Source: Poseidonia sp.
GTDB taxonomy: Archaea; Thermoplasmatota; Poseidoniia; Poseidoniales; Poseidoniaceae
Direction: 5' to 3'
DNA length: 64,000 nt
Assembly: GCA_965661285.1 (NCBI GenBank)
Contig: CBFIDD010000002.1
Coordinates: forward strand, 1-64,000
The position numbers and the translations under genes are program-made. Of this stretch, positions 1-64,000 are shown one piece after another (position 1 is the first letter of the stretch; every line of letters begins with the position of its first letter). The notes under the pieces were generated by a model that saw nothing but the letters and a program-made list of their open reading frames with translations, did no database searches and was not told the origin of the DNA.

Positions 1-85
1 CCATTCCGAACCCAGAAGTCAAGCCCTTCTGCGTCTCTCCCATTACTGTGGTACGAGAGTCCACGGGAAAGGAAGTCACTGTGCC
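1..85 (+). rRNA. rrf: 5S rRNA, 3' part (truncated at window start)
   Basis: CCATTCCGAACCCAGAAGTCAAGCC is the conserved 5S loop C/helix III signature; it is followed by TACTGTGGTACGAGAGTCCACGGGAAA (helix IV/V hairpin typical of archaeal 5S). 3' end approximate. Confidence 0.9.
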
Positions 86-127
86 CCTCTCTTTTCACCT
101 CGGGTTCCTCGACCCGCAAGGGCGCTT

Positions 128-161
128 AAGGCCGGACCTCCGTTGGAGGCCGGCCTTTTTT
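128..161 (+). terminator. GC-rich hairpin plus T-tract downstream of 5S rRNA
   Basis: AAGGCCGG-A-CCTCC-GTT-GGAGG-CCGGCCTT then TTTT: 13-bp stem with one bulge followed by a T run. Confidence 0.6.
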
Positions 162-224
162 GCGTTTGAGCAATTTTCCAAACACCACGTTTTAGAACTC
201 GCACGAAAAGGTCGGGATGAGCAC

Positions 225-887
225 ATGCCAATAGACACGGTCGACATTTTTGGAAGCGACCAGGCGGGCATCCACCTCGCCAGCGTAGGCAGTGTCCTTT
301 TCCATCCCCCAGAATTGCCAAAACCCACCGTTGAAATCCTCGAAACCTGCCTTGGCCTTGAACTCCATCCAATGACCATCGGAGGCTCAAGTTTGGTCGG
401 TGCCCTTGTTTGTGGCAATAGTCGCGGCATTGCAGTGGCTGATATCGCCACGGAAAGCGATATTGACCAGTTGACGGCCTACGGCGATGTGGTTGTCATG
501 GAAGGTGGCGTGAACACTGCTGGAAACCTCCTGGTTGTCAACGAAGTAGGCGCCATCGCTTCGCCCAGCATACCTCATGAAGGTCTTGAAATCCTCGCCG
601 AAGTGTTGGCCGTTGACGTGGCGTCAACCACCGTTGCGGGTCAAGATGTCGTGGGTAGCCTTGCCGTGGCCAACGACCAAGGCGTTCTGCTTCACCCGGA
701 TGTGACACCAGACGAAGCCATGCTGATCGAGGAAGTGCTCGGTGTGAAACCCATGGTGGGAACCGTATCGTTCGGTTCGCCCTATGTCGGGGCCGGTGTA
801 TGCGCATCGAATTCCGGTGCAATCAGCGGTACACAAACCACCGGGCCAGAGCTGAATCGAATCGAAGATGCCCTTGGTTTCCTTTGA
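225..887 (+). CDS. eif6: translation initiation factor 6 (aIF6)
   Basis: GSSLVGALVCGNSRG, GNLLVVNE, VANDQGVLLHP, GTVSFGSPYVGAG, TTGPELNRIEDALG are eIF6 motifs; start moved to ATG 225 because the ORF extension overlaps the 5S rRNA. Confidence 0.93.
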   Translation: MPIDTVDIFGSDQAGIHLASVGSVLFHPPELPKPTVEILETCLGLELHPMTIGGSSLVGALVCGNSRGIAVADIATESDIDQLTAYGDVVVMEGGVNTAGNLLVVNEVGAIASPSIPHEGLEILAEVLAVDVASTTVAGQDVVGSLAVANDQGVLLHPDVTPDEAMLIEEVLGVKPMVGTVSFGSPYVGAGVCASNSGAISGTQTTGPELNRIEDALGFL

Positions 888-943
888 ATCATTCATCGCA
901 CCAGTATGAAATGTTCAAAGGCTGATTTCATAGGTCGTTAGCC

Positions 944-1849
944 ATGGGAGAAATGCTCTACCAAGGCAAAGTCAAGCAAGTGTGGTCAACCGACGACCCC
1001 GACACCTACGAATTTCGATTTACCAATCAAATTTCGGTCTTCGACCAAATCATACCCTCGTTGATTCCACGGAAGGGCGAATCGCTCAACCGGACAACAG
1101 CACACTGGTTCAACTTGGTTGAGGAAGCGGGCATTTGCAAGACGCATTTGATCGAAGTCAACGCTCCAGACCGATGCCTCGTCCGGAAAGTGAAGGTCAT
1201 CAAAGAACCTGGTGCCATTCCCCGCGATATGGAGTGGGTGTTCGTTCCGCTCGAAGTGATTGTTCGCCACTACCTCTCAGGTTCAGCCTGGCGCCGCTTT
1301 CAACGGGGAGAACTCACCGCTGAAGCGTTGGGCGTTGCGCCCGACTGCGAATACGGCGTGAAGTTGGCCGAACCCTTTGTGGAAGTCACCACAAAATTCG
1401 AGGCCTTTGACCGAAACATCGGCCGATCAGAAGCCCTTGAAATCTCAAACATCACCGAAGAGGAGTACGAAAAGATCGTCGCAGCGGCGCTGGCCATTGA
1501 TGCCATCATCGAACAAGAAGCCGCCAAAAACGGATTGATTCATGTTGACGGAAAGAAAGAGTTCGCCCTTGGTGCCAATCGAGAGGTTGTCTTGGTTGAT
1601 ACGTTTGGAACTCTGGATGAAGACCGGTGGTGGGATGCTGAAGCCTACGCTAACGGTGAGTGCATTGAATTGTCGAAGGAATTTGTCCGAACACACTACA
1701 TTGAGACGGGTCATCAAGCCGAACTTCAGGCCGCCCGTGATAGTGGTGCAGAGGACCCCCCAATTCCGGCTCTTCCTCAATCCGTGATTGACGAGACCGC
1801 TGCGCTTTACGCATCGATGTACGAGCGTTTGACCTCGCAGGTTTTCTGA
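944..1849 (+). CDS. purC: SAICAR synthetase
   Basis: LYQGKVKQV, ISVFD..IPRKG, PLEVIVRHYLSGSAW, VDGKKEF, LSKEFVR motifs. Confidence 0.93.
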   Translation: MGEMLYQGKVKQVWSTDDPDTYEFRFTNQISVFDQIIPSLIPRKGESLNRTTAHWFNLVEEAGICKTHLIEVNAPDRCLVRKVKVIKEPGAIPRDMEWVFVPLEVIVRHYLSGSAWRRFQRGELTAEALGVAPDCEYGVKLAEPFVEVTTKFEAFDRNIGRSEALEISNITEEEYEKIVAAALAIDAIIEQEAAKNGLIHVDGKKEFALGANREVVLVDTFGTLDEDRWWDAEAYANGECIELSKEFVRTHYIETGHQAELQAARDSGAEDPPIPALPQSVIDETAALYASMYERLTSQVF

Positions 1850-2536
1850 TCAGCGGTGCGTGCGCAGAATCATACCGACACGGCGACGCTCTGCTGCTTT
1901 GAGCAGTGCCGTGAAGTGCTTGGCAACATCAGCCACGCCGCCATCGAGTGGTTCGTCAAACGAAGCGGTCCAGGCTCTGCTTGCCAACTGCTTTCGAAGG
2001 TCCCGCACGGCCGTGGCTGAGAGATAGCCATGAATTCGCATGCCACCAAAACCGTCCTCAAACATCGTGTGTCCACGAGTCTGCTCTTCGCATCCGTGGG
2101 CTAGAAGATTAAGGCCGTCCAAGATCCCGTCGTAAATTGCTTGACCGTCGTTGTCCGTGATGCTCCGGTTTGGTCGAATGAATTCAAAGAAATATCCCAA
2201 AGCCGACCCATCACCGTATGGAAACCGACCAAAACGTTCCCGTGTGAGGCGCTCCCCAAGGGTCAGCGGTCGTCCATCGCTGTTCAATTCCACACATGAG
2301 GTAAACAGGAGTGTCGCTGGGTCCCATCCAATGGAGGAGAACTCCTCCGGCTGGGCAACGCCTTGGTCTTTCAGACGCATCGACAACGGCTCATGTTCAG
2401 CCAGGAGTTCTTTCCAAGCCGTCCCGTCGCCAGCACACCCCGCCTCGATGGCACGCATGACGTCAAGCGCCAGTTCGCCGTTGAAGGCATCGAGCGTGTA
2501 AAACGCTGAGGTAGAGGCTTGGTCGTGCTCGTCCAT
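1850..2536 (-). CDS. hypothetical protein (228 aa)
   Basis: Fills the gap between purC and the large gene, with protein-like composition; no motif recognised. Confidence 0.75.
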   Translation of the reverse strand: MDEHDQASTSAFYTLDAFNGELALDVMRAIEAGCAGDGTAWKELLAEHEPLSMRLKDQGVAQPEEFSSIGWDPATLLFTSCVELNSDGRPLTLGERLTRERFGRFPYGDGSALGYFFEFIRPNRSITDNDGQAIYDGILDGLNLLAHGCEEQTRGHTMFEDGFGGMRIHGYLSATAVRDLRKQLASRAWTASFDEPLDGGVADVAKHFTALLKAAERRRVGMILRTHR

Positions 2537-2579
2537 GGTGTTGCCCCTACCTCAATGGGATTAAGGCCTTGCTTTTGCG

Positions 2580-5500
2580 TTAATCATCGCCGAAGAACTT
2601 CTTCAGCCGGTCCTCTACACTGCCTTCCCGCCTCGGCGCATCATCGGCCCCAAGTTCTTGCCGAAGGCTTGCAAGACGTCCGCTTGCGGTCTCGTCTTGT
2701 TGCTCTGGTTCTGGTTCTACAATTTCAATGGTGGATTCAATGACGGTTTCTTCAGTCACCTGAGGTGCTGCTTCCTCTTGGGGTTCATCTTCCTCGACCT
2801 GGATTTGAATGTCATCCACTGGTTCCTCTCTGGTTTCTTCTGCAGGTTTGGGTTGAGGCGCTTTGGTTTCGTTGTCGGTTTTGGGTCGCGTTTTCTTCGG
2901 TTTTGGTCCCTGAATGAGGCCGAGCAACCATGCCACTCCGAGCACGAGTGCGGCTACGCCCACGATCCATCCAACATCATTGGAGGAGACGGTCAACAAT
3001 CCCTCGGACTTGTAGTAGGTGCTTCGAGTGTCATCGTCTGGGTCGTCGTCGATGTCAAAAGGCACACTGCATGCAAGGGTGGCGGTAATTTTTTCATCCC
3101 GCTGGATGCTGTTGGGGTTTTCAATGAAGACCACTGGCGCATACTCTGCATAGGCGATGTCGACGATGTAAACGGTTGACCAACCCCCTTCAGCCTCAAC
3201 GGTCAACTCACAGACAGCGTTTGCAAGGAGACCGTATCCACTGCGCTGGATACCGATACTGATATCGCCATCTGCACTGAGGGAACTGATTCCGATGTTC
3301 CAGCCGCTTTCGCGTGCTACAACTGAGGTCGTGATGCTTTCCAGCTCCCGGCCGTATCGGTCGTGCGCTTTCAGTTCAAGTTCAAAGATACCGGCCTCCG
3401 GGTCCCAAGGTTCGATGGACACGTTCACCGTTTCTTGTGTTCCCGCAGCAAGGGTAAACACCTCGTCTTGAAGGTCGACACGCTCGCCCGATGATGACAC
3501 AAAGGTGAGCACGACCCGAAGTCCGTCCTCCGGGGCTGCAGATAACACGCAGGTTGCGATGGGACCCTCAGATGCAGATTGACCCAATTGATCAAAGGCG
3601 TCGTCAACGTATGAACACGAGACAGCACTTGCGGGGTACGTGCGCGAAACCGCATACATCGAAAGATTTCCAGAGGTGCTCGTGGACTGGAAGGTGATTT
3701 GGTGTTCTCCGGTTGTTGAGGGCTGTTCAAAGGAGATTTCATTGCCGCTTTGGGTCATATCGGGCAACCCACTGAATGTGATCTCCTCCGTTCCCTCAAC
3801 ATCAAAGGTCATGCTTTGGCGGGTGGCTACGAAGGCATCAATGACGGGTGTTTGCGCGAAGACCACTGCGCTGTGCTCGACTTCGATGTTGTGTGATATT
3901 ACACCGAGCAAAGGGTGGTTCACGTTCAGCGTGAGCAAGAACCGTTGTTCGTTCCACGAAGAGGAGGGTGTGAGTGAGAGCGGTATGCCTGAAACTTCTC
4001 CGGGAGCAAGAATCACTTGGGTTCCTTGGGTCGTCGACCATCCCTCCGGTAATCCGTCGACGTCAACCGTGAGCATAGCGATATCGTTCCCGTTGTTTTC
4101 GACCCATGCCGTCGGGTATCCACCTTTGGTGTTTACACTCCATGATCCACGATGATCCACGACGATGCTGGGCGATGCACCGACACGAACGGGGACTTCT
4201 TCGACCACCAAACCGCTGGTGTCGTTCCCAGTGATTCTGATTCGTAGGACACCGACCTCCCCTGCAACAGCGTCGGACGGTGGTTGAACATGCACTTGGA
4301 AGGTGCTTGTGCCGTAGGGCTCGACTTCGGTTGCATCATCGGGGAGCGTGATGTTCCAACCCGCTCCTGCTTTTGCAAAATAGGGTCGCTCGTAGGCGTT
4401 TCCAGTGTGAATGAGATCAAAGGTCATGTTCTCGCCGGCCGGGTCAACTTCCAAATCGGCCTCCGTGAGGTTGAGCCTCCAGCCAGAGACGGCCTCCACC
4501 TCAATCTGAAGGTATGTCTGGCCGATAATGTAGCCATTGGCCACGTGATGAAGGGTGATGTTCGCTATGGATGTCGCCCATGCCATGGTCGGGACGGTGA
4601 CGCTGAGCACAAGGGCGGTGGAACCGTTGATGGCAACCGTCGGTGTTTGAACAGATGCAGCCGTCCATGACGACATGTCGTTTCCATAGGGAGCCACGTG
4701 TACGCTGGGATCGAGCACGAGGTCATCGGCTGCATTGCCGAGGTTGGTCACGTTGAAGTCGAAGGAGATGAGGTCGCCTGGTTTTCCTGTTGCTGTTGTT
4801 CCATTTAGGGCGATCACCTCCCATTCATGACTTGGTGCAGCCTGGACCGCCACCGTCGTGGTGTCCACGACATCCCCGCCGAGTGAGGTCCACGAGAACA
4901 CGAGGTCGAACGGTGTTAGTGCCGGGGTCTCTTCGGAGAGGGTGATGTCCACGGTACCGATCCCTGTGGCCAAAGCACCCAGCGTCTTCTGCGGGTCGTA
5001 GTAGGTAAACGAAACATCAGGCGTAAACGTCGCATCGTCGGACGTTGCACTGGCCGTCAATTCAAACGTGTCAAGTCCATTGCCGGGGTTTTCCAAAAAC
5101 AAAAGGAAGCGGTGAGGCTCTGAAACATTGATCGAAATCGGTTCTCCCGGTTCGCTGACAACCGGTTCAATCACGTTGAGTCTGGCTCGGTAGACCTGCA
5201 GCACGTGGAGGCTGATGTTGAACATGGCATCAATATCTGAACCATCGGTGTCGGAGAAAGCGTGGCGCTTGGGGACGGCATTGGCCGGGAGTTGAAGTGA
5301 TACTTCCCCACTGACGACGCCCCCGGGTGTCCCTTGAGCAACGACATGTGAACCATTGATGGCGAAATCACCGGAGGCCGACCAGGCCCAATTTGGTTGG
5401 AACATGTCCATGTCACTCATGCTCCACTGAGCAACACCCGATGTTGGGACCGTACCCTCGAGCGACCATGTCAGCATGGCGTCGGGCAGCGAGCGATGGT

Positions 5501-8309
5501 GCTTGGGTTCGGCGACAAATTTCTGCGCCGTAAAGGTGAACGGCATGGCTTCGCAAAGTGCGTCATCGCCACTGCCCATGCAGAGGGTGAGCGTTGTTTC
5601 GGAAGCACTACCATAACTTGCTGAGGCAGGGGTGTCCAAGTGGGCAAAGAGGGTCTTGATCTCTCCCGGGGCGAGCGAGATGCTGAACAATTCCTGTCCG
5701 TTTGCATCGTGGATGGACGGGGACCCACCCCACGATGGGGCGGTCCATGTGATGGAGGTTGTCGATTCAGCGGCGTTTCCGAGGTTCTCAACCATAAACC
5801 ACGCTTTGGCCGTATGCCCTGGCCTTCCGTGTCCTGTGGAGGTGTTCATGCCGGTTGGTCCCGACAGGTCAAGTCCTCGGGTCCTGAACACGTCGAGTTG
5901 AACATCAATGGAGGTGTTCACGGACGTGTCGCTGTCAAGGGCTAACAGCAGCGAAACCATGCCGGATTCATCTCCGAGTGCTGTTGAAGGAACGTGAGCA
6001 TCAAACACCAAGGTTTGTGCCGTGTTTGGATTCAACGTCAGCGTCAGGGCTTGACTTCCCGCGGGAGAAAATGTCCAGCCGTCTGGAAGGGCGTTGTCGT
6101 CGTAAGTCACGGTCCAATCGGCTGTGCGGGACCCAGTCGCGACGACATCGACCAACACTTGTTGTGTGGTTCCGGGCTGAATTCGCGGGGTCTCGAGTGG
6201 TCCTGTCATCTCTGCGAGGTAGGGTTCCACCACGGTGAATTGCGCGATGGCATCGTTGTTGTCCTCCCGCTGTTCGGTGATGTTTTGATTCACATCAAGC
6301 ACCATCTCAAATTCGTGCGTACCGAGGGTGGCCTCAAAGGTGGCAGAGAAGGTCATGGGCCCGCCTTCGCCAGAGGGTGCAACCGGCTCACTTGAGGTGA
6401 AACGTTGGCGCGTGAGTTCAGCTCCGTTCATGAGCAGCACCGCATCGATGTCTTCGTCTGCTTCACCCGTCCCAATGTTCGCAAATTGCCCGGTTACAGT
6501 CACCATGTCGCCGGGGTCGGCTTGTGCGGGGTTGAAGGAAAGACCACGGCCGTCAAATGACGGCGCGAGGTCAGGCCCCAAATCGGAGACGAGCGTGTCA
6601 CCGTACAGCACATCGATGTGGCCATCGCCATCAACATCGGCGATGGCGGGGGCTGTCCACACTCTGTGCGGCATGCTGAGTGGTGTTGACCACGCACTGT
6701 TGATGTCTGCAGATGCGCCGGTATCGCCGTCAAACGCCCAAAATCGCCGGCCAAATCCAATCAGAATCTCGGGTGTTCCTTCACCGTCGATGTCAAGCCA
6801 AAACGGTGGTGAGGCGGCGATTTCATCGTTGTCATTGCCTGCCCCCCTTTGGAGATCTCGTGTCCATTCGGTGACCGGCGTGCTATCCGAGACGTCGGTG
6901 CAACCCAACATCCCTTTTCGGTTGAAACTCACGGTGGATTCGGAGTACCAGGTGACCCAGCACAGTCGGTCATCAATCCCGTCTTCATCGGTGTCGATGG
7001 CAAGTGGTTGTGCGTCGGCATAACCGTTCTGTGCTCTGAAGTTGAAGAGTTCCGTGGTTGAAGTCAGCTCCATGCCAATGAACCTTGCACCGCTGCCCGA
7101 TTGACGCCCGTTGGCATCGGTGGGCACCGTCAAGATCATCTCTGGTGCGTTGTCTTGGTCGAGTTGCACGATGAGCGGTCCAGGGAGTTTGAGTCGTGGG
7201 GAATCGGAATCCGTATCGGTTCCCTGGACGGCGACACGCTCCCAGTCCAATGAGCCACTTTCACCGTCGATTTTCCAAATCCACATGTTCCCTGAATCGC
7301 CGTCGATGGTGGTGAGCAGAACCGAGGTTGTGCTGCTATCGAGTTGCGCCCAAACCGGGTCCGAGGGATGGGTGCCACGGTCCAGTGAAACCGTCCACAA
7401 CGCCTGCGTGGGCTGTGAAGTGCTCAGGGCGTAGGCGTTGACCTTCACCAAAGGATCGTTGTCGGGGTCGTCAACCACGGCGACGATGAGTTCTGGTGTT
7501 CCGTCGAGTTCAAGATCTGCGATGAGTGGTTGCGTTACGGCCCTGTGGTCGCTGTTTGCTGTGGCGAAGTGTGGAGATGGTGAGCCGATGCGGACATCGG
7601 CGTCGCTGTAGGACCACACCAACTCGTTGCTGTGGCCAGAGGATTGCCAGTTTGATTCCGTACATGTGAGCCGAGGCGACCAAACGTCGACGTTGAGCGC
7701 CCCTTGTGTGTCGTAAACAAGAATGATTTCCTGGTGCCCGTCGCCGTCAATATCGTGGAGCATCGGTGTTGAACGGATGGCCTCGGTTGCACCAAGGCTG
7801 ACGCGCCAGGCGATCTTTGCATCGTTTCCGGAGACGATGTTAAGGAAACTCTCTCGGGTTCCGTCAGCGACTTCACTCGAGACCATGACGGGGAACAGCG
7901 TGCCGGATCCACAACGTTCCCGAGCGGCCTGCGAGGCGCTGATGCTCGTTGAAAAATTTCCTATCACCGAACCGTATGTGTCGCTCTCTGTTTGGTCGGA
8001 AAACACTTGCCAGTTCACGACAGGATTCTCCAAGGTCCCGAGCATCGTGATGTCAGCAAGGGTTCCTTCTCCAGGACCACCGTCGGGTCCGTGGGCCGGA
8101 ACGGTTTGGTTGTGCGTGGGTGTTTTCGCGTACTGGCTCCACGGTTGGTCATCACCAATCCATACGCTACCTGCGCTCTGAACAACCGAAGTTTCTGCTA
8201 AGAACTTTGGATGACTCATCGGGTTGAGCACGACGCCAATCATCAGGAAGACCAGCGTGGTCGCGACAAGCGTGCGCCGCGTGGTTGGTCGTGACCCAGT
8301 GGACATCAT
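2580..8309 (-). CDS. very large secreted/membrane-anchored surface protein: FG-GAP/VCBS beta-propeller, CARDB and repeated Ig-like (NEW3-like) domains, C-terminal TM helix and acidic tail
   Basis: N-terminal signal/TM; repeats DIDGDGHQEI, ADLELDGTPEL, DIDGEGTPEI, ADVDGDGHID; CARDB-like NITEQREDNN; repeated VENLGNAAE/ENPGNGLDT/VTNLGNAADD; TM WIVGVAALVLGVAWLLGLI. Confidence 0.85.
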   Translation of the reverse strand: MMSTGSRPTTRRTLVATTLVFLMIGVVLNPMSHPKFLAETSVVQSAGSVWIGDDQPWSQYAKTPTHNQTVPAHGPDGGPGEGTLADITMLGTLENPVVNWQVFSDQTESDTYGSVIGNFSTSISASQAARERCGSGTLFPVMVSSEVADGTRESFLNIVSGNDAKIAWRVSLGATEAIRSTPMLHDIDGDGHQEIILVYDTQGALNVDVWSPRLTCTESNWQSSGHSNELVWSYSDADVRIGSPSPHFATANSDHRAVTQPLIADLELDGTPELIVAVVDDPDNDPLVKVNAYALSTSQPTQALWTVSLDRGTHPSDPVWAQLDSSTTSVLLTTIDGDSGNMWIWKIDGESGSLDWERVAVQGTDTDSDSPRLKLPGPLIVQLDQDNAPEMILTVPTDANGRQSGSGARFIGMELTSTTELFNFRAQNGYADAQPLAIDTDEDGIDDRLCWVTWYSESTVSFNRKGMLGCTDVSDSTPVTEWTRDLQRGAGNDNDEIAASPPFWLDIDGEGTPEILIGFGRRFWAFDGDTGASADINSAWSTPLSMPHRVWTAPAIADVDGDGHIDVLYGDTLVSDLGPDLAPSFDGRGLSFNPAQADPGDMVTVTGQFANIGTGEADEDIDAVLLMNGAELTRQRFTSSEPVAPSGEGGPMTFSATFEATLGTHEFEMVLDVNQNITEQREDNNDAIAQFTVVEPYLAEMTGPLETPRIQPGTTQQVLVDVVATGSRTADWTVTYDDNALPDGWTFSPAGSQALTLTLNPNTAQTLVFDAHVPSTALGDESGMVSLLLALDSDTSVNTSIDVQLDVFRTRGLDLSGPTGMNTSTGHGRPGHTAKAWFMVENLGNAAESTTSITWTAPSWGGSPSIHDANGQELFSISLAPGEIKTLFAHLDTPASASYGSASETTLTLCMGSGDDALCEAMPFTFTAQKFVAEPKHHRSLPDAMLTWSLEGTVPTSGVAQWSMSDMDMFQPNWAWSASGDFAINGSHVVAQGTPGGVVSGEVSLQLPANAVPKRHAFSDTDGSDIDAMFNISLHVLQVYRARLNVIEPVVSEPGEPISINVSEPHRFLLFLENPGNGLDTFELTASATSDDATFTPDVSFTYYDPQKTLGALATGIGTVDITLSEETPALTPFDLVFSWTSLGGDVVDTTTVAVQAAPSHEWEVIALNGTTATGKPGDLISFDFNVTNLGNAADDLVLDPSVHVAPYGNDMSSWTAASVQTPTVAINGSTALVLSVTVPTMAWATSIANITLHHVANGYIIGQTYLQIEVEAVSGWRLNLTEADLEVDPAGENMTFDLIHTGNAYERPYFAKAGAGWNITLPDDATEVEPYGTSTFQVHVQPPSDAVAGEVGVLRIRITGNDTSGLVVEEVPVRVGASPSIVVDHRGSWSVNTKGGYPTAWVENNGNDIAMLTVDVDGLPEGWSTTQGTQVILAPGEVSGIPLSLTPSSSWNEQRFLLTLNVNHPLLGVISHNIEVEHSAVVFAQTPVIDAFVATRQSMTFDVEGTEEITFSGLPDMTQSGNEISFEQPSTTGEHQITFQSTSTSGNLSMYAVSRTYPASAVSCSYVDDAFDQLGQSASEGPIATCVLSAAPEDGLRVVLTFVSSSGERVDLQDEVFTLAAGTQETVNVSIEPWDPEAGIFELELKAHDRYGRELESITTSVVARESGWNIGISSLSADGDISIGIQRSGYGLLANAVCELTVEAEGGWSTVYIVDIAYAEYAPVVFIENPNSIQRDEKITATLACSVPFDIDDDPDDDTRSTYYKSEGLLTVSSNDVGWIVGVAALVLGVAWLLGLIQGPKPKKTRPKTDNETKAPQPKPAEETREEPVDDIQIQVEEDEPQEEAAPQVTEETVIESTIEIVEPEPEQQDETASGRLASLRQELGADDAPRREGSVEDRLKKFFGDD

Positions 8310-8440
8310 GCATCACCGTCTTCGGGGGGTTGTTATTGGTTATGGATGATTTACTCCCTAAAACCTCTTTTCCCACCTGCGTCATCGTCACCGAAACAAG
8401 GCCATGGAGCCCAAGTCATGGGCGTGCGATGCCGCTTGAA

Positions 8441-8447
8441 TTAAATA
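8441..8447 (+). promoter_or_regulatory. TATA box (TTAAATA) of the rpoE1 operon
   Basis: Canonical archaeal TATA about 130 nt before the rpoE1 ATG, implying a leader of about 100 nt. Confidence 0.55.
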
Positions 8448-8468
8448 GGGGCCTCCGGTGGACAGCAT

Positions 8469-8567
8469 GACTTCGGTCGCATTCTCTCCTGAGGGTTCAC
8501 CGGTGAAGGACGGAAAAGTCGCGAGACTCACCGTCTGCATCGTGCCTCTTGAGAACGCAAAGAGGTG
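8469..8567 (+). promoter_or_regulatory. putative structured 5' leader RNA
   Basis: Five consecutive hairpins including UUCG and GCGA tetraloops; the last pairs over the GAGGTG Shine-Dalgarno. Confidence 0.45.
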
Positions 8568-8572
8568 ATGAA

Positions 8573-9130
8573 ATGTACAAGGTTGTAACAAAGGAAGACA
8601 CCATCCGCATTCCTGCGGAATACATGCGCAAGGGTCAATCCCTTGACCAACACATCGACCGTCTCTCGATGGATGCCTTCGAGGGTAAATTCGATTCAGA
8701 GAACCGTTTTGTTTTGGTCACCAACAACCATAAGACCATCGGACGAGGTCGAATCATTCACGGTGATGGCGCCATTTACCAGCGCGTTCAATTTGATGCC
8801 GTCTTGTTTTGCATGGACGACCAAGAAGTCGTTGAAGGCGCCGTCTCAGAAGTGAACGAATTCGGCGCATTCGTCCGCATCGGCCCAATGGAAGCCCTGC
8901 TTCACAAATCACAAATCATGGATGAACCGGTCGACATCAACATCGGTGCCAACAAAATCACCGGGCGTCAGTCCGGACGAGAACTGTCCATCGGGTCCTT
9001 CGTTCGTGCCCGAATTGTATCGCTTTCACCTGACACGTCAGACCCACGTCGCTCCAAGATTGGTCTGACCAGCAAGCAAGACGGACTCGGCTCCCCGCAG
9101 TGGGAGAAGAAGAACGCAGGCGGTGAGTAA
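8573..9130 (+). CDS. rpoE1: DNA-directed RNA polymerase subunit E' (Rpo7)
   Basis: MYKVV..EDTIRIP, GRIIHGDGAIY, EFGAFVRIGPMEALLHKSQIMD, KIGLTSKQDGLG; SD GAGGTGA upstream. Confidence 0.95.
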   Translation: MYKVVTKEDTIRIPAEYMRKGQSLDQHIDRLSMDAFEGKFDSENRFVLVTNNHKTIGRGRIIHGDGAIYQRVQFDAVLFCMDDQEVVEGAVSEVNEFGAFVRIGPMEALLHKSQIMDEPVDINIGANKITGRQSGRELSIGSFVRARIVSLSPDTSDPRRSKIGLTSKQDGLGSPQWEKKNAGGE

Positions 9131-9132
9131 AG

Positions 9133-9336
9133 ATGGTCAAAAACCCCTTTGCTTGCGGTGAGTGCCACCTCGTCCTCAACGACGGTATCGACCAGTGCCC
9201 CCGTCATCCCTCAGCATCCGTCTCATCCGATTGGACGGGCTATGTCATCATCATTCAGCCGGAGCGATCAGAAATCGCTGAGCGATTGAAGGTGGAGCAA
9301 CCTGGAAAATACGCACTCAAGGTCAACATTCGATGA
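9133..9336 (+). CDS. spt4: transcription elongation factor Spt4 (RpoE'')
   Basis: ACGECH..CP zinc ribbon, SDWTGYVIII.PERSEIAERL, PGKYALKV; canonical position after rpoE1. Confidence 0.93.
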   Translation: MVKNPFACGECHLVLNDGIDQCPRHPSASVSSDWTGYVIIIQPERSEIAERLKVEQPGKYALKVNIR

Positions 9337-9346
9337 AGGTGAGAAC

Positions 9347-9673
9347 ATGGAAATCAAGGAACGAAGAGAAAATAAAATTCTAAACCGGGTTGAAATCGCT
9401 TTCAGCTGGAAACACGACACAAAATCGACGCCCTCCCGCAAAGAGGTCATGGACCTTGTCCAGACGCTCGAACCCGGTGCAAAACAAGATCTCATCGTCA
9501 TCAAAGACTGTGTGACGCGATTTGGTCAGCCCTTGACAACAGGAACGGCGTACATCTACGCCACGCAGGAAGCGATGGCCGTTGAGCCAGCGTACATTCA
9601 CAAGCGGCATGCAGGTCTTCGCAGTGGAACACCATCCGAAGATGCTGGTGCACCTGAGGGAGGCGATGAGTGA
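9347..9673 (+). CDS. rps24e: 30S ribosomal protein S24e
   Basis: [35 protein letters not shown]. Confidence 0.92.
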
Positions 9674-9840
9674 TGGGAGACGGTCCGAATCCTAAAGCAA
9701 AGCATTCCAAGTACAAGGTTGAGGACGGCAAGCTCGTTCGTGCTGAGTCATGTCCTGAGTGCGGTCCCGGCGTTTTCCTCGCTGTCCACGGCAACCGCAA
9801 ATCCTGCGGTCGCTGCGGCTACACCGTGATGACTGAATGA
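9673..9840 (+). CDS. rps27ae: 30S ribosomal protein S27ae (55 aa; below the ORF-track cutoff)
   Basis: Manual translation [55 protein letters not shown]; [12 protein letters not shown]...CGRCGYT is the S27ae signature; TGATG overlap with rps24e. Confidence 0.93.
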
Positions 9841-9856
9841 CCACACCGTGGTTTTC

Positions 9857-10828
9857 TCAGAAGGGACTCGTTTCCCATGAGCCATCGTTGAACAGCACAA
9901 GTGCACTGCGGACAACGGGGCATATGTGAACGGGCAATTCTTTGGTAGCTCGGCGGTCAACCACACGGTCTGATATCACGACTTCTTCGCGCCAGCCGGC
10001 GATTCTCCATCCTTCTATCTTTGAATCCCATGTTGCATTCTGCACCGGGCCACTCAACTGGAGATGGTGCTTGACCTCATTGTTGTAACTCCAGGTCACT
10101 CTTCCGGTTGCAGAACAAGCGAGGTGTTGACCCCCGTGTACGAAGTGATGTTCAAGAGGAGCTTCAACACCTTCGAGCAAAAATTCCTCAACGAGTTGAC
10201 CTGTTTCAAGCGAACGTCGCTGCACACGCCCTCCTTTTGATGTGATCAGAAAATGGTTTTCCTCAAGATGCAAAGCGACCACCTCTTCATTTCGTGGGCG
10301 TTTTTTCGGGTAGCCCCAATCCGAGGGCGGCATTCGCCAGTGCTCTTCGGCGCCGATACCGATTTTGTACATGCCACGATTGTAGAGGTCGAACACGACC
10401 GAATCCTCGTTACTCACCAATGCCATGGGTTCCGCATCAAGGGCATGGGCCCATGTGGTTCCAGCAGGGTAGTGATTGGTCCGAGTTCCAATCGACGTTC
10501 GAATTTCAGAGCGCTTTTTTCCCTCTTCTGCAGTTCCAACGGGCATGGAGGCCATGCATGCGACAAGCAGTTCACGGTCCAGCCACGTAGCGATGAGTTG
10601 ACCCTGCGAAATGGAGGCTTGGCGCATGCGCATCGGATGGGGACATTTGACCTCGGTGAGCGGTTTCATTTCCTGGTCCAACCAGAGAAGTTCACCTTCC
10701 ATTCCAGATACCATCACCCCTTCATCGTGGTGGACAACGAGGTCCGGTAGGAAGGGGATTGGGGGTGGGAGGTCCGCGTCCATGATGGGAAACCGGCGCA
10801 CCGGTATGTGAATGCTCGTCTGCGTCAT
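9857..10828 (-). CDS. hypothetical protein, possibly beta-propeller
   Basis: Long ORF with beta-rich repeats ending in W; start chosen at MTQTSIH to avoid overlap with divergent dtdA. Confidence 0.65.
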   Translation of the reverse strand: MTQTSIHIPVRRFPIMDADLPPPIPFLPDLVVHHDEGVMVSGMEGELLWLDQEMKPLTEVKCPHPMRMRQASISQGQLIATWLDRELLVACMASMPVGTAEEGKKRSEIRTSIGTRTNHYPAGTTWAHALDAEPMALVSNEDSVVFDLYNRGMYKIGIGAEEHWRMPPSDWGYPKKRPRNEEVVALHLEENHFLITSKGGRVQRRSLETGQLVEEFLLEGVEAPLEHHFVHGGQHLACSATGRVTWSYNNEVKHHLQLSGPVQNATWDSKIEGWRIAGWREEVVISDRVVDRRATKELPVHICPVVRSALVLFNDGSWETSPF

Positions 10829-10858
10829 TTCCAAATAGGACCCGGTTGAGGGTTGTGC

Positions 10859-11812
10859 ATGGATGATGCGACGGTGATTCTCATCGCTGTCAATCAACAG
10901 GACATCGCCAGCACCAACCAAGCCAAAGCCTTGCGGAGCATGGACGAGTGGCGGGAAATGCCATCGGTCGAAGGCAACCCCGCCTACGCTTTGGAGCACC
11001 TGAGGATGCTCTACCTTCCGGACGGTCTTCTGTTTGAAGACCACCTTGAATCACGCTGGGAAATGGCGACGGGTGAACGGGTCTCGGAGATCATCTTTCC
11101 ATCGCGCCACGTCGCCGCCAGCGGTCGCCCTTCGCTCACCCTTCATCCGATTGGTGTGCCACACTTGCCAGCGGGTGAACAAGGCCCCTATGGAGGCCAA
11201 GGCGGGCTGCCCCCTCCCCCCTCCCCTCGTCTAGCACCGTGGTGGAAAATGCTCCTTCAGCAAGCAAAGCAGGAAAACAGCGTTGAGGGTTTTGATGTCT
11301 CGCTTGAGGTGACCCACCACGGTCCGAATGTGGCGGTCCCCACCTTGTTTATTGAGGTGGGTTCAACGGAGGCCACATGGGGCCATGTCGGTGCCGCAGA
11401 ACTCTTGGCGAACGTCATGAGAAAGGGTTTGCTCGAACAACCAAAAACCACCTGGTGCCCCGAACGCAACGAAGGCGAACTTGTTCTTGTCACCCTTGGC
11501 GGTGGGCACTATGCTCCTCGAGCGAATCAATTGGCAGCGCTGGACGGTGTTTGGCTCGGCCATATGTTGGCAAGCTACGCGTTGCCGTTTGAGCAGATGC
11601 CTGACGGTGAGGTAGGTGGGACGTGGAAGCCATCCATCCTCGCTGCATTGGACAGCACGCGTCGTTCTTTCCCCGGTGGGAAACTCGTTTGTTCAATGGA
11701 CAAAAAGGCGTTTCGAGGTTGGCAGCGTCAAGCGGTTCGAGCATTGCTTCACGAAGAGGGCATTCCTCTGTTGACAACGAAACAAATCAAGGCGCATCTC
11801 GGCCTTGTATAG
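10859..11812 (+). CDS. dtdA: D-aminoacyl-tRNA deacylase (archaeal DTD2 type)
   Basis: DIASTN, IFPSRH, SLTLHPIG, EVTHHGP, FIEVGSTE, GGGHYAPR, GHML motifs. Confidence 0.92.
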   Translation: MDDATVILIAVNQQDIASTNQAKALRSMDEWREMPSVEGNPAYALEHLRMLYLPDGLLFEDHLESRWEMATGERVSEIIFPSRHVAASGRPSLTLHPIGVPHLPAGEQGPYGGQGGLPPPPSPRLAPWWKMLLQQAKQENSVEGFDVSLEVTHHGPNVAVPTLFIEVGSTEATWGHVGAAELLANVMRKGLLEQPKTTWCPERNEGELVLVTLGGGHYAPRANQLAALDGVWLGHMLASYALPFEQMPDGEVGGTWKPSILAALDSTRRSFPGGKLVCSMDKKAFRGWQRQAVRALLHEEGIPLLTTKQIKAHLGLV

Positions 11813-11857
11813 GTTGACGCACAAAGGGTCAAAGAGCGCCTCCTTTGTGGGGTTGTC

Positions 11858-12835
11858 ATGGTGGGATGGTTCTCCAAGTTGGTCGTCGCCACCACCGTGC
11901 GGATGCCAAAGTGGTTTGTTCGCTGGGTCAGTCGTCGCTACGTTGCTGGAGCTTCACTGGATGAAGCCGTCGCCGTGATGAATCGGCTCAAGAGCGAAGG
12001 TGCCTGCTTTACCATTGATGTGCTCGGGGAAGAGATTTCCTCCATGGATGAAGCACAGTTCTTCTTTGACGAATATACTCGTGTGATGCAGGCCATCAAA
12101 TCAAACGGTCTGGATGCCAATCTGAGCATCAAGCCCACCGCCTTTGGCTTGCTCATCAACCCTGATCAGGGATTGCAAAACATTCGCAAACTTGTGCAAA
12201 TGGCCGCTGAAGAGAACATGTTTGTCCGTCTGGACATGGAAGACCATCGTGTGACAACCGACACCATTGAGGTGGTTACCACGCTGCACGGTGAAGGACT
12301 GACCAACGTCGGGACCGTTCTCCAAGGGCGCCTTTTTCGCACGCTCGCTGACATCGGTGAACTGGAGACCGTTCTCGGCCCTCAAGCAGACTATCGCATC
12401 TGCAAAGGCATCTATCTGGAACCGGAGGACATCTCCTACACCACCTACCAAGACATTGTTGACGGAACAAACGCAGCCATCGACCGAATGTTCGAGGCAG
12501 GTGCCTATGTTGGTGTTGCCTCTCACGATATGCCGGTTATCAACCACACGTTGTCCGCTCTCAAAGCGTTCGGGATGGGCCCGGGCATCGAAGACCCCCG
12601 ACCAAACGCTGGCCCTGCCCGTCATCACAAAGGGCCGGGCTATGAATTTCAAATGCTCCTCGGCGTTCGAGGTCCCCTGCGTCGTCGTTTATTGAAGGAA
12701 GGTCACCGCACCCGGGTGTACATCCCTTACGGAGAAAAGTGGTACGAATACAGCATTCGCCGCCTCAAGGAAAACCCTACCATTGGTGCACAGGTCGCCA
12801 AGGCGTTCATCATGCCTTGGACCAACCGCCCGTGA
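11858..12835 (+). CDS. proline dehydrogenase (monofunctional)
   Basis: RYVAG, IDVLGE, SIKPTAFG, VRLDMED, RICKGIY.EP, ASHD, EFQMLLGVR, RVYIPYG..WY.YSIRRLKENP. Confidence 0.92.
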   Translation: MVGWFSKLVVATTVRMPKWFVRWVSRRYVAGASLDEAVAVMNRLKSEGACFTIDVLGEEISSMDEAQFFFDEYTRVMQAIKSNGLDANLSIKPTAFGLLINPDQGLQNIRKLVQMAAEENMFVRLDMEDHRVTTDTIEVVTTLHGEGLTNVGTVLQGRLFRTLADIGELETVLGPQADYRICKGIYLEPEDISYTTYQDIVDGTNAAIDRMFEAGAYVGVASHDMPVINHTLSALKAFGMGPGIEDPRPNAGPARHHKGPGYEFQMLLGVRGPLRRRLLKEGHRTRVYIPYGEKWYEYSIRRLKENPTIGAQVAKAFIMPWTNRP

Positions 12836-13609
12836 TCATGTTCGCTTTTTCTTCTTGCTCCGTTTTTTCGAAGCGTTCGGATGAACACCTTTCTTGACCT
12901 GCTCCTTTGGGCGCTCTGGGTTGGGGTTGTAGCCCAAACGTCCTTCTTTCCAAGCCTGTCTTCGCTCACGAGGTGTTCGAGGCGTGAAGTGTTCGGGATT
13001 TGGGGGTTCGTGCAGGTACATCCGCTTGATATCAGGGGCCTTCACGGTCCCTCGGAGCGTTCGGCCCGCTCCCGTATGGATGGCTCGGATTCTCCATGTT
13101 TCACCGTTATGCTCCATCAGATGTGAGCCGGTGAAGGTGGTTTCTTGTGGTACGACGATCACGTCGGCAGTGGAATCTTCGCCTCGCGTCAGCGTCAATT
13201 TTACGCGGACCATATCGGTTCGCAAGGCGGTGATTCGGATGATATTCGTGGCGATTTCTGCGCGTGTCGTCCGGTCTCCATCAACTTCGATTTGATGTAT
13301 TTTCCAAAGTTTGCCATCTTCTTCAAACACATCACCAACGACAAACTCCTCATCGGCGTCAACCACCAAAACAACACGCTCTGATTTCGGCCCTTCTGTC
13401 AGGATGAACGGTATATTCTTCGGAGGCGGTGGTCGAAATTCAACGGTGTGAACATGTTGGCATGCATCGCAACGAAGCATGAAATCCGCTCCATTGCCAA
13501 CAGGCTTCTCTCGAATGATGGCGTGGCCGGTGAGTTCGTCACATACTGGGCAATGCGTGGCGTTTTCGAGGATTTCTTCTTCCTCTTCCCACACATCGTC
13601 ATCTTCCAT
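12836..13609 (-). CDS. archaeal Zn-finger protein (HVO_0476-like) with basic C-terminal tail
   Basis: CPVC..H...RCDACQHVH followed by two repeated beta domains (EEFVVGD...IHQIE; ...IRAIH); K/R-rich tail. Confidence 0.7.
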   Translation of the reverse strand: MEDDDVWEEEEEILENATHCPVCDELTGHAIIREKPVGNGADFMLRCDACQHVHTVEFRPPPPKNIPFILTEGPKSERVVLVVDADEEFVVGDVFEEDGKLWKIHQIEVDGDRTTRAEIATNIIRITALRTDMVRVKLTLTRGEDSTADVIVVPQETTFTGSHLMEHNGETWRIRAIHTGAGRTLRGTVKAPDIKRMYLHEPPNPEHFTPRTPRERRQAWKEGRLGYNPNPERPKEQVKKGVHPNASKKRSKKKKRT

Positions 13610-13706
13610 GGGTCTCCCTCATGCCTCCGCTGAACCCACGAGGTTTGAACCCTCCGTTCACGGGCTGGGTGCAAGACTTGATGTTGGGGATGAACGACCA
13701 ATGTGC

Positions 13707-14441
13707 ATGGCTGACCTCCCTGAGGAGATCGTGCGAGAGGAAATTCTTGCTTATCTCATGACCAAGGACACGCAACAACCTCGAGATGAACCGGAGATTG
13801 CAGCCAATATTCACGCACAACTCCAACACATGGGGCTTTCGACATGGTCCATTTCCGTCCATCGGCGATTACGCGATGCTGTGGCTCGGTTGCGCCCTTC
13901 AACCGTTCTCGAAGTTGGGGCAAGCATCGGTCATCGTACGGCTTGGCTTTTGGATCAGTTCGAACGCTCAGATGCCCGGCCAGCTACTTTGACGGTGGTG
14001 GAGCAAGGCGGAAAATTCGGCGTCATTCTTCAGCGATTGCTGCAACGCTACGAGGCCATGTCTTGGGCGTCGGTCGTGGTCGGTGAGCCTGAGCAATTGG
14101 CCGCAGAGCACCAAGCTTGGCAGCTGGCTGCGGCAACCAATCAAGAATTGTCTCAAACACCATTTGAACGCGAATACGATGTGATCGTCATTGATGCCCC
14201 ATCGCCAAACAGGGCTTCCTTCGTGGCCAGCTACCTCCCTTTTCTCTCAAAAAACGGCGTCCTGTTCACGGTGGAACCGGACATGCCAAGTGGCGAGGTG
14301 GACGAAGATGACGAAGCCGGCATGGCGCTTGTCAACGGATTCAACCGATGGATTGAGGTGGTTGCAGAGTCGAAGGATACCCACCATCTCGCTTTCATGC
14401 CCCTCTTCGGAGGCACCCTGGTTGCGTGGTTGCCTCGTTAA
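13707..14441 (+). CDS. class I SAM-dependent methyltransferase-like protein
   Basis: VLEVGASIGHRT (motif I), YDVIVIDAP, LSKNGVLF; start could be 13701 or 13707. Confidence 0.7.
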   Translation: MADLPEEIVREEILAYLMTKDTQQPRDEPEIAANIHAQLQHMGLSTWSISVHRRLRDAVARLRPSTVLEVGASIGHRTAWLLDQFERSDARPATLTVVEQGGKFGVILQRLLQRYEAMSWASVVVGEPEQLAAEHQAWQLAAATNQELSQTPFEREYDVIVIDAPSPNRASFVASYLPFLSKNGVLFTVEPDMPSGEVDEDDEAGMALVNGFNRWIEVVAESKDTHHLAFMPLFGGTLVAWLPR

Positions 14442-15613
14442 TTTTGCGTGGTCGCTTCCTCGATGAGTCCACGTATGCTCAACAAACCGTAGCCGTAGTA
14501 ATCATCATGGCCGACTTGACCGTCTTCGGGAACAGCACTGTTCATTAGCCACTGTTTGACGGCGTTCACGTTGTCTGAGCCACCTTGAGACTGGTCGGCT
14601 CGCAAATCCGGTTTCGCTTCCAGTAACAAACACAACGCTCCCGTGACGTAAACCGTGGCCGCGCTGGTTCCGTCAGCGATGCCCCAGCCGCCGTTGTTGA
14701 GAAGCACGGGTACACCTTCGGCGGGGGCAACAACTTCGGGTTTTTTGTTCGGGTCTCCACGTGGCATGAGCACCGGGAGGGGAAGCAGGCGTCCGTTGTT
14801 GTCGCCCTTTGACGACCCTGACCAGTGGGTGCCTTTGATGGTGACACCACCAACAGAAATGACGCCGGCCTCGCTCGATGGATGGGCGACATCGCCATCA
14901 TCGTCCTCACCGTCGTTGCCAGCCGCAGCAACGACGTAGATACCAGCGTCAGTGGCATCTTCGGCTGCATCGCCGGAACTCCGGCCGGATCCCAAGGTGA
15001 AAGGGAGAATATCGGGTGCGCCTCCCAGTGAGAGAGAGATAACATGAGCACCGTTTTGCGCACACCAATCGATGGCCTCTGCCACGATTTCGTCGTTTCC
15101 ACTTCCGTCTGAGGAAAGCGCTTTGGCCACCAACAAATTCACGTTTTTTGCCACGCCTTTCAGCCAACCATTCGCGACCAAAATTCCGGCCATGGACGTG
15201 CCATGGCCGTGGTCGTCGTAGGGCTCGCCTCTGTTGTTCACGAAATCTTTCCAGCCAACCAAGTTGATGCCTTCCAAGTCAGTATGGTCGCTGGCTATTC
15301 CCGAATCAACGATACAGGCGGTGATTCCAGACCCCGTCAATTCCGGACTGGCGGGTTGGATGAGGTCATCGTATGCCGCATGTCGCTCAAGCGCGACCTC
15401 ACTCGGGCGCAGCAACACCGCACCGTCGGTCAACACCACTGCAGTAAGATAACCTGCAGCAAGGACCAGCGTGATGCCCAAGGTGATGCTCACGAGCAGT
15501 TTGATCGTACGAAGATCATTGGGTTCATTGTTGAATTCATCAAGGAGGCGAGGGGTGAGCACCTCGACTGCCTCGTCATCTTCCGGAGACGAAGAGAAGT
15601 CGTAGATCGACAT
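14438..15613 (-). CDS. membrane-anchored S8 (subtilisin-like) serine protease
   Basis: Catalytic triad IVDSG, DHGHGTSMAG, DGTSAAT; oxyanion AAGND; KPEVVAP; YGYGL; N-terminal TM. Confidence 0.9.
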   Translation of the reverse strand: MSIYDFSSSPEDDEAVEVLTPRLLDEFNNEPNDLRTIKLLVSITLGITLVLAAGYLTAVVLTDGAVLLRPSEVALERHAAYDDLIQPASPELTGSGITACIVDSGIASDHTDLEGINLVGWKDFVNNRGEPYDDHGHGTSMAGILVANGWLKGVAKNVNLLVAKALSSDGSGNDEIVAEAIDWCAQNGAHVISLSLGGAPDILPFTLGSGRSSGDAAEDATDAGIYVVAAAGNDGEDDDGDVAHPSSEAGVISVGGVTIKGTHWSGSSKGDNNGRLLPLPVLMPRGDPNKKPEVVAPAEGVPVLLNNGGWGIADGTSAATVYVTGALCLLLEAKPDLRADQSQGGSDNVNAVKQWLMNSAVPEDGQVGHDDYYGYGLLSIRGLIEEATTQN

Positions 15614-15617
15614 ACCA

Positions 15618-16832
15618 TCAACTCAGTGTGTGAACTATTTCAGTCAGTGTATCCACGAACCGGCGGACATCGTCTTCGGTGTTGTAGAGATAAGCAGAAG
15701 CACGAAGCGAGCCCTGAGGGTGCCCGCGGTCTGCAAACCATGAATGAACACAGTGCTGACCGCTTCTCACCATGACGCCAGCGGCTTCGTCGAGCAGGAG
15801 CGCCACATCGTGGGCGGGGAGGCCGTCCATCAACAAGGAGCAGATGCCGCCACGCTGACTCGGGTCTTCGGGTCCAATGATGGACACGCCAGGGAGGTCT
15901 TTGACGCCTTGTGTCATGATGCGGTTTAATTTGATTTCATGTTCATGAACCTCGTTCATGTCAAGGGCAGCGAGGTAGTCAATGGCCGCACCAGTAGCCA
16001 TCATGCCGGAGAAATTCCCCAATCCTCCCTCGAAGCGTGCTGGTGGTTTCGCCCAAGAAGCCTCAGTGTATGTCGACGAAGAAACGGTTTGTCCTCCGGA
16101 CTGAATCGTCCTCAAGCCATCGAGGAGGTCGTATCGCCCCCACAGACCGCCCATGCCGGAAGGTCCACACATTTTGTGAATGGAAAAGGAGAGAAAATCG
16201 ATGTCCAAGGCCTTCACGTCGACATTCATATGGGGTGTGGATTGGGCGCCATCAACGGCAACGAGAGCGCCGTGGTCGTGAGCAACCTTTGTGATTTCTG
16301 CGATGGGAGCCTCCACACCGTCAAGATTTCCAACCTGACTCATGGCGACCATCTTCAGCCGGTCACCGGCTTCAGCACAAGCCGCCTCAAAGGCCTCCAT
16401 GTCAAAGGTGTTGTCTGGCATGCTGGCGACCACGCGATGGTCAATGCCCTGTTCCTGTTCAAGTTGGAGCCACGGGACGAGATTTGAGTTGTGCTCTCGG
16501 TCGGTGGTCAACACCACATCACCTTTGTCCCATGCCATGCCGTGGGCGATTTGGTTGATGGAATGGGTTGCGTTTCTTGTGAACACGATTTCATTTGGTG
16601 TGGCTGCGTTGAGGAATGAGGCCAATTTGGTCCGCGCATCCGCAACGGATTTTGATACGACTGTGCCGTAGCGGTGAACTGAACGCCCCCCGCAACCCGG
16701 CGTCTCTGTGTAATACCTGTGGATGGCGTTGATGACCGATTGAGGCTTCAGCGTGACGCAGGCATTGTCAAGATAGGCCGGTGGATTTTCTTCTTGGAGC
16801 GTAGGGAAATCGTTTCTGCAGTTGTTCAACAT
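15618..16832 (-). CDS. sufS: cysteine desulfurase, SufS/group II type
   Basis: YLDNA, FTRNAT, EHNSN.VPW, VDGAQS, SIHKMCGP (PLP Lys), VRSGQHC (catalytic Cys), RASAYLYNT. Confidence 0.88.
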   Translation of the reverse strand: MLNNCRNDFPTLQEENPPAYLDNACVTLKPQSVINAIHRYYTETPGCGGRSVHRYGTVVSKSVADARTKLASFLNAATPNEIVFTRNATHSINQIAHGMAWDKGDVVLTTDREHNSNLVPWLQLEQEQGIDHRVVASMPDNTFDMEAFEAACAEAGDRLKMVAMSQVGNLDGVEAPIAEITKVAHDHGALVAVDGAQSTPHMNVDVKALDIDFLSFSIHKMCGPSGMGGLWGRYDLLDGLRTIQSGGQTVSSSTYTEASWAKPPARFEGGLGNFSGMMATGAAIDYLAALDMNEVHEHEIKLNRIMTQGVKDLPGVSIIGPEDPSQRGGICSLLMDGLPAHDVALLLDEAAGVMVRSGQHCVHSWFADRGHPQGSLRASAYLYNTEDDVRRFVDTLTEIVHTLS

Positions 16833-17966
16833 TTACCATGCCTCCTGATCGGGTAAGAAATCCAAGGCCGGTGCATTGACGCCACATGCATTGCATGCGA
16901 TACGGTTTGGCATGGCTGCGTCGCATGTTGGACACGACGTGCCAACAACGACGACCGTGCTGCAGTCTGGAGAAAAGCAGTGGTGGGCCAGCGCTCCTGT
17001 CTCGGTGAGCATGACGTTCGATGGGTGGCCGCATTCGGGACATTTTGAGTTCTTGGGCCTTTCAACCGGGGCTTCTTCCGACATTTCAAGAGCGGCATCA
17101 ACGGCGGCTCGTGTGCGAACACTGGCCTGATCGCCGAGCATTCGCTGGGGGTACCACAACACGAAGAGAAGGAGTGGAACGGCCGGCAACCCTGTGAGCA
17201 GATGGAGCACAAGGTAACCGATGTTGGCATCTCCGTACGTTGAGATGTGGTGTAAACCCGCCCACGAAGAGACGGTGATCAGCAGAACCCAGATGCCGAA
17301 CACAGCTGTCCACCCTCGCAGTGAGTGTTCGGCAAGGGACGCCTCCATGATGCGAACATCCTCGTGAAGGTGGTGGATTTCAACGTGAAGGTCCCGAGTT
17401 TCAACCACTGCTTTCCAGAAAAAGAAGAGGAAAAAGAACACGATGAGAAGGATGAGTGTTCCTTCCATCATGTTCGCCAGATCAAATGAGAACGGGAAGG
17501 AAGGGTTGTTGCGGTGGAAGAAAATTTGCGCACCGACCAAGCCGTTCCACATCACCAAGAGGGAAATGGCGTGAACACGCATGATGGGGAAGAGCATCCA
17601 AGCTTGGTAGGCAAACCAACCCCAGCAGATGGTGGAGACCAACATCTGGAAGAACTGGAAGCCGTTGATCGCCAACAGGCCGTCAAGACCCGTGACCTTT
17701 GCATTTCCACCGTCCCAAAGTTCAGTCGAAACGGACCCCAAACAAAGGGCGAGAAGACCGAAGGCGATGGTGAGGTAGTGTTCTCGCTTCCATTCTATTC
17801 GCAGGAGCCTCATGTGAAACATCCATTCTTTTTGCAAGGTGTTGAGTTGTTGTGCAAGTGGAAATCGAGATGGAATGGGGCGTGCCAGTTCGATCTCTGC
17901 CATGCGAAACGGCAGGGTGGTTGACACGAGGTTTGTATCCACGGCGGAATCCGCCCCCTCGGCCAT
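16833..17966 (-). CDS. multi-pass membrane protein with C-terminal double zinc ribbon
   Basis: About 6 hydrophobic helices, then CPECG..HC...C..CPTC..CNAC. Confidence 0.75.
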   Translation of the reverse strand: MAEGADSAVDTNLVSTTLPFRMAEIELARPIPSRFPLAQQLNTLQKEWMFHMRLLRIEWKREHYLTIAFGLLALCLGSVSTELWDGGNAKVTGLDGLLAINGFQFFQMLVSTICWGWFAYQAWMLFPIMRVHAISLLVMWNGLVGAQIFFHRNNPSFPFSFDLANMMEGTLILLIVFFFLFFFWKAVVETRDLHVEIHHLHEDVRIMEASLAEHSLRGWTAVFGIWVLLITVSSWAGLHHISTYGDANIGYLVLHLLTGLPAVPLLLFVLWYPQRMLGDQASVRTRAAVDAALEMSEEAPVERPKNSKCPECGHPSNVMLTETGALAHHCFSPDCSTVVVVGTSCPTCDAAMPNRIACNACGVNAPALDFLPDQEAW

Positions 17967-18073
17967 GTTGGAGGGCTGGCGTTCGCCCCTTTGAGTCCTT
18001 TCGCTCGTGTGCTTCTCTTCCTCACTTTTGGAGGGTGATGGTTAAACGACAAGTGGGGTTCGGCGGGGTTAGA

Positions 18074-18160
18074 GCCGAGATCGCATAGCCTGGTAGTGCG
18101 CGCGACTGGAAATCGCGTGGGCCCGTTCCCTCGGGAGTTCAAATCTCTCTCTCGGCGCCA
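18074..18160 (+). tRNA. tRNA-Ser(GGA), CCA encoded
   Basis: Acceptor GCCGAGA/TCTCGGC, anticodon stem CGCGA-CTGGAAA-TCGCG, long variable arm, T-loop GTTCAAATC, 3' GCCA. Confidence 0.95.
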
Positions 18161-18174
18161 CAACCGCAACCTCC

Positions 18175-19737
18175 ATGACAACTCCAAACGTGGTGTACGA
18201 CATGGAGGAAGACCCACTTCGGCGACATCGACGATGGGTGGTGGCTCTTTTTCTGGGGCTCGCCCTGCACACGTATGCTGCATCTCACAGTGATCTCGGA
18301 CTGGATGCCCATGTGCGCTTGAACGCGCTGAACGATGAGGTTACGCAAGGGCAAGACCTGACTTGGGGCTCCCCCCGCATCAGCGGCTCATCCACACTGA
18401 ACACCACCTCGGATTATGACGGCTACATTCCCCCTTGGAACACGACCGAGGCCTCGATGAAGGTGACCGCTGTTCTCTCCCTTGTGCTGGTTGCGGGGTT
18501 GGTGTCCTTGCGTCCTCGCCGGCACGGCCAACGGCCTCGATTTGACCCCATGTGGGGGGCCATGTTGATGTTGAGTCCTGTGCTGATGTTTTCAACGAGT
18601 CGAGGGTACGATGAAGCACCGCTTGCACTTCTCATGGGACTTGGCGTTTCCGGGTATTGGTTTCACCGTGGTGAAACCGCATCGCAGCAACGTCTGAACG
18701 GCGTTCTCATGGCGACATCAGTTATGTTGGTCATGGTTTGGAAAGGATTTTCTCCGTGGCTTTCTGCCTTACTTTGGCTGGTCATCCTCCTCCTTGCGGA
18801 AGCATGGGTGCGCATCAGTCGAACAACCCGCGTTGCCCAACAGGAACGGTGGTACACACAACCCTGGACGGTCGGATTGCTCGTGTTTGCTCTGGTTTAC
18901 CTCGGCATCACCATCATCGGTTTCTTTTCGTCAACAGGTACATTTTCTGTCATTGGTGAACGCCCGCTCCACTTCGCATTCGCCTCGATGTTCGCATTCA
19001 TTGATGCTGTGGTTCTGTATCTTTTGGTCGGGTGCTTTTTGTGGTCCTTCATCGCTCAACGATGGGCCCATTTGCGCCATGCCCGCGGCCCCGGTTTTAC
19101 CATGTTGGTGGCCTACATCGGTGCCTTGCTGGCAGGAATTGTCGCCTACATTGCCTCGCTATGGACGCTCGAGGCTTGGTTGTGGGGAATGAAGTTGCCT
19201 CAGGTCATGATCATCCTTGGCAACAATGGACGATACGCAACGCTGCTGTTGGTCCCTATGGTAGCGCTGCTTCGCTGGGCTGATGATGAGGCGCTTCCAC
19301 AAACCACCGTCACGTCTCGACCGCAGTTGCGTGCTGTCATGTTGGTGCTCCCCTTTCTTCTCTTTACCACGCTCGTCGGACACCAGATTTGGTCCGAGGA
19401 CGCAGGGGAGGCCCTCGCTGAAACATGGGGTGATGACGACGACACGTTCCTCCTTATCGCTCCAGAATCCATGGCTGTTCACCATTTGTACGTCGTGAAA
19501 ACCAATCTCGACCTTACCGGTACTGAATCCATTCAAGGGTGGTGGTCCACATCAGAAGAAGCAGGTCGTGTCATGGATGAGCATGCTTCGGTCATTGACT
19601 ATGTGCTCGTTGCGCCATCATCCTCTGTTCAGTTCAATGCTTCATCATGGGTCCTTGTCGAATCACGCGATGTTCCCGTTTCGATTCCAGCTGGTATACA
19701 GGATGGAGAATGGATGTTGTATCGTGCTGCGATGTAA
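18175..19737 (+). CDS. multi-pass membrane protein, possibly GT-C-fold glycosyltransferase-like
   Basis: About 11 TM segments, loop motifs SRGYDEAP and NNGRY, and a soluble C-terminal domain; start could be 18202. Confidence 0.7.
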   Translation: MTTPNVVYDMEEDPLRRHRRWVVALFLGLALHTYAASHSDLGLDAHVRLNALNDEVTQGQDLTWGSPRISGSSTLNTTSDYDGYIPPWNTTEASMKVTAVLSLVLVAGLVSLRPRRHGQRPRFDPMWGAMLMLSPVLMFSTSRGYDEAPLALLMGLGVSGYWFHRGETASQQRLNGVLMATSVMLVMVWKGFSPWLSALLWLVILLLAEAWVRISRTTRVAQQERWYTQPWTVGLLVFALVYLGITIIGFFSSTGTFSVIGERPLHFAFASMFAFIDAVVLYLLVGCFLWSFIAQRWAHLRHARGPGFTMLVAYIGALLAGIVAYIASLWTLEAWLWGMKLPQVMIILGNNGRYATLLLVPMVALLRWADDEALPQTTVTSRPQLRAVMLVLPFLLFTTLVGHQIWSEDAGEALAETWGDDDDTFLLIAPESMAVHHLYVVKTNLDLTGTESIQGWWSTSEEAGRVMDEHASVIDYVLVAPSSSVQFNASSWVLVESRDVPVSIPAGIQDGEWMLYRAAM

Positions 19738-19787
19738 TTCTTGATTCGCGAAGCGATTATATCCGCTTGGCTGGTGGCCCGACCACT

Positions 19788-19862
19788 GCCACCGTGGCTT
19801 AGGGGTATAGCACCTCATTGGTAATGAGGAGGTCGCGAGTTCAAATCTCGCCGGTGGCTCCA
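19788..19862 (+). tRNA. tRNA-Thr(GGT), CCA encoded
   Basis: Acceptor GCCACCG/CGGTGGC, anticodon stem CCTCA-TTGGTAA-TGAGG, T-loop GTTCAAATC, 3' TCCA; TATA-like ATTATAT upstream. Confidence 0.95.
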
Positions 19863-19980
19863 CCGCCCGTGTCGTTGAATACACTGGAAATAGACTCGCT
19901 TTCGGAATTTTTACCTCAATGTATAAGAGGCGATTTTTCAAGTTTCCAATTGAGAAGGCGACTTCTCAGATGGGATGCAC

Positions 19981-20166
19981 ATGGAGCGAAAGCAACAACA
20001 AAATGAGGACATGCAACGACGGGTGAAGGAACTTCAAAACCAGGTCGACGAACTGAAAGAACTGGTGAACACGTTGCTCAGCGTGATTGTGGAAGAGCCA
20101 GATGGCGTTCACAGTGGCGCTGCACCCACCATTCCCGGCCAAGGAATGATGGAAGTCTGCATGTGA
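19981..20166 (+). CDS. small coiled-coil hypothetical protein
   Basis: Heptad pattern MQRRVKELQNQVDELKELVNTLL; own TATA-like GTATAAG at 19921; stop abuts the rtcB stop. Confidence 0.6.
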   Translation: MERKQQQNEDMQRRVKELQNQVDELKELVNTLLSVIVEEPDGVHSGAAPTIPGQGMMEVCM

Positions 20167-21642
20167 TCATCCCTTGATGACGGCAAGTGGATTCATTCGG
20201 GCGACCGGCCGTGCAAGGCCTGCCTTAGCCGTGAGGCGTATCACTTCATCCACGTCCTTGTAGGCGTCAGGTGCTTCCTCCGAGAGGACATTTGGTGTTG
20301 ATGCGTGGACCCGCACACCTTGGAGTTCGAGATTCCGTTTCAGTGCCTTTCCATCGAGTGTCTTCTTCGCCTGACTTCGGGAAAGCGCTCGACCGGCGCC
20401 GTGGCAAGACGAGCCAAACGCCATGTTGCTCCCTTGTCGTGGACCGGCCATGATCCATGAGCCATTGCCCATGTCGCCGGGAACAACCACCGGTTGTCCT
20501 GTTGTTGAGAAGGTGGCGCCGATATCAGCATGATCTCCTCCAAATGCACGGGTGGCACCTTTTCTGTGGACGCAACAGGAACAGGATTTTCCATGAATGA
20601 CATGGGTTTCCATCTTGGCGATGTTGTGGGCGACATCGTAGAGCGTCCTCGCTTCACCGTCAACGCCCATCTCGAGTTTCAAGACCGTTCGTAGTCGCTC
20701 TGCCAAGACGGCACGGTTTGCAAAGGCGAAATTTGCCGCAGCATTCATCGCATCAAGGTAGGCTTGACCTTCACGTGAATGAACCGGTGCAGATGCGAGT
20801 TGCCTGTCCGGGAGGGCATAATCCCACTTCTCATTGTGCCACATGCCATCGTGTTGCTTGTAGGTCGCCTCCAATTTCCGAACATGGTCGGTGCAAACCT
20901 GGTGGCCCAAACCACGACTCCCGGAATGAATCATCGCTACGACTTGGTCCTCATACAGGCCCCATGCAGTGGCGGTTGCTTCGTCGACGACGCTGCCAAC
21001 GGTCTGCAACTCCAGGAAATGGTTGCCGCTACCAAGTGTGCCCAAGGATTTCATGCCGCGCTCGAGAGCACGCTGAGACACATCCGCCTCTCGTGTCTCG
21101 AGCAGGCCGCTTGATTCCAGCACGTCAAGGTCGGCGTGATGCCCGTGGCCAAGGTCCACGGCAGCATGGGCTCCTCGCTGCAAGATGTCGTTCAGGTCTG
21201 AGCGGCTGATGTCCACGCCTCCTTTCCCTGAGCCCCCGGCAGGGATGCGTCCTGCGAGTCTTCCGGCCAACTTCTTGAGATTGGGAATGTCGTTGGCCGT
21301 GGCATCAAGCGCCAAAAACCGAACACCGCAGTTGATGTCAAATCCAACACCGCCTGGCGATATCGCACCGCCCATGTCGCCAAATTCCGTATCCGTCGCC
21401 ACCACGCCACCAATCGGGAATCCGTAGCCATAATGCCAGTCGGCCATGGCCCATGCTTCACCCACGATGCCCGGGAGGGAGGCGGTATTGACCAACTGTT
21501 CTGGGCCACGGTCATCTGCGTGTCGTTCCATGTGGTCGCTATCGGTGATCAACCGTGCATCGACCTTCATCTGGCCGTGGGCCTTGATTCGCATGGTGCC
21601 GTCGCCCTCGTCAACGAGGTGTTGGCGCCATGATGGTTCCAT
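20167..21642 (-). CDS. rtcB: RNA-splicing ligase RtcB
   Basis: DWHYGYGFPIGGV, GFDINCG, GSGNHFLE, HSGSRG, HRKGAT, SSCHGAGR, EEAPDAYKDV. Confidence 0.96.
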   Translation of the reverse strand: MEPSWRQHLVDEGDGTMRIKAHGQMKVDARLITDSDHMERHADDRGPEQLVNTASLPGIVGEAWAMADWHYGYGFPIGGVVATDTEFGDMGGAISPGGVGFDINCGVRFLALDATANDIPNLKKLAGRLAGRIPAGGSGKGGVDISRSDLNDILQRGAHAAVDLGHGHHADLDVLESSGLLETREADVSQRALERGMKSLGTLGSGNHFLELQTVGSVVDEATATAWGLYEDQVVAMIHSGSRGLGHQVCTDHVRKLEATYKQHDGMWHNEKWDYALPDRQLASAPVHSREGQAYLDAMNAAANFAFANRAVLAERLRTVLKLEMGVDGEARTLYDVAHNIAKMETHVIHGKSCSCCVHRKGATRAFGGDHADIGATFSTTGQPVVVPGDMGNGSWIMAGPRQGSNMAFGSSCHGAGRALSRSQAKKTLDGKALKRNLELQGVRVHASTPNVLSEEAPDAYKDVDEVIRLTAKAGLARPVARMNPLAVIKG

Positions 21643-21765
21643 GGCTCGTGGTTCAAACAATGGGATTTGAGCCTTTGCACAACCCATCAACTCAGACGCG
21701 TATCAACACAGGCTTGAAGGGGGGTCTCTCCTTGGCGAGAACATCCAACATGGAGGGACTTCTGC

Positions 21766-24612
21766 ATGGCGTTGCCACCGATTGATTTGGCCGTTTTTCA
21801 CGACAATGGCTATGTTCGGAAGCAGTGTAGGGTGACCTCACTCTGGTTTTGGACGTGCGATGAAGCACGAGAGACCTGCGGAGATACACCTGAAGATGAA
21901 TACACCTTCATCGGCGCTCCACTTATCGACGGCTTCTCCCAGCGTGGTAAAGCCCTCAAGGACGCCATGCGTGAAGCGTTTCTCGGCTTCTTCGAACAGC
22001 GGGACCACGTCCGCATTGCCCCCTATCCGGTCCTCGCACGCTGGCGGGACGATATTCACTTGACCATTGCTTCAATCGCTGACTTCCAGCCCCACGTCAC
22101 GTCGGGCGAAGTTCAACCTCCTGCCAACCCTCTCGCCGTTTCTCAGCCTTGCATTCGCCTCACGGATGTTGATGCAGTTGGCCGTTCAGGCCGGCATTTG
22201 ACAACCTTTGAGATGATGGCCCACCACGTGTTTAACCGACCTGAAGACGGGGTTGAGATTTACTGGATGGAACGATGTGTTGAGCACTGCCATCGCATGC
22301 TAACCGAGACCTTCGGTATCGATGCTGGTGAAATCACTTACGTCGAGAATCCATGGTGCGGTGGGGGGAATGCAGGCGCCGCTGTGGAGGTTATTGTTGG
22401 TGGATTGGAGTTGGCTACACTGGTGTTCATGGACATGGAAGAACATCCTGACGGCGATGTTGAACTCAAGGGCGACCGGTATCGCACGATGCCACTCCAG
22501 ATTATTGACACCGGATACGGTCTCGAACGGTTTTGTTGGGCCGCTGCCGGAACGCCTACCATCTATGAGGCCATTTACCCCGAAACGGTGGCATGGCTGA
22601 AAGAGATTTCAGGCTTTGACAGCGTTGCAAACCAGTGGACTTCCCTTGACCTTGACCGCCTCCTCAGCGAGATGTCGAGATTGAACGGCATCATGAACAT
22701 CGAAGCAGGTGTTGACGGGGAGAAATTGGTCAACATTTTCTTGCAAAAACTTGCCGAGCGGGGCGTCGAGGTCACGAGTGAACAGTTCTCGTCGGTCACC
22801 GAACCGTTGGCAAACATCTACGCTATTCCAGACCACCTCCACGCCCTTTGCAACATGTTGGGCGATGGCCTGGTCCCCTCCAATGCCAAAGCCGGCTACC
22901 TCGCACGCATGCTTGCGCGCAGGGTTCTCCGAATGCGCGACGAACTCGGTCTTGATGTGCCACTTGCAGAACTGGCAGCTCACCACCTTGAGGTGAATCT
23001 GGGTGGCCAATTGAACAAGCAAACACGGGAGGGCCTTCTCATGATTCTCACGCTGGAAGAGGAGCGCTATGCCGAAATGCTGCGAAAGGGAACCAACGTC
23101 ATTCAAACCCAACTCAAATCTGTTCCAAATGATGCTACCGAAATTCCGGATGAACTTCTCTTCACCATGAACGACTCGCATGGCTTGGCTCCCGATATGG
23201 CCATCACCCTCGCACGCAACGCCGGTTGGGGTTCGGTCTCCCTACGCACGGGCTTCTCAGCGGAAATGGCCGAACGCCATGCGCAAATGGCCAAAGAAGC
23301 GGCCAAAGCTTCGACAGATGGAAAGGCTGTTCTCGATGTCGCTTCTCACCCTGCAACATCGCCTCTTTACTACGACGCTGTCTACACCTCCTCATTTGAA
23401 GCACATGTCTTGGATTGCCTTCCAGCACAAGACCACGGTCCTGATGGTGCCACGCACGCCGTGATCCTTAACGCCACGCTGTTCTATCCTGAGGGCGGTG
23501 GCCAAGAAGGCGACCGTGGCGAACTCATTCAAGGCCAAACGAGTGTCAAGGTCCTTGATACACAAAAAAGTGGCCACGTCATCGTCCACTTCACCAACGG
23601 TCCGCTCACGCCCTCTCAGGAGGTCACAGGTGATCTGGATTGGAAACGCAGAAAGCAGTTGATGGACCACCACACGGCGGTTCACATCGTCGGCGGTGCG
23701 GCTCGAAGGCTCCTTGGACCGCACATTTTCCAAGCCGGGTCTCACCTAACGGTTGAAAGCGGCCGCCTTGACATCACGCACTATCACCGTCTGACTCGCG
23801 CCGACCTCGACGCGATGGAAGACATGGCCAACGAGGTCCTCAGTGAAGTCCGGTCAACTGAAAAAACCGAACTCAATCGCAGGGATGCTGATATCGTCCA
23901 TGGCTTTGATTTGTATCAAGGTGGGGCTCCCAAGGGCGACTCCATTCGTATTTTGAAAATCGCAGACCATGACATCCAGGCCTGTGGGGGAACGCACCAC
24001 GATGAACCAGGACAGATTGGTTCCATTCGGATTGTTCGCTCATCTGCCGTTCAGGACGGTGTTGAGCGACTCCACATCGTTGCTGGCGAGGCTGCGCTTG
24101 CGTATGCTCGTTTGCAAGATGACCTTGTTCGCAAGTCGAGTGAGGTTTTCGGCGTGCACAGTGATGACTTGCCGAAGGCTGCGGCGCGATTCTTCAAAGA
24201 GTGGAAAGAACAGCGAAAACTGATCGAGCAACTCGAATCCGAAATTGTTCGCTTGAGGACCAGTGGTGGAGGCGATGCGTCAACCGACGTTGAAGGTGTA
24301 CGTGTCGTGATAATGGAGATTGACGGTGATTTGAAATCAATGACGTCGATGATGAAAGAATTGACCCTTGACCCTTCCAAACCGACGCTCGCTGTTCTTG
24401 GTTCCCGGGACGGTGGAGGGAAATTGATGATCGCCGTCACCGAAAACACCCCAGCGAGTGAACGGTACAACGCCGTTGATTTGCTTCGCTCAATTTCATC
24501 CCATATTCGAGGTGGTGGTGGCGGACGTCCCACCTTTGCCCAAGGCGGTGGGTCACATGCGGAAGGTCTCGATGATGCTCTCGATGCAGCTCGCCAGCAA
24601 TTGGGCGTCTGA
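21766..24612 (+). CDS. alaS: alanine--tRNA ligase (archaeal type)
   Basis: RWRDDIHLTIASIADFQP, GRHLTTFEMMAHH, IDTGYGLER, editing HHTAVH and ACGGTH, C-terminal GGGGGRPTFAQGG. Confidence 0.97.
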   Translation: MALPPIDLAVFHDNGYVRKQCRVTSLWFWTCDEARETCGDTPEDEYTFIGAPLIDGFSQRGKALKDAMREAFLGFFEQRDHVRIAPYPVLARWRDDIHLTIASIADFQPHVTSGEVQPPANPLAVSQPCIRLTDVDAVGRSGRHLTTFEMMAHHVFNRPEDGVEIYWMERCVEHCHRMLTETFGIDAGEITYVENPWCGGGNAGAAVEVIVGGLELATLVFMDMEEHPDGDVELKGDRYRTMPLQIIDTGYGLERFCWAAAGTPTIYEAIYPETVAWLKEISGFDSVANQWTSLDLDRLLSEMSRLNGIMNIEAGVDGEKLVNIFLQKLAERGVEVTSEQFSSVTEPLANIYAIPDHLHALCNMLGDGLVPSNAKAGYLARMLARRVLRMRDELGLDVPLAELAAHHLEVNLGGQLNKQTREGLLMILTLEEERYAEMLRKGTNVIQTQLKSVPNDATEIPDELLFTMNDSHGLAPDMAITLARNAGWGSVSLRTGFSAEMAERHAQMAKEAAKASTDGKAVLDVASHPATSPLYYDAVYTSSFEAHVLDCLPAQDHGPDGATHAVILNATLFYPEGGGQEGDRGELIQGQTSVKVLDTQKSGHVIVHFTNGPLTPSQEVTGDLDWKRRKQLMDHHTAVHIVGGAARRLLGPHIFQAGSHLTVESGRLDITHYHRLTRADLDAMEDMANEVLSEVRSTEKTELNRRDADIVHGFDLYQGGAPKGDSIRILKIADHDIQACGGTHHDEPGQIGSIRIVRSSAVQDGVERLHIVAGEAALAYARLQDDLVRKSSEVFGVHSDDLPKAAARFFKEWKEQRKLIEQLESEIVRLRTSGGGDASTDVEGVRVVIMEIDGDLKSMTSMMKELTLDPSKPTLAVLGSRDGGGKLMIAVTENTPASERYNAVDLLRSISSHIRGGGGGRPTFAQGGGSHAEGLDDALDAARQQLGV

Positions 24613-25332
24613 TTACAGCAGGCTTCGAAGGGCTTCTCGGTCAAAATGCGAAACCGCTTGTTGGTGGGCCTTTTGGGGTGAAAACCAAGCGGCCTGTGAA
24701 ATCTCTTCGGTTTGAAGGGTTAAATCGCTCAGATCACCGGTCCACGTCGCACGATATGTGAACGATACGAACGAGATGCCTTCATCGTTGAAGACGCGTT
24801 GAGTGATCACCGGTTCAATGTCGTCGAGCACGATCGTGATACCCAATTCTTCACGTGTTTCTCGCACACATCCAACCGCAGGATGTTCGTTATGGTCCAT
24901 GTAGCCACCTGGCAAGGTCCAGAACCCATGGAAATGCCCCCGTTCCACCTTGCCCATCAGAACATCCCCCTCGGCGTTGCATATCATGACCTTCGAGACC
25001 AATCGGTGAACGGAGCGGTAAATCGCATCTCGGGCAACGGGGTGAACGGCGTTATCAGCCACACACTTGTCCTTCCATGCCCATGCTTCGGGCCAGTCTA
25101 TGTTCGGGTAGGCCTTCACCACAACGAAGGCGTCTTCACCGTACTGCAACACGATACGTTCGTTCTCAACATAGGCGATGTTCAAATTCTCAACTTCATC
25201 TTTGGTCGGAAACCGAAGGCGTTCCTCCGATGATGTCCGTCCTTGCACGGGTTGTTGAGGTCCCTGGCCGTTCTTGTCCACCAAGAGCACCTTTCCGTCG
25301 TGCTCAAGGTACACGACTTCAGCTGGGTGCAT
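24613..25332 (-). CDS. NUDIX hydrolase with N-terminal extension
   Basis: Nudix box WTLPGGYMDHNEHPAVGCVRETREELG. Confidence 0.85.
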   Translation of the reverse strand: MHPAEVVYLEHDGKVLLVDKNGQGPQQPVQGRTSSEERLRFPTKDEVENLNIAYVENERIVLQYGEDAFVVVKAYPNIDWPEAWAWKDKCVADNAVHPVARDAIYRSVHRLVSKVMICNAEGDVLMGKVERGHFHGFWTLPGGYMDHNEHPAVGCVRETREELGITIVLDDIEPVITQRVFNDEGISFVSFTYRATWTGDLSDLTLQTEEISQAAWFSPQKAHQQAVSHFDREALRSLL

Positions 25333-25423
25333 GCTGACTCCAGACCCTCATGCGTCAAGAAGACTCCCTTTTTGCGGGCTTTCTTCATCAATGTTCAAAG
25401 CAGTCCACTTGCTGGATTGGTTC

Positions 25424-26134
25424 ATGCGATTCGAACAACTCAACGAAGGCATCTGGGCGATGACCTACCTTATCGTCGATGAAGCCACCAAAAAAGCAGC
25501 GCTTGTCGACCCGGTGTACGACTACCTCGACACCTACCTCAACCTCCTTGAGGAACAAAATCTGACGCTCGTGTATGCCATTGCGACGCACACCCATGCT
25601 GACCACATCACGGCGTGTTTTTCTCTCCGAGAACAACTGGGTTGCGATTACGTGATGTCCCATGAGACCGCCAGTCTGGGCGTGAGCATGTACGTGGACG
25701 ACGAGGAAAAAATCATGCTGGGTTCAATTCCAATCCAATTCCATGCTGCGCCCGGCCATACCAATGATTCGATGATCGTTCACGTTCCGGGCTATATGAT
25801 GACAGGTGATTTCCTCTTCAACGGTGAAGGCGGGGTCGGCAGAGACGATTTGCCAAGCGGTCGGGTTCGCATCCACTGGGATGCGTTGTCCGTTCTTGAA
25901 CGATTCGAAGGCGACACGATTGTCTGTTCGGGGCACGAACCTCCCGGAACCACCATGATGTCGTTGGCGTGGAACCGAGAGAACAACCCGATTCTTTCGA
26001 TGACCTCGTTCGAAGTGTTTCGGGATTGGCAATCTGCATCAGCAGCAAAACTCGGCAGCGTCTCAAAAATCAAAACGGCCATTCCCGCCAACCTTTTCGC
26101 CGAGGTTCCAGAGACCATTCCGTGGCTCCAATGA
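25424..26134 (+). CDS. MBL-fold metallo-hydrolase (persulfide dioxygenase/glyoxalase II-like)
   Basis: TYLIVD, VDPV, THTHADHIT, PGHT, TGDFLF, GRDD, GHE; TTCAAA element 30 nt before ATG 25424. Confidence 0.85.
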   Translation: MRFEQLNEGIWAMTYLIVDEATKKAALVDPVYDYLDTYLNLLEEQNLTLVYAIATHTHADHITACFSLREQLGCDYVMSHETASLGVSMYVDDEEKIMLGSIPIQFHAAPGHTNDSMIVHVPGYMMTGDFLFNGEGGVGRDDLPSGRVRIHWDALSVLERFEGDTIVCSGHEPPGTTMMSLAWNRENNPILSMTSFEVFRDWQSASAAKLGSVSKIKTAIPANLFAEVPETIPWLQ

Positions 26135-26136
26135 CC

Positions 26137-27291
26137 TCATTTTTTGAGCGGATTTTTTGGCGCTTTGGTGTCCTTTGGAATCGTTGGTAAATTCTGGAGT
26201 TCCTCGAACGTCATTTGCTGGTGCTTGATCGTTTCAAACGCCGACAGACGTTCATCCATGCCCATTCGGACGGTGAAGTCGATGCGACCCTTTGTCCGGG
26301 TGAGGTCATAGGAAAGTGGTTCAAGGAACTCAATAACCTGCTCTTCGAATTCCTGTCGGACCCGCTTGCCACGCCACGACGAATAGCCCCAACGGTATGA
26401 AATTCCAACGATGGCTGCTCCGTAGAGGAGGGTGAGGACCACGGTGGCAAAGAGAACAGGATTCCCGCCAACATCCCTCGACTCCTCGAGCAGATTTCGG
26501 CCCAGCAAGAACAGAAGACCGATGCCGACAATGGGGTTGAGCACGCCTTCAAGCCACTGGTTGACGGGCACCAAACGTGCTTTTGCAGGGTCGACGAACA
26601 CCAGATCAGCTTCAAACGCTGTATTCAACACGGAAAGCACCGAGAGGAGGACCATGTAAAGGAACGAGGAAACAAGGAGTTCGACCATGAGTGAGTCAAG
26701 ATTGAACACCCAGTGGACGATAAGCCACGCAAAGAGTCCTAAGAAAGCCGCTTGGGGTACATAGTTGAAGTGCTCAATGTGTTGGGAGAATTCGGTCAAT
26801 GACGTACGCTTTTCACGACTCCCTCGATGTGGTTTAGGGATGTGGATGACCTGCCAGTGAAGCAGACGTTCGATGGCTCTGAGGCTCCAGATCAGGAGTT
26901 TACGCCGAATCAGGAGGTACTCCATGAACAACATGAACGGAAAGCCAATCAAAATCAACGGCAGGGCCATGATGGCGGACAGGGGCAAGATGAGAAGGGC
27001 AGGCAATAACAAAAAGTGAGAGAGTGTGAGTGGGTGGAGCATTTCGGCCTCGATAAGTCGCTGCTTGGAGGGTGGGATGCGGAGGTTTCGCGCGATGTCG
27101 TCGAGCGTTTGGGAAAACGAGGCGACCTGATGGCCCGAGTCAAGGATTTGGCGGACCACGGTTCGATATTCGGAGACCTCATGGCCAACCCCCACCCAAA
27201 ACTGCCAAGCAAGCCGCATCGGGAGCGCCAAAAGGAGGGGCAACGCAAGGATGCCTGCACTCCAGAGCAGTTCCTGAACCGCGGATTCCAT
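26137..27291 (-). CDS. hypothetical multi-pass membrane protein
   Basis: 384-aa ORF with several hydrophobic helices. Confidence 0.75.
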   Translation of the reverse strand: MESAVQELLWSAGILALPLLLALPMRLAWQFWVGVGHEVSEYRTVVRQILDSGHQVASFSQTLDDIARNLRIPPSKQRLIEAEMLHPLTLSHFLLLPALLILPLSAIMALPLILIGFPFMLFMEYLLIRRKLLIWSLRAIERLLHWQVIHIPKPHRGSREKRTSLTEFSQHIEHFNYVPQAAFLGLFAWLIVHWVFNLDSLMVELLVSSFLYMVLLSVLSVLNTAFEADLVFVDPAKARLVPVNQWLEGVLNPIVGIGLLFLLGRNLLEESRDVGGNPVLFATVVLTLLYGAAIVGISYRWGYSSWRGKRVRQEFEEQVIEFLEPLSYDLTRTKGRIDFTVRMGMDERLSAFETIKHQQMTFEELQNLPTIPKDTKAPKNPLKK

Positions 27292-27392
27292 GCTGCAACC
27301 TCGTCATGCCGACTTGCTTGGGGTTGTTGAAAACAACGGTCGTTCCACGGGTCAATCCGAATGTTCTAACGCCTTCGGGTGTTGTTCCGACC

Positions 27393-28376
27393 ATGGCTAA
27401 GATTGCCGTCACCGACGGGATGGATGAAAAAGCGGTTGCACAGCTCGAAAAAGCCGGTCACGAGGTGGTCCTCGGGCATATCGATCAGGACGCACTGCTC
27501 CAAGGAGCCCTGCAGTCCTTTGATGCCATCATCGTTCGAAGTGCAACCAAACTCACCAAGGACGTCTTGGAGGCTTCCGGAGAGCGCCTTGCAGTCATCG
27601 GTCGGGCTGGCGTGGGTGTTGACAACATTGACTTGAAGACAGCCGGTTCTCTGGGCATACGTGTCGTCAACGCTCCTCGTGCCAGTACCCAGTCGGTCGT
27701 CGAGCTCACCTTGGGCCATCTTCTGGCCTCCATCCGTCATCTCCCCCGGGCCGATCGCAGTCTTCGAGACGGGAAGTGGGAAAAGAAAGCCATGAAGGGG
27801 TCAGAACTTTCCGGAAAAGCTCTCGGTCTCATCGGTTTTGGCCGAATTGCTCAATCGGTTGGCCGAATTGCTCAAGCCATTGGAATGGAAGTCCACGCCT
27901 ACGACCCCTACCTCCCTCCAAAGGTAGCGAAAGCCCAAGACACACGGCTGCACAAAACATTGGAGTCGTTGTTCTCCAATTGCACCCACATCTCCATTCA
28001 CTGCAACCTGACGGAAGAAACCCATCACCTCGTCAACGCCGAGCGGATTGCCTCCATGCCCCACATCGGCAAAGACGGGGCTCGTTGTGGGAGTCACATC
28101 GTCAATTGTGCTCGAGGCGGTATTGTCGACGAAGATGCCGTCCTCGCTGCTCTTGAATCGGGCACGCTCACGTCGGCAGCCTTGGACGTCTTTGAGGACG
28201 AACCGGTCCCACCGGACCACCCGCTCCTCCAGATGGAGCACTTTCACGGCACGCCACACATCGGGGCTGCTACCGTTGAGGCACAAGAGCGGGTCGGCAC
28301 CGATATCGCTACCAACGTGATGGCCGTCCTCGCAGGTCGCCCGTGTGATTTTGTGGTCAATTCCAACTTCTTGTAG
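27393..28376 (+). CDS. serA: D-3-phosphoglycerate dehydrogenase / D-2-hydroxyacid dehydrogenase (no ACT domain)
   Basis: IVRSATK, GRAGVGVDNID, GLIGFGRIA, VNCARGGIVDE, LDVFEDEP, TPHIGAAT.EAQ. Confidence 0.85.
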   Translation: MAKIAVTDGMDEKAVAQLEKAGHEVVLGHIDQDALLQGALQSFDAIIVRSATKLTKDVLEASGERLAVIGRAGVGVDNIDLKTAGSLGIRVVNAPRASTQSVVELTLGHLLASIRHLPRADRSLRDGKWEKKAMKGSELSGKALGLIGFGRIAQSVGRIAQAIGMEVHAYDPYLPPKVAKAQDTRLHKTLESLFSNCTHISIHCNLTEETHHLVNAERIASMPHIGKDGARCGSHIVNCARGGIVDEDAVLAALESGTLTSAALDVFEDEPVPPDHPLLQMEHFHGTPHIGAATVEAQERVGTDIATNVMAVLAGRPCDFVVNSNFL

Positions 28377-28440
28377 CACTTTCACTTTCAACACCCGGGT
28401 CTGGCATAAGCATGCCGTGCTCCTTCGGGCTGAGCGTGTC

Positions 28441-28710
28441 ATGGGTCGAAGTGTGCCACCATGGCGAACGCGAGTGGAGAACGAATTGCAGCAATTGATG
28501 CCGTACCGTCGAGCCCTCTCGTCGGTTGATCGTGCTGCTTTTGATGCCCTTTTGGATGCGGTGCGTGAGCGTCGCGCTGCGGGAGGAATGCTTCCAGCCA
28601 TCAACACCTGGCAGCCCACAGTTCTCAGCATGATGGTGGGTTTGATGGCTCAGGTGTCGCAGCTCACCGAACGCGTTGAAGCGCTTGAGGAACGGCGTCG
28701 CCATGATTGA
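28441..28710 (+). CDS. small helical PolB2-associated protein (arCOG07300-like)
   Basis: MGRSVPPWR...YRRAL...DRAAFDALL...VLSM...coiled coil resembles, from memory, the small gene that precedes archaeal PolB2; its stop overlaps the polB2 start (ATGATTGA). Confidence 0.75.
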   Translation: MGRSVPPWRTRVENELQQLMPYRRALSSVDRAAFDALLDAVRERRAAGGMLPAINTWQPTVLSMMVGLMAQVSQLTERVEALEERRRHD

Positions 28711-31207
28711 GGGTTGGTTGCTGGACGTTCACGAGAACGAGACACACACCGAGATGGTGGCGTGGGTTGTTGACGACCAAGGTGTTGCCCACGGGTGTGC
28801 TGTGCCTTGGACGCCTTCGATACATGTCCACGCCTCCCATCGCTCTTTGGACCGGTTAGAGCACTGGTTGAACCAACCCGAATTGCGTCAGCGTTTTGGT
28901 ATTGGCGCCATGGTTCCAACACGTGCTCGATTGGACCTTGAGGCCGAAGGCCAGGCCGATGTTCTCGACATCACCTTGCGTTCTTACCACCACATGCGGG
29001 CCCTTGCAGAACACATTGAAGCGCGCGGTGATTTTCATCGGTACACGCTCTACTCGGTCGATGCCCATCTCGCGCAGCGCTTCCTGAACGAACACGCCTG
29101 CATTCCGTTTCAACGGGTTCGTTGGAATCCTTCGGTGCCAACCTTGCTCGAACCGATCAGCGCGGCTGAAACCGACACCGTCGAGTTCCCGCCGCTATGT
29201 GTTGCTCGCCTCACCCTTCAATTTGCAGAGGGTGGTGGTTTGCCTGCACAAGGTGACGTTGTTGAACGCATTTGTTTGGAAACGGTTCTTGAGCCGGGTT
29301 TTTCTTCTCCCAGAACAACCCATTCCGCTCGTCTTGAACGGAGCGAATTTCCATCGTTGGCTGCCTTCCTCAATGCTTTCCAAGCGGTTTTTGATGATGT
29401 CAACCCTGATGTCGTTGTGACCGCAGGCGGTGACCAGCGTTGGTTCCCATGGTTGGTTGAACAAGGCCACATCCATCAGGTTCCACTCGTTCTCGGGCGG
29501 ACACCCGAACACTTGCGCCAATCGACCGGCCAGCGTACCGTTCACTCCTACGGGCAAACTCGACATCGTCATGGTTCCTTCTTTCTCAAAGGTCGACTTC
29601 ACCTTGACGTAAAGAACAGTTTCATCGTCAACGAGGGTGGACTTGCGGGCTTGTTTGAACTGGCACAACACTCTCGCCAATCGGCCCAAATCATTTCCCG
29701 ACTTTCTCCAGGTTCGGTCATCAGCGCCATCCAAATGCGGGTGGCCATGGATGACGGTGTCTTGGTGCCGTGGAAGAAAAACCGGCCTGAAGACACAAAG
29801 TCTGCGCTGGACCTTCTCCATGCTGACCGAGGAGGTTTGTACCTTGATAGCCGACCAGGGGTACATTCTTCCGTGATTGAACTTGATTTTGCAAGTTTGT
29901 TCCCGAGCATCATCGCGACACGCAACATCTCTCCTGAGACGCTGAATTGCTCTTGCTGTCAAGCGTCCGCCGCTTCCACGACGCGGGGTGTTGTCCCCTT
30001 GCATCCAGATGAGGCTGGTCAAGAGTTTCGTGAACGTGCGATGGTCTCACGATTTGGTCACGGGCTTTTCCCGCTCGCGAACGAAAAGGCCCTCTCCGTT
30101 CCCGGCCTCAACATGCACACATGTGGCCGCAAGCACGGCTTTCTCGGGCGTGTGGTCGCACCCATCATTGAGCGCCGTCGAGTTTTGAAGCGTCAGCGTC
30201 AGCACAAAGGCGACGCCTTTGACCTGCGACAAAACGCCCTCAAGTGGCTGCTCGTGACGTGCTTTGGATACACCGGTTACCGCAATGCGCGTTTTGGGCG
30301 TATCGAGGCACACGAGGCGATTTGTGCATGGTCTCGAGATCTTCTACTGACCACGATTGAAGAGGCTCAAAACGACGGGTGGGATGTGCTTCATGCCATC
30401 GTGGATTGTGTTTGGCTCTCCGATACGAAAGGGCGCTCACCCGAGCAACAGCGGTTGGATGCAGAGGACTTTGGAATCCGTATTTCCCAACATGTTGGTA
30501 TCCCTCTTGAGTTTGAAGCACACTACGATTTCATTGCGTTTCTCCCGAGTCGGATGCACGGTTCGGGGTCGCTTACCAAATATTGGGCCTTGGCGGGTGA
30601 TGAATTCAAAGTTCGTGGCATTGAGTTGCGCCAACATTCCACTCCACGATGGGTGCGTGAACTTCAGCAAAAGGGGTTGGAACTTCTGGCAAAAGGGGAG
30701 CGCGTTGACGGACGTCCTTCCCTTCGGGCTCAACGGTCGGTGTTGGCCCACTATCGGGGCGAGCTTCAGCGATTAAATTCCGGCGAGGTTTCGCTCGTCG
30801 ACCTCGTGATCACGCGACGAACCACGCGACACTTGGCCGATTATCGCGTCAAGAACCTGACCTATGGGGCACTCCTGCGAGCCCATGAACGCGGATATGT
30901 TGTCCCGCCGGGAGGGAAAATTCGTTATGTCGTCGTGAATTCATCGTCCAGCGAACCTCTGGATCGTGTCCGTTTGGCTGAGGAACTCCCCCTTTGTCAA
31001 GCCGCAACTGCTGGATGTCCAGTCCATTATGGCGAACTCGCTGAACGCGCCGTATGGGCGCTTCTTGCGCCGTTCGGTTGGACAACAGAAACACTTCGAA
31101 GCGACGGGGTTCAACCGAGTCTCTTGATGTTCACGCGTCGCGATGAAACAGAGGGAGAACGCCGACCGTTTGACTCCTCGTTGACCGGTCAAAGCTCTGT
31201 TCGTTGA
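28703..31207 (+). CDS. polB2: family B DNA polymerase, PolB2 group
   Basis: GWLLD N-terminus, DRGG, motif A ELDFASLFPSII..NISPET, motif B LKWLLVTCFGYTGY, FGRIEAHEAI, motif C HAIVDCVW, KVRGIELR. Confidence 0.9.
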   Translation: MIEGWLLDVHENETHTEMVAWVVDDQGVAHGCAVPWTPSIHVHASHRSLDRLEHWLNQPELRQRFGIGAMVPTRARLDLEAEGQADVLDITLRSYHHMRALAEHIEARGDFHRYTLYSVDAHLAQRFLNEHACIPFQRVRWNPSVPTLLEPISAAETDTVEFPPLCVARLTLQFAEGGGLPAQGDVVERICLETVLEPGFSSPRTTHSARLERSEFPSLAAFLNAFQAVFDDVNPDVVVTAGGDQRWFPWLVEQGHIHQVPLVLGRTPEHLRQSTGQRTVHSYGQTRHRHGSFFLKGRLHLDVKNSFIVNEGGLAGLFELAQHSRQSAQIISRLSPGSVISAIQMRVAMDDGVLVPWKKNRPEDTKSALDLLHADRGGLYLDSRPGVHSSVIELDFASLFPSIIATRNISPETLNCSCCQASAASTTRGVVPLHPDEAGQEFRERAMVSRFGHGLFPLANEKALSVPGLNMHTCGRKHGFLGRVVAPIIERRRVLKRQRQHKGDAFDLRQNALKWLLVTCFGYTGYRNARFGRIEAHEAICAWSRDLLLTTIEEAQNDGWDVLHAIVDCVWLSDTKGRSPEQQRLDAEDFGIRISQHVGIPLEFEAHYDFIAFLPSRMHGSGSLTKYWALAGDEFKVRGIELRQHSTPRWVRELQQKGLELLAKGERVDGRPSLRAQRSVLAHYRGELQRLNSGEVSLVDLVITRRTTRHLADYRVKNLTYGALLRAHERGYVVPPGGKIRYVVVNSSSSEPLDRVRLAEELPLCQAATAGCPVHYGELAERAVWALLAPFGWTTETLRSDGVQPSLLMFTRRDETEGERRPFDSSLTGQSSVR

Positions 31208-31916
31208 GACGAAAACGAGTTTGAGCGATGTTCTCGAAGGGGCGCCAGTGTCCTTGAAGCCCCGAACGAGGATGTCGGAGGTGCAGTGCTCTCCTTCGCC
31301 GACTTCCTGTCCACGTACCGATGAGGTGGTTTTGAGCGTGGCGGTGAAGATGTTGAAGCAAACGTGCATCGGTGTGTTGCGAGCGAGGCGATCCCGTGAT
31401 GACGACCACAGCGGCGTGCTGGTGTTCGGCCAGTTGCCGTAAGAGACCAACATGTCTTCGGAACAAGGTTCTGGATTCAAGCCTCGAAATCGCATCATCG
31501 CTGTGCATGGCGAGCAAACCGTCAATCACAATGACGGGGGCACGGGTGATGGCCAGTTCATTTGGGAGGCGTTCGATTTGTCGGTCCAATTGATGCAGTG
31601 TGAATCCTCGACTCAAGTACAAACGTGCGAGACACGCCTCAACATCTGCTCCAAGCCGTTCCAAACCTGGAATGAAACGTGAGGGGTCAATTCGGCAGGC
31701 ACCGTCCACCCAGTGCACCACTTCGCCTTGTGCCAAGGCGTGAACGGCCCAATGTTCTGCAACACATCGCATGCTCTTGCCTGCCCGTCCGGGCCCACTC
31801 AAGTGGTAGAGTTGTCCTCGCACGGGCACAAGCGTGGTTGGGTCAATGCCTCTTCGGCGTTGGATGAGGTCGGTGTTCAGCCGTGATGTCGCTTGGTGGT
31901 GTTGCATACGAATCAT
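31131..31916 (-). CDS. degenerate RadA/RecA-like ATPase (ImuA-like)
   Basis: GID...RGQLYHLSGPGRAGKS (Walker A-like), VHWVDG...DP, LYLSRGFTLHQL (RadA/RadB RAFT-like), VIVIDG (Walker B); start could be 31907. Confidence 0.75.
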   Translation of the reverse strand: MIRMQHHQATSRLNTDLIQRRRGIDPTTLVPVRGQLYHLSGPGRAGKSMRCVAEHWAVHALAQGEVVHWVDGACRIDPSRFIPGLERLGADVEACLARLYLSRGFTLHQLDRQIERLPNELAITRAPVIVIDGLLAMHSDDAISRLESRTLFRRHVGLLRQLAEHQHAAVVVITGSPRSQHTDARLLQHLHRHAQNHLIGTWTGSRRRRALHLRHPRSGLQGHWRPFENIAQTRFRLNEQSFDRSTRSQTVGVLPLFHRDA

Positions 31917-32015
31917 TGACGGTCGTCAAACGGGGTCTTCAATACTTAGGAGGACCCCTCGGTTGAACTGAACATCCACATCAAGTTCAAACACCATCGG
32001 CGTCGATGGGCGATT

Positions 32016-33146
32016 GTGCTTGGGCAAGACGCAGGTGGTGCGGTTGGTGGTCCGAGAATCATCATTCACTGCGACTTGGATGCGTTTTTTGCAGCGGTTG
32101 AAACCCTTCACCACGGCTTTGACCGCGATGTACCTTTGATCATCGGTTCAGATCCGAAACAGGGACGGGGTCGCGGCATCGTTTCTACCTGTAATTACGC
32201 GGCGCGCGTCTACGGAATACGTTCGGCCATGCCCGTTTCCGAGGCGTGGCGCCGGTGCCCTGCAGCGCCGTTTGGCCCGGCCATCTTCATCCGAGGAACA
32301 CGTGGCCTCTACAGCCGAGCGAGTCGAAAAGTCATGGCGGTTCTTTCGGAAATGGCGGACCTGTTTGAAAAGGCGAGCATCGATGAGGCCTATCTCGATG
32401 TGACGGAGCGAGTAAACGGGGATTGGGATGCAGCACTCGCCCTTGCAAATATTCTGCAGCAGCGTATCTTTGAAGCGGTCGAGTTGACGGCTTCTTTTGG
32501 CATCGGGCCAACTCGTCTCGTGGCCAAGATGGCGAGTGAGGTGAACAAACCCAACGGAATCTTTCGTGTTATGCCTGACGAACTGCAGTCGTTTTTCGAG
32601 GGTCGCTCTCTCCGAGATATCCCGGGGATTGGACCAAAACGCGCAACCCAGTTGGCAGAGTGGGGCTACACAACGGCCGACGAGCTTTACGGTTTGGGTG
32701 AACTTTCCCTTGCAAGGCTCGCAGGTGAGCGATTTGCTGCTTGGTTTGTGCGAGTTGTTGATGGAGAAAGCAGTTCGGTTGTCAGTCCTCTGCGGAGTCG
32801 GAAATCCATTGGGAAAGAGCACACGTTTGAACGCGACCAAGAGGACCATCAACACGTGGTGGAGCGCCTCGAACAATTGGTATCGTTGGTCATGGAACGG
32901 GCTGCACATCTCGGTGTGTCTGGTCGGTTGGCTGAAGTCAAAATTCGCTACACGGGATTTGAAACCCATACCGCTGGCCGGAGCATACCGGTGGCGATGG
33001 ACGAAACGTCGGTGTTCAAGCGGCTGGCGAACGGGTTGTTTGCCACCAGTGTTCGCCCGGATTCAACCGTGCGCCTCATCGGGTTTCGTTTGGGGCAGTT
33101 AGAGATGCCAGCATTCCGTCAGTCCACGCTGTTTGAGGAAGAATAG
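32016..33146 (+). CDS. dinB: DNA polymerase IV (Y family, DinB/Dbh)
   Basis: IIHCDLDAFFAAVE, GIVSTCNYAAR..GIRSAMP, SIDEAYLD, AKMAS..NKPNG, IPGIG, KSIGKEHTF, C-terminal QSTLF. Confidence 0.95.
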   Translation: MLGQDAGGAVGGPRIIIHCDLDAFFAAVETLHHGFDRDVPLIIGSDPKQGRGRGIVSTCNYAARVYGIRSAMPVSEAWRRCPAAPFGPAIFIRGTRGLYSRASRKVMAVLSEMADLFEKASIDEAYLDVTERVNGDWDAALALANILQQRIFEAVELTASFGIGPTRLVAKMASEVNKPNGIFRVMPDELQSFFEGRSLRDIPGIGPKRATQLAEWGYTTADELYGLGELSLARLAGERFAAWFVRVVDGESSSVVSPLRSRKSIGKEHTFERDQEDHQHVVERLEQLVSLVMERAAHLGVSGRLAEVKIRYTGFETHTAGRSIPVAMDETSVFKRLANGLFATSVRPDSTVRLIGFRLGQLEMPAFRQSTLFEEE

Positions 33147-33148
33147 TT

Positions 33149-35641
33149 TCATTCCAACTTGTGCATGCGCGTCAGTGTTGCCGAGAACTCTCCCAGCAAT
33201 TCCGGGACAGGCGTGTCGGAGATGGGCTGGTTGAGCGAGATACCGGCTTCTTTCTTTTTGGCCCACACGTGCCCGTTGAATTCCTGCAGTGCGTGCGAGA
33301 GGCTACAGAGCCGTTCACTTTCGTCGGTGCCAAAGGCCACATCCTCGAGCGCAGGTGAAGGGAAGGCATCAACATCCACGGCCGATGTTCCGTAAACGGT
33401 GCTGGTGATGTGGTGGGTAAAGAAGGGGCAGACCGGGCTGAATGCCGCCATGAAATCACGGACAATACGGTGAAGGGTCCAAGCCGCTGCCTTGTCCTCA
33501 TCGTAAAGTCTTGATTTGACCATTTCGAGGTAGTGGCTTGGCAACAGCCCGGTTCCAAAGGTTTTGAGCGCCTGCGTCGCCGTATAGATGTCAAGATTGG
33601 ACCACGCATCGTTCACGGTGTTCATCGTGTGATGGAACTCGGCGAGGATCCAGCGGTCCTCCGAAGCGAAGGATGCGGGAGGCGTTTCAAGGTCGTCGGG
33701 AACTTCAAATTGGGACGCAAATCGGGCAACGTTGAACAATTTCGTCAACACACCGAAGTATTTCTTTTCGATTTCTTCGGGGTTGATATGGAAATCATCG
33801 CCAACTTGGGCATCACAGGCCTTCCAAAGACGGAAACATTCACTCCCGATTTTGTTTGCTCGCAGTTTCACGGAGCCATCGGGGCCCTTGACTTGCCATG
33901 CGCCGGTCCGGCCGCCAGCTCCGCACTCGAGAACCGAATCAGCATCGATGCCGTTGCCGAGGGATTTGCTCATTTTTCGTCCCCAAGGGTCCATGCCGAG
34001 GCCATCGATCCAAACGTGTTGGAATCCAGGTTGGTCGAGCACAAGTGTTGATTTTAGGAGTGTGTAGTAGAGCCAAGTCCTGACGATTTCTTTGCCTTGA
34101 GGGCGTAAGGCTGTTGGAAAGGCATTCTCAAAGATATCTGGGTGGTTGAGATAACCGCTGACAAAGAGGTTTGAGTTGGATGAATCCATCCATGTGTCAA
34201 ACACTTTTTCCTCGCCCCTGATCTGCCCGAGAGTCTCGGCGATGTCCGCAAAAGCACCCAAATCTTCTCTCGAATCTCTGTCCAGCACTCGGCTGCCCTT
34301 CGGCGGCATGTCCTTCCAGGGTTGCACGTAGGTTCCGGAGGGCGGAACGACGACCTTTGTTTCGTCTTCACTGTACCAAATTGGAATCTCAGTATGGTAC
34401 CATCGACGTCGGCTGATCGGCCAATCAATGCTGATGTTGTCCATCCAGTCGAGTAAAAATTGGCGATTGCGCACCGGATGGAAATTGATGGATTCAATGT
34501 GCTCACGCATGCGGTCTTGGATGTGGGTTTGGCGCACATACCACTCCTTGAGGAGGATGATTTCAACGGGGTTTTTTCCTCGCTCTGACACCGGGATATC
34601 CTGGTCTCGCTCAACGGCTTGAACCAGACGCCCTTCCTCTTGGAGCAGTTCGATCGCCTTTGTGCGTGCTTCGAGGACCGAAAGGCCGTGGAGAGGACCG
34701 GATACCTCCGTCATTTTGCCATCCAAATCAATGGCTTGGAACGGTGTTAATCCCAGTTCACGGAAGACGGCAACATCGTTTTGATCGCCGAATGAACACA
34801 CCATCAAGACGCCGGTTCCGAAATCTGATTTGACCGAGGGATGCTCCTGTATTGATACGGTCGTTCCGCGATCGCTGACGCCCAGTGGGAGGGTAATTTC
34901 CTGACCCACAAGGTGCTTGTAGCGAGCGTCATCCGGGTGCACGACCACCACGCCGCAGGCGCAGATCAACTCCGGCCGTGTGGTGGATATCACCAAATCC
35001 GTTCCGTCTTTGCATGTCCAACGGACATCGACAAGCTTTGTTTTTCGTGGCAAACGTTCGACCTCAGCATCTGCGATGGTGGTCCCTTCGACGGGGTCAT
35101 AGATGTTGGGGCGAAGGTCTTCGATAATGTCACCTTTCTTGAACAGGTCCACGAAAATAGACTGTGTCACGCTGCGGTAGTCTGGAGCGTCGGTCAGGTA
35201 TTCCCGAGAGAAGTCACAGGAAAGGCCGACTCGTTTTGCCGTGTTTCGCATCGCTTGTGTGAAGGATTCGATGGTGGTTTCACACAGTTGGAGGAATTCT
35301 TCCCGGTCATAGGTCTTCATTTTCCGTTTGGTGTTCTTTTCCACCGTGAACTCGATATTGATCCCGTTGCGGTCCACGCCCCACGGGAAATAGACTTCCT
35401 TGCCAAGCAAACGCTGACTCCGAGCAAGGACATCGATCATGGAATACTGGGCTACGGCACCGATGTGCCATGTGCCTGAAGGATAGGGTGGGGGGGTGTC
35501 GATGACAAACAGTTCCTTCTCACTCTCGGGGTTGAAGGCGTAGCGTCCACTGTAGGCTGCATCATCAGCGTAGTGGGCTTCTTGGATGGTCTTTTCAAGG
35601 TCAATGGACCATCGTTTTTCTGGTATTTTTGGGGCTGGCAT
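33149..35641 (-). CDS. valS: valine--tRNA ligase (archaeal type)
   Basis: IDTPPPYPSG.WHIG (HIGH), STTRPEL, DFGTG, DWPISRRR, FDTWMDS, RPQGKEIVRTW, KMSKS. Confidence 0.93.
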   Translation of the reverse strand: MPAPKIPEKRWSIDLEKTIQEAHYADDAAYSGRYAFNPESEKELFVIDTPPPYPSGTWHIGAVAQYSMIDVLARSQRLLGKEVYFPWGVDRNGINIEFTVEKNTKRKMKTYDREEFLQLCETTIESFTQAMRNTAKRVGLSCDFSREYLTDAPDYRSVTQSIFVDLFKKGDIIEDLRPNIYDPVEGTTIADAEVERLPRKTKLVDVRWTCKDGTDLVISTTRPELICACGVVVVHPDDARYKHLVGQEITLPLGVSDRGTTVSIQEHPSVKSDFGTGVLMVCSFGDQNDVAVFRELGLTPFQAIDLDGKMTEVSGPLHGLSVLEARTKAIELLQEEGRLVQAVERDQDIPVSERGKNPVEIILLKEWYVRQTHIQDRMREHIESINFHPVRNRQFLLDWMDNISIDWPISRRRWYHTEIPIWYSEDETKVVVPPSGTYVQPWKDMPPKGSRVLDRDSREDLGAFADIAETLGQIRGEEKVFDTWMDSSNSNLFVSGYLNHPDIFENAFPTALRPQGKEIVRTWLYYTLLKSTLVLDQPGFQHVWIDGLGMDPWGRKMSKSLGNGIDADSVLECGAGGRTGAWQVKGPDGSVKLRANKIGSECFRLWKACDAQVGDDFHINPEEIEKKYFGVLTKLFNVARFASQFEVPDDLETPPASFASEDRWILAEFHHTMNTVNDAWSNLDIYTATQALKTFGTGLLPSHYLEMVKSRLYDEDKAAAWTLHRIVRDFMAAFSPVCPFFTHHITSTVYGTSAVDVDAFPSPALEDVAFGTDESERLCSLSHALQEFNGHVWAKKKEAGISLNQPISDTPVPELLGEFSATLTRMHKLE

Positions 35642-35804
35642 GTGCCTCACCTGGCCCCTCCTCGGTCACTGAGGGGGGTCCAATCCGTCGGATGTGGGGC
35701 ATCATTTCAACCCGTCGGCTCAATCATGAAAGACAACCGTCAAACGTCCATGGCGAAGGTAAGCCTTTGAAGGTCAATGGTTTCGGTGTCGTTGAGGTGG
35801 TGTC

Positions 35805-38800
35805 GTGGCTTCGGTGGATGATGCTTCAAAAACCCAGCCTCCTCAAGATACAGGTGCGACCTCTGTAGGGAATCGTCGCCTCAACGCCATCACCGAAAAG
35901 AGCCGTGCTGTGAGGAACCAACTCACTGGTCAAATGAAGGCCATTGACTCGAAGCGTACACTTGATGCGGTTCTTGAAGCCCCAAAACGTTTCAAGCGAG
36001 AATGGCAGAAAACAGGTGCGACCGGCGCCATTACCAAATTTCCGATACCCACCATCCTCGTCTTCCTCTTGCTAACAGTGTACTTTGTTTCACAGTCTGG
36101 CTTCCTCGACGGTACGCAGTTCGATGACGACCCCGATAATCCAGCGCTGAACGTCAACGGGGACTTGGAGGTCTACCTCCCGGACGGGAGCCGTGTTGCT
36201 GAATTGATCGGAAAAGTGGAGGAGGATTGGTCCACCAACGTGATGGTTGTCTACATTGAGTCGGACAAAAACAACATTACAGACCAGCGGATTCTCCAAG
36301 AGATCAGCTATGTCGAGAACATTCTCAATCCCTATCTTTCTGATGACTCCGACGACGTGATCTACATTCTTTCCCTCTCCACGGTCCTCAAAGAAGTCAA
36401 TTCAAGCGCCCCTCGCATTCGAGAAGCTGTCATCACCGAAGTTGGAGAACTTGGCTGCTCAAACAACCCCGAAGACAATTGCCCCTCGAGGGAATTTGCC
36501 AAGGAGATGAACGATGCCTTTGCACTTACCGATGACCAATTTGGTGGCTCATACGAAATTCCGAGTCAAACCACCATCGACCTTGTCGTGGGTGAGATGT
36601 ATTCGGATGAAGGCCAACCCTCAGCCGGCATGAACAAGCTTGCTCGAGATATTGAGGGCGGTGAAGACGGCGGTCCCGACGGATTGCTCGACCGTGCCAT
36701 CATGGCGATTGCAGTGACCGAAGACCGTCCTGCAAAGGACATCATTGCTGACACACAAGAAGTTCTCGACACCATCGCTTCGATGGAGCGAGCCTGCTTG
36801 TATGACGCCAACGGAAATCCGGTGGAGTCAGAGGGCATGTGCACCTGGGAAGACCTTGGGATTTCGATGGTTCTCACCGGGCCTGTCCCCATCACCAACG
36901 CCGTCACAGAATTTTCGTTCAAGTTGTTCTGGGACATCTTCCCCAAAGCGGTCGTCCTGGTTGCCCTGGGGTTGTTTGTTTTCCACTCTGACCTTCTCCA
37001 AGCCGGTTTGACGGGTATTCGCCCTCTCCAAGGTTTCAAAGTCATCGTCATTGCTGGTTTACCAACGCTCTGTGCGGTGTTTTGGACGCTGGGTCTCATC
37101 GGGGCGACGAATTACGAAGTAACGATGACGGTGATTATTGTCGGGCCCATTTTACTCGCGCTGGGCGTATCGTACGGATTACACATCACCAATCGCTACG
37201 CGGAAGAGGAGGGGACTAAGAGCGAGAAAATGCGGGCTTCGTTAAGCTCGACAGGTCGGGCTGTCTTCCTTTCGGCAGTGACCACGGTGATCGGTTTCAT
37301 CTCCCTTGTGTTCACACCGATGGCGCCCATACAAACGGTGGGAATCGCCCTTTCTGGGGGCATTGTCATCGTCTATTTCCTCACCATGTTCATGGTTCCG
37401 AATCTAACGCTCATCTTGGATTTGAAAAAGCCCAAACATCCTCCGCTGAAGGCTTTCGACGTGTTGGTTGATGTCCCGGTGAAACGTAACAAAGGGGTCA
37501 TTGGCGTCTTTGTTTTGATGATTTTACTCTCCGCAACCATCGGCCAGGCCAATGTTGAGGAAAACATTGACCTGCTCGGCATGGCGCCCGAGGGCGAATC
37601 CCCGGTCGTCAAGATGAAGCAATACAGCCGCGAATTTGAAGCCGGCCAGGTTGGTATGATCCTCGTCAACGCCAACGTGAGCGGCGATTTCAATGACGAG
37701 GATAACTCCAACGATGACCCTGTGGAAATTCTTCAAAAAATTGACAATTTGGAAGCCTCCCTCAACACCGTAGAAAACACCACGGCGGTTTCGGTTGTGT
37801 TCTTGATGAAAGCCTCAGGTGTCCAAATCACGGTCTCCGGCGAGGGCTTGAACGAATTGTTTCAACTCATTCCGTGTGCCGGTAATGAACAGTGCGAGGA
37901 TGTGAAAACCACCGCAAATGTGCTCCTGAATCAGAGCCAAGCCCTCGACGGTTCGTTTTGGGACTTGTTGAACGACCCCGATGCTTTCGGTCTTCCGGGT
38001 TCCCAACAAAGCCAAATTTTCCTTTTGGACGTCTTTTACGCCTCACTGACAAAAGAAACTCGTGAAATCTTCGTGAGCGAGGACTTCAGTCGCTCTCTGA
38101 TTTACGTTGACATGCCGTTCATCCCTGTTGCCGATACTGCGAAAAGTGTGGATTCGGTCAACGACAAGGCGGCCACGTTCCAGGGTCGTTATGGGGAATC
38201 AGCTGAAGAACTGACAGGTGTGGCCGCAACAGCCATTGAAGTCAACGAACTCATTGTCGGGTCGCAGTGGACATCGCTTGGCTTTGCCATTATTTTGACC
38301 CTCATCACGCTCGCCATCGTGTTCAGAGACATTCGCTATTCAATTTGGACAACGTCACCCGTTATTGCTACCGTGGCTCTCCAATGGTTGGTCATGTGGC
38401 GGATGGACGTCCCACTCTCGTTGGTCACGGTCATGATCGGCTCTATTTTGGTCGGCGTGGGTGTTGACTTCTCAATCCACATTGCCAACCGTATACGCGA
38501 GTTGGGTGGGGGCATACAGGCCATTCGAAGTGCGGCCGTCGGCACGGGGATGTCGTTGTTTGAAGCAGCCGTGGTAACATCGCTCGGTATGTTTACCGCC
38601 TATGATATTCCGATTCCGGAAATCACACCGTTCATCACGGTGATTCTCATCCTGCTGTGGGTCGCTGCTGCCAGTGCACTGATCCTCCTACCTGCCATCT
38701 TCATCACCCTCGAAAAGATGGGTATCGGTGCGGTCAGTGGCGGCAATAACATGGCGAAAAAATTGGGTCTCATCCGCGCCAATACGGCTGCTGAAGACGT

Positions 38801-38843
38801 GATGGACGCCGCTTTGGTTGAGGATGTGGTCGACGCGTGGTAA
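35805..38843 (+). CDS. MMPL/RND-family transporter
   Basis: Two repeats of 1 TM + large extracellular loop + 5 TM; LGVSYGLHITNRY and VGVDFSIHIANR; STGRAVFLSAVTTVIGF. Confidence 0.88.
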   Translation: MASVDDASKTQPPQDTGATSVGNRRLNAITEKSRAVRNQLTGQMKAIDSKRTLDAVLEAPKRFKREWQKTGATGAITKFPIPTILVFLLLTVYFVSQSGFLDGTQFDDDPDNPALNVNGDLEVYLPDGSRVAELIGKVEEDWSTNVMVVYIESDKNNITDQRILQEISYVENILNPYLSDDSDDVIYILSLSTVLKEVNSSAPRIREAVITEVGELGCSNNPEDNCPSREFAKEMNDAFALTDDQFGGSYEIPSQTTIDLVVGEMYSDEGQPSAGMNKLARDIEGGEDGGPDGLLDRAIMAIAVTEDRPAKDIIADTQEVLDTIASMERACLYDANGNPVESEGMCTWEDLGISMVLTGPVPITNAVTEFSFKLFWDIFPKAVVLVALGLFVFHSDLLQAGLTGIRPLQGFKVIVIAGLPTLCAVFWTLGLIGATNYEVTMTVIIVGPILLALGVSYGLHITNRYAEEEGTKSEKMRASLSSTGRAVFLSAVTTVIGFISLVFTPMAPIQTVGIALSGGIVIVYFLTMFMVPNLTLILDLKKPKHPPLKAFDVLVDVPVKRNKGVIGVFVLMILLSATIGQANVEENIDLLGMAPEGESPVVKMKQYSREFEAGQVGMILVNANVSGDFNDEDNSNDDPVEILQKIDNLEASLNTVENTTAVSVVFLMKASGVQITVSGEGLNELFQLIPCAGNEQCEDVKTTANVLLNQSQALDGSFWDLLNDPDAFGLPGSQQSQIFLLDVFYASLTKETREIFVSEDFSRSLIYVDMPFIPVADTAKSVDSVNDKAATFQGRYGESAEELTGVAATAIEVNELIVGSQWTSLGFAIILTLITLAIVFRDIRYSIWTTSPVIATVALQWLVMWRMDVPLSLVTVMIGSILVGVGVDFSIHIANRIRELGGGIQAIRSAAVGTGMSLFEAAVVTSLGMFTAYDIPIPEITPFITVILILLWVAAASALILLPAIFITLEKMGIGAVSGGNNMAKKLGLIRANTAAEDVMDAALVEDVVDAW

Positions 38844-38881
38844 GCGTTGAGTCCATAGACCCCTTTCGTCTCCCCACAACC

Positions 38882-39352
38882 ATGAACCACTGGTTGATGA
38901 AATCCGAGCTGGATGTTTACCCATATTCTCAACTTGTTGATGACGGTTGGACACACTGGGACGGGGTGCGAAATTATCAGGCACGTAACATGATGCGAGA
39001 CGACATGAAGGTCGGCGATCTTGTTCTGTTCTACCACTCCAACACCAAACCGCCTCACGTTGCGGGTGTTGCGAGGGTCCGACGTGAGGGCTATGGCGAT
39101 TTTACGTCGTGGGATACCACAAGCAAGTATCATGATGAGAAATCGACCTCAGAGAATCCTCGTTGGTTTATGGTTGACATTGAACCGGTACGGGAACTGA
39201 CCATGGTCCCCCTTCAGGACATGAAAGAAAATCCGAATCTGGATGGCATGCCGCTTTTGCGACGAGGGCAACGCCTCTCGGTGCAACCGGTGAGCGAGGA
39301 GCATTTTGCTGAAGTTCTACGAATGGCTGGCGTTGATGCATCGACATTGTGA
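38882..39352 (+). CDS. EVE domain protein
   Basis: WLMKSE, WDGVRNYQARN, MKVGD.VLFYHS, NPRWFMVD, RLSVQPV. Confidence 0.93.
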   Translation: MNHWLMKSELDVYPYSQLVDDGWTHWDGVRNYQARNMMRDDMKVGDLVLFYHSNTKPPHVAGVARVRREGYGDFTSWDTTSKYHDEKSTSENPRWFMVDIEPVRELTMVPLQDMKENPNLDGMPLLRRGQRLSVQPVSEEHFAEVLRMAGVDASTL

Positions 39353-39365
39353 ATGAGGTGCTTGA

Positions 39366-40592
39366 ATGACCAATCCCGTCCCGGTGTCTTCTCGAGCGGC
39401 CAACATTGAGTACGCCATACGGGATGTTGTCGTGCCGGCTGTTGAACTTGAGGCACAGGGTCACAACATCATCAAACTGAACATCGGCGACCCTATTGCC
39501 TATCCTGGTTTGCCGACCCCGCCCCACATGGTTGATGCTTACGTTCAGGCCTTGAAGAGCGGCCATAACGGGTATTCACCGTCCTATGGATTGCCTCAAC
39601 TCCGTCAGGCCATTGCCGAGGATGAGCGCCGGAAAGGGTGGGATGCGACGCCCGACGATATCTATGTCTGCCACGGCGTCACAGAAGCCCTACAACTCCT
39701 CTTCGCTGCCGTGCTTGAGGAGGGCTCCAAAGTATTGGCTCCAGGCCCCCACTATCCGCCGTACATGGCCTATCCTCAAATGTACGGAGGTGAGACCGTT
39801 GAATACAAACTTCAGCAAAAGGACGGCTGGAAACCGGATTTTTCCGACATCGCCTCAAAGATGGACGATGATGTTCGTTTGTTGGTCCTCATCAATCCCA
39901 ACAATCCTTGCGGGACGGTGTGTGGCCCTGAGGATGTGGACGCCCTCTTGACCATCGCCAGCGAGTATCCAAACTGTATCGTCGTCGCTGATGAGATCTA
40001 CGACGGTCTTGACTTCACGGGCCGGCATGTCTCGGTTGCGAGCCGGAGTTCTGAGGTTCCAGTGATTGCGCTCAACGGTGTATCGAAGGTCTACTATGCC
40101 CCCGGGTGGCGTATTGGATACATGGCGCTCCACGATCCAGCGGGGAGACTCGGTCTGGTCAGGGACGGGCTTGAACGATTACTTCGCTCTCGATTGTGTG
40201 CTTCAACACCTGCCCAGCTGGGGTATCTAGCAGGTTTGAACGGGGACCGGTCGTGGATGGAAACCTACGCTCGGAAAGTGAAGAACCAACGCGACCACTG
40301 TATGAAGCGAATTTCCCAGATCGATGGATTGGAAGTGGAGCAACCCGGTGGAGCTTTCTACATGTTCATCCGGTTGACGGACAACCAGTGGGCTTCGGAC
40401 GACAAAGCGTTTGTCTTGCGCTTGCTTCACGAGGAGCATGTTTTGTTGGTTCACGGCAGTGGTTTCTCACCAGAATTGGGCCGGGGCCATGTTCGTTTGG
40501 TCTATCTTGCCGATGTTGACGTGCTCGACGAAGCCTTCGACCGCATGGATCGGTTTTTGCGAAAGCACCGTTTGAACGGGGCAGTGTCGTAG
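39366..40592 (+). CDS. class I/II PLP aminotransferase (alanine aminotransferase-like)
   Basis: IEYAIRD, KLNIGDP, GYSPSYG, INPNNP, DEIYD, SKVY.APGWRIG, GAFY. Confidence 0.9.
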   Translation: MTNPVPVSSRAANIEYAIRDVVVPAVELEAQGHNIIKLNIGDPIAYPGLPTPPHMVDAYVQALKSGHNGYSPSYGLPQLRQAIAEDERRKGWDATPDDIYVCHGVTEALQLLFAAVLEEGSKVLAPGPHYPPYMAYPQMYGGETVEYKLQQKDGWKPDFSDIASKMDDDVRLLVLINPNNPCGTVCGPEDVDALLTIASEYPNCIVVADEIYDGLDFTGRHVSVASRSSEVPVIALNGVSKVYYAPGWRIGYMALHDPAGRLGLVRDGLERLLRSRLCASTPAQLGYLAGLNGDRSWMETYARKVKNQRDHCMKRISQIDGLEVEQPGGAFYMFIRLTDNQWASDDKAFVLRLLHEEHVLLVHGSGFSPELGRGHVRLVYLADVDVLDEAFDRMDRFLRKHRLNGAVS

Positions 40593-40627
40593 GAGATTTC
40601 ATGAATCCTTGTTGCGAGGGTTGGTCC

Positions 40628-43624
40628 ATGAGCCGCCTTTCATGGCTTGCACTCACAGGTGTTTTGGGGGTGGTGAACCTTGCCACTGCCTCGGCCGCCA
40701 CGGTGTCGACATCGTCCGGTTTCACGACGTCGATGCTCGTGCCCTTGCTGAGTGCGCTCCTGATCGCCTTCTTTGTACGGCGGTGGTTCATCCCTCAGCA
40801 GTTGAAAAATTTGCAGGTCGCCTTTGAAATTGACGATGACCTCTACGAAGTTCATCGACTCACACGGACGCTGCGAGACTCGAGACGCTTGTTGAACACC
40901 GGTCGAGTTGGCTACGGTGTTCTGTTGTACATGATGGGGCTCACCGGCGTCCTCATTCTCATCGCAGAACTGTTGTTTGACGCCGCCGTATTTTCGCAAT
41001 TTAACCTCTACATTGTTGCGGTTTTGATCCTGATTCCCGTGGTCATTTCACCCTGGGAAACGCTGAACAGTCAACTTTCAGGTCGGAATAGAGAAGTGCG
41101 GTCTTCACTGACTGCAGATCTAATTCGGCGCCTCTTTACCTTGGCGTTCTTGGGCATTACGACCGTCCTGGTCTTGGCATATGGATATCGACTCAACGGC
41201 ACCCTCACGCCGACGTGGATTGCCTTTGCCATGTTGACCTTTATGTCCCCCACCATCTTCGCCTACGGTCGTATCATGGGCGCCTCTTGGAACATGCTTT
41301 TGATCAATAAATGGCGCACCGCCCGTGGGAGGAAAAATCCAATCGATCCGGATAAGAACGGATTTATCGGGCGATTGTTTTCCTTCCTCCTCGTTCTCTT
41401 CCTCATGACCATGCCCATCACGGCGTTGAACGGCATTTTGACCGTTGTCTACGTCATGATCAACAATCCTCCCAATGCGGAAGAAGTTCTCAATTACGGC
41501 GGAATTATCGGATATTCGCTCTTTTTGCGGATTGATGCGATATCAGAATTTCTCTTTCACTGGGAGTTCATCAAATCGCTCCCGCAATTCCTTTCCCTTT
41601 ATCTTACAATGAACATTGCCATCGTTGGATTAGCGTTCATTTTCGAACTGACGCGCAACTTGATTCTCGGTGGACAATCCTTCGGCGGAATGTTCGGTGT
41701 TACGCTTGATACGCCCCGTGAAATACGGGCAGAAAAAAATGCGCAAGCGCGTCAACTCACCTTTGCTTTTGCCGGATTTTCGGGATACACCGTCTTGCTT
41801 TTGATCTTGGTATGTTACAAAGAATTTGGTGGGCTCATGCCCCTCACCGCAACGCTCGAAGCCAATGATTTCGATGAAGGCATGCGTCTGTTGACCGTTT
41901 GGCTCTTTATTGCCGTTGGCCAATTGGTTTTCTTGATGACCTGGCTCGTCTCCATCAGCCGCTTTGGCCACCTAAAAAATCTCCGATTTGACTTGAATCC
42001 CGACGAGCGCCGTGAAGGTGCTGTCCGTCTCGCGGGTGGAGACAAACTCCAAAATCTTGTGGAAAACGCTGCCTTCAACGAGGATTTGGACATGCTCTTA
42101 CGCATCCAAACACACGATTTCCCGGGTGATCAAGCCCTCATTCGGCAAGAGCAATCACGTGCATCCATGTGGGAGAAAGCCCTGCGTGGACTTTGGCCTC
42201 AGGCCATTGAGGAGAGTCGCAAACTCTTGGCGCAGACGGGTGGAGATAACGATGAGGCGAGGATGATCATCGCCACGGGCTACATGGCACTGCGTCGCCT
42301 TGATGCCGCACGGGAAGCCCTTCACGGTCTGCAACAACCCGAGGGCTACGACGAACCTGAAATTTTGTCATTTATTTGTGAATGGCTTGACCCCTGGAAC
42401 GGTTCGGTGTCTGAGGATGACTTGTGGGATTGGGAAAACAATTCGGCCATCGATCATCTGCAAGTCCTCCAAAACATGATGCGAACTTGGAAGCCCCGGC
42501 CCAAGGAAATGATGGTGCACAACGACAAACTCTCTCAAACGGGCCAACTTTCAATGGTGGCCTTGTTGAGGGCTCAGCGTCGATACGATGAAGCGCTTGA
42601 ACTTGCGTTGTCATTGGTCCGCTCGGATCCCATAGGTGTCCGCCCGCGGGTTGCCGTGGCTCTCTGCCTCATTGATACGGGGCAGTGGCACGATGCGAAA
42701 ACGATTCTTGACGAACTCATGAAAAGCGATGGCAAAGACCCTAGGGTTCTCGCCTTGGCCGTCATCTTTGGATACGGCACAAAAGGCCGGGAGCACATGG
42801 AAGTCTCCTTGGTTTTTGATGATGCCAAGGATACGAAAAAATGGATGGATGCTGCCCCCGTGAATGCCTATGCTGCACTTCTCCAGAACGGTGGATTGGA
42901 CGAGGCTATGAATGCCAACGTCATGATTGCAGCCCATGAAGCAACACGTCGAGCGATGCCGCCGAGGTTTTCTGCTGGTATTCTCTCCAACATTTTCCAG
43001 TACCTTGTGCTCATTCCAATGTGGTTTGTTATCGGAATTCTTACCTTTCAGGAAGTGGGTCAAACAGAGGGGTTGTCGGTATTGGGTGGGCTTCTCTTCC
43101 TGCACTTTTCATACCGCCGCATCATGCGGCAACAGGAACATCAAATCAAACATCGAGATCAGCGTGGAATGATCAAATATGCACGACGACTTCGCAGATT
43201 CAAAGCGACTCCAGACGCCAGCAACATCCCCATTGGGAATCATTTGCTTCTCGGGGGCATCTTGGTCACTGTCAACGGCGTCGTTCTGGACATTGGCTTC
43301 CCCGCATGGCTTTTTGAACGGCTTCCAAAAGAGTCGGACAAAAAAATCCGAAGCAAACTTCGTCGGCGTAGCCTGCGTTTGGAAAAGGGACGCACGCCTC
43401 GGGTATCTACGCTTGGCAAAGCATGGTGGTTAAAGCGACCCAAAGAACATGCAGAGTCCGGTCCCATGCTTGAACGAACCATCGGTCCCGTGGCTTATCG
43501 CGGCCGGACCAATTACATCCGAAAGAAAGAGGCCCAATCGCTCAACGACGCAGCACAAGGGAAAGAGACACCGCTGCAAAAGCGGTTTATCCCTCGCAAC
43601 ACCATTCGAAGCGAGCGGTCCTGA
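40628..43624 (+). CDS. large membrane protein with TPR-like cytoplasmic region
   Basis: About 10 N-terminal TM helices, a helical region with TPR-like segments (RRYDEALELA, TGQWHDAK), two more TMs and a basic tail. Confidence 0.75.
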   Translation: MSRLSWLALTGVLGVVNLATASAATVSTSSGFTTSMLVPLLSALLIAFFVRRWFIPQQLKNLQVAFEIDDDLYEVHRLTRTLRDSRRLLNTGRVGYGVLLYMMGLTGVLILIAELLFDAAVFSQFNLYIVAVLILIPVVISPWETLNSQLSGRNREVRSSLTADLIRRLFTLAFLGITTVLVLAYGYRLNGTLTPTWIAFAMLTFMSPTIFAYGRIMGASWNMLLINKWRTARGRKNPIDPDKNGFIGRLFSFLLVLFLMTMPITALNGILTVVYVMINNPPNAEEVLNYGGIIGYSLFLRIDAISEFLFHWEFIKSLPQFLSLYLTMNIAIVGLAFIFELTRNLILGGQSFGGMFGVTLDTPREIRAEKNAQARQLTFAFAGFSGYTVLLLILVCYKEFGGLMPLTATLEANDFDEGMRLLTVWLFIAVGQLVFLMTWLVSISRFGHLKNLRFDLNPDERREGAVRLAGGDKLQNLVENAAFNEDLDMLLRIQTHDFPGDQALIRQEQSRASMWEKALRGLWPQAIEESRKLLAQTGGDNDEARMIIATGYMALRRLDAAREALHGLQQPEGYDEPEILSFICEWLDPWNGSVSEDDLWDWENNSAIDHLQVLQNMMRTWKPRPKEMMVHNDKLSQTGQLSMVALLRAQRRYDEALELALSLVRSDPIGVRPRVAVALCLIDTGQWHDAKTILDELMKSDGKDPRVLALAVIFGYGTKGREHMEVSLVFDDAKDTKKWMDAAPVNAYAALLQNGGLDEAMNANVMIAAHEATRRAMPPRFSAGILSNIFQYLVLIPMWFVIGILTFQEVGQTEGLSVLGGLLFLHFSYRRIMRQQEHQIKHRDQRGMIKYARRLRRFKATPDASNIPIGNHLLLGGILVTVNGVVLDIGFPAWLFERLPKESDKKIRSKLRRRSLRLEKGRTPRVSTLGKAWWLKRPKEHAESGPMLERTIGPVAYRGRTNYIRKKEAQSLNDAAQGKETPLQKRFIPRNTIRSERS

Positions 43625-43687
43625 GCCTACGCTTTCTCTTCTGGTCGTTGACGAGAGTTCAAGGACTGCCACCCGGATAACTACCCC

Positions 43688-45001
43688 ATGAGCAACACAC
43701 CCGGTGCTTGGAGTGCATCCGAACAGAACCTGCGTTTGGCTGAGGAAATCAGTAAAGCCGTTGATGCAAGTGGGGCACTGTACCGTCATGGACTGGGGAT
43801 GATCGCCTCCGAGAACATCATCTCGCCCGCTGTGAGCGACATCGTCGGAAGTGACTTGCACGGGCGATATGCCGAGGGGTTGCCCGGTAAGCGCTACTAC
43901 CAAGGTTGCGAGGATTTCGATACCATTGAGGCCCTCGGGATTGAACTGGCACAGGAGGTTTTCCAAGCTTCGTTCGCGAACATCCAGTCGGTCTCAGGCA
44001 CGGTTTCCAACATCGCAGCGCTCAAGGTGCTCGCGAAACCGGGTGACGACATCACCGCAGTGTCAACAGCCGACGGAGGCCACATCTCCCATGCACGCAT
44101 GGGCGCCGTTGGCTTGCGGGACCTCAATCTCACGACCTACCCCTGGAACGAGGAACGAATGGAACCCGACATTGACGCTGCGTGCAAGACCATTCGTGAG
44201 GTTCAACCCAAGGTTGCGCTTTTTGGCCAGTCGGTGTTTCTCTTCCCCACGCCACTTGAAGAAATGGCTGCCGCTGCCAAAGAGGTCGGTGCATCGGTCA
44301 TGTACGATGGAGCACATGTGTTGGGCCTCATCGCTGGAGGCCAATTCCAAGACCCTCTTCGAGAAGGGGCGGATTTGATGACCGGTTCAAGTCACAAAAC
44401 CTTCCCGGGGCCACAAGGCGGTTTTCTGCTTTCATCTTCGGAGGACCCTGCTTTCCAACGCCGCCTGAACACGGCGATGTTCCCCGGCGTGTGTTCATCC
44501 TACCACCTTCATCACGTCGCAGGTAAGGTGATGGCACTTGCTGAGTTCAAGGAATACGGCGAGGCCTATGCCCGTGATACGGTCGCCAATGCACAGGCCT
44601 TCGCTGGAGCACTCGCAAGCGAGGGCTTTGATGTGCTGGCGGAAAGTCGAGGCTACACTGCTTCCCATCAGGTGCTCACACGCCACGGTGAACTCGATTC
44701 GGGAGCCGGTGCGAAAGCTGCGAAGCGGTTGGAGGACGCAGGCATCATCACCAACATGAACATGCTCCCAGGTGACACCAAGGCCCTCGCACCCTCCGGT
44801 CTTCGTTTGGGTGTTCAGGAACTAACGCGTGTTGGCTTCACCCGAGACGACATGGAAGAAGTCGCTCGCATGTACGCCCGGGTCTTGCTCCACGACGAGG
44901 ACCCTAGCACCGTGAAAAACGATGTCAAAGCCCTCAAAGCCAATCATCAAACAATCCGTTATTGTTTCAACCAAGATGGAAGGTCAGGCTACCCGGAGTA
45001 G
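43688..45001 (+). CDS. glyA: serine hydroxymethyltransferase
   Basis: MIASEN, RYAEGLPGKRYYQG, GGHISH, YDGAHVLGL, SSHKTFPGPQGG, SGLRLG. Confidence 0.95.
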   Translation: MSNTPGAWSASEQNLRLAEEISKAVDASGALYRHGLGMIASENIISPAVSDIVGSDLHGRYAEGLPGKRYYQGCEDFDTIEALGIELAQEVFQASFANIQSVSGTVSNIAALKVLAKPGDDITAVSTADGGHISHARMGAVGLRDLNLTTYPWNEERMEPDIDAACKTIREVQPKVALFGQSVFLFPTPLEEMAAAAKEVGASVMYDGAHVLGLIAGGQFQDPLREGADLMTGSSHKTFPGPQGGFLLSSSEDPAFQRRLNTAMFPGVCSSYHLHHVAGKVMALAEFKEYGEAYARDTVANAQAFAGALASEGFDVLAESRGYTASHQVLTRHGELDSGAGAKAAKRLEDAGIITNMNMLPGDTKALAPSGLRLGVQELTRVGFTRDDMEEVARMYARVLLHDEDPSTVKNDVKALKANHQTIRYCFNQDGRSGYPE

Positions 45002-45013
45002 GCAGGGGACAGG

Positions 45014-46045
45014 ATGGCAGCCACCCACAACGCAGACCACGCTTCGTTTATGTTGGGTGCGAACGGTGTTTTTCTTGACGCCTTCGGCGATCGATGCGTC
45101 TTGATTGGAAGCATTGAATTCACGGAATTTTGTCATCGATTGGACGCCATGTTTGAGGCACCCCTGGGTCGTAAATTGATTTACGCCGCCACCGATGCTG
45201 AGGAACGTCTCCTTTCGCACCACCCATCTGCGAAATTTGGACGCTGGTTCGGAAAATCAAACGTAAAGTCTCGCCTTCGCCAACGGGCCGCTGACATGGG
45301 GTGGGGGTTGTTTGGTGATGGGCAGATTATCGGCCCGGTGCATGATGCCATGACGGTTGGTTTTTCCCTCGCACATCACGAGCACATGAACCAAGAAAGG
45401 GCCACCATCGAATGGAAGCAAGCCACTTCTGAACTCATTCACCTCGTTTATTCCCATAAAGCCGAATTTCTGGAGATCGTATCTCCTCCACGCCGACTCC
45501 CATGGTTTGGCGAACTTCATGCATCGTCCCCAACACGGACGTTCACGACCGATTTTGACCATCGAGTGTACGGTTTTTTCCACGGTGAGGAACGTTCATT
45601 CTTTCTCTCTGTTCAGGTCTTTTTGTACATGTTTGAATCCATTCTTGGACGACCGCTTTCGCAAGATTTGGTGCCATCATTTTCCCTCGAAGTTCATGGT
45701 GTTTCAGAGCATGAACAGACGTTTCGAACCCTTGTCCACGCTGCTTGTGCAGCCTTTGAGCAAAACAACCGACCGGTGTACGTTCAAACCAAAGAGGACT
45801 GGGGTGGCCATTTGGACAAATTCTTCACCGAGCGGGGTTTTGGTCGGGTGCTTGTGCAGGAAAGCATTCTCGATGGTGTACCTCGTTCGATATTCACCGT
45901 GCATTCACCCATCACTCCGTACAGCGTTGGGGTCCTCGTTGGCATGTGGCAGCGCGCCCACGGAACGCTCGGTGATGTCGAGGTCACGCTGGACGGTGAA
46001 AAGTGCAGCGTTAGCCTCTCACCGCGCCGAGTGGATTACGTCTGA
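45014..46045 (+). CDS. hypothetical protein, possibly tandem V4R-like domains
   Basis: Two similar halves with (M/R)G(W/F)G motifs (AADMGWG; TERGFG) and GVLVGMW. Confidence 0.65.
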   Translation: MAATHNADHASFMLGANGVFLDAFGDRCVLIGSIEFTEFCHRLDAMFEAPLGRKLIYAATDAEERLLSHHPSAKFGRWFGKSNVKSRLRQRAADMGWGLFGDGQIIGPVHDAMTVGFSLAHHEHMNQERATIEWKQATSELIHLVYSHKAEFLEIVSPPRRLPWFGELHASSPTRTFTTDFDHRVYGFFHGEERSFFLSVQVFLYMFESILGRPLSQDLVPSFSLEVHGVSEHEQTFRTLVHAACAAFEQNNRPVYVQTKEDWGGHLDKFFTERGFGRVLVQESILDGVPRSIFTVHSPITPYSVGVLVGMWQRAHGTLGDVEVTLDGEKCSVSLSPRRVDYV

Positions 46046-46156
46046 ACGAGCCATACATTCGGGCTCGTGCGTCGTATTTTTCTGCTCAACTGTGGTCAAG
46101 GTTCATAACCGAATCAACGCCTCGGTTGGCTTGCACAGCGGTGCCGGGTGTTACAC

Positions 46157-49100
46157 ATGAGTCTTAACCACAACCAAATGGCGTATGTAGCCATCGTTTC
46201 GACCTTGATTTTTGGGTCCCTTTTCGTAGGTGTCTCCGGCTTCTTCCAAACCAATGAAGATATTGGAGGTTTTGAGAGCGCTGTTGAAGAAGATATTCGT
46301 GGTGAATCCGAGCTGACGGCTGCCGCCCTTGACACCGACGGCGATGGTCTTTCTGACAAACTCGAAGAAACCCAATACGGTACGGATGTCAATGACCCCG
46401 ATACCGATAATGACGGGATGAGCGACGGCTGGGAAGTGCAGCACGGGCTCAATCCCCTGGACAACGGAGAATCAGAAGATTTGGAAGTTGACCCCACACA
46501 AAATCAAGATTCCAGTGACGCACAAGTTGAGAACGAAACCGATTCGTGGCCTGACCCCAGTCAAGGCCCAACAGGGGACCCCGACCGAGACGGCTTGACC
46601 AATCAGGCTGAGCAGGAACTCGGGACCGACCCACAACGGGCAGACACCGACAACGACGGATTGAACGACCGCTGGGAATCGCTCTACACCACCAGCGTCC
46701 AAACCCCCGGTGGAGAGGTTGTTCTCTTCAATCCACTCGACGGAAATTGGGACTGTTTGCTTCTCGACCAGGCCATGGTGGATGCACTTGAAACCCGCTT
46801 CAATGGCGAAAACGGCATGGCGGAATGGGACGATTTGGCTTCAAACGGCCAGCATTCCTGCGACATGGTGCTGGATACGGATGATGACGGCCTCGCAAAT
46901 TTTGAGGAGGAGATCTTCGGTACGAATCCCACCGCCCGAGATTCAGACATGGATTTGATTGACGATATCGTCGAGGTTGCCAACGAGAGCCTTGCCCTCT
47001 ATGCTGGTTTGGGTGAAAACTGCAACGAACCCCTTCTCAATCCACTCCCGCACATCGGTCCGTTCTACGGTGTTGAGCGCAATTGGTTCATGATGGACAT
47101 GGACGGCGATGGCCTCCTCAACGGTCCCTCCGACTGGGACACCGACGGTGATGGCATGCCCGATGGTTTCGAATTCTGCTATTCAGATGTATCCATGGCG
47201 CCCAATGCCGCCTACGTGTTGAATCCCGCTAACGCCTCCGACGGGTACGGCGACTGGGATGAAGATGGAATGAACAACCTTGAGGAGTATCAGGTCGCCC
47301 AACTCTTCGGAGAGGGCAATTTCACTTCGCCTTGGCTAGAGGACACCGATCAGGATGAAATGCCTGACCAATGGGAGGCTGCCAACGGACTCCACCCTCG
47401 CTCAGCGCTCAATCGGGATCAAGACCCTGATATGGACGGATATGACCTCGACGCCGACGGCGATGTCATGTACAGCGAGCTTGAGAACACCGCCATCGTT
47501 CACACCGTGGACGTCGCTCTCGGTCAGCAGGTTTCTGCAAACCAGCAGGTGGCCTCGGCCCGTATTACCCTCGCTGGTGGCAACCAACAGGTCGTCCCTC
47601 TGCGAGCACCCGTTGACGGCTATGTGTACGAACTCAACGTCGTGCTCGGTCAGAGCATTGAATCTCGATTGTTCAGTTGGATGAATATCGTCGAGGAAGA
47701 AGAACGGTTCACCAACGTTATGGAATACAAAGCCAACGACCGAGACCAAGACGGAATTCTCGATGGCCGAAGCACCAACCCGTTGAACGCCGATACCGAT
47801 TCGGACGGCCTCATCGACGGCATTGAGGTCATGGGTTGGGAAATCTTGGTCGTGAATCGTGGCGTTCAACCCACGTGGGTCACCTCCGACCCGGGTCTGT
47901 ACGATACCGATGCTGACGGGCTTTCCGACTTCGAAGAATTCTCGTCAACGTGCAATCTTGGGGGCTCGAATGCCTCCAATCCCGATACCGATTCGGACGG
48001 CTTGACCGATTTGGAAGAAGCCGGTGACAACTTCATGTGGGAAGGAGAAACCTACTCGACCAGCCCTTGTATGTTCGATACGGACAACGATGGCCTTGAA
48101 GATGGCGAGGAAGTCATCGCTGGTGCTGACAACTTCTTGACCCACGCCAACAACTCTGACACGGACGATGACGGACTCATCGACGGGCAAGAAGTGCTCT
48201 TCGTTCCACGGCCGTTCCAAAACCCAACCAACCCGCTCCTCAATGATACGGATGCTGATGGCATGCTCGATGGTTGGGAGATGCAGGTCAAGTCTGCAGA
48301 AGACAACACCAACACCCACAGTCTCTGGGTCGTCACCTCCACGTGGGAACGACCGGGCTGTGAATCCACCCAAACGAACTCATGTACGATGCAACCCGGT
48401 GGCTATGTTTGGTTGAATTGGCTCGGTGGGTTTGAACTTGAACCGAAATTCCAGGTCAGCGAAATGAACCTGACGGGTTTCCAAATGCCATCCAGCGCAC
48501 TCTGCGATGGATGTAACGGCCGATGGGCCCTGGACCCTTCGCTGAGTTCCTTGAAGGATGATACCTTTGACATTGATAACGACACGCTGCCCAACGGCAT
48601 GGAAGCACCCGACCGATGGGACACCAATCCTGTTGACGATGACACAGACGGTGACCTCCTACCGGACGGATGGGAGGTGTACTACTCGCAACTCGCCTTT
48701 GAGATTGGCTTGGCCGACAACGAAACCGTTGGTGTTTACGGCGCTCGTGGTGTTATGGACCCAGCCATGCCCGACAGTGATTTGGATGGCATTGAGGACG
48801 GATATGAAGACCCAGACAACGATGGTCTCAACCGAACCGGTTTGATCAAGCGGTATTGTCCGGGTTACAATGACAGCACCAATTCGGAGTGCAACATTGA
48901 CCCGAACACACCAGATGGAGAACGGTTCTATGACAATCTCGAGAATTACACGAACTTCGAGGAGATGCAGAACGGAACCAACCCCATCACGAACGATACT
49001 GACGGTGACGACTGGAACGACGGTCCCGAGGTCTACTACCAGGACCACGACGACGATGGCATGGCAACCGGTTGGGAATATCATTTCCAATTCGATCCGT

Positions 49101-49237
49101 TCGATGGAGCCGACCGAATGGTTGACACCGACGGTGACGGGCATGTCAATTTCTGCGAATACAAGTGGGACACCAACCCGAGAAATCCTGTTTCTTACCC
49201 CGGCCAAGGGGAACTGTGTGACCCGTTTACTGATTGA
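46157..49237 (+). CDS. membrane-anchored acidic Ca-binding repeat protein (DTD.DG, bacterial TSP3-like) with biotinyl/lipoyl-like insert
   Basis: N-terminal TM and more than 15 repeats of DTD.DG(L/M).D..E....T.P. Confidence 0.85.
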   Translation: MSLNHNQMAYVAIVSTLIFGSLFVGVSGFFQTNEDIGGFESAVEEDIRGESELTAAALDTDGDGLSDKLEETQYGTDVNDPDTDNDGMSDGWEVQHGLNPLDNGESEDLEVDPTQNQDSSDAQVENETDSWPDPSQGPTGDPDRDGLTNQAEQELGTDPQRADTDNDGLNDRWESLYTTSVQTPGGEVVLFNPLDGNWDCLLLDQAMVDALETRFNGENGMAEWDDLASNGQHSCDMVLDTDDDGLANFEEEIFGTNPTARDSDMDLIDDIVEVANESLALYAGLGENCNEPLLNPLPHIGPFYGVERNWFMMDMDGDGLLNGPSDWDTDGDGMPDGFEFCYSDVSMAPNAAYVLNPANASDGYGDWDEDGMNNLEEYQVAQLFGEGNFTSPWLEDTDQDEMPDQWEAANGLHPRSALNRDQDPDMDGYDLDADGDVMYSELENTAIVHTVDVALGQQVSANQQVASARITLAGGNQQVVPLRAPVDGYVYELNVVLGQSIESRLFSWMNIVEEEERFTNVMEYKANDRDQDGILDGRSTNPLNADTDSDGLIDGIEVMGWEILVVNRGVQPTWVTSDPGLYDTDADGLSDFEEFSSTCNLGGSNASNPDTDSDGLTDLEEAGDNFMWEGETYSTSPCMFDTDNDGLEDGEEVIAGADNFLTHANNSDTDDDGLIDGQEVLFVPRPFQNPTNPLLNDTDADGMLDGWEMQVKSAEDNTNTHSLWVVTSTWERPGCESTQTNSCTMQPGGYVWLNWLGGFELEPKFQVSEMNLTGFQMPSSALCDGCNGRWALDPSLSSLKDDTFDIDNDTLPNGMEAPDRWDTNPVDDDTDGDLLPDGWEVYYSQLAFEIGLADNETVGVYGARGVMDPAMPDSDLDGIEDGYEDPDNDGLNRTGLIKRYCPGYNDSTNSECNIDPNTPDGERFYDNLENYTNFEEMQNGTNPITNDTDGDDWNDGPEVYYQDHDDDGMATGWEYHFQFDPFDGADRMVDTDGDGHVNFCEYKWDTNPRNPVSYPGQGELCDPFTD

Positions 49238-49242
49238 TCAGA

Positions 49243-50817
49243 ATGCCCGAGATGGCTGTCTGGAACCGTAGCGTGGCTCACCTCATGGTGTGCCTTGTCG
49301 TGCTGAGCGTACTGTCTCTTCACGTTCAAGCCACCCACACGACCGGAGCTTTACCAACCGGTATGCTCGAGTTTGATGATGAGAACGGCGCTCAATTTTC
49401 GGACACGCTTTCCCTGAACGGTACCTCAACTTTCCCGCTGCGAAACGCCAGTTGGACCGTTGTCAACATTTCTGGCATGACGCCCACGACCTTGATGAGT
49501 GGGCCGTTTTTGAGCTCTGTTGAACCCGTGTCAGAAGATCTCTTTTCCTGGCAACTGGTCGTTGATGTCGCATCGCATGATTGCACGTGCTATGTTGAAC
49601 TGACCGTGAACAAGAAACATGGCCCCGATTTTTCATCACGATTAATCGTTTTTCTCGGAGACCAACATCATCGGCCGGTCCTTCCGCAGGACTTCACTTC
49701 GTGGGGCAATGAAGTCTCATCAGGAGGTGCGATGGAGGACGAAGGGCATCCTGTCCTCCTCCGCTCGTCTCACAACATCACCCTTCCGTTGGTCACGGCA
49801 CCAAGCAGCGGCGACATCGTCCGTGTCAACGCTCTCGTTTGTCCAGCGCCAAACGGCGTTTGTACCACCGCTCCCACACAGGTTGAACTTCCCTTCTCAG
49901 CATCAGCAAGCCATCTCGAAATCACGGTCGACCCGGGCGCCCTTGAACTCGGAGAAGGTATTTGGCAGTTTGATTTTTCAGCGACCGACACGTTGCTGAG
50001 AACCACAAATCCAGCGCGTGCTGCCTTTATCCACGATACACAGCCACCAACCGTAGCGCTGAATCTACCTCCAACGGTGAACGAGGGTGAATCCTTCCAT
50101 GTCTACGCCAGCGTTGACGATGGCTATGATGGCGCTCAGTACGTAGCAACCTGGTCAATCATACAGGCAAATGGTGACCGTCGTGCACCCTCGGAGAGCG
50201 AAACGGTGAGCCAGGACCATCTGCTGCTGAACTTCACCAAACAAGGTGAATACGCGCTCAACGTCTCGGTCCGTGACAGTTCAGGCCAGGTTTCACATCA
50301 CGAGCAGAGGGTGACGGTTCTCAACCTCCCACCGACGGCAAAAATATCGGTTGACGGTTTGGTGCTCGATGACATGGGGCTGTTGACCTTCGGGCCACAA
50401 GACCTCTGGGAATTGAACGCCAGCGAGAGTTTTGACAACGAGGCCGTCGATTACCTCTGGGTCATTGACGATAACAGGTCGGTACGTGGAACCTCGACGC
50501 TTTCCTCTGACCAATTCCATGGACCGGATCTCCACCGGATCGAACTGATCGTCTTCGACGATGATGGCGCTACGCATTCGACGGTTGTTGAAATTGAAAT
50601 CCTGCCTGAGGAATCTGTCGAACAACAGCGGACCTCACTTCTGGCCATCCTCCTCCTTGTGGCCCTCCTGTTGGTCGGATTTATGCTTCAACGGGGTTCT
50701 TCCACAACAGAAGATCTGCCAAAATGGACCGCTCAGGAATCGAAGGAACGGCCTCACAATCCACCCTCAAATCAGCGCATTGATGCAACGGTTGAAGAAG
50801 ACGAACCTCGAGGATGA
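49243..50817 (+). CDS. secreted PKD/Ig-like domain protein with C-terminal TM anchor
   Basis: Signal peptide, DTQPPTV, NLPPTAKI, LNASESFD...YLW, ELIVFDDDGAT, C-terminal TM; start approximate. Confidence 0.75.
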   Translation: MPEMAVWNRSVAHLMVCLVVLSVLSLHVQATHTTGALPTGMLEFDDENGAQFSDTLSLNGTSTFPLRNASWTVVNISGMTPTTLMSGPFLSSVEPVSEDLFSWQLVVDVASHDCTCYVELTVNKKHGPDFSSRLIVFLGDQHHRPVLPQDFTSWGNEVSSGGAMEDEGHPVLLRSSHNITLPLVTAPSSGDIVRVNALVCPAPNGVCTTAPTQVELPFSASASHLEITVDPGALELGEGIWQFDFSATDTLLRTTNPARAAFIHDTQPPTVALNLPPTVNEGESFHVYASVDDGYDGAQYVATWSIIQANGDRRAPSESETVSQDHLLLNFTKQGEYALNVSVRDSSGQVSHHEQRVTVLNLPPTAKISVDGLVLDDMGLLTFGPQDLWELNASESFDNEAVDYLWVIDDNRSVRGTSTLSSDQFHGPDLHRIELIVFDDDGATHSTVVEIEILPEESVEQQRTSLLAILLLVALLLVGFMLQRGSSTTEDLPKWTAQESKERPHNPPSNQRIDATVEEDEPRG

Positions 50818-50820
50818 ATC

Positions 50821-52194
50821 ATGTTCGCAGAAGCCATGGCGCGATTGCCATCTCGTCCAGCAGCGACAAGCAAGGAAGAATTCCGTGACCGGCAAATGCG
50901 ATTGACCTCACAATTTCGAAACGACGATGTCCTCATCCTTGCATCCCCCCCGTTTGCTGTTCACTCCAACGATGTTGAGTATCGCTATCGGACTTCAAGC
51001 GACCTGCTGTATTTGACGGGCTGGACCGAACCAGAATCCGTGTTCGTCTTGAGGCACGACGGTTCATCATGGTCATCAGCGCTCTTCGTCCAGCCACAGG
51101 ATACACTCAAGGAAATATGGGAAGGTCGTCGCCCTGGCGTGAAGGGTGCACTGGCAGACTTTTCGGTTGACGAGGCTTACAACAACGACGAACTTGAGGT
51201 AAAACTCAGTGAATGGCTGACCGACGCTCGTCGCGTTTTTCATCGGGGTGGGTTCCATGCCGGCGTGGATGGTCTCGTAGAAGCGGCTATTCGTCGACGA
51301 GACCGCGCTCGCCAGCATTTTGGCACAGGCCCTGTCGCTATGGAGGATCCCTCGGGTCTGCTCGCAGAGTTGCGACTGCGAAAATCAGATTCAGAGGTTG
51401 AACAAATGGTCTATGCCAGTAAGGTCGCTGCCATCGCCCACGAACTGGCCATGCGACACAGCAGGGACGGCATCACGGAATACCAACTGCAATCCGTCAT
51501 CGAAGGCTTCTTTTCATACGCTGGAGCCTCAGGTTGGTCGTATCCTTCGATTGTAGGCTGCGGAGAAAATGCGACGATTCTTCACTACACGACCAATCAA
51601 GATGTGTGCGGTTCCGACGAGGTTATTTTGATCGATGCCGGTGCTGAATTCCGTGGCTATGCCAGCGACATCACCCGTTCATGGCCCATATCCGGTTCGT
51701 TTTCCGAAGCACAGCGAGAAATCTACCAAGTCGTTCTTGATGCCCAACTTGCTGCCATTGAAGCCTGTCAAGTTGGTATGCCTTACACGGCTCCACATGA
51801 TGCTGCTCGAAAGGTTCTCGCAGAAGGCCTGATTTCATTGGGTGTAATTTCACAAACCGTGGACGAAGCCCTTGATTTGGAGACGGGAGAACTGCGCCGT
51901 TGGTACATGCACAACACCAGCCACTGGATTGGTTTGGATGTCCATGATGCGGGCGTCTACAAACCAGGGGGAGAACCTCGTCTGCTTGAAGCTGGCATGT
52001 GTTTGACCGTTGAGCCAGGTTTGTACTTTGGTGCTTGGCGACCCGATGTTGATTGTCCTGAACGCTATGCAAACATTGGTATTCGAATCGAAGACGATGT
52101 GCTCATCACAAACGATGGCCCCGTCGTCTTGACCGAAGATTGTCCGAAGACCATCGAAGACATTGAGCGCATCGTCGGCAAAGGCCTCGACTGA
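50821..52194 (+). CDS. pepP: Xaa-Pro aminopeptidase P (M24B)
   Basis: SDLLYLTG, LRLRKS, ILHY, LIDAG..YASDITR, H.TSHWIGLDVHD, TVEPGLY, GIRIEDDV. Confidence 0.92.
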   Translation: MFAEAMARLPSRPAATSKEEFRDRQMRLTSQFRNDDVLILASPPFAVHSNDVEYRYRTSSDLLYLTGWTEPESVFVLRHDGSSWSSALFVQPQDTLKEIWEGRRPGVKGALADFSVDEAYNNDELEVKLSEWLTDARRVFHRGGFHAGVDGLVEAAIRRRDRARQHFGTGPVAMEDPSGLLAELRLRKSDSEVEQMVYASKVAAIAHELAMRHSRDGITEYQLQSVIEGFFSYAGASGWSYPSIVGCGENATILHYTTNQDVCGSDEVILIDAGAEFRGYASDITRSWPISGSFSEAQREIYQVVLDAQLAAIEACQVGMPYTAPHDAARKVLAEGLISLGVISQTVDEALDLETGELRRWYMHNTSHWIGLDVHDAGVYKPGGEPRLLEAGMCLTVEPGLYFGAWRPDVDCPERYANIGIRIEDDVLITNDGPVVLTEDCPKTIEDIERIVGKGLD

Positions 52195-52197
52195 GGT

Positions 52198-53391
52198 GTG
52201 AACGTGGTGTGGAAGGAAATTCTTGCACGGCAGTCCTCTTGGACACGTGGCGCATCATCGACGCTGCGAATGACCACCGAGGATGCCGTTGTCCTCTACA
52301 ACGATGCACCTCTCCATGAATTGATGCAAGCCGCACACCAACGACGGATGGCCATGCACCCGGACGGCAAGGTCACCTACCTCGTAGACCGGAACATCAA
52401 CTACACCAACGTCTGCACCATCAACTGTCAATTTTGTTCGTTTTACAGACCACCCGGTCATGAAGAAACGTACACGCAAACCTACCAGGAAATCTCGGCG
52501 AGGGTGCGTGAGTTGGAACAGATCGGTGGTTCACGCATTCTCATGCAGGGTGGTGTCAATCCTGCTCTACCATTTTCGTGGTACACTGATCTCCTTCAGC
52601 ACCTTCGCAAGGAACATCCGACCATTGATCTTGATTGTTTCAGCCCGATTGAAATCGAGGGGCTTGCAGAAGTGTGTGGAATGAGCACACTTGACGTCCT
52701 CATCCACCTGAAAGAGGCTGGCATGCACGGGTTGCCGGGTGGTGGAGCAGAAATGCTCGTCGATGATGTACGAAAGGATGTGTCTCCCAAAAAAGGGTCC
52801 CCTGCGAATTGGCTTCGAGTCATGGGTGAGGCCCAATCCTTGGGCTTGACCACCAGTGCCACCAACGTCATTGGATTTGGAGAAGGTTCAGACGAGCGTG
52901 TGGAACACATGCTTCGCATTCGTGAACTCCAAGACCGCTCACTGCGAGACCACGGGCATGGGTTCACATCCTTCATCGCTTGGCCTGTTCAGCTTGAAGT
53001 CAATTCTTTCGGTCGACGAAATCGCGGTCAGAACAAACACGTCTTGGGTGCAGGTTCGTCAGAATATCTGCGTCACGTTGCGGTATCTCGCCTGTTCCTC
53101 GATAATGTTGAGCACATCCAAGCCTCATGGCCAACGATGGGCATACATGTGGCCCAGATGGCCCTGCTCGCAGGTGCAGATGACGCCGGGTCGACCATGA
53201 TGGAGGAAAACGTCGTTTCTGCCTCGGGGACCAGCAAGTTGGATGCGACCGAGCATGAACTCCAATCCTCTATTCGCCGAGCAGGCTTTTTCCCTCAACG
53301 GCGGGACAGCGACTACACGCATCTCAAGACAAAACCCTTGGTTGAAGAGAATTTGAGCCTCGCTTCGCCCCCGCCCTCGCTTACGTCGTAG
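52198..53391 (+). CDS. mqnC: radical SAM enzyme of the MqnC/CofH family (probable cyclic dehypoxanthine futalosine synthase)
   Basis: VTYLVDRNINYTNVC...CQFC.FYR, LMQGG, FSPIEI, PGGGAE, GFTSFIAW, HIQASW, GSTMMEENVVS; start could be 52204. Confidence 0.8.
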   Translation: MNVVWKEILARQSSWTRGASSTLRMTTEDAVVLYNDAPLHELMQAAHQRRMAMHPDGKVTYLVDRNINYTNVCTINCQFCSFYRPPGHEETYTQTYQEISARVRELEQIGGSRILMQGGVNPALPFSWYTDLLQHLRKEHPTIDLDCFSPIEIEGLAEVCGMSTLDVLIHLKEAGMHGLPGGGAEMLVDDVRKDVSPKKGSPANWLRVMGEAQSLGLTTSATNVIGFGEGSDERVEHMLRIRELQDRSLRDHGHGFTSFIAWPVQLEVNSFGRRNRGQNKHVLGAGSSEYLRHVAVSRLFLDNVEHIQASWPTMGIHVAQMALLAGADDAGSTMMEENVVSASGTSKLDATEHELQSSIRRAGFFPQRRDSDYTHLKTKPLVEENLSLASPPPSLTS

Positions 53392-56300
53392 GGCCATAGA
53401 ACACAACCCACACCACGGCACGGATGTTTCGTTGTCCGTTACCGATACCGTCTGAAGGAACGTATTCAGCACCGTTGTAATAGCCTCTGTAGACCAGGTG
53501 ATTGGTGTTGTTGGTACCGTTATCGACCCAATCCGTGATGTCGTAGGTCCACTGCTTCACGTCTTGACCAGCGCACCATCCCGCTCGTCCGAACGGCCAC
53601 GAACCGAATTGGTTCGCCACGACTCCGTTGTTGACCTCTTTTTCACACCCTTCGTTATCGTACACGATCGGATGCCATTCGTATGTTTGGTGCTCTCCCA
53701 TGGTGTAGTAGTGTTGGTGGTCGCAGAATTCGGCACAATTGGCCGAATCCTTGTTGAATCCGTGGCCGGTGATGGTTGCCACAATTTCAACACTCGTGGC
53801 ATACGAAGGTACGCTGAAGTTGAGTTGTCGAACGTAGCGAGATTCGTTGTTGTAGGTTCCATCAAATTGACCACCGCTGAAGGCGTAAGTGGCGTTGACA
53901 GCACGTGAACCGCTTCCCCAATTGCTGAACAGGAAGGTGACGGTCAAGTCGCCTTTATTGGCGCCAGCGTATTTGAAACGCCGGTCTTCTCCGTCGTTCA
54001 ACATGAAGAGATAGGGCGAGATGTCGGTCAACCACATCCCTTCACGACCGTACGTGGTGATCCATCGGACCGATTCCGTGTTACATATCGTGTCGTTATC
54101 TCGGTCACAGATGAACATGTAGGCCAGGTAGTCCCATTCGTGACATCCACCGTACGAACCGTCGGATTTTTGATAGCGATTCGTTCGCTCAAAGCACGCA
54201 TGTTCGTGGTAAACTTCCAACGTGTCGTAACTCGTGAGGTCATTGGGGAGGTCGAAGGTGGCGTTTGAGAAGGAGGAATATCCAGAACCCCAACCTCCTG
54301 AGTGCCGTTGGAAATCCATGATTTGAACGGCATGCACGGCCGGGTCTTGTTCTCGGATTTTGGTTGGGAATTCTGCCACCCACTGGTTCGGCTCAAATGA
54401 AAGGTGGAACGGGTCATTTGATTGGCTCGTCCATGCATAGAGTGAACCGGTTTCCCGGGAGAGTTGGAATCGGTCAATCCCCATAAAGAAGGGGTTGTTG
54501 AAGGATGATATCATCGACCCAATGCCACCACCGAGGTTGCTCGCATCGACGTCAATGTAGTGAATTCGGTCGTCCCAGTATGCTTCCTCGCTGTTGGTCA
54601 ACCCAGCGAGCACAGCGTTTCGTTGCTGAATGACATCGTTGTGGTAACTGTTGTCAAAGGACCCGTAGAAAAGGTGTGTGTTGGCAGGGAGGTTCCGGAT
54701 GAATTTCCCTGGGTTTTGTCCCCATGTCGCACCGTTGTTGTTTCCGCTGGAATCGGTGTACTTGAACATGAAGAAGTAGACATCATCTCCAGTCCATCGG
54801 TCTTTGAAATTGAAGGTGCCGTTCAAGGTTGGAAACGAAAATTGCGGCACGGTTTGCATCGGGCCGTTGAGACTTGTCGCATCCGTCCACGGGACCGGTA
54901 ATTGGACCACAGCACAACCGTTCACATCCACACTCCAACGGTCGGGTGAGGATGCGCAATCATCGACATTCGCAAAGACGCCGTCCCCATCGATGTCGGC
55001 ACATCCCGCAGCATTGACCATGAGGCCGGCGGGCGTTCCCTCACATTCGTCGAGCAAGTCATTCACGCCGTCGCTATCGGTATCTCGCTCTAGCGCCGCA
55101 CACCCAACATCGTTGACGTCGGTGGCGTTCAGTGGCGTCCGAGGACACAGGTCAAGTTGATCACCGGTCGCATTGACATCATTGACGCCGTCATTGTCGT
55201 CGTCGTCGTCTTCGGTTGCGTCCTGGCATCCATCGTTGTCCCAATCGGTGGTGTTGTCTGAGAGCCAGTTGGCGACACCTTTGGCACACGCATCGTTGAG
55301 ATCGTTGTGGTCATCGTTGTCATCGTTATCGTCCTCATCAAGATCCGAACATCCGTCATTGTCCCAGTCGCTGTACCGGTTAGAATACCACCCCTTTCGT
55401 CCAACGGGACACAGGTCGTTGACATCATCGACCCCATCGTTGTCATCATCTTCATCCTCATTGGCGTCATGACACCCATCGTAATCGTAATCTGCGGACG
55501 GTGTGCTGACCCAGCCGTAGGATGCAGCACAAAGGTCGTAGGTGTCCGGTATCCCATCGTTGTCGTCATCCTCGTCTTCGTCGTTGTCCCTGCATCCGTC
55601 TTGGTCGCCATCCGTAGCCGTGGTTGATTCCCACCCTTCGTTGGCACCGATTCCCGACGGACACCGATCATAGATGTCCTGGACCCCGTCACCATCTTCG
55701 TCATCCCCTGCGCCCTCGATAATCACCTGTGTCGTAGCCGTGTCGCTTGACACACTGTAGCGACCGCAATTGGCATTGGAGGTGATGGTATGTGAGGAAA
55801 TCGATTCGGTAAAATCCATCAAGATTTTCCATCCACCGTTTTCGTTAAGCGCAACGGTACCTTCGTTCCCGTCGGTCACGGTATACGACACCGCACACGA
55901 GTCAACATAGAGGTGGCTTACGCTCCCCTCAAACCACACCACGTTTGGTTGTTCCAAGACGAGACGGTTGGGAACACTCAACACCGGGGCCGGTTCATCC
56001 GGCGCATTGATGTTCACCACCAGCACCAAAGGTTGGACGGATGGATTGAGTTGCGAGTCACCTGTGTTTTCAATGGTGATGGAAACGATATGTTCGCCGG
56101 TAGAGACCGGCGTGAATTTGAGTTGGTAACCGGTGTCCGTTTGCTCCCAAGTACGCTCGGATACCGGTGAAAAGTTTGGCTGAAGAACCGAGGCCTCGAT
56201 GCTCCACTCGCCGGTACCTTCCTGGGTAATGCCAAGAATATACGTGAGCTCATCACCGAGTTGGGCTTCGGTTGGAGCGAGAATCCAATTTGTGTTCAAA

Positions 56301-56416
56301 CTGTAGGTTGAGGCTGCTGGCTCCTCCTCCACAAGGGCGGGTTCGGTCGCCCCCATACACCCTGCAAGGGTCATGAGAGAGACGAGAATCAGAGCGGACC
56401 AACGTCGAGCATCCAT
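53381..56416 (-). CDS. lipoprotein with TSP3-like Ca-binding repeats and C-terminal peptide-N-glycosidase F-like domain
   Basis: Lipobox LAGC; repeats D.D.DGC.D..ED.DDDNDG..D..D.C; CHEWDY, RWITTYGR, ITGHG, CAEFC, GRAGWC.G. Confidence 0.82.
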   Translation of the reverse strand: MDARRWSALILVSLMTLAGCMGATEPALVEEEPAASTYSLNTNWILAPTEAQLGDELTYILGITQEGTGEWSIEASVLQPNFSPVSERTWEQTDTGYQLKFTPVSTGEHIVSITIENTGDSQLNPSVQPLVLVVNINAPDEPAPVLSVPNRLVLEQPNVVWFEGSVSHLYVDSCAVSYTVTDGNEGTVALNENGGWKILMDFTESISSHTITSNANCGRYSVSSDTATTQVIIEGAGDDEDGDGVQDIYDRCPSGIGANEGWESTTATDGDQDGCRDNDEDEDDDNDGIPDTYDLCAASYGWVSTPSADYDYDGCHDANEDEDDDNDGVDDVNDLCPVGRKGWYSNRYSDWDNDGCSDLDEDDNDDNDDHNDLNDACAKGVANWLSDNTTDWDNDGCQDATEDDDDDNDGVNDVNATGDQLDLCPRTPLNATDVNDVGCAALERDTDSDGVNDLLDECEGTPAGLMVNAAGCADIDGDGVFANVDDCASSPDRWSVDVNGCAVVQLPVPWTDATSLNGPMQTVPQFSFPTLNGTFNFKDRWTGDDVYFFMFKYTDSSGNNNGATWGQNPGKFIRNLPANTHLFYGSFDNSYHNDVIQQRNAVLAGLTNSEEAYWDDRIHYIDVDASNLGGGIGSMISSFNNPFFMGIDRFQLSRETGSLYAWTSQSNDPFHLSFEPNQWVAEFPTKIREQDPAVHAVQIMDFQRHSGGWGSGYSSFSNATFDLPNDLTSYDTLEVYHEHACFERTNRYQKSDGSYGGCHEWDYLAYMFICDRDNDTICNTESVRWITTYGREGMWLTDISPYLFMLNDGEDRRFKYAGANKGDLTVTFLFSNWGSGSRAVNATYAFSGGQFDGTYNNESRYVRQLNFSVPSYATSVEIVATITGHGFNKDSANCAEFCDHQHYYTMGEHQTYEWHPIVYDNEGCEKEVNNGVVANQFGSWPFGRAGWCAGQDVKQWTYDITDWVDNGTNNTNHLVYRGYYNGAEYVPSDGIGNGQRNIRAVVWVVFYGPTT

Positions 56417-56453
56417 GCCTGTTGCTTGGCTGGGCTGTCTTTCAATGTGTTGT

Positions 56454-57596
56454 TCAACTGATGTCGAGTTCGGAGCGGCCGTCGTGAAGCGGCAGTGATG
56501 CTAACGCCACCTTTCCGCTTCCGTGAGCGACCTTGAGCGGTTGTACCCAGAGCAGTGCGCCTCCCTTTTTCCTATCGATTCTCAAAATACACTCCCAATG
56601 GATGCGCAAGAGGTCGGTGTTGACTGACCCTGGCCATGCTGGCTGTGGCGGTTCAAGAACGAGAGGTTTTCCATCCTCCCACCGTTGTGGTTCATTTTGG
56701 ACCATCACTCGCATCGGACGAAGATAGAGGCCACCTTTTACTTCCTTGAGTTCCATCGGGGCGTCCTCGCCTCCTGCCGTCCCATCATCCAAACCGACTT
56801 CCCAATGATGAGGTAGTTCCGTCGATAACCCGGGTGGAGGCTGACGTTTTGGGTCTCGATCAAGGGTTTCGAGCAGCACTTCCCGTGAGGGCGGAAGAAC
56901 ACCAACCCGGAGAATGGCATCGACATGGTTCCACGAGTCATCCCACTCAGGGAACGTGACATTGAACTCCAAGGATTCATGCGCTACACTGGGTTTTGAA
57001 AATTCTATGACGGGTGTCTGAAGGTTTCGTTTCAAGAAAAGGTTTTGGCGCCGTAACTCGATCAAATTGGCAACGACTCTGAGGACCAGCGGTGCGAAAA
57101 TGAGCGGGACGACAAAAACTGCCAGAGCAGGATAATCAAGCAAGCCCCAGCGTACGGTTTCAAGCCCGTATACGGGGAGGTTGAGAAGGAGAAGGACCGG
57201 TGAGATGAACAGGTAGAAAAGACAAGCGAGAAGAACGACCACAACACCATTGATAAACGTGCGAAGGACATTGTGAATCGGATTGGGAATCAGATACCAA
57301 CCACGGCGTTGTCGTTTGATCAAACGCACATAGGGCTCGTTTTCTAAATGGGGGCTGGAAGGTGTATGTTGTAGACGCTCCTCGCCGAATATGTAGGTTC
57401 GCTCAATCAGCCACGACTGCTCATCACCGAGTTGAAATTCCGGACTGCGCTCCTTGATCACTTCCAGTGCTTCATCTTGCTCTTCATACTCACCAATCAG
57501 CGTGCGATGCGTTGCGATGGGGAGGGCTTCTGCTTCCCAACGTGCCGCTTCAAACGGCGGGTATCGAACCCGATGCTGTTCGTAGAGACGCTTCAC
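56454..57596 (-). CDS. hypothetical membrane protein (2 TM)
   Basis: GTG start with GAGGTG SD overlapping the GGR stop; two hydrophobic helices. Confidence 0.7.
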   Translation of the reverse strand: MKRLYEQHRVRYPPFEAARWEAEALPIATHRTLIGEYEEQDEALEVIKERSPEFQLGDEQSWLIERTYIFGEERLQHTPSSPHLENEPYVRLIKRQRRGWYLIPNPIHNVLRTFINGVVVVLLACLFYLFISPVLLLLNLPVYGLETVRWGLLDYPALAVFVVPLIFAPLVLRVVANLIELRRQNLFLKRNLQTPVIEFSKPSVAHESLEFNVTFPEWDDSWNHVDAILRVGVLPPSREVLLETLDRDPKRQPPPGLSTELPHHWEVGLDDGTAGGEDAPMELKEVKGGLYLRPMRVMVQNEPQRWEDGKPLVLEPPQPAWPGSVNTDLLRIHWECILRIDRKKGGALLWVQPLKVAHGSGKVALASLPLHDGRSELDIS

Positions 57597-57606
57597 GTCG
57601 AGCACC

Positions 57607-58821
57607 TCAGGACAACAACAATCGAACGCCTGCTTTGAGTGCAAGTGGGCGGAACGCTGGTACTTGCTTGAGCAAGGCCATACCAAGGGGGACTGGCTTT
57701 TCGATGTCCCCTATAGCGTTGATGAGTTGAAGCGTATCCGGGTGTGCGAAATTTGTGAAATGTTTGTCCAGTACGTCGTCCGAGCAATCACTCACGAGGA
57801 GATTGCGCAACGTTCGAGCCCTGTCCTGCTCTTTTTTCATGGCGGCCCACGGTTTCTTGGTGATGGACTTGAGCGTCACCTCGTCTAGCGTGTTGGCCCG
57901 GATGGCTTCGCTGAGCGGCTCGATAATGCATTGAATTTGATGGAAGCCTGGTCCGAGTCCTCCGCCCGTGGTTGGCTTGGCCATGCCGGCTGCGTCGCCA
58001 AGTAACATGACTCTGTTTTTGACTGGCTTTTTCACCATACCCGAAGGTACTGGTCCGCAATACCGGGCGATTTCTGAGGTGTTCGCGAACCGTTCTTTCC
58101 ACAACGGATGGTCCATCAAATCCTGATAACACGATTCAATACTGCGTCCGTTGAGACGGTCGGCCGTCGACCACAACCCAATTCGATGGGTTCCAAATCC
58201 GGAAGGAATGACCCAAGCGAAGAATCCCGGTGCGATACTGGAACCGCTGTACATCTCGAGCCAGCGTTCCCGACCTTCGTAGCCCACGACTTCTGTTTGA
58301 AAACCGATCATCAATTCCTTCGGACGGCCCATTTTGAACGTCCGTCGAGTCCAGCTGTGGGCACCGTCTGCACCGATGAGGAGTTTGCAGTGGAGGTGGT
58401 GAATCTCGCCGGATTTACGCACGGTTACCTCAACGCCATCGTCGTTTGCCTGTGCGTTGAGTGGAACACTGTCCAGCCACAGGGTGGCACCTGCTTCCAT
58501 GCCTTGCTGCACAATGAACTGGTCAAATCGCTTGCGACACACAACATAGGTGCGTAGGACACCCTCTGTACCGACCGGTACCAACGTTCCACTTGGCCCG
58601 TGTATGAGGGCACCATCGACTTCTTCCAGAACGGTTTCATGACCGCCTACCACGTTCATTGCCGAGGGTGTGACCAAGCCTGCGCATTGAAACGGACGGC
58701 CAATTTCGGTGTGTTCCTCGAGCATGAGGACACGAAATCCTTGCTCACTGAGGAGCGTTGCTGCCCGTCCCCCTACAGGGCCTGCGCCGACGATGACGAC
58801 ATCAAAGCCGACCGTGTCCAT
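57607..58821 (-). CDS. digeranylgeranylglycerophospholipid reductase (geranylgeranyl reductase family)
   Basis: DVVIVGAGPVG, IG.PFQCAG, R..FDQ, IGADG, APGFFAWVIP, LLGDAAG..KP.TGGG. Confidence 0.88.
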   Translation of the reverse strand: MDTVGFDVVIVGAGPVGGRAATLLSEQGFRVLMLEEHTEIGRPFQCAGLVTPSAMNVVGGHETVLEEVDGALIHGPSGTLVPVGTEGVLRTYVVCRKRFDQFIVQQGMEAGATLWLDSVPLNAQANDDGVEVTVRKSGEIHHLHCKLLIGADGAHSWTRRTFKMGRPKELMIGFQTEVVGYEGRERWLEMYSGSSIAPGFFAWVIPSGFGTHRIGLWSTADRLNGRSIESCYQDLMDHPLWKERFANTSEIARYCGPVPSGMVKKPVKNRVMLLGDAAGMAKPTTGGGLGPGFHQIQCIIEPLSEAIRANTLDEVTLKSITKKPWAAMKKEQDRARTLRNLLVSDCSDDVLDKHFTNFAHPDTLQLINAIGDIEKPVPLGMALLKQVPAFRPLALKAGVRLLLS

Positions 58822-58875
58822 GTTTTCGCCTGGGGAAGGTATTGTTTCAACCTTCCTTCACTCATGGCCTTTCGG

Positions 58876-61617
58876 TTAGCGTTTGGCGAATTTGTATCCA
58901 ACGGATTGGTTCTTTTTCAGATAAAGCGTTGCAGAGAAGGGATTGTTGGTTTTCTTTGAAACAAAATCGTCAAACGGGCCCAACGAACCGGTCTCGATGA
59001 GTGTTTTCGCTTCCTCGCGGGTGATGTCCCGTTTTGAGATGCAACGAGAGATGTGGATCTTGCAGTTGGTGGATTTGTCTTCTGCAGTATAGTGTGTTTC
59101 CGTTTCGATGATGTTCGCTTTCGATTTGGGACAAACCGCAACCACGCCCGGCTCAACCGGGAATTTCTTGGCGTCCGCTGCGGGGGCTCGCGGTGGGAAA
59201 TCAAAGGAAACACGATTTTTGTCGAGCATCAGGAAGGCGCTAAAGGGGCGGTTTCGGCGTGACGTGAAATCTTCGAGCAGAAGTGATTTTCCTTCCGTGA
59301 AGATTGGTTTCGCCTCCTCGGGCGTGATGGTGCGCTTGCACATCACGTTCTGCATGCCACGGAATTTGCAGTCGGGATTGTCGCAGTTGTAGGCGGATGG
59401 CGTGATTCTGATGTTGCCGTGGTCGCATACCGGGCAAGGACACAGGACTTCGTCATCATCGCTGGTCCCACCTCCTGCGGCTCCTTTGCTTGCGACCTTT
59501 CCGTCTTTTGCAAGGACAACGGATGTTTCGTACCCCTCAGCAGATTGTGAAAAGAAGCCGTGGAGGTCATTGAGTTCTCCCGAAGCCAACAACCTCGTGG
59601 CCGTGGTGCGATCGAACCACCGACCCGATGTGTCTTTCCAAAACACGAACGAACATCCTTTGTTTCGTCCTTCATTGTGTTCGCATTGGTAGGCCAGTGT
59701 GTTTTCTTTCACCTCTCCACCGCATGCTGGACAAGCACCAAGACTCGGCTCCTCAAGGTAGAGTTGCTTGCGGTCATGGTCCCGAATAAGTTCCACCATG
59801 GATTGTGTTTGTTGGATGATTTTGTTCATGTAGGATTCCATGGGCTCTTCGCCGCGTTGAACAGCGAGGAGCGATGCTTCCATCTCTCCTGTCAGTTCAG
59901 GGGATGTAATCCACTCGACCGGGATTCTTCGTAAGACATCAATCATTCGAATGCCGTGAGGCGAGGCACTGATGGTTCCATTGCGGGAGCGTCGGATGTA
60001 ATTTCGACTGAGAAGTTTCTCAATGGTGTCGGCACGTGTTGCTGGGGTTCCCAAGCCCTTCTCTTTCATCGCTTCTGCGAGTTCATCATCCTCGATGTTC
60101 TTGCCAGCATGTTCCATGAGTTGCAGGAGGCTCGCTTCTTTGAGGCGATTTTTTGGCTTGCTTTTTTCTTCAGAAAATTCATGCGAATCGAGGGTTGCGT
60201 CGCATGGATTGGCTGGGAGTTTCCCCCAGCCCTCCGGGACCTTGTCCTTCTTCGGGACAACTGCCCGCCAACCGGATATGGCCAACCGTTCCACTTGCTT
60301 GATGAATTGGTGCCCTTCTTTTGAGGTGATTCGCTTCGTAACCGTCCATTCAGACGCAGGGTGCCACGATGCCAAGAAATTACGAACAATCAAATCGTAG
60401 AGTTTCGCATGGTCGCCGCCGAAATTGGTCGGTGGTGTCTGACCCGTGGGAACGATGGCATAGTGATCTGAAACCTTCGCATTGTTGTAATTCCGTTTGA
60501 CGTTGGCCAAACCCTCCGATTGCAGACGCTTGGTATGTTCGCTGTAGTCTGATTGTTTACCGATGTTGTCCAGTGTTTTGGCGACGGTTTCGTGCATGTC
60601 TTCGGGGAGATATTTTGAATCTGTTCTCGGGTAGGTGGTCAATTTGAATTTGTCATAGAGGTCTTGTGCGACGCCCAGCGTACGCTTTGCTGACCAAGAC
60701 CACAAACTGTTCGCTCGCTTCTGGAGTGTGGTCAAGTCAAAGTTGAGCGGTGGCTGTTCTTTCTTGGTTCGGTCTGTTTCTTCCGTAGAAAAGCCATTCT
60801 GTTCGGCCAAGATGGTTTCAATGGCATCTTTTTCAGCCGGGTCAATAATTCGGTGGGCTTTGAATTCGGGCCGCTCAGCATCGTCCTTGTGATTTGTCCG
60901 TTCCCAACGCGCTGTCCATGTCGCATCGCCTGCTGAAAAGGTTGCATTCAGTTGCCAGTACGGCACAGGAATGTGCGACAAGACCTCGAGTTCATGGTCA
61001 ACGACAAGTGCCAGTGTTGCCGTTTGTACTCGACCAAGAGAGTTCGCCGAACGGTCTCGGTTCTGAGGGAGGCGTGTGGCGACACGAGAACCGTTCATTC
61101 CGATGATCCAATCTGCTCTGGACCGGGAATACGCCGCGTCGCTCAAGGCCTGATAGGCCTCGCCCTGTTCTCGGTTCTCAAAGGCTTGCAGCATAGCGTC
61201 GTAGGTCATTGATTGCATCCACATTCGAGAGGTGGGTGTTTTTACTTTGGTGTGCTGCACGATGGTGCGGAAAATCAATTCGCCTTCTCTTGCAGCATCG
61301 CAGGCGTTGACGATCTCTGTCACGGACTTGTCTTTGACGAGTTTCATGATGGCTGACAACTGCTTTTTCGCACGCCCACCTTTTGGTTTGTATTGAAAGG
61401 ATTCGGGAATGTAGGGGAGACGGTCAATGGTTTTCCTCCAATTCTTGAACGCCTCATCATAGTCGTCCATGTATTTCAGTTCGAGAAGATGTCCAATGGC
61501 CCACGTGATGATGATATCATCGCTGTGCCAGTGTGTTTCTGTTTTTTTCCCGACGCCGAGAACATTTGCCAAGTCCTCGGCAACACTGGGTTTCTCAGCA
61601 ATGATGACGATGGACAT
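58876..61617 (-). CDS. topB: type IA DNA topoisomerase, bacterial TopB (topo III)-like with C-terminal repeats
   Basis: IIAEKPSVA, NACDAAREGELIF, SLGRVQTATL, catalytic TYPRTDS, GLGTPATRA.TIE.L, zinc ribbons and F.S...PF.A.L repeats. Confidence 0.88.
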   Translation of the reverse strand: MSIVIIAEKPSVAEDLANVLGVGKKTETHWHSDDIIITWAIGHLLELKYMDDYDEAFKNWRKTIDRLPYIPESFQYKPKGGRAKKQLSAIMKLVKDKSVTEIVNACDAAREGELIFRTIVQHTKVKTPTSRMWMQSMTYDAMLQAFENREQGEAYQALSDAAYSRSRADWIIGMNGSRVATRLPQNRDRSANSLGRVQTATLALVVDHELEVLSHIPVPYWQLNATFSAGDATWTARWERTNHKDDAERPEFKAHRIIDPAEKDAIETILAEQNGFSTEETDRTKKEQPPLNFDLTTLQKRANSLWSWSAKRTLGVAQDLYDKFKLTTYPRTDSKYLPEDMHETVAKTLDNIGKQSDYSEHTKRLQSEGLANVKRNYNNAKVSDHYAIVPTGQTPPTNFGGDHAKLYDLIVRNFLASWHPASEWTVTKRITSKEGHQFIKQVERLAISGWRAVVPKKDKVPEGWGKLPANPCDATLDSHEFSEEKSKPKNRLKEASLLQLMEHAGKNIEDDELAEAMKEKGLGTPATRADTIEKLLSRNYIRRSRNGTISASPHGIRMIDVLRRIPVEWITSPELTGEMEASLLAVQRGEEPMESYMNKIIQQTQSMVELIRDHDRKQLYLEEPSLGACPACGGEVKENTLAYQCEHNEGRNKGCSFVFWKDTSGRWFDRTTATRLLASGELNDLHGFFSQSAEGYETSVVLAKDGKVASKGAAGGGTSDDDEVLCPCPVCDHGNIRITPSAYNCDNPDCKFRGMQNVMCKRTITPEEAKPIFTEGKSLLLEDFTSRRNRPFSAFLMLDKNRVSFDFPPRAPAADAKKFPVEPGVVAVCPKSKANIIETETHYTAEDKSTNCKIHISRCISKRDITREEAKTLIETGSLGPFDDFVSKKTNNPFSATLYLKKNQSVGYKFAKR

Positions 61618-61709
61618 ATGATGATTGCGCACCGATGACCGTACTTGAACCCTCCTTTGAGGGCGAGATGCAATCGGTCACGCACATGAAATGTCTCATT
61701 TCATGAGGT

Positions 61710-62138
61710 TCAATCATCTCGGTTTTGCATCTTTTTCCGACTCGCATGTTCGTCCCAATCATCTTCTGTATGTGGGCCACCGCAACCCAGGCATCCCGGA
61801 TACCCTGCATCCAAGAGGTCGCCCATGACCGCTGCTATAGATTGCCAACCTGATTCCACATCCATGGGCACCCAGACCGTTTCAAGCGGCGGTTCTCCTT
61901 CACAACAAACGGCCAGTGTGCTTGACTGATGCGGCAGGTTGAGCTCGATCGAGCCATCATTCATTGGGGTGAATTCCAGAAAATTCGTTCGCGAGGGTTG
62001 GACATCACCCAGTCGTATGTTCAACGCATGGAGAAGTGGTTCCAGCCACGTCGGGCCGCTCACCACCAACCCTTCGGTTCTCAAGAGGATTCGTCCAAAC
62101 TCTCGAACCGCAGGCCAGCGAGGGTCCGTTATTCGCAT
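61710..62138 (-). CDS. hypothetical protein with CxxC
   Basis: MRITDPRW... ORF filling the gap, with GYPGCLGCGG near the C-terminus. Confidence 0.6.
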   Translation of the reverse strand: MRITDPRWPAVREFGRILLRTEGLVVSGPTWLEPLLHALNIRLGDVQPSRTNFLEFTPMNDGSIELNLPHQSSTLAVCCEGEPPLETVWVPMDVESGWQSIAAVMGDLLDAGYPGCLGCGGPHTEDDWDEHASRKKMQNRDD

Positions 62139-62192
62139 GTTTTCTTCCAAGCAGAGGCAAGTCTTGAAGGATGGCGTGCCAAACCACCACTC

Positions 62193-63329
62193 ATGGGCGT
62201 TGGCTATCGTTGGTTTGGACGCCCATTGTTGCGTTTTCAAGACTCCGAAAGAGCGCACGCACGCTCGTTATCACTTCTACGCCTCTTTTCCACAAACCCG
62301 CTTACACGAGTGGCTTTGAAAATCCTATACAAACCACGTCGCTCTCTCCCCGTTGAATTATTCGGCCACACCTACACCCATCCCTTTGGCCTTGCAGCAG
62401 GCATGGACAAGAACGCCAAAGCTCTCCTGGGTTGGGAAGCAACGGGTTTGGCCTTTGTCGAAATCGGTGGTGTTACGATGTTGGAACAAACCGGCAACCC
62501 CAAACCGAGAATGTTTCGAGCGCCAAAGGCTCAAGCGCTTGTCAATCGGATGGGGTTCAACAACGATGGAAGTGAAAAAATTCAATCGGCACTCAGGCGT
62601 CATTTCGAACGACACGGCCGCCCAGGAATCCCTCTTTGGGTCAATCTTGGCAAATCCAAAGTGACACCCCTTGATGAGGCGCCTGCCGATTATGCCACCA
62701 CCATGGAGCGACTTTGGGAGTATGGGGACGTGTTTGTCATCAATGTCTCTTCCCCCAACACACCAAATCTCCGGGAACTTCAGGGTGACGAGGGGCTCAA
62801 AACGATTCTTTTGGCTTGCCATGGCGTCAACAATCGTCGTTCTGAGGAAACGAATGCGGACAAGAAGCCTGTGCTGGTCAAAGTTGCCCCCGACATGACG
62901 GCGCAGCAACTCGTTCACATCGCAAGAACCGCGAAAGAAAACGGAGCAGACGGCATCGTTGTCTCCAACACCACGGTCGAGCGCCCGACGGCAACACATG
63001 GTCGAGACAAGGCGGTTTTTTCTCAGAAAGGAGGCTTGAGCGGTCAGCCCCTCAAGGAACGCTCTACGGCCATGATTCGAACGGTCAGAGAGGCCACAGG
63101 ACCGGAATGGCCCATCATCGGCGTTGGTGGTATTGCTTCTGCAGATGATGCCTGGGAAAAATTAGAGGCTGGGGCCACCCTTCTCCAAGCCTATAGCGGG
63201 TTTGTGTTTGAGGGCCCAGCCTTGACCAAAAGCGTCGTTCATGGACTTCACAAGCGGCTTGAAGCGTCGACCCACGAGACTGTAGCCGATGTGGTCGGGT
63301 CCTCAGTACGAACAAAAGAGGATTTGTAA
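62193..63329 (+). CDS. pyrD: quinone-dependent dihydroorotate dehydrogenase (class 2)
   Basis: GLAAGMDKN, GNPKPRMFR, NRMGFNN.G, NLGKSK, NVSSPNTP.LR.LQ, KVAPD, SNTT, GGLSG. Confidence 0.95.
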   Translation: MGVGYRWFGRPLLRFQDSERAHARSLSLLRLFSTNPLTRVALKILYKPRRSLPVELFGHTYTHPFGLAAGMDKNAKALLGWEATGLAFVEIGGVTMLEQTGNPKPRMFRAPKAQALVNRMGFNNDGSEKIQSALRRHFERHGRPGIPLWVNLGKSKVTPLDEAPADYATTMERLWEYGDVFVINVSSPNTPNLRELQGDEGLKTILLACHGVNNRRSEETNADKKPVLVKVAPDMTAQQLVHIARTAKENGADGIVVSNTTVERPTATHGRDKAVFSQKGGLSGQPLKERSTAMIRTVREATGPEWPIIGVGGIASADDAWEKLEAGATLLQAYSGFVFEGPALTKSVVHGLHKRLEASTHETVADVVGSSVRTKEDL

Positions 63330-63351
63330 GGGTTCAACGGTTGGGAACATC

Positions 63352-63750
63352 GTGTGGGCAAGGCGTACTCGGATTCTTGCCATTGGTGCTCTGCTGACCG
63401 TTGGTTTACTCGCAACCGTACTGCTGCAGTCTCCGGCCCCGACACAAACAGTGGATGAGTTGATGCGCTCACCTTCCGAACACCTCGACCAAGACGTAGC
63501 GGTTCGAGGTGAGGTGATGGATGGAACCATCGACAATTCCACCATGACCTTTGTTTTGGAGGGAGCAACGTCCACGTTGACGGTTCGATTTACCGATGCC
63601 ATGGTATCCAACGGTCTGGATGATAACAGAACCGTCTACGCTGAAGGCGTCTTGCGGTACGAAGACGGATCGTACGTCTTTGATGCCAATGTCATCAAGA
63701 CATCATGCCCCTCAAAATACGAAGAAGCGGCGGAAGACGAGGGCGAATGA
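63352..63750 (+). CDS. ccmE: cytochrome c maturation heme chaperone CcmE (CxxxY type)
   Basis: N-terminal TM, VAVRGEV, VYAEG, FDANVIKTSCPSKY. Confidence 0.82.
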   Translation: MWARRTRILAIGALLTVGLLATVLLQSPAPTQTVDELMRSPSEHLDQDVAVRGEVMDGTIDNSTMTFVLEGATSTLTVRFTDAMVSNGLDDNRTVYAEGVLRYEDGSYVFDANVIKTSCPSKYEEAAEDEGE

Positions 63751-63792
63751 CGCTGCGTTGGCTTCATATAGGCTGAGCACCGGCCCGTGGAT

Positions 63793-64000
63793 GGGATAGG
63801 TGGGGAGCTCGGCGTACCCTGTATCACAAATCGTCGTTATGGTGGACCGAACGCCTTGGGGCGGCGAAAGCGGCCGTGGGGTTCCCGTAGGCGGACGTTG
63901 ATGTCTCGCCCCCACATGACTCGGGTGTCATGAACCGTCTCCGGAAGGAAACGGTGAGTGAATAACCGGGGGACTAGGTCAGGCCGGGAACGGAGCAGCC
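63793..64000 (+). ncRNA. ffs: archaeal SRP (7S) RNA, truncated at window end
   Basis: Alu-like 5' domain GGGGAGCTCGGCGTACCCTGTA; helix 6 GGAA tetraloop; helix 8 GTCAGGCCGGGAACGGAGCAGCC; TATA-like TTCATATA at 63763. Confidence 0.9.

Follow-up and report, generated by a model that had tools for sequence, protein, structure and literature searches.

The window, a 64,000-nt stretch of Poseidonia sp. DNA, contains the genes PPB2, PolB2 and iRadA, which together are the published archaeal PolB2 mutasome, a damage-tolerance polymerase module (Makarova, Krupovic and Koonin 2014, PMC4104785; operon group 3b of Timinskas, Timinskas and Venclovas 2025, PMC11791011). serA and dinB flank this cassette within a serA-dinB-valS backbone. 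New is that its promoter carries, as judged from the sequence, the same box as the UV-induced radA gene; since radA and the UV-B-induced genes of Halobacterium have this box too, we predict a UV/DNA-damage regulon that includes both the cassette and radA. DinB has a promoter of its own and is a long-standing, lineage-specific neighbour; its partnership with the cassette is conjectural. We consider this reading, taken as a whole, to be likely.

The PolB2 cassette and its conservation

PPB2, PolB2, iRadA and DinB were confirmed in the ORF listing as real genes (Table 1) and the identities proposed for all four proteins in the initial annotation hold according to Pfam, NCBIfam and motifs. PPB2 has no family match in Pfam, iRadA reaches 23.5 bits against Rad51 (cut-off 22) and DinB matches IMS (9.4e-39) and IMS_C (5.8e-18) as well as NCBIfam PRK02406 DNA polymerase IV at 275.2 bits (cut-off 256). 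PPB2 lies inside ORF 28345-28710 (+) and PolB2 inside ORF 28676-31207 (+), with the ATGs at 28441 and 28703 as starts. The two overlap by 8 nt (ATGATTGA), convergent PolB2 and iRadA overlap by 77 nt, and 99 nt separate the divergent iRadA and dinB.

Table 1. Genes and sequence elements at the PolB2 locus (positions in the window)
Feature	Position	Strand	Remarks
serA-like D-2-hydroxyacid dehydrogenase	27393..28376	+	Pfam 2-Hacid_dh_C 2.3e-55; upstream backbone gene; start approximate
Tandem box CACTTTCACTTTCA	28377..28390	+	Directly after serA stop; ends 50 nt before PPB2 ATG
TATA-like A/T-rich element ATAAGCAT	28406..28413	+	27 nt upstream of PPB2 ATG; putative role
PPB2 (arCOG07300)	28441..28710	+	89 aa, helical; N-terminal arm MGRSVPPWR
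PolB2 (Dpo2-type family-B polymerase)	28703..31207	+	834 aa; Pfam DNA_pol_B 6.3e-19
PCNA-box-like QPSLLMF	31112..31132	+	PolB2 residues 804-810, then variable 24-aa tail
iRadA	31131..31916	-	261 aa; convergent with PolB2; Pfam Rad51 3.8e-5
Inverted repeat GGGGTC...GACCCC around A/T-rich AATACTTA	31932..31958		About 25-32 nt from iRadA ATG
Degenerate box copy GATGTTCAGTTCAA (iRadA sense)	31963..31976	-	6.1 bits in window clade
dinB upstream element AAGTTCAAACACC	31983..31995	+	20 nt before GTG start; conserved
DinB (Y-family DNA polymerase IV)	32016..33146	+	376 aa; GTG start
valS	33149..35650	-	Pfam tRNA-synt_1 5.7e-73; downstream backbone gene, also by synteny

The survey covered 201 genomes of the order, 93 of which are PolB2-positive, and 73 PolB2 loci were fetched (one from the window, the others from 72 of the remaining 92 positive genomes). 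In every one of the 72 loci of relatives with PolB2 as well as iRadA the order is PPB2>PolB2><iRadA, so the arrangement is not due to chance. iRadA is on the opposite strand in 72/72 and would have its own promoter, whereas the genes of the published operons are mostly co-oriented (PMC11791011). The 3' ends of iRadA and PolB2 overlap in 62 of 71 loci.

The PPB2 residues MGR[ST], W8 and R9 are present in 72/72 loci, and M1, G2, R3 and R9 are invariant among 50 sequences, including eight from other Thermoplasmatota. In the AlphaFold2 model (pLDDT 92.9) residues 1-7, the lowest-confidence block (mean pLDDT 83), have no helix or strand and are followed by helices. PolB2 keeps motif A (LDFASLFPS) intact, but its motif C reads IVD versus DTD in replicative PolB; ExoII is disrupted and the exo motifs are degenerate. 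IVD is also entered for Poseidoniaceae rows in the supplement of Timinskas 2025 (PMC11791011), a data set that includes close relatives labelled Candidatus Poseidonia and in which much of group 3b comes from Poseidoniales. Besides gene order and motif C, the window shares with the published mutasome the MGR(T/S) arm with R3 and R9 and the loss of the RadA catalytic Glu (RadA IDTE is VDGA in iRadA). Unlike the published system, iRadA of the window retains Walker A (GPGRAGKS) and, because this motif is intact, may still bind nucleotide.

Both polymerases end in PCNA-box-like motifs, as the initial annotation had noticed, with a conserved C-terminal Qxx(L). L807 of PolB2 is invariant (43 sequences); L-x-x-[FWY] follows PFG[WVL] in 67 of 71 and Q stands at position -3 in 31 of 71. 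DinB ends in RQSTLFEEE, and RQxxL...EEE is kept in linked as well as unlinked genomes. PolB2 is probably tethered to PCNA via the QxxLxxF motif, a position conserved here, whereas Poseidonia sp. rows consulted in Timinskas 2025 give no PCNA motif by HMM.

A promoter box shared with radA

The tandem box upstream of PPB2 contains the 11-mer TTTCACTTTCA, which is identical to the UV-B motif found in Halobacterium sp. NRC-1 at radA1, vng17, vng280 and top6B (Boubriak 2008, PMC2556686); it precedes the start codon by about 50 nt in both lineages, and both have it at radA. Poseidoniales differ from Halobacterium in having the box ahead of the PolB2 cassette, iRadA and a small WD40-like gene as well. 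At least 14 bits are reached in 62 of 71 PPB2 upstream regions, on which the matrix was trained. The 1.98-Mb genome has no second exact copy of the 14-mer, and 24 of 3.95 million genome positions reach 14 bits. Upstream regions of iRadA, radA and the WD40-like gene were used as independent sets with the same threshold (>=14 bits): the box was found upstream of radA in 36/50 (antisense) and 12/50 (sense), upstream of the WD40-like gene in 28/30, at 62-69 nt, and in canonical form upstream of iRadA in 31/71 loci, at the same place. The degenerate iRadA copy of the window starts 60 nt ahead of the iRadA ATG, at a distance of 6 nt from the promoter element of dinB. The gene for the RFC small subunit also has a strong copy at its 3' end. 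No box was found upstream of the PolB2 operons at 20 other Thermoplasmatota loci, so the regulon link is lineage-limited.

Given its distance from the PPB2 ATG, the TATA-like element would point to an mRNA with a short leader or none; similar A-rich elements occur at the same place upstream of PPB2 in relatives. The inverted repeat with AATACTTA is likely the iRadA core promoter, and close relatives show a similar GGGTC-N-GACCC pattern. The damage-responsive element of Sulfolobales, 5'-A(N)TTTC-3', is bound by Orc1-2 (Le 2017, PMC5817253; Sun 2018, PMC6061795) and controls Dpo2 of Sulfolobus. It resembles the box described here in that a non-palindromic ACTTTC hexamer lies upstream of BRE/TATA, there in damage-induced promoters. 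Two such hexamers stand in tandem here. The spacing is different, with 47-58 nt from the putative start site here versus 39-44 nt in Sulfolobus. The genome has two Orc1/Cdc6 paralogs, neither near the cassette.

Linkage of dinB to the cassette

DinB is, judging by its motifs, an ordinary Pol IV and, as initially annotated, catalytically intact: IIHCDLDAFFA and SIDEAYLDVT match a solved Pol IV. PolB2 and DinB occur together in 68 of the 201 genomes, and in 53 of these 68 dinB follows PolB2 on the same strand in every case, 746-3139 nt downstream and past an iRadA-sized gap. The initial annotation had asked if dinB is unlinked in most relatives; given 53 of 68, it is not. Linkage amounts to 27/32, 10/16, 10/10 and 6/6 in genera g1, g2, g4 and g5, and its retention through four genera could reflect selection, not only inertia.

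The serA-dinB-valS order is a conserved backbone of Poseidoniaceae-type marine archaea that also occurs without the cassette: the three genes are contiguous in L004, L005, L007 and L009 as well as in L016, serA and dinB adjoin in L018, and L011 has extra DNA between dinB and valS. The cassette in turn is found next to DinB in 38 of the 73 loci, to SRAP in eight (divergent from iRadA), to a class-II-like photolyase in six (upstream of PPB2) and to other genes in 21; its contexts other than DinB number at least six, those with SRAP and the photolyase included. In the sister family this divergent place is occupied by SRAP, likewise a gene of damage tolerance; among the 99 genomes of that family PolB2 is present in 24, DinB in seven and both in none. 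No DinB was found within 3.5 kb of PolB2 at 20 loci from other Thermoplasmatota. On the PolB2 tree (70 rows) DinB linkage takes three changes, two of which are forced by supported branches, and the unlinked cassettes of family f1 form one clade with support 100, except for the long-branch row L023. The linkage has one origin followed by loss or relocation, with very few events, two to three changes on this tree.

dinB is preceded by the element AAGTTCAAACACC whether or not the cassette is there, and none of 28 loci where the cassette is absent or elsewhere has the box (>=12 bits) upstream of dinB. Because the backbone exists without the cassette and cassette-free dinB lacks the box, we regard DinB as a lineage-specific neighbour. 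At linked loci the iRadA box is central in the divergent iRadA-dinB spacer of 99-130 nt, and the promoter element of dinB follows it after only 2-20 nt, an activator-like distance. Since the radA box is mostly antisense, the box may work in either orientation and could control dinB together with the cassette; such control through the shared spacer is possible.

Timinskas 2025 tabulated IMS (DinB) in 46 of 95 group-3b neighbourhoods and in 10 of 1728 operons outside this group (Supplementary Table S1, PMC11791011), without discussion. With much of group 3b made up by this order, the initial claim that the arrangement is uncharacterised in Poseidoniales falls, whereas the initial annotation was right to link PolB2 with arCOG07300 and a RadA-like protein, as already published (Makarova 2014, PMC4104785).

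Known systems and alternative explanations

The only characterised PolB2, Dpo2 of Sulfolobus islandicus, is damage-induced and extends mismatches and lesions (Feng 2022, PMC8764526). Like PolB2 of the window, it belongs to family B, lacks the exonuclease and has a variant motif C. Sulfolobus dpo4 is unlinked and not co-induced, and Dpo4 is dispensable for targeted mutagenesis, for which Dpo2 is needed (PMC8764526). Bacterial ImuA-ImuB-DnaE2 and Pol V (UmuD'2C-RecA) also combine a polymerase, a RecA-family protein and a small subunit for damage tolerance. The initial claim of an imuABC counterpart does not hold by membership: ImuB is a Y-family scaffold without activity and DnaE2 a C-family polymerase, whereas here the Y-family enzyme is intact, the mutasome polymerase belongs to family B and there is no LexA. 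In eukaryotic bypass (insertion by Pol eta/iota/Rev1, extension by Pol zeta) a Y-family inserter similarly stands beside an exonuclease-dead, multi-subunit B-family extender; the Rev1-like bridge is absent here and cooperation is conjecture.

The four genes could form a single translesion unit in which DinB inserts and the PolB2 mutasome extends on one PCNA ring, with co-induction running from the shared iRadA-dinB control region that holds the box. This would suit the same-strand downstream linkage in 53/68 genomes, the box beside the dinB promoter element, the Qxx(L) motifs of both polymerases and the damage theme given by SRAP and photolyase neighbours elsewhere, as well as the extender role of PolB2, for which Feng 2022 (PMC8764526) raised the question of a partner polymerase. 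We nevertheless hold it to be unlikely, in view of the backbone without cassette, the dinB promoter element and the 28/28 cassette-free loci without box, the single origin of the linkage with later loss or relocation, the sister family (0/99 genomes with both) and the 0/20 adjacent DinB elsewhere in the phylum; furthermore, Sulfolobus Dpo4 is neither damage-induced nor needed for Dpo2-dependent mutagenesis (PMC8764526).

Less probable still is that the box stands for replication- or cell-cycle-linked expression and that the cassette serves to restart replication or to replicate independently of origins, as suggested by Makarova 2014 (PMC4104785), and not for translesion synthesis. The box copy at the RFC gene and the one preceding top6B in Halobacterium (PMC2556686) point that way, and Makarova 2014 (PMC4104785) discuss a role in regulating replication; however, the box-bearing Halobacterium genes were picked out by UV-B induction (PMC2556686), Sulfolobus Dpo2 is a damage-induced extender of lesions and mismatches (PMC8764526), and the cassette neighbours are photolyase, SRAP and DinB. 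That non-functional PolB2 and iRadA make the cassette a decaying or inactive remnant, as was predicted before 2020, appears highly improbable. Motif C lacks its first Asp, the exo motifs are degenerate, Walker A of iRadA varies or is deleted in relatives, and a few of these have in-frame stops (TAG in G006, TGA in G086 and G045). Yet PolB2 frames of ~800 aa are open in nearly all 93 positive genomes, 43 PolB2 sequences with 41-80% identity to that of the window share ~140 invariant columns, the PPB2 arm is invariant, the promoters are conserved, and Dpo2 is active in published biochemistry with the same IID/IVD motif (PMC8764526).

With the cassette read as a known PolB2 module under predicted UV control, both its promoters would carry a TTTCACTTTCA box upstream of a TATA-like element, with PPB2 translationally coupled to PolB2 and the convergent iRadA expressed from its own promoter. 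By homology with Sulfolobus Dpo2 and according to published models, PolB2 would be a proofreading-less extender polymerase that forms a complex with a PPB2 trimer and a single iRadA. Cooperation between DinB as inserter and PolB2 as extender, if any, would conjecturally take place at the pathway level.

A four-gene locus built on the PolB2 mutasome

All four open reading frames lie exactly where the initial annotation had placed them, between serA (encoding a 2-hydroxyacid dehydrogenase) and valS, so that the four-gene locus is confirmed as an observation, and its interpretation proved partly right. Family assignment with Pfam and NCBIfam, proposed there as a check, agrees with the gene names and leaves only the small protein without a family: PPB2 (arCOG07300) has no match in either collection, and an NCBIfam hit to IS110 transposases (18 bits against a cut-off of 140) was rejected as noise. 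DinB scores 275.2 bits on the NCBIfam Pol IV model PRK02406 (cut-off 256).

Genes and promoter elements in the window and box matches in the 1.98-Mb genome G000. The box is a 14-nt promoter element containing the 11-mer of Halobacterium radA1; bits are scores on a matrix trained on PPB2 upstream regions.
Feature	Position	Strand	Remarks
PPB2	ATG 28441	+	89 aa, MGRSVPPWR...; 8-nt overlap (ATGATTGA) with the PolB2 ATG at 28703
PolB2	28703 to 31207	+	834 aa; Pfam DNA_pol_B 6.3e-19
iRadA (RecA-fold gene)	31916 to 31131	-	Pfam Rad51 3.8e-5, barely over the cut-off
PolB2/iRadA shared 3' ends	31131-31207		convergent, 77 nt
dinB	starts 99 nt from the iRadA start, ends 33146	+	Pfam IMS 9.4e-39, IMS_C 5.8e-18
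valS	2 nt past the dinB end	-	
Box	28377-28390	+	straight after the serA stop
Exact Halobacterium radA1-type 11-mer	28380-28390		ends 50 nt before the PPB2 ATG
ATAAGCAT	15 nt past the box	+	PPB2 ATG 27 nt further
Metatranscriptome X20 contigs	31600-31802 and 31842-32079		203 and 238 nt, 4-7 differences
Box match, PPB2 promoter	G000		24.3 bits, best in G000
Box match, upstream of 187-aa gene	G000		22.3 bits; gene adjoins a TFB gene, its ATG 50 nt past the box
187-aa gene	G000:C1:52896-53456 (L084:1397-1960)		outside the window
Box pair, upstream of radA (Rad51 4e-87)	G000:C5:102146-102179 (L085:3147-3180)	+ and -	inverted copies face to face, 6 nt apart; 16.1 bits (+), 19.9 bits (-)
Box match, 3' end of RFC small-subunit gene	G000:C1:97446-97465 (L086:1447-1466)		19.3 bits; on the stop codon, overlapping copy of 13.1 bits

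DinB was described as catalytically intact and this holds: in an alignment to the solved Pol IV structure 7yll it retains IIHCDLDAFFA and SIDEAYLDVT (with DLDAFF and SIDEAYLD), and it combines the IMS fold, the catalytic Asp/Asp/Glu and the little-finger domain of a Y-family Pol IV. Aligned to Deep Vent polymerase, PolB2 has an intact motif A (LDFASLFPS versus LDFRSLYPS), a motif C in which the first Asp of DxD is replaced (HAIVDC versus YIDTDG) and a disrupted ExoII (AGGDQRWF versus YNGDSFD); D395 and D568 do not vary among 43 sequences. This combination of a replaced first Asp, disrupted exonuclease motifs and intact motif A characterizes the PolB2 group. iRadA retains Walker A (GPGRAGKS) and Walker B (VIVID) in the window, VDGA replaces the IDTE of the same genome's RadA, hence the catalytic Glu is lost, and many relatives have a degenerate P-loop or have lost it by deletion.

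PPB2 keeps MGR[ST], W8 and R9 in 72/72 loci, with M1, G2, R3 and R9 invariant in 50 sequences, and its AlphaFold2 model (pLDDT 92.9) has residues 1-7 outside helix or strand and is helical thereafter. In its length of about 90 aa, helical fold, conserved N-terminal arm and arginines 3 and 9 it matches PPB2 as described, with its MGRT arm, R3 and R9, in the available text of Timinskas et al. 2025 (PMC11791011). The association of PolB2, arCOG07300 and an inactivated RadA was made by Makarova et al. 2014 (PMC4104785); according to the parts of Timinskas et al. 2025 accessible to us, the partners were there renamed PPB2 and iRadA, a PolB2:iRadA:PPB2x3 heteropentamer was modelled, PolB2 and iRadA touch in these models via a motif resembling that of Rad51 oligomerisation, and some PolB2 or iRadA carry clamp motifs. 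PPB2, PolB2 and iRadA are adjacent in all 72 loci that hold both PolB2 and iRadA. Unlike the usual orientation of the PolB2 mutasome, iRadA is convergent with PolB2 in 72/72 loci holding iRadA, the 3' ends overlapping in 62 of 71. The three-gene unit is the known PolB2 mutasome, hereafter the cassette.

The initial annotation had instead proposed an archaeal counterpart of imuABC. Membership in that system is ruled out by both polymerases, since the Y-family protein is intact, whereas ImuB is a dead scaffold, and the second polymerase belongs to the B family, whereas DnaE2 belongs to the C family; the likeness is one of architecture only.

In the sister family f3 the PolB2/iRadA overlap spans 115-142 nt, the iRadA tail is encoded antisense to the conserved SPFGW region of PolB2, and QTSLLEF-like motifs stand ahead of this antisense-derived tail. 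Single in-frame stops (TAG or TGA) interrupt the otherwise full-length PolB2 of three genomes (G006, G086, G045), which could be pseudogenes, sequencing errors or recoding. About 2.2 kb (about 8960-11210) is inserted between PolB2 and iRadA in the dinB-linked locus L022 of genome G030.

The PCNA-box-like motifs noted at both polymerase ends are present as sequences. In PolB2, QPSLLMF follows the conserved LAPFGW block; L807 is invariant (43 sequences), L-x-x-[FWY], with the aromatic residue at position 7, occurs in 67/71 sequences and Q at position 1 in 31/71, and the f3 forms QTTLEAWV and QSSLEVWM are canonical PIP sequences. DinB ends in RQSTLFEEE, where QSTLFEEE has no aromatic residue at position 7; its relatives, linked to the cassette or not, keep RQxxL and an acidic tail, some having QTTLDFV or QATLDAF. 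A predicted complex of PCNA with PolB2 residues 765-834 scored 0.02, which counts neither for nor against binding. Conservation thus extends to both C-terminal motifs, something common among archaeal polymerases; they are putative PCNA boxes, and a joint complex of the two polymerases would be a conjecture.

As to novelty, the statement that the arrangement was uncharacterised in Poseidoniales survives only for discussion in print, not for tabulation. The data of Timinskas et al. 2025 (PMC11791011), as far as available, list many Poseidoniales operons as group '3b (PPB2-PolB2-iRadA)', with Candidatus Poseidonia PolB2 rows that, compared by eye with the PolB2 of the window across residues 1-60, show about 85% identity. 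Among the 95 group-3b operons in the accessible Supplementary Table S1, IMS is counted 46 times, 2-Hacid_dh_C 45, tRNA-synt_1 42 and Lactamase_B 32, with an IMS total of only 56 across all 1823 operons, which means that the serA/DinB/valS neighbourhood is already tabulated; orc1/cdc6 does not appear near group-3b operons in that table. In the main text, in the form available, 'Poseidon' occurs 0 times and DinB in the introduction only. Our literature search turned up no paper in which PolB2 operons of Poseidoniales are connected with the box or with DinB, and bioRxiv supplements could hold more. As a locus, then, this is ordinary: a published polymerase module next to a common DinB.

Linkage of dinB and history of the cassette

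Among 201 sampled Poseidoniales genomes PolB2 is present in 93 (family f1 68/99, f2 0/2, f3 24/99; window's genus 31/31) and DinB in 107 (f1 97/99, f2 2/2, f3 7/99). Both occur together in 68 genomes, all of them f1, and in 0/99 f3 genomes. The synteny survey had been set beforehand as a test of the four-gene reading, which dinB unlinked in most relatives would have refuted. In 53/68 genomes dinB lies downstream of PolB2 on the same contig and strand, so that this refutation fails and the linkage is real; 746-3139 nt separate the two, in most cases about 750-940 nt, a distance that corresponds to iRadA. In the remaining 15 the two genes are on different contigs, one of these genomes (G140) being uninformative as PolB2 lies near a contig end.

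Mapping the fetched loci by tblastn revealed a backbone of conserved gene order, nudix-MBL-membrane-serA-dinB-valS-RND. serA, dinB and valS follow one another directly in f1 genomes lacking PolB2 (L004, L005), in f1 genomes with the cassette elsewhere (L007, L009) and in f3 (L016); serA adjoins dinB in f2 (L018) and in L011, an f1 locus with the cassette elsewhere and about 2.5 kb of extra DNA between dinB and valS. The serA-dinB spacer of genomes without the cassette at this place (L004 and L005 versus L007 and L009) is about 250-300 nt in some and about 50-70 nt in others; the long spacers could be deletion scars from a lost cassette. Of 20 PolB2 loci from other Thermoplasmatota families none has DinB within 3.5 kb of PolB2; they are mostly co-directional iRadA-PPB2-PolB2, two with SRAP, and L200 shows three tandem SRAP-like stretches adjoining PolB2. 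DinB is best described as a neighbour of the mutasome, conserved within a single family and equipped with a promoter of its own, rather than as a shown fourth member.

The contexts of the cassette were compared in 73 fetched PolB2 loci, a set of our own choosing that comprises the window and 72 of the 92 other positive genomes. It sits beside serA/dinB in 38, beside an SRAP gene (PF02586, about 1e-50) divergent from iRadA in 8 loci of f3, directly downstream of a class-II-like photolyase gene (TIGR00591 5e-70, under its cut-off) in 6, with PPB2 nearest, and in several other conserved contexts in 21. Three different damage-tolerance genes (DinB, SRAP, photolyase) are thereby among the neighbours of the cassette.

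A FastTree phylogeny of 70 PolB2 sequences (3 others were excluded because of their length or stops) splits f3 from f1 and, within f1, has DinB-linked clades for genera g5, g4, g1 and g2. Unlinked f1 cassettes (g7, g3, some g1 and g2) form one clade (support 100), except the long-branch L023 of g8; this clade is sister to linked g2 (support 98), and within it g1 and g2 members lie side by side, those of g1 on a supported branch of their own. Linkage to DinB requires three changes on the tree, two of these being forced by supported branches. We read this pattern as a single old placement of the cassette beside dinB, kept vertically and followed by one relocation. As the relocated form is now found in four genera, it may then have spread between genera, the tree being silent on the direction. 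In four loci of the window's genus (L039-L041 and L008) the dinB-linked cassette is absent and a cassette lies elsewhere, with a PolB2 that groups with g2, g3 and g7, apart from the rest of the genus (support 99-100); this may represent replacement by transfer between genera.

A radA-type box at the cassette, radA and a WD40-like gene

Alignment of the 90 nt upstream of PPB2 revealed a CACTTTCACTTTCA-like sequence in every cassette context. Among distinct upstream sequences positions 5-6 are TT in 70/70 and A8 is kept in 69/70; most often (22/71) the box begins 64 nt ahead of the PPB2 ATG. On the sense strand of iRadA a box stands about 60-69 nt upstream in many loci, scoring at least 14 bits in 31/71, iRadA-dinB and iRadA-SRAP spacers included; in the window's clade it is degenerate (GTTCAGTTCAA, 6.1 bits). 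In the 20 loci from other Thermoplasmatota families no sequence upstream of PPB2 reaches 13 bits (best scores -17 to 3.9), so that the link between box and PolB2 is so far limited to the order.

The 11-mer has a known namesake. In Halobacterium NRC-1, according to the available text of Boubriak et al. 2008 (PMC2556686), no gene is induced more strongly by UV-B than radA1, and TTTCACTTTCA precedes it by about 50 bases; the motif also precedes three further UV-B-induced genes, vng17, vng280 and top6B, with similar sequences at radA of other haloarchaea and Methanospirillum. The identical 11-mer stands at PPB2 in the window, and the box is also found at radA of Poseidoniales. Our literature search found no follow-up of that study on a box-binding factor. 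The box in the window holds two copies of ACTTTC, a hexamer resembling in sequence the A(N)TTTC damage element of Sulfolobales, which, in the sections of PMC5817253 and PMC6061795 available, lies upstream of BRE/TATA and is bound by Orc1-2. The window's genome has two Orc1/Cdc6 paralogs, neither near the cassette.

The 14-mer is unique in G000 and just 24 of 3.95 million positions score at least 14 bits (the top four, from 24.3 down to 19.3 bits, are in the table), a background rate taken from G000 alone, f3 genomes being more A+T-rich. Two further match sites, upstream of radA and of a 187-aa gene, provide upstream sets independent of the box training set. At radA the pair lies about 90-125 nt ahead of the first possible start codon in G000; across 50 genomes of the order at least 14 bits are reached by the antisense copy in 36 and the sense copy in 12, the antisense copy being the better conserved. 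The 187-aa gene has a sense box 62-69 nt upstream in 28/30 orthologous loci, with protein identity going down to 28-40%. Its AlphaFold2 model (pLDDT 89) has 16 strands as well as a helix at the C-terminus and matches one half of WD40 propellers with 7-8 blades, and the family was found only in Thermoplasmatota clusters. This WD40-like gene is a candidate new member of a damage regulon. No clear gene follows the RFC match on its strand in G000.

What is new is the radA-type UV box on both cassette promoters and a putative order-wide regulon around it, from which DNA-damage-inducible expression of the cassette is predicted. Metatranscriptome X20 contained 6% of the sampled words, its two contigs on the locus being too little to read transcription, starts or levels; the other public sequence runs look like DNA.

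Possible co-regulation of dinB and implications

Whether dinB shares this control was approached through 28 of the 54 genomes in which it has no adjacent cassette. Within 200 nt upstream, in either orientation, none of these 28 loci has a box of at least 12 bits, two reaching 10 bits. Most of these loci, those of g1 and g2, instead carry a conserved element of dinB's own, AAGTTCAAACAC or CATCAACTTCAAGCAC, which is replaced or absent in other genera; in the window the corresponding AAGTTCAAACACC lies 20 nt before the dinB start. Among linked loci 14/38 reach at least 12 bits upstream of dinB, the match being the iRadA box, from which the dinB element is separated by just 2-20 nt. From this spacing, together with the free orientation of the box at radA, we infer that a bidirectional effect of the iRadA box on dinB is conceivable. 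The larger proposal, in which the Poseidoniaceae iRadA-dinB box would be a bidirectional UV-responsive activating site, DinB as inserter and the PolB2 mutasome as extender would be co-induced with radA for two-polymerase bypass on PCNA, and the whole would belong, as one arm, to a damage regulon of euryarchaea marked by the radA1 11-mer and common to haloarchaea, appears to us improbable.

Archaea of Marine Group II (Poseidoniales) are uncultured and abound in the sunlit surface ocean, and we know of no described DNA-damage response in them. From the comparison comes a specific regulon prediction that can be tested, with the UV-B box of Halobacterium on four order-wide transcription units: radA, PPB2-PolB2, iRadA and the WD40-like gene. 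These box-bearing genes can serve directly as markers in diel or UV metatranscriptomes and the box is a handle toward a euryarchaeal damage regulator, while genomes with dinB linked, unlinked or without the cassette constitute a natural experiment on the cooperation of DinB and PolB2.
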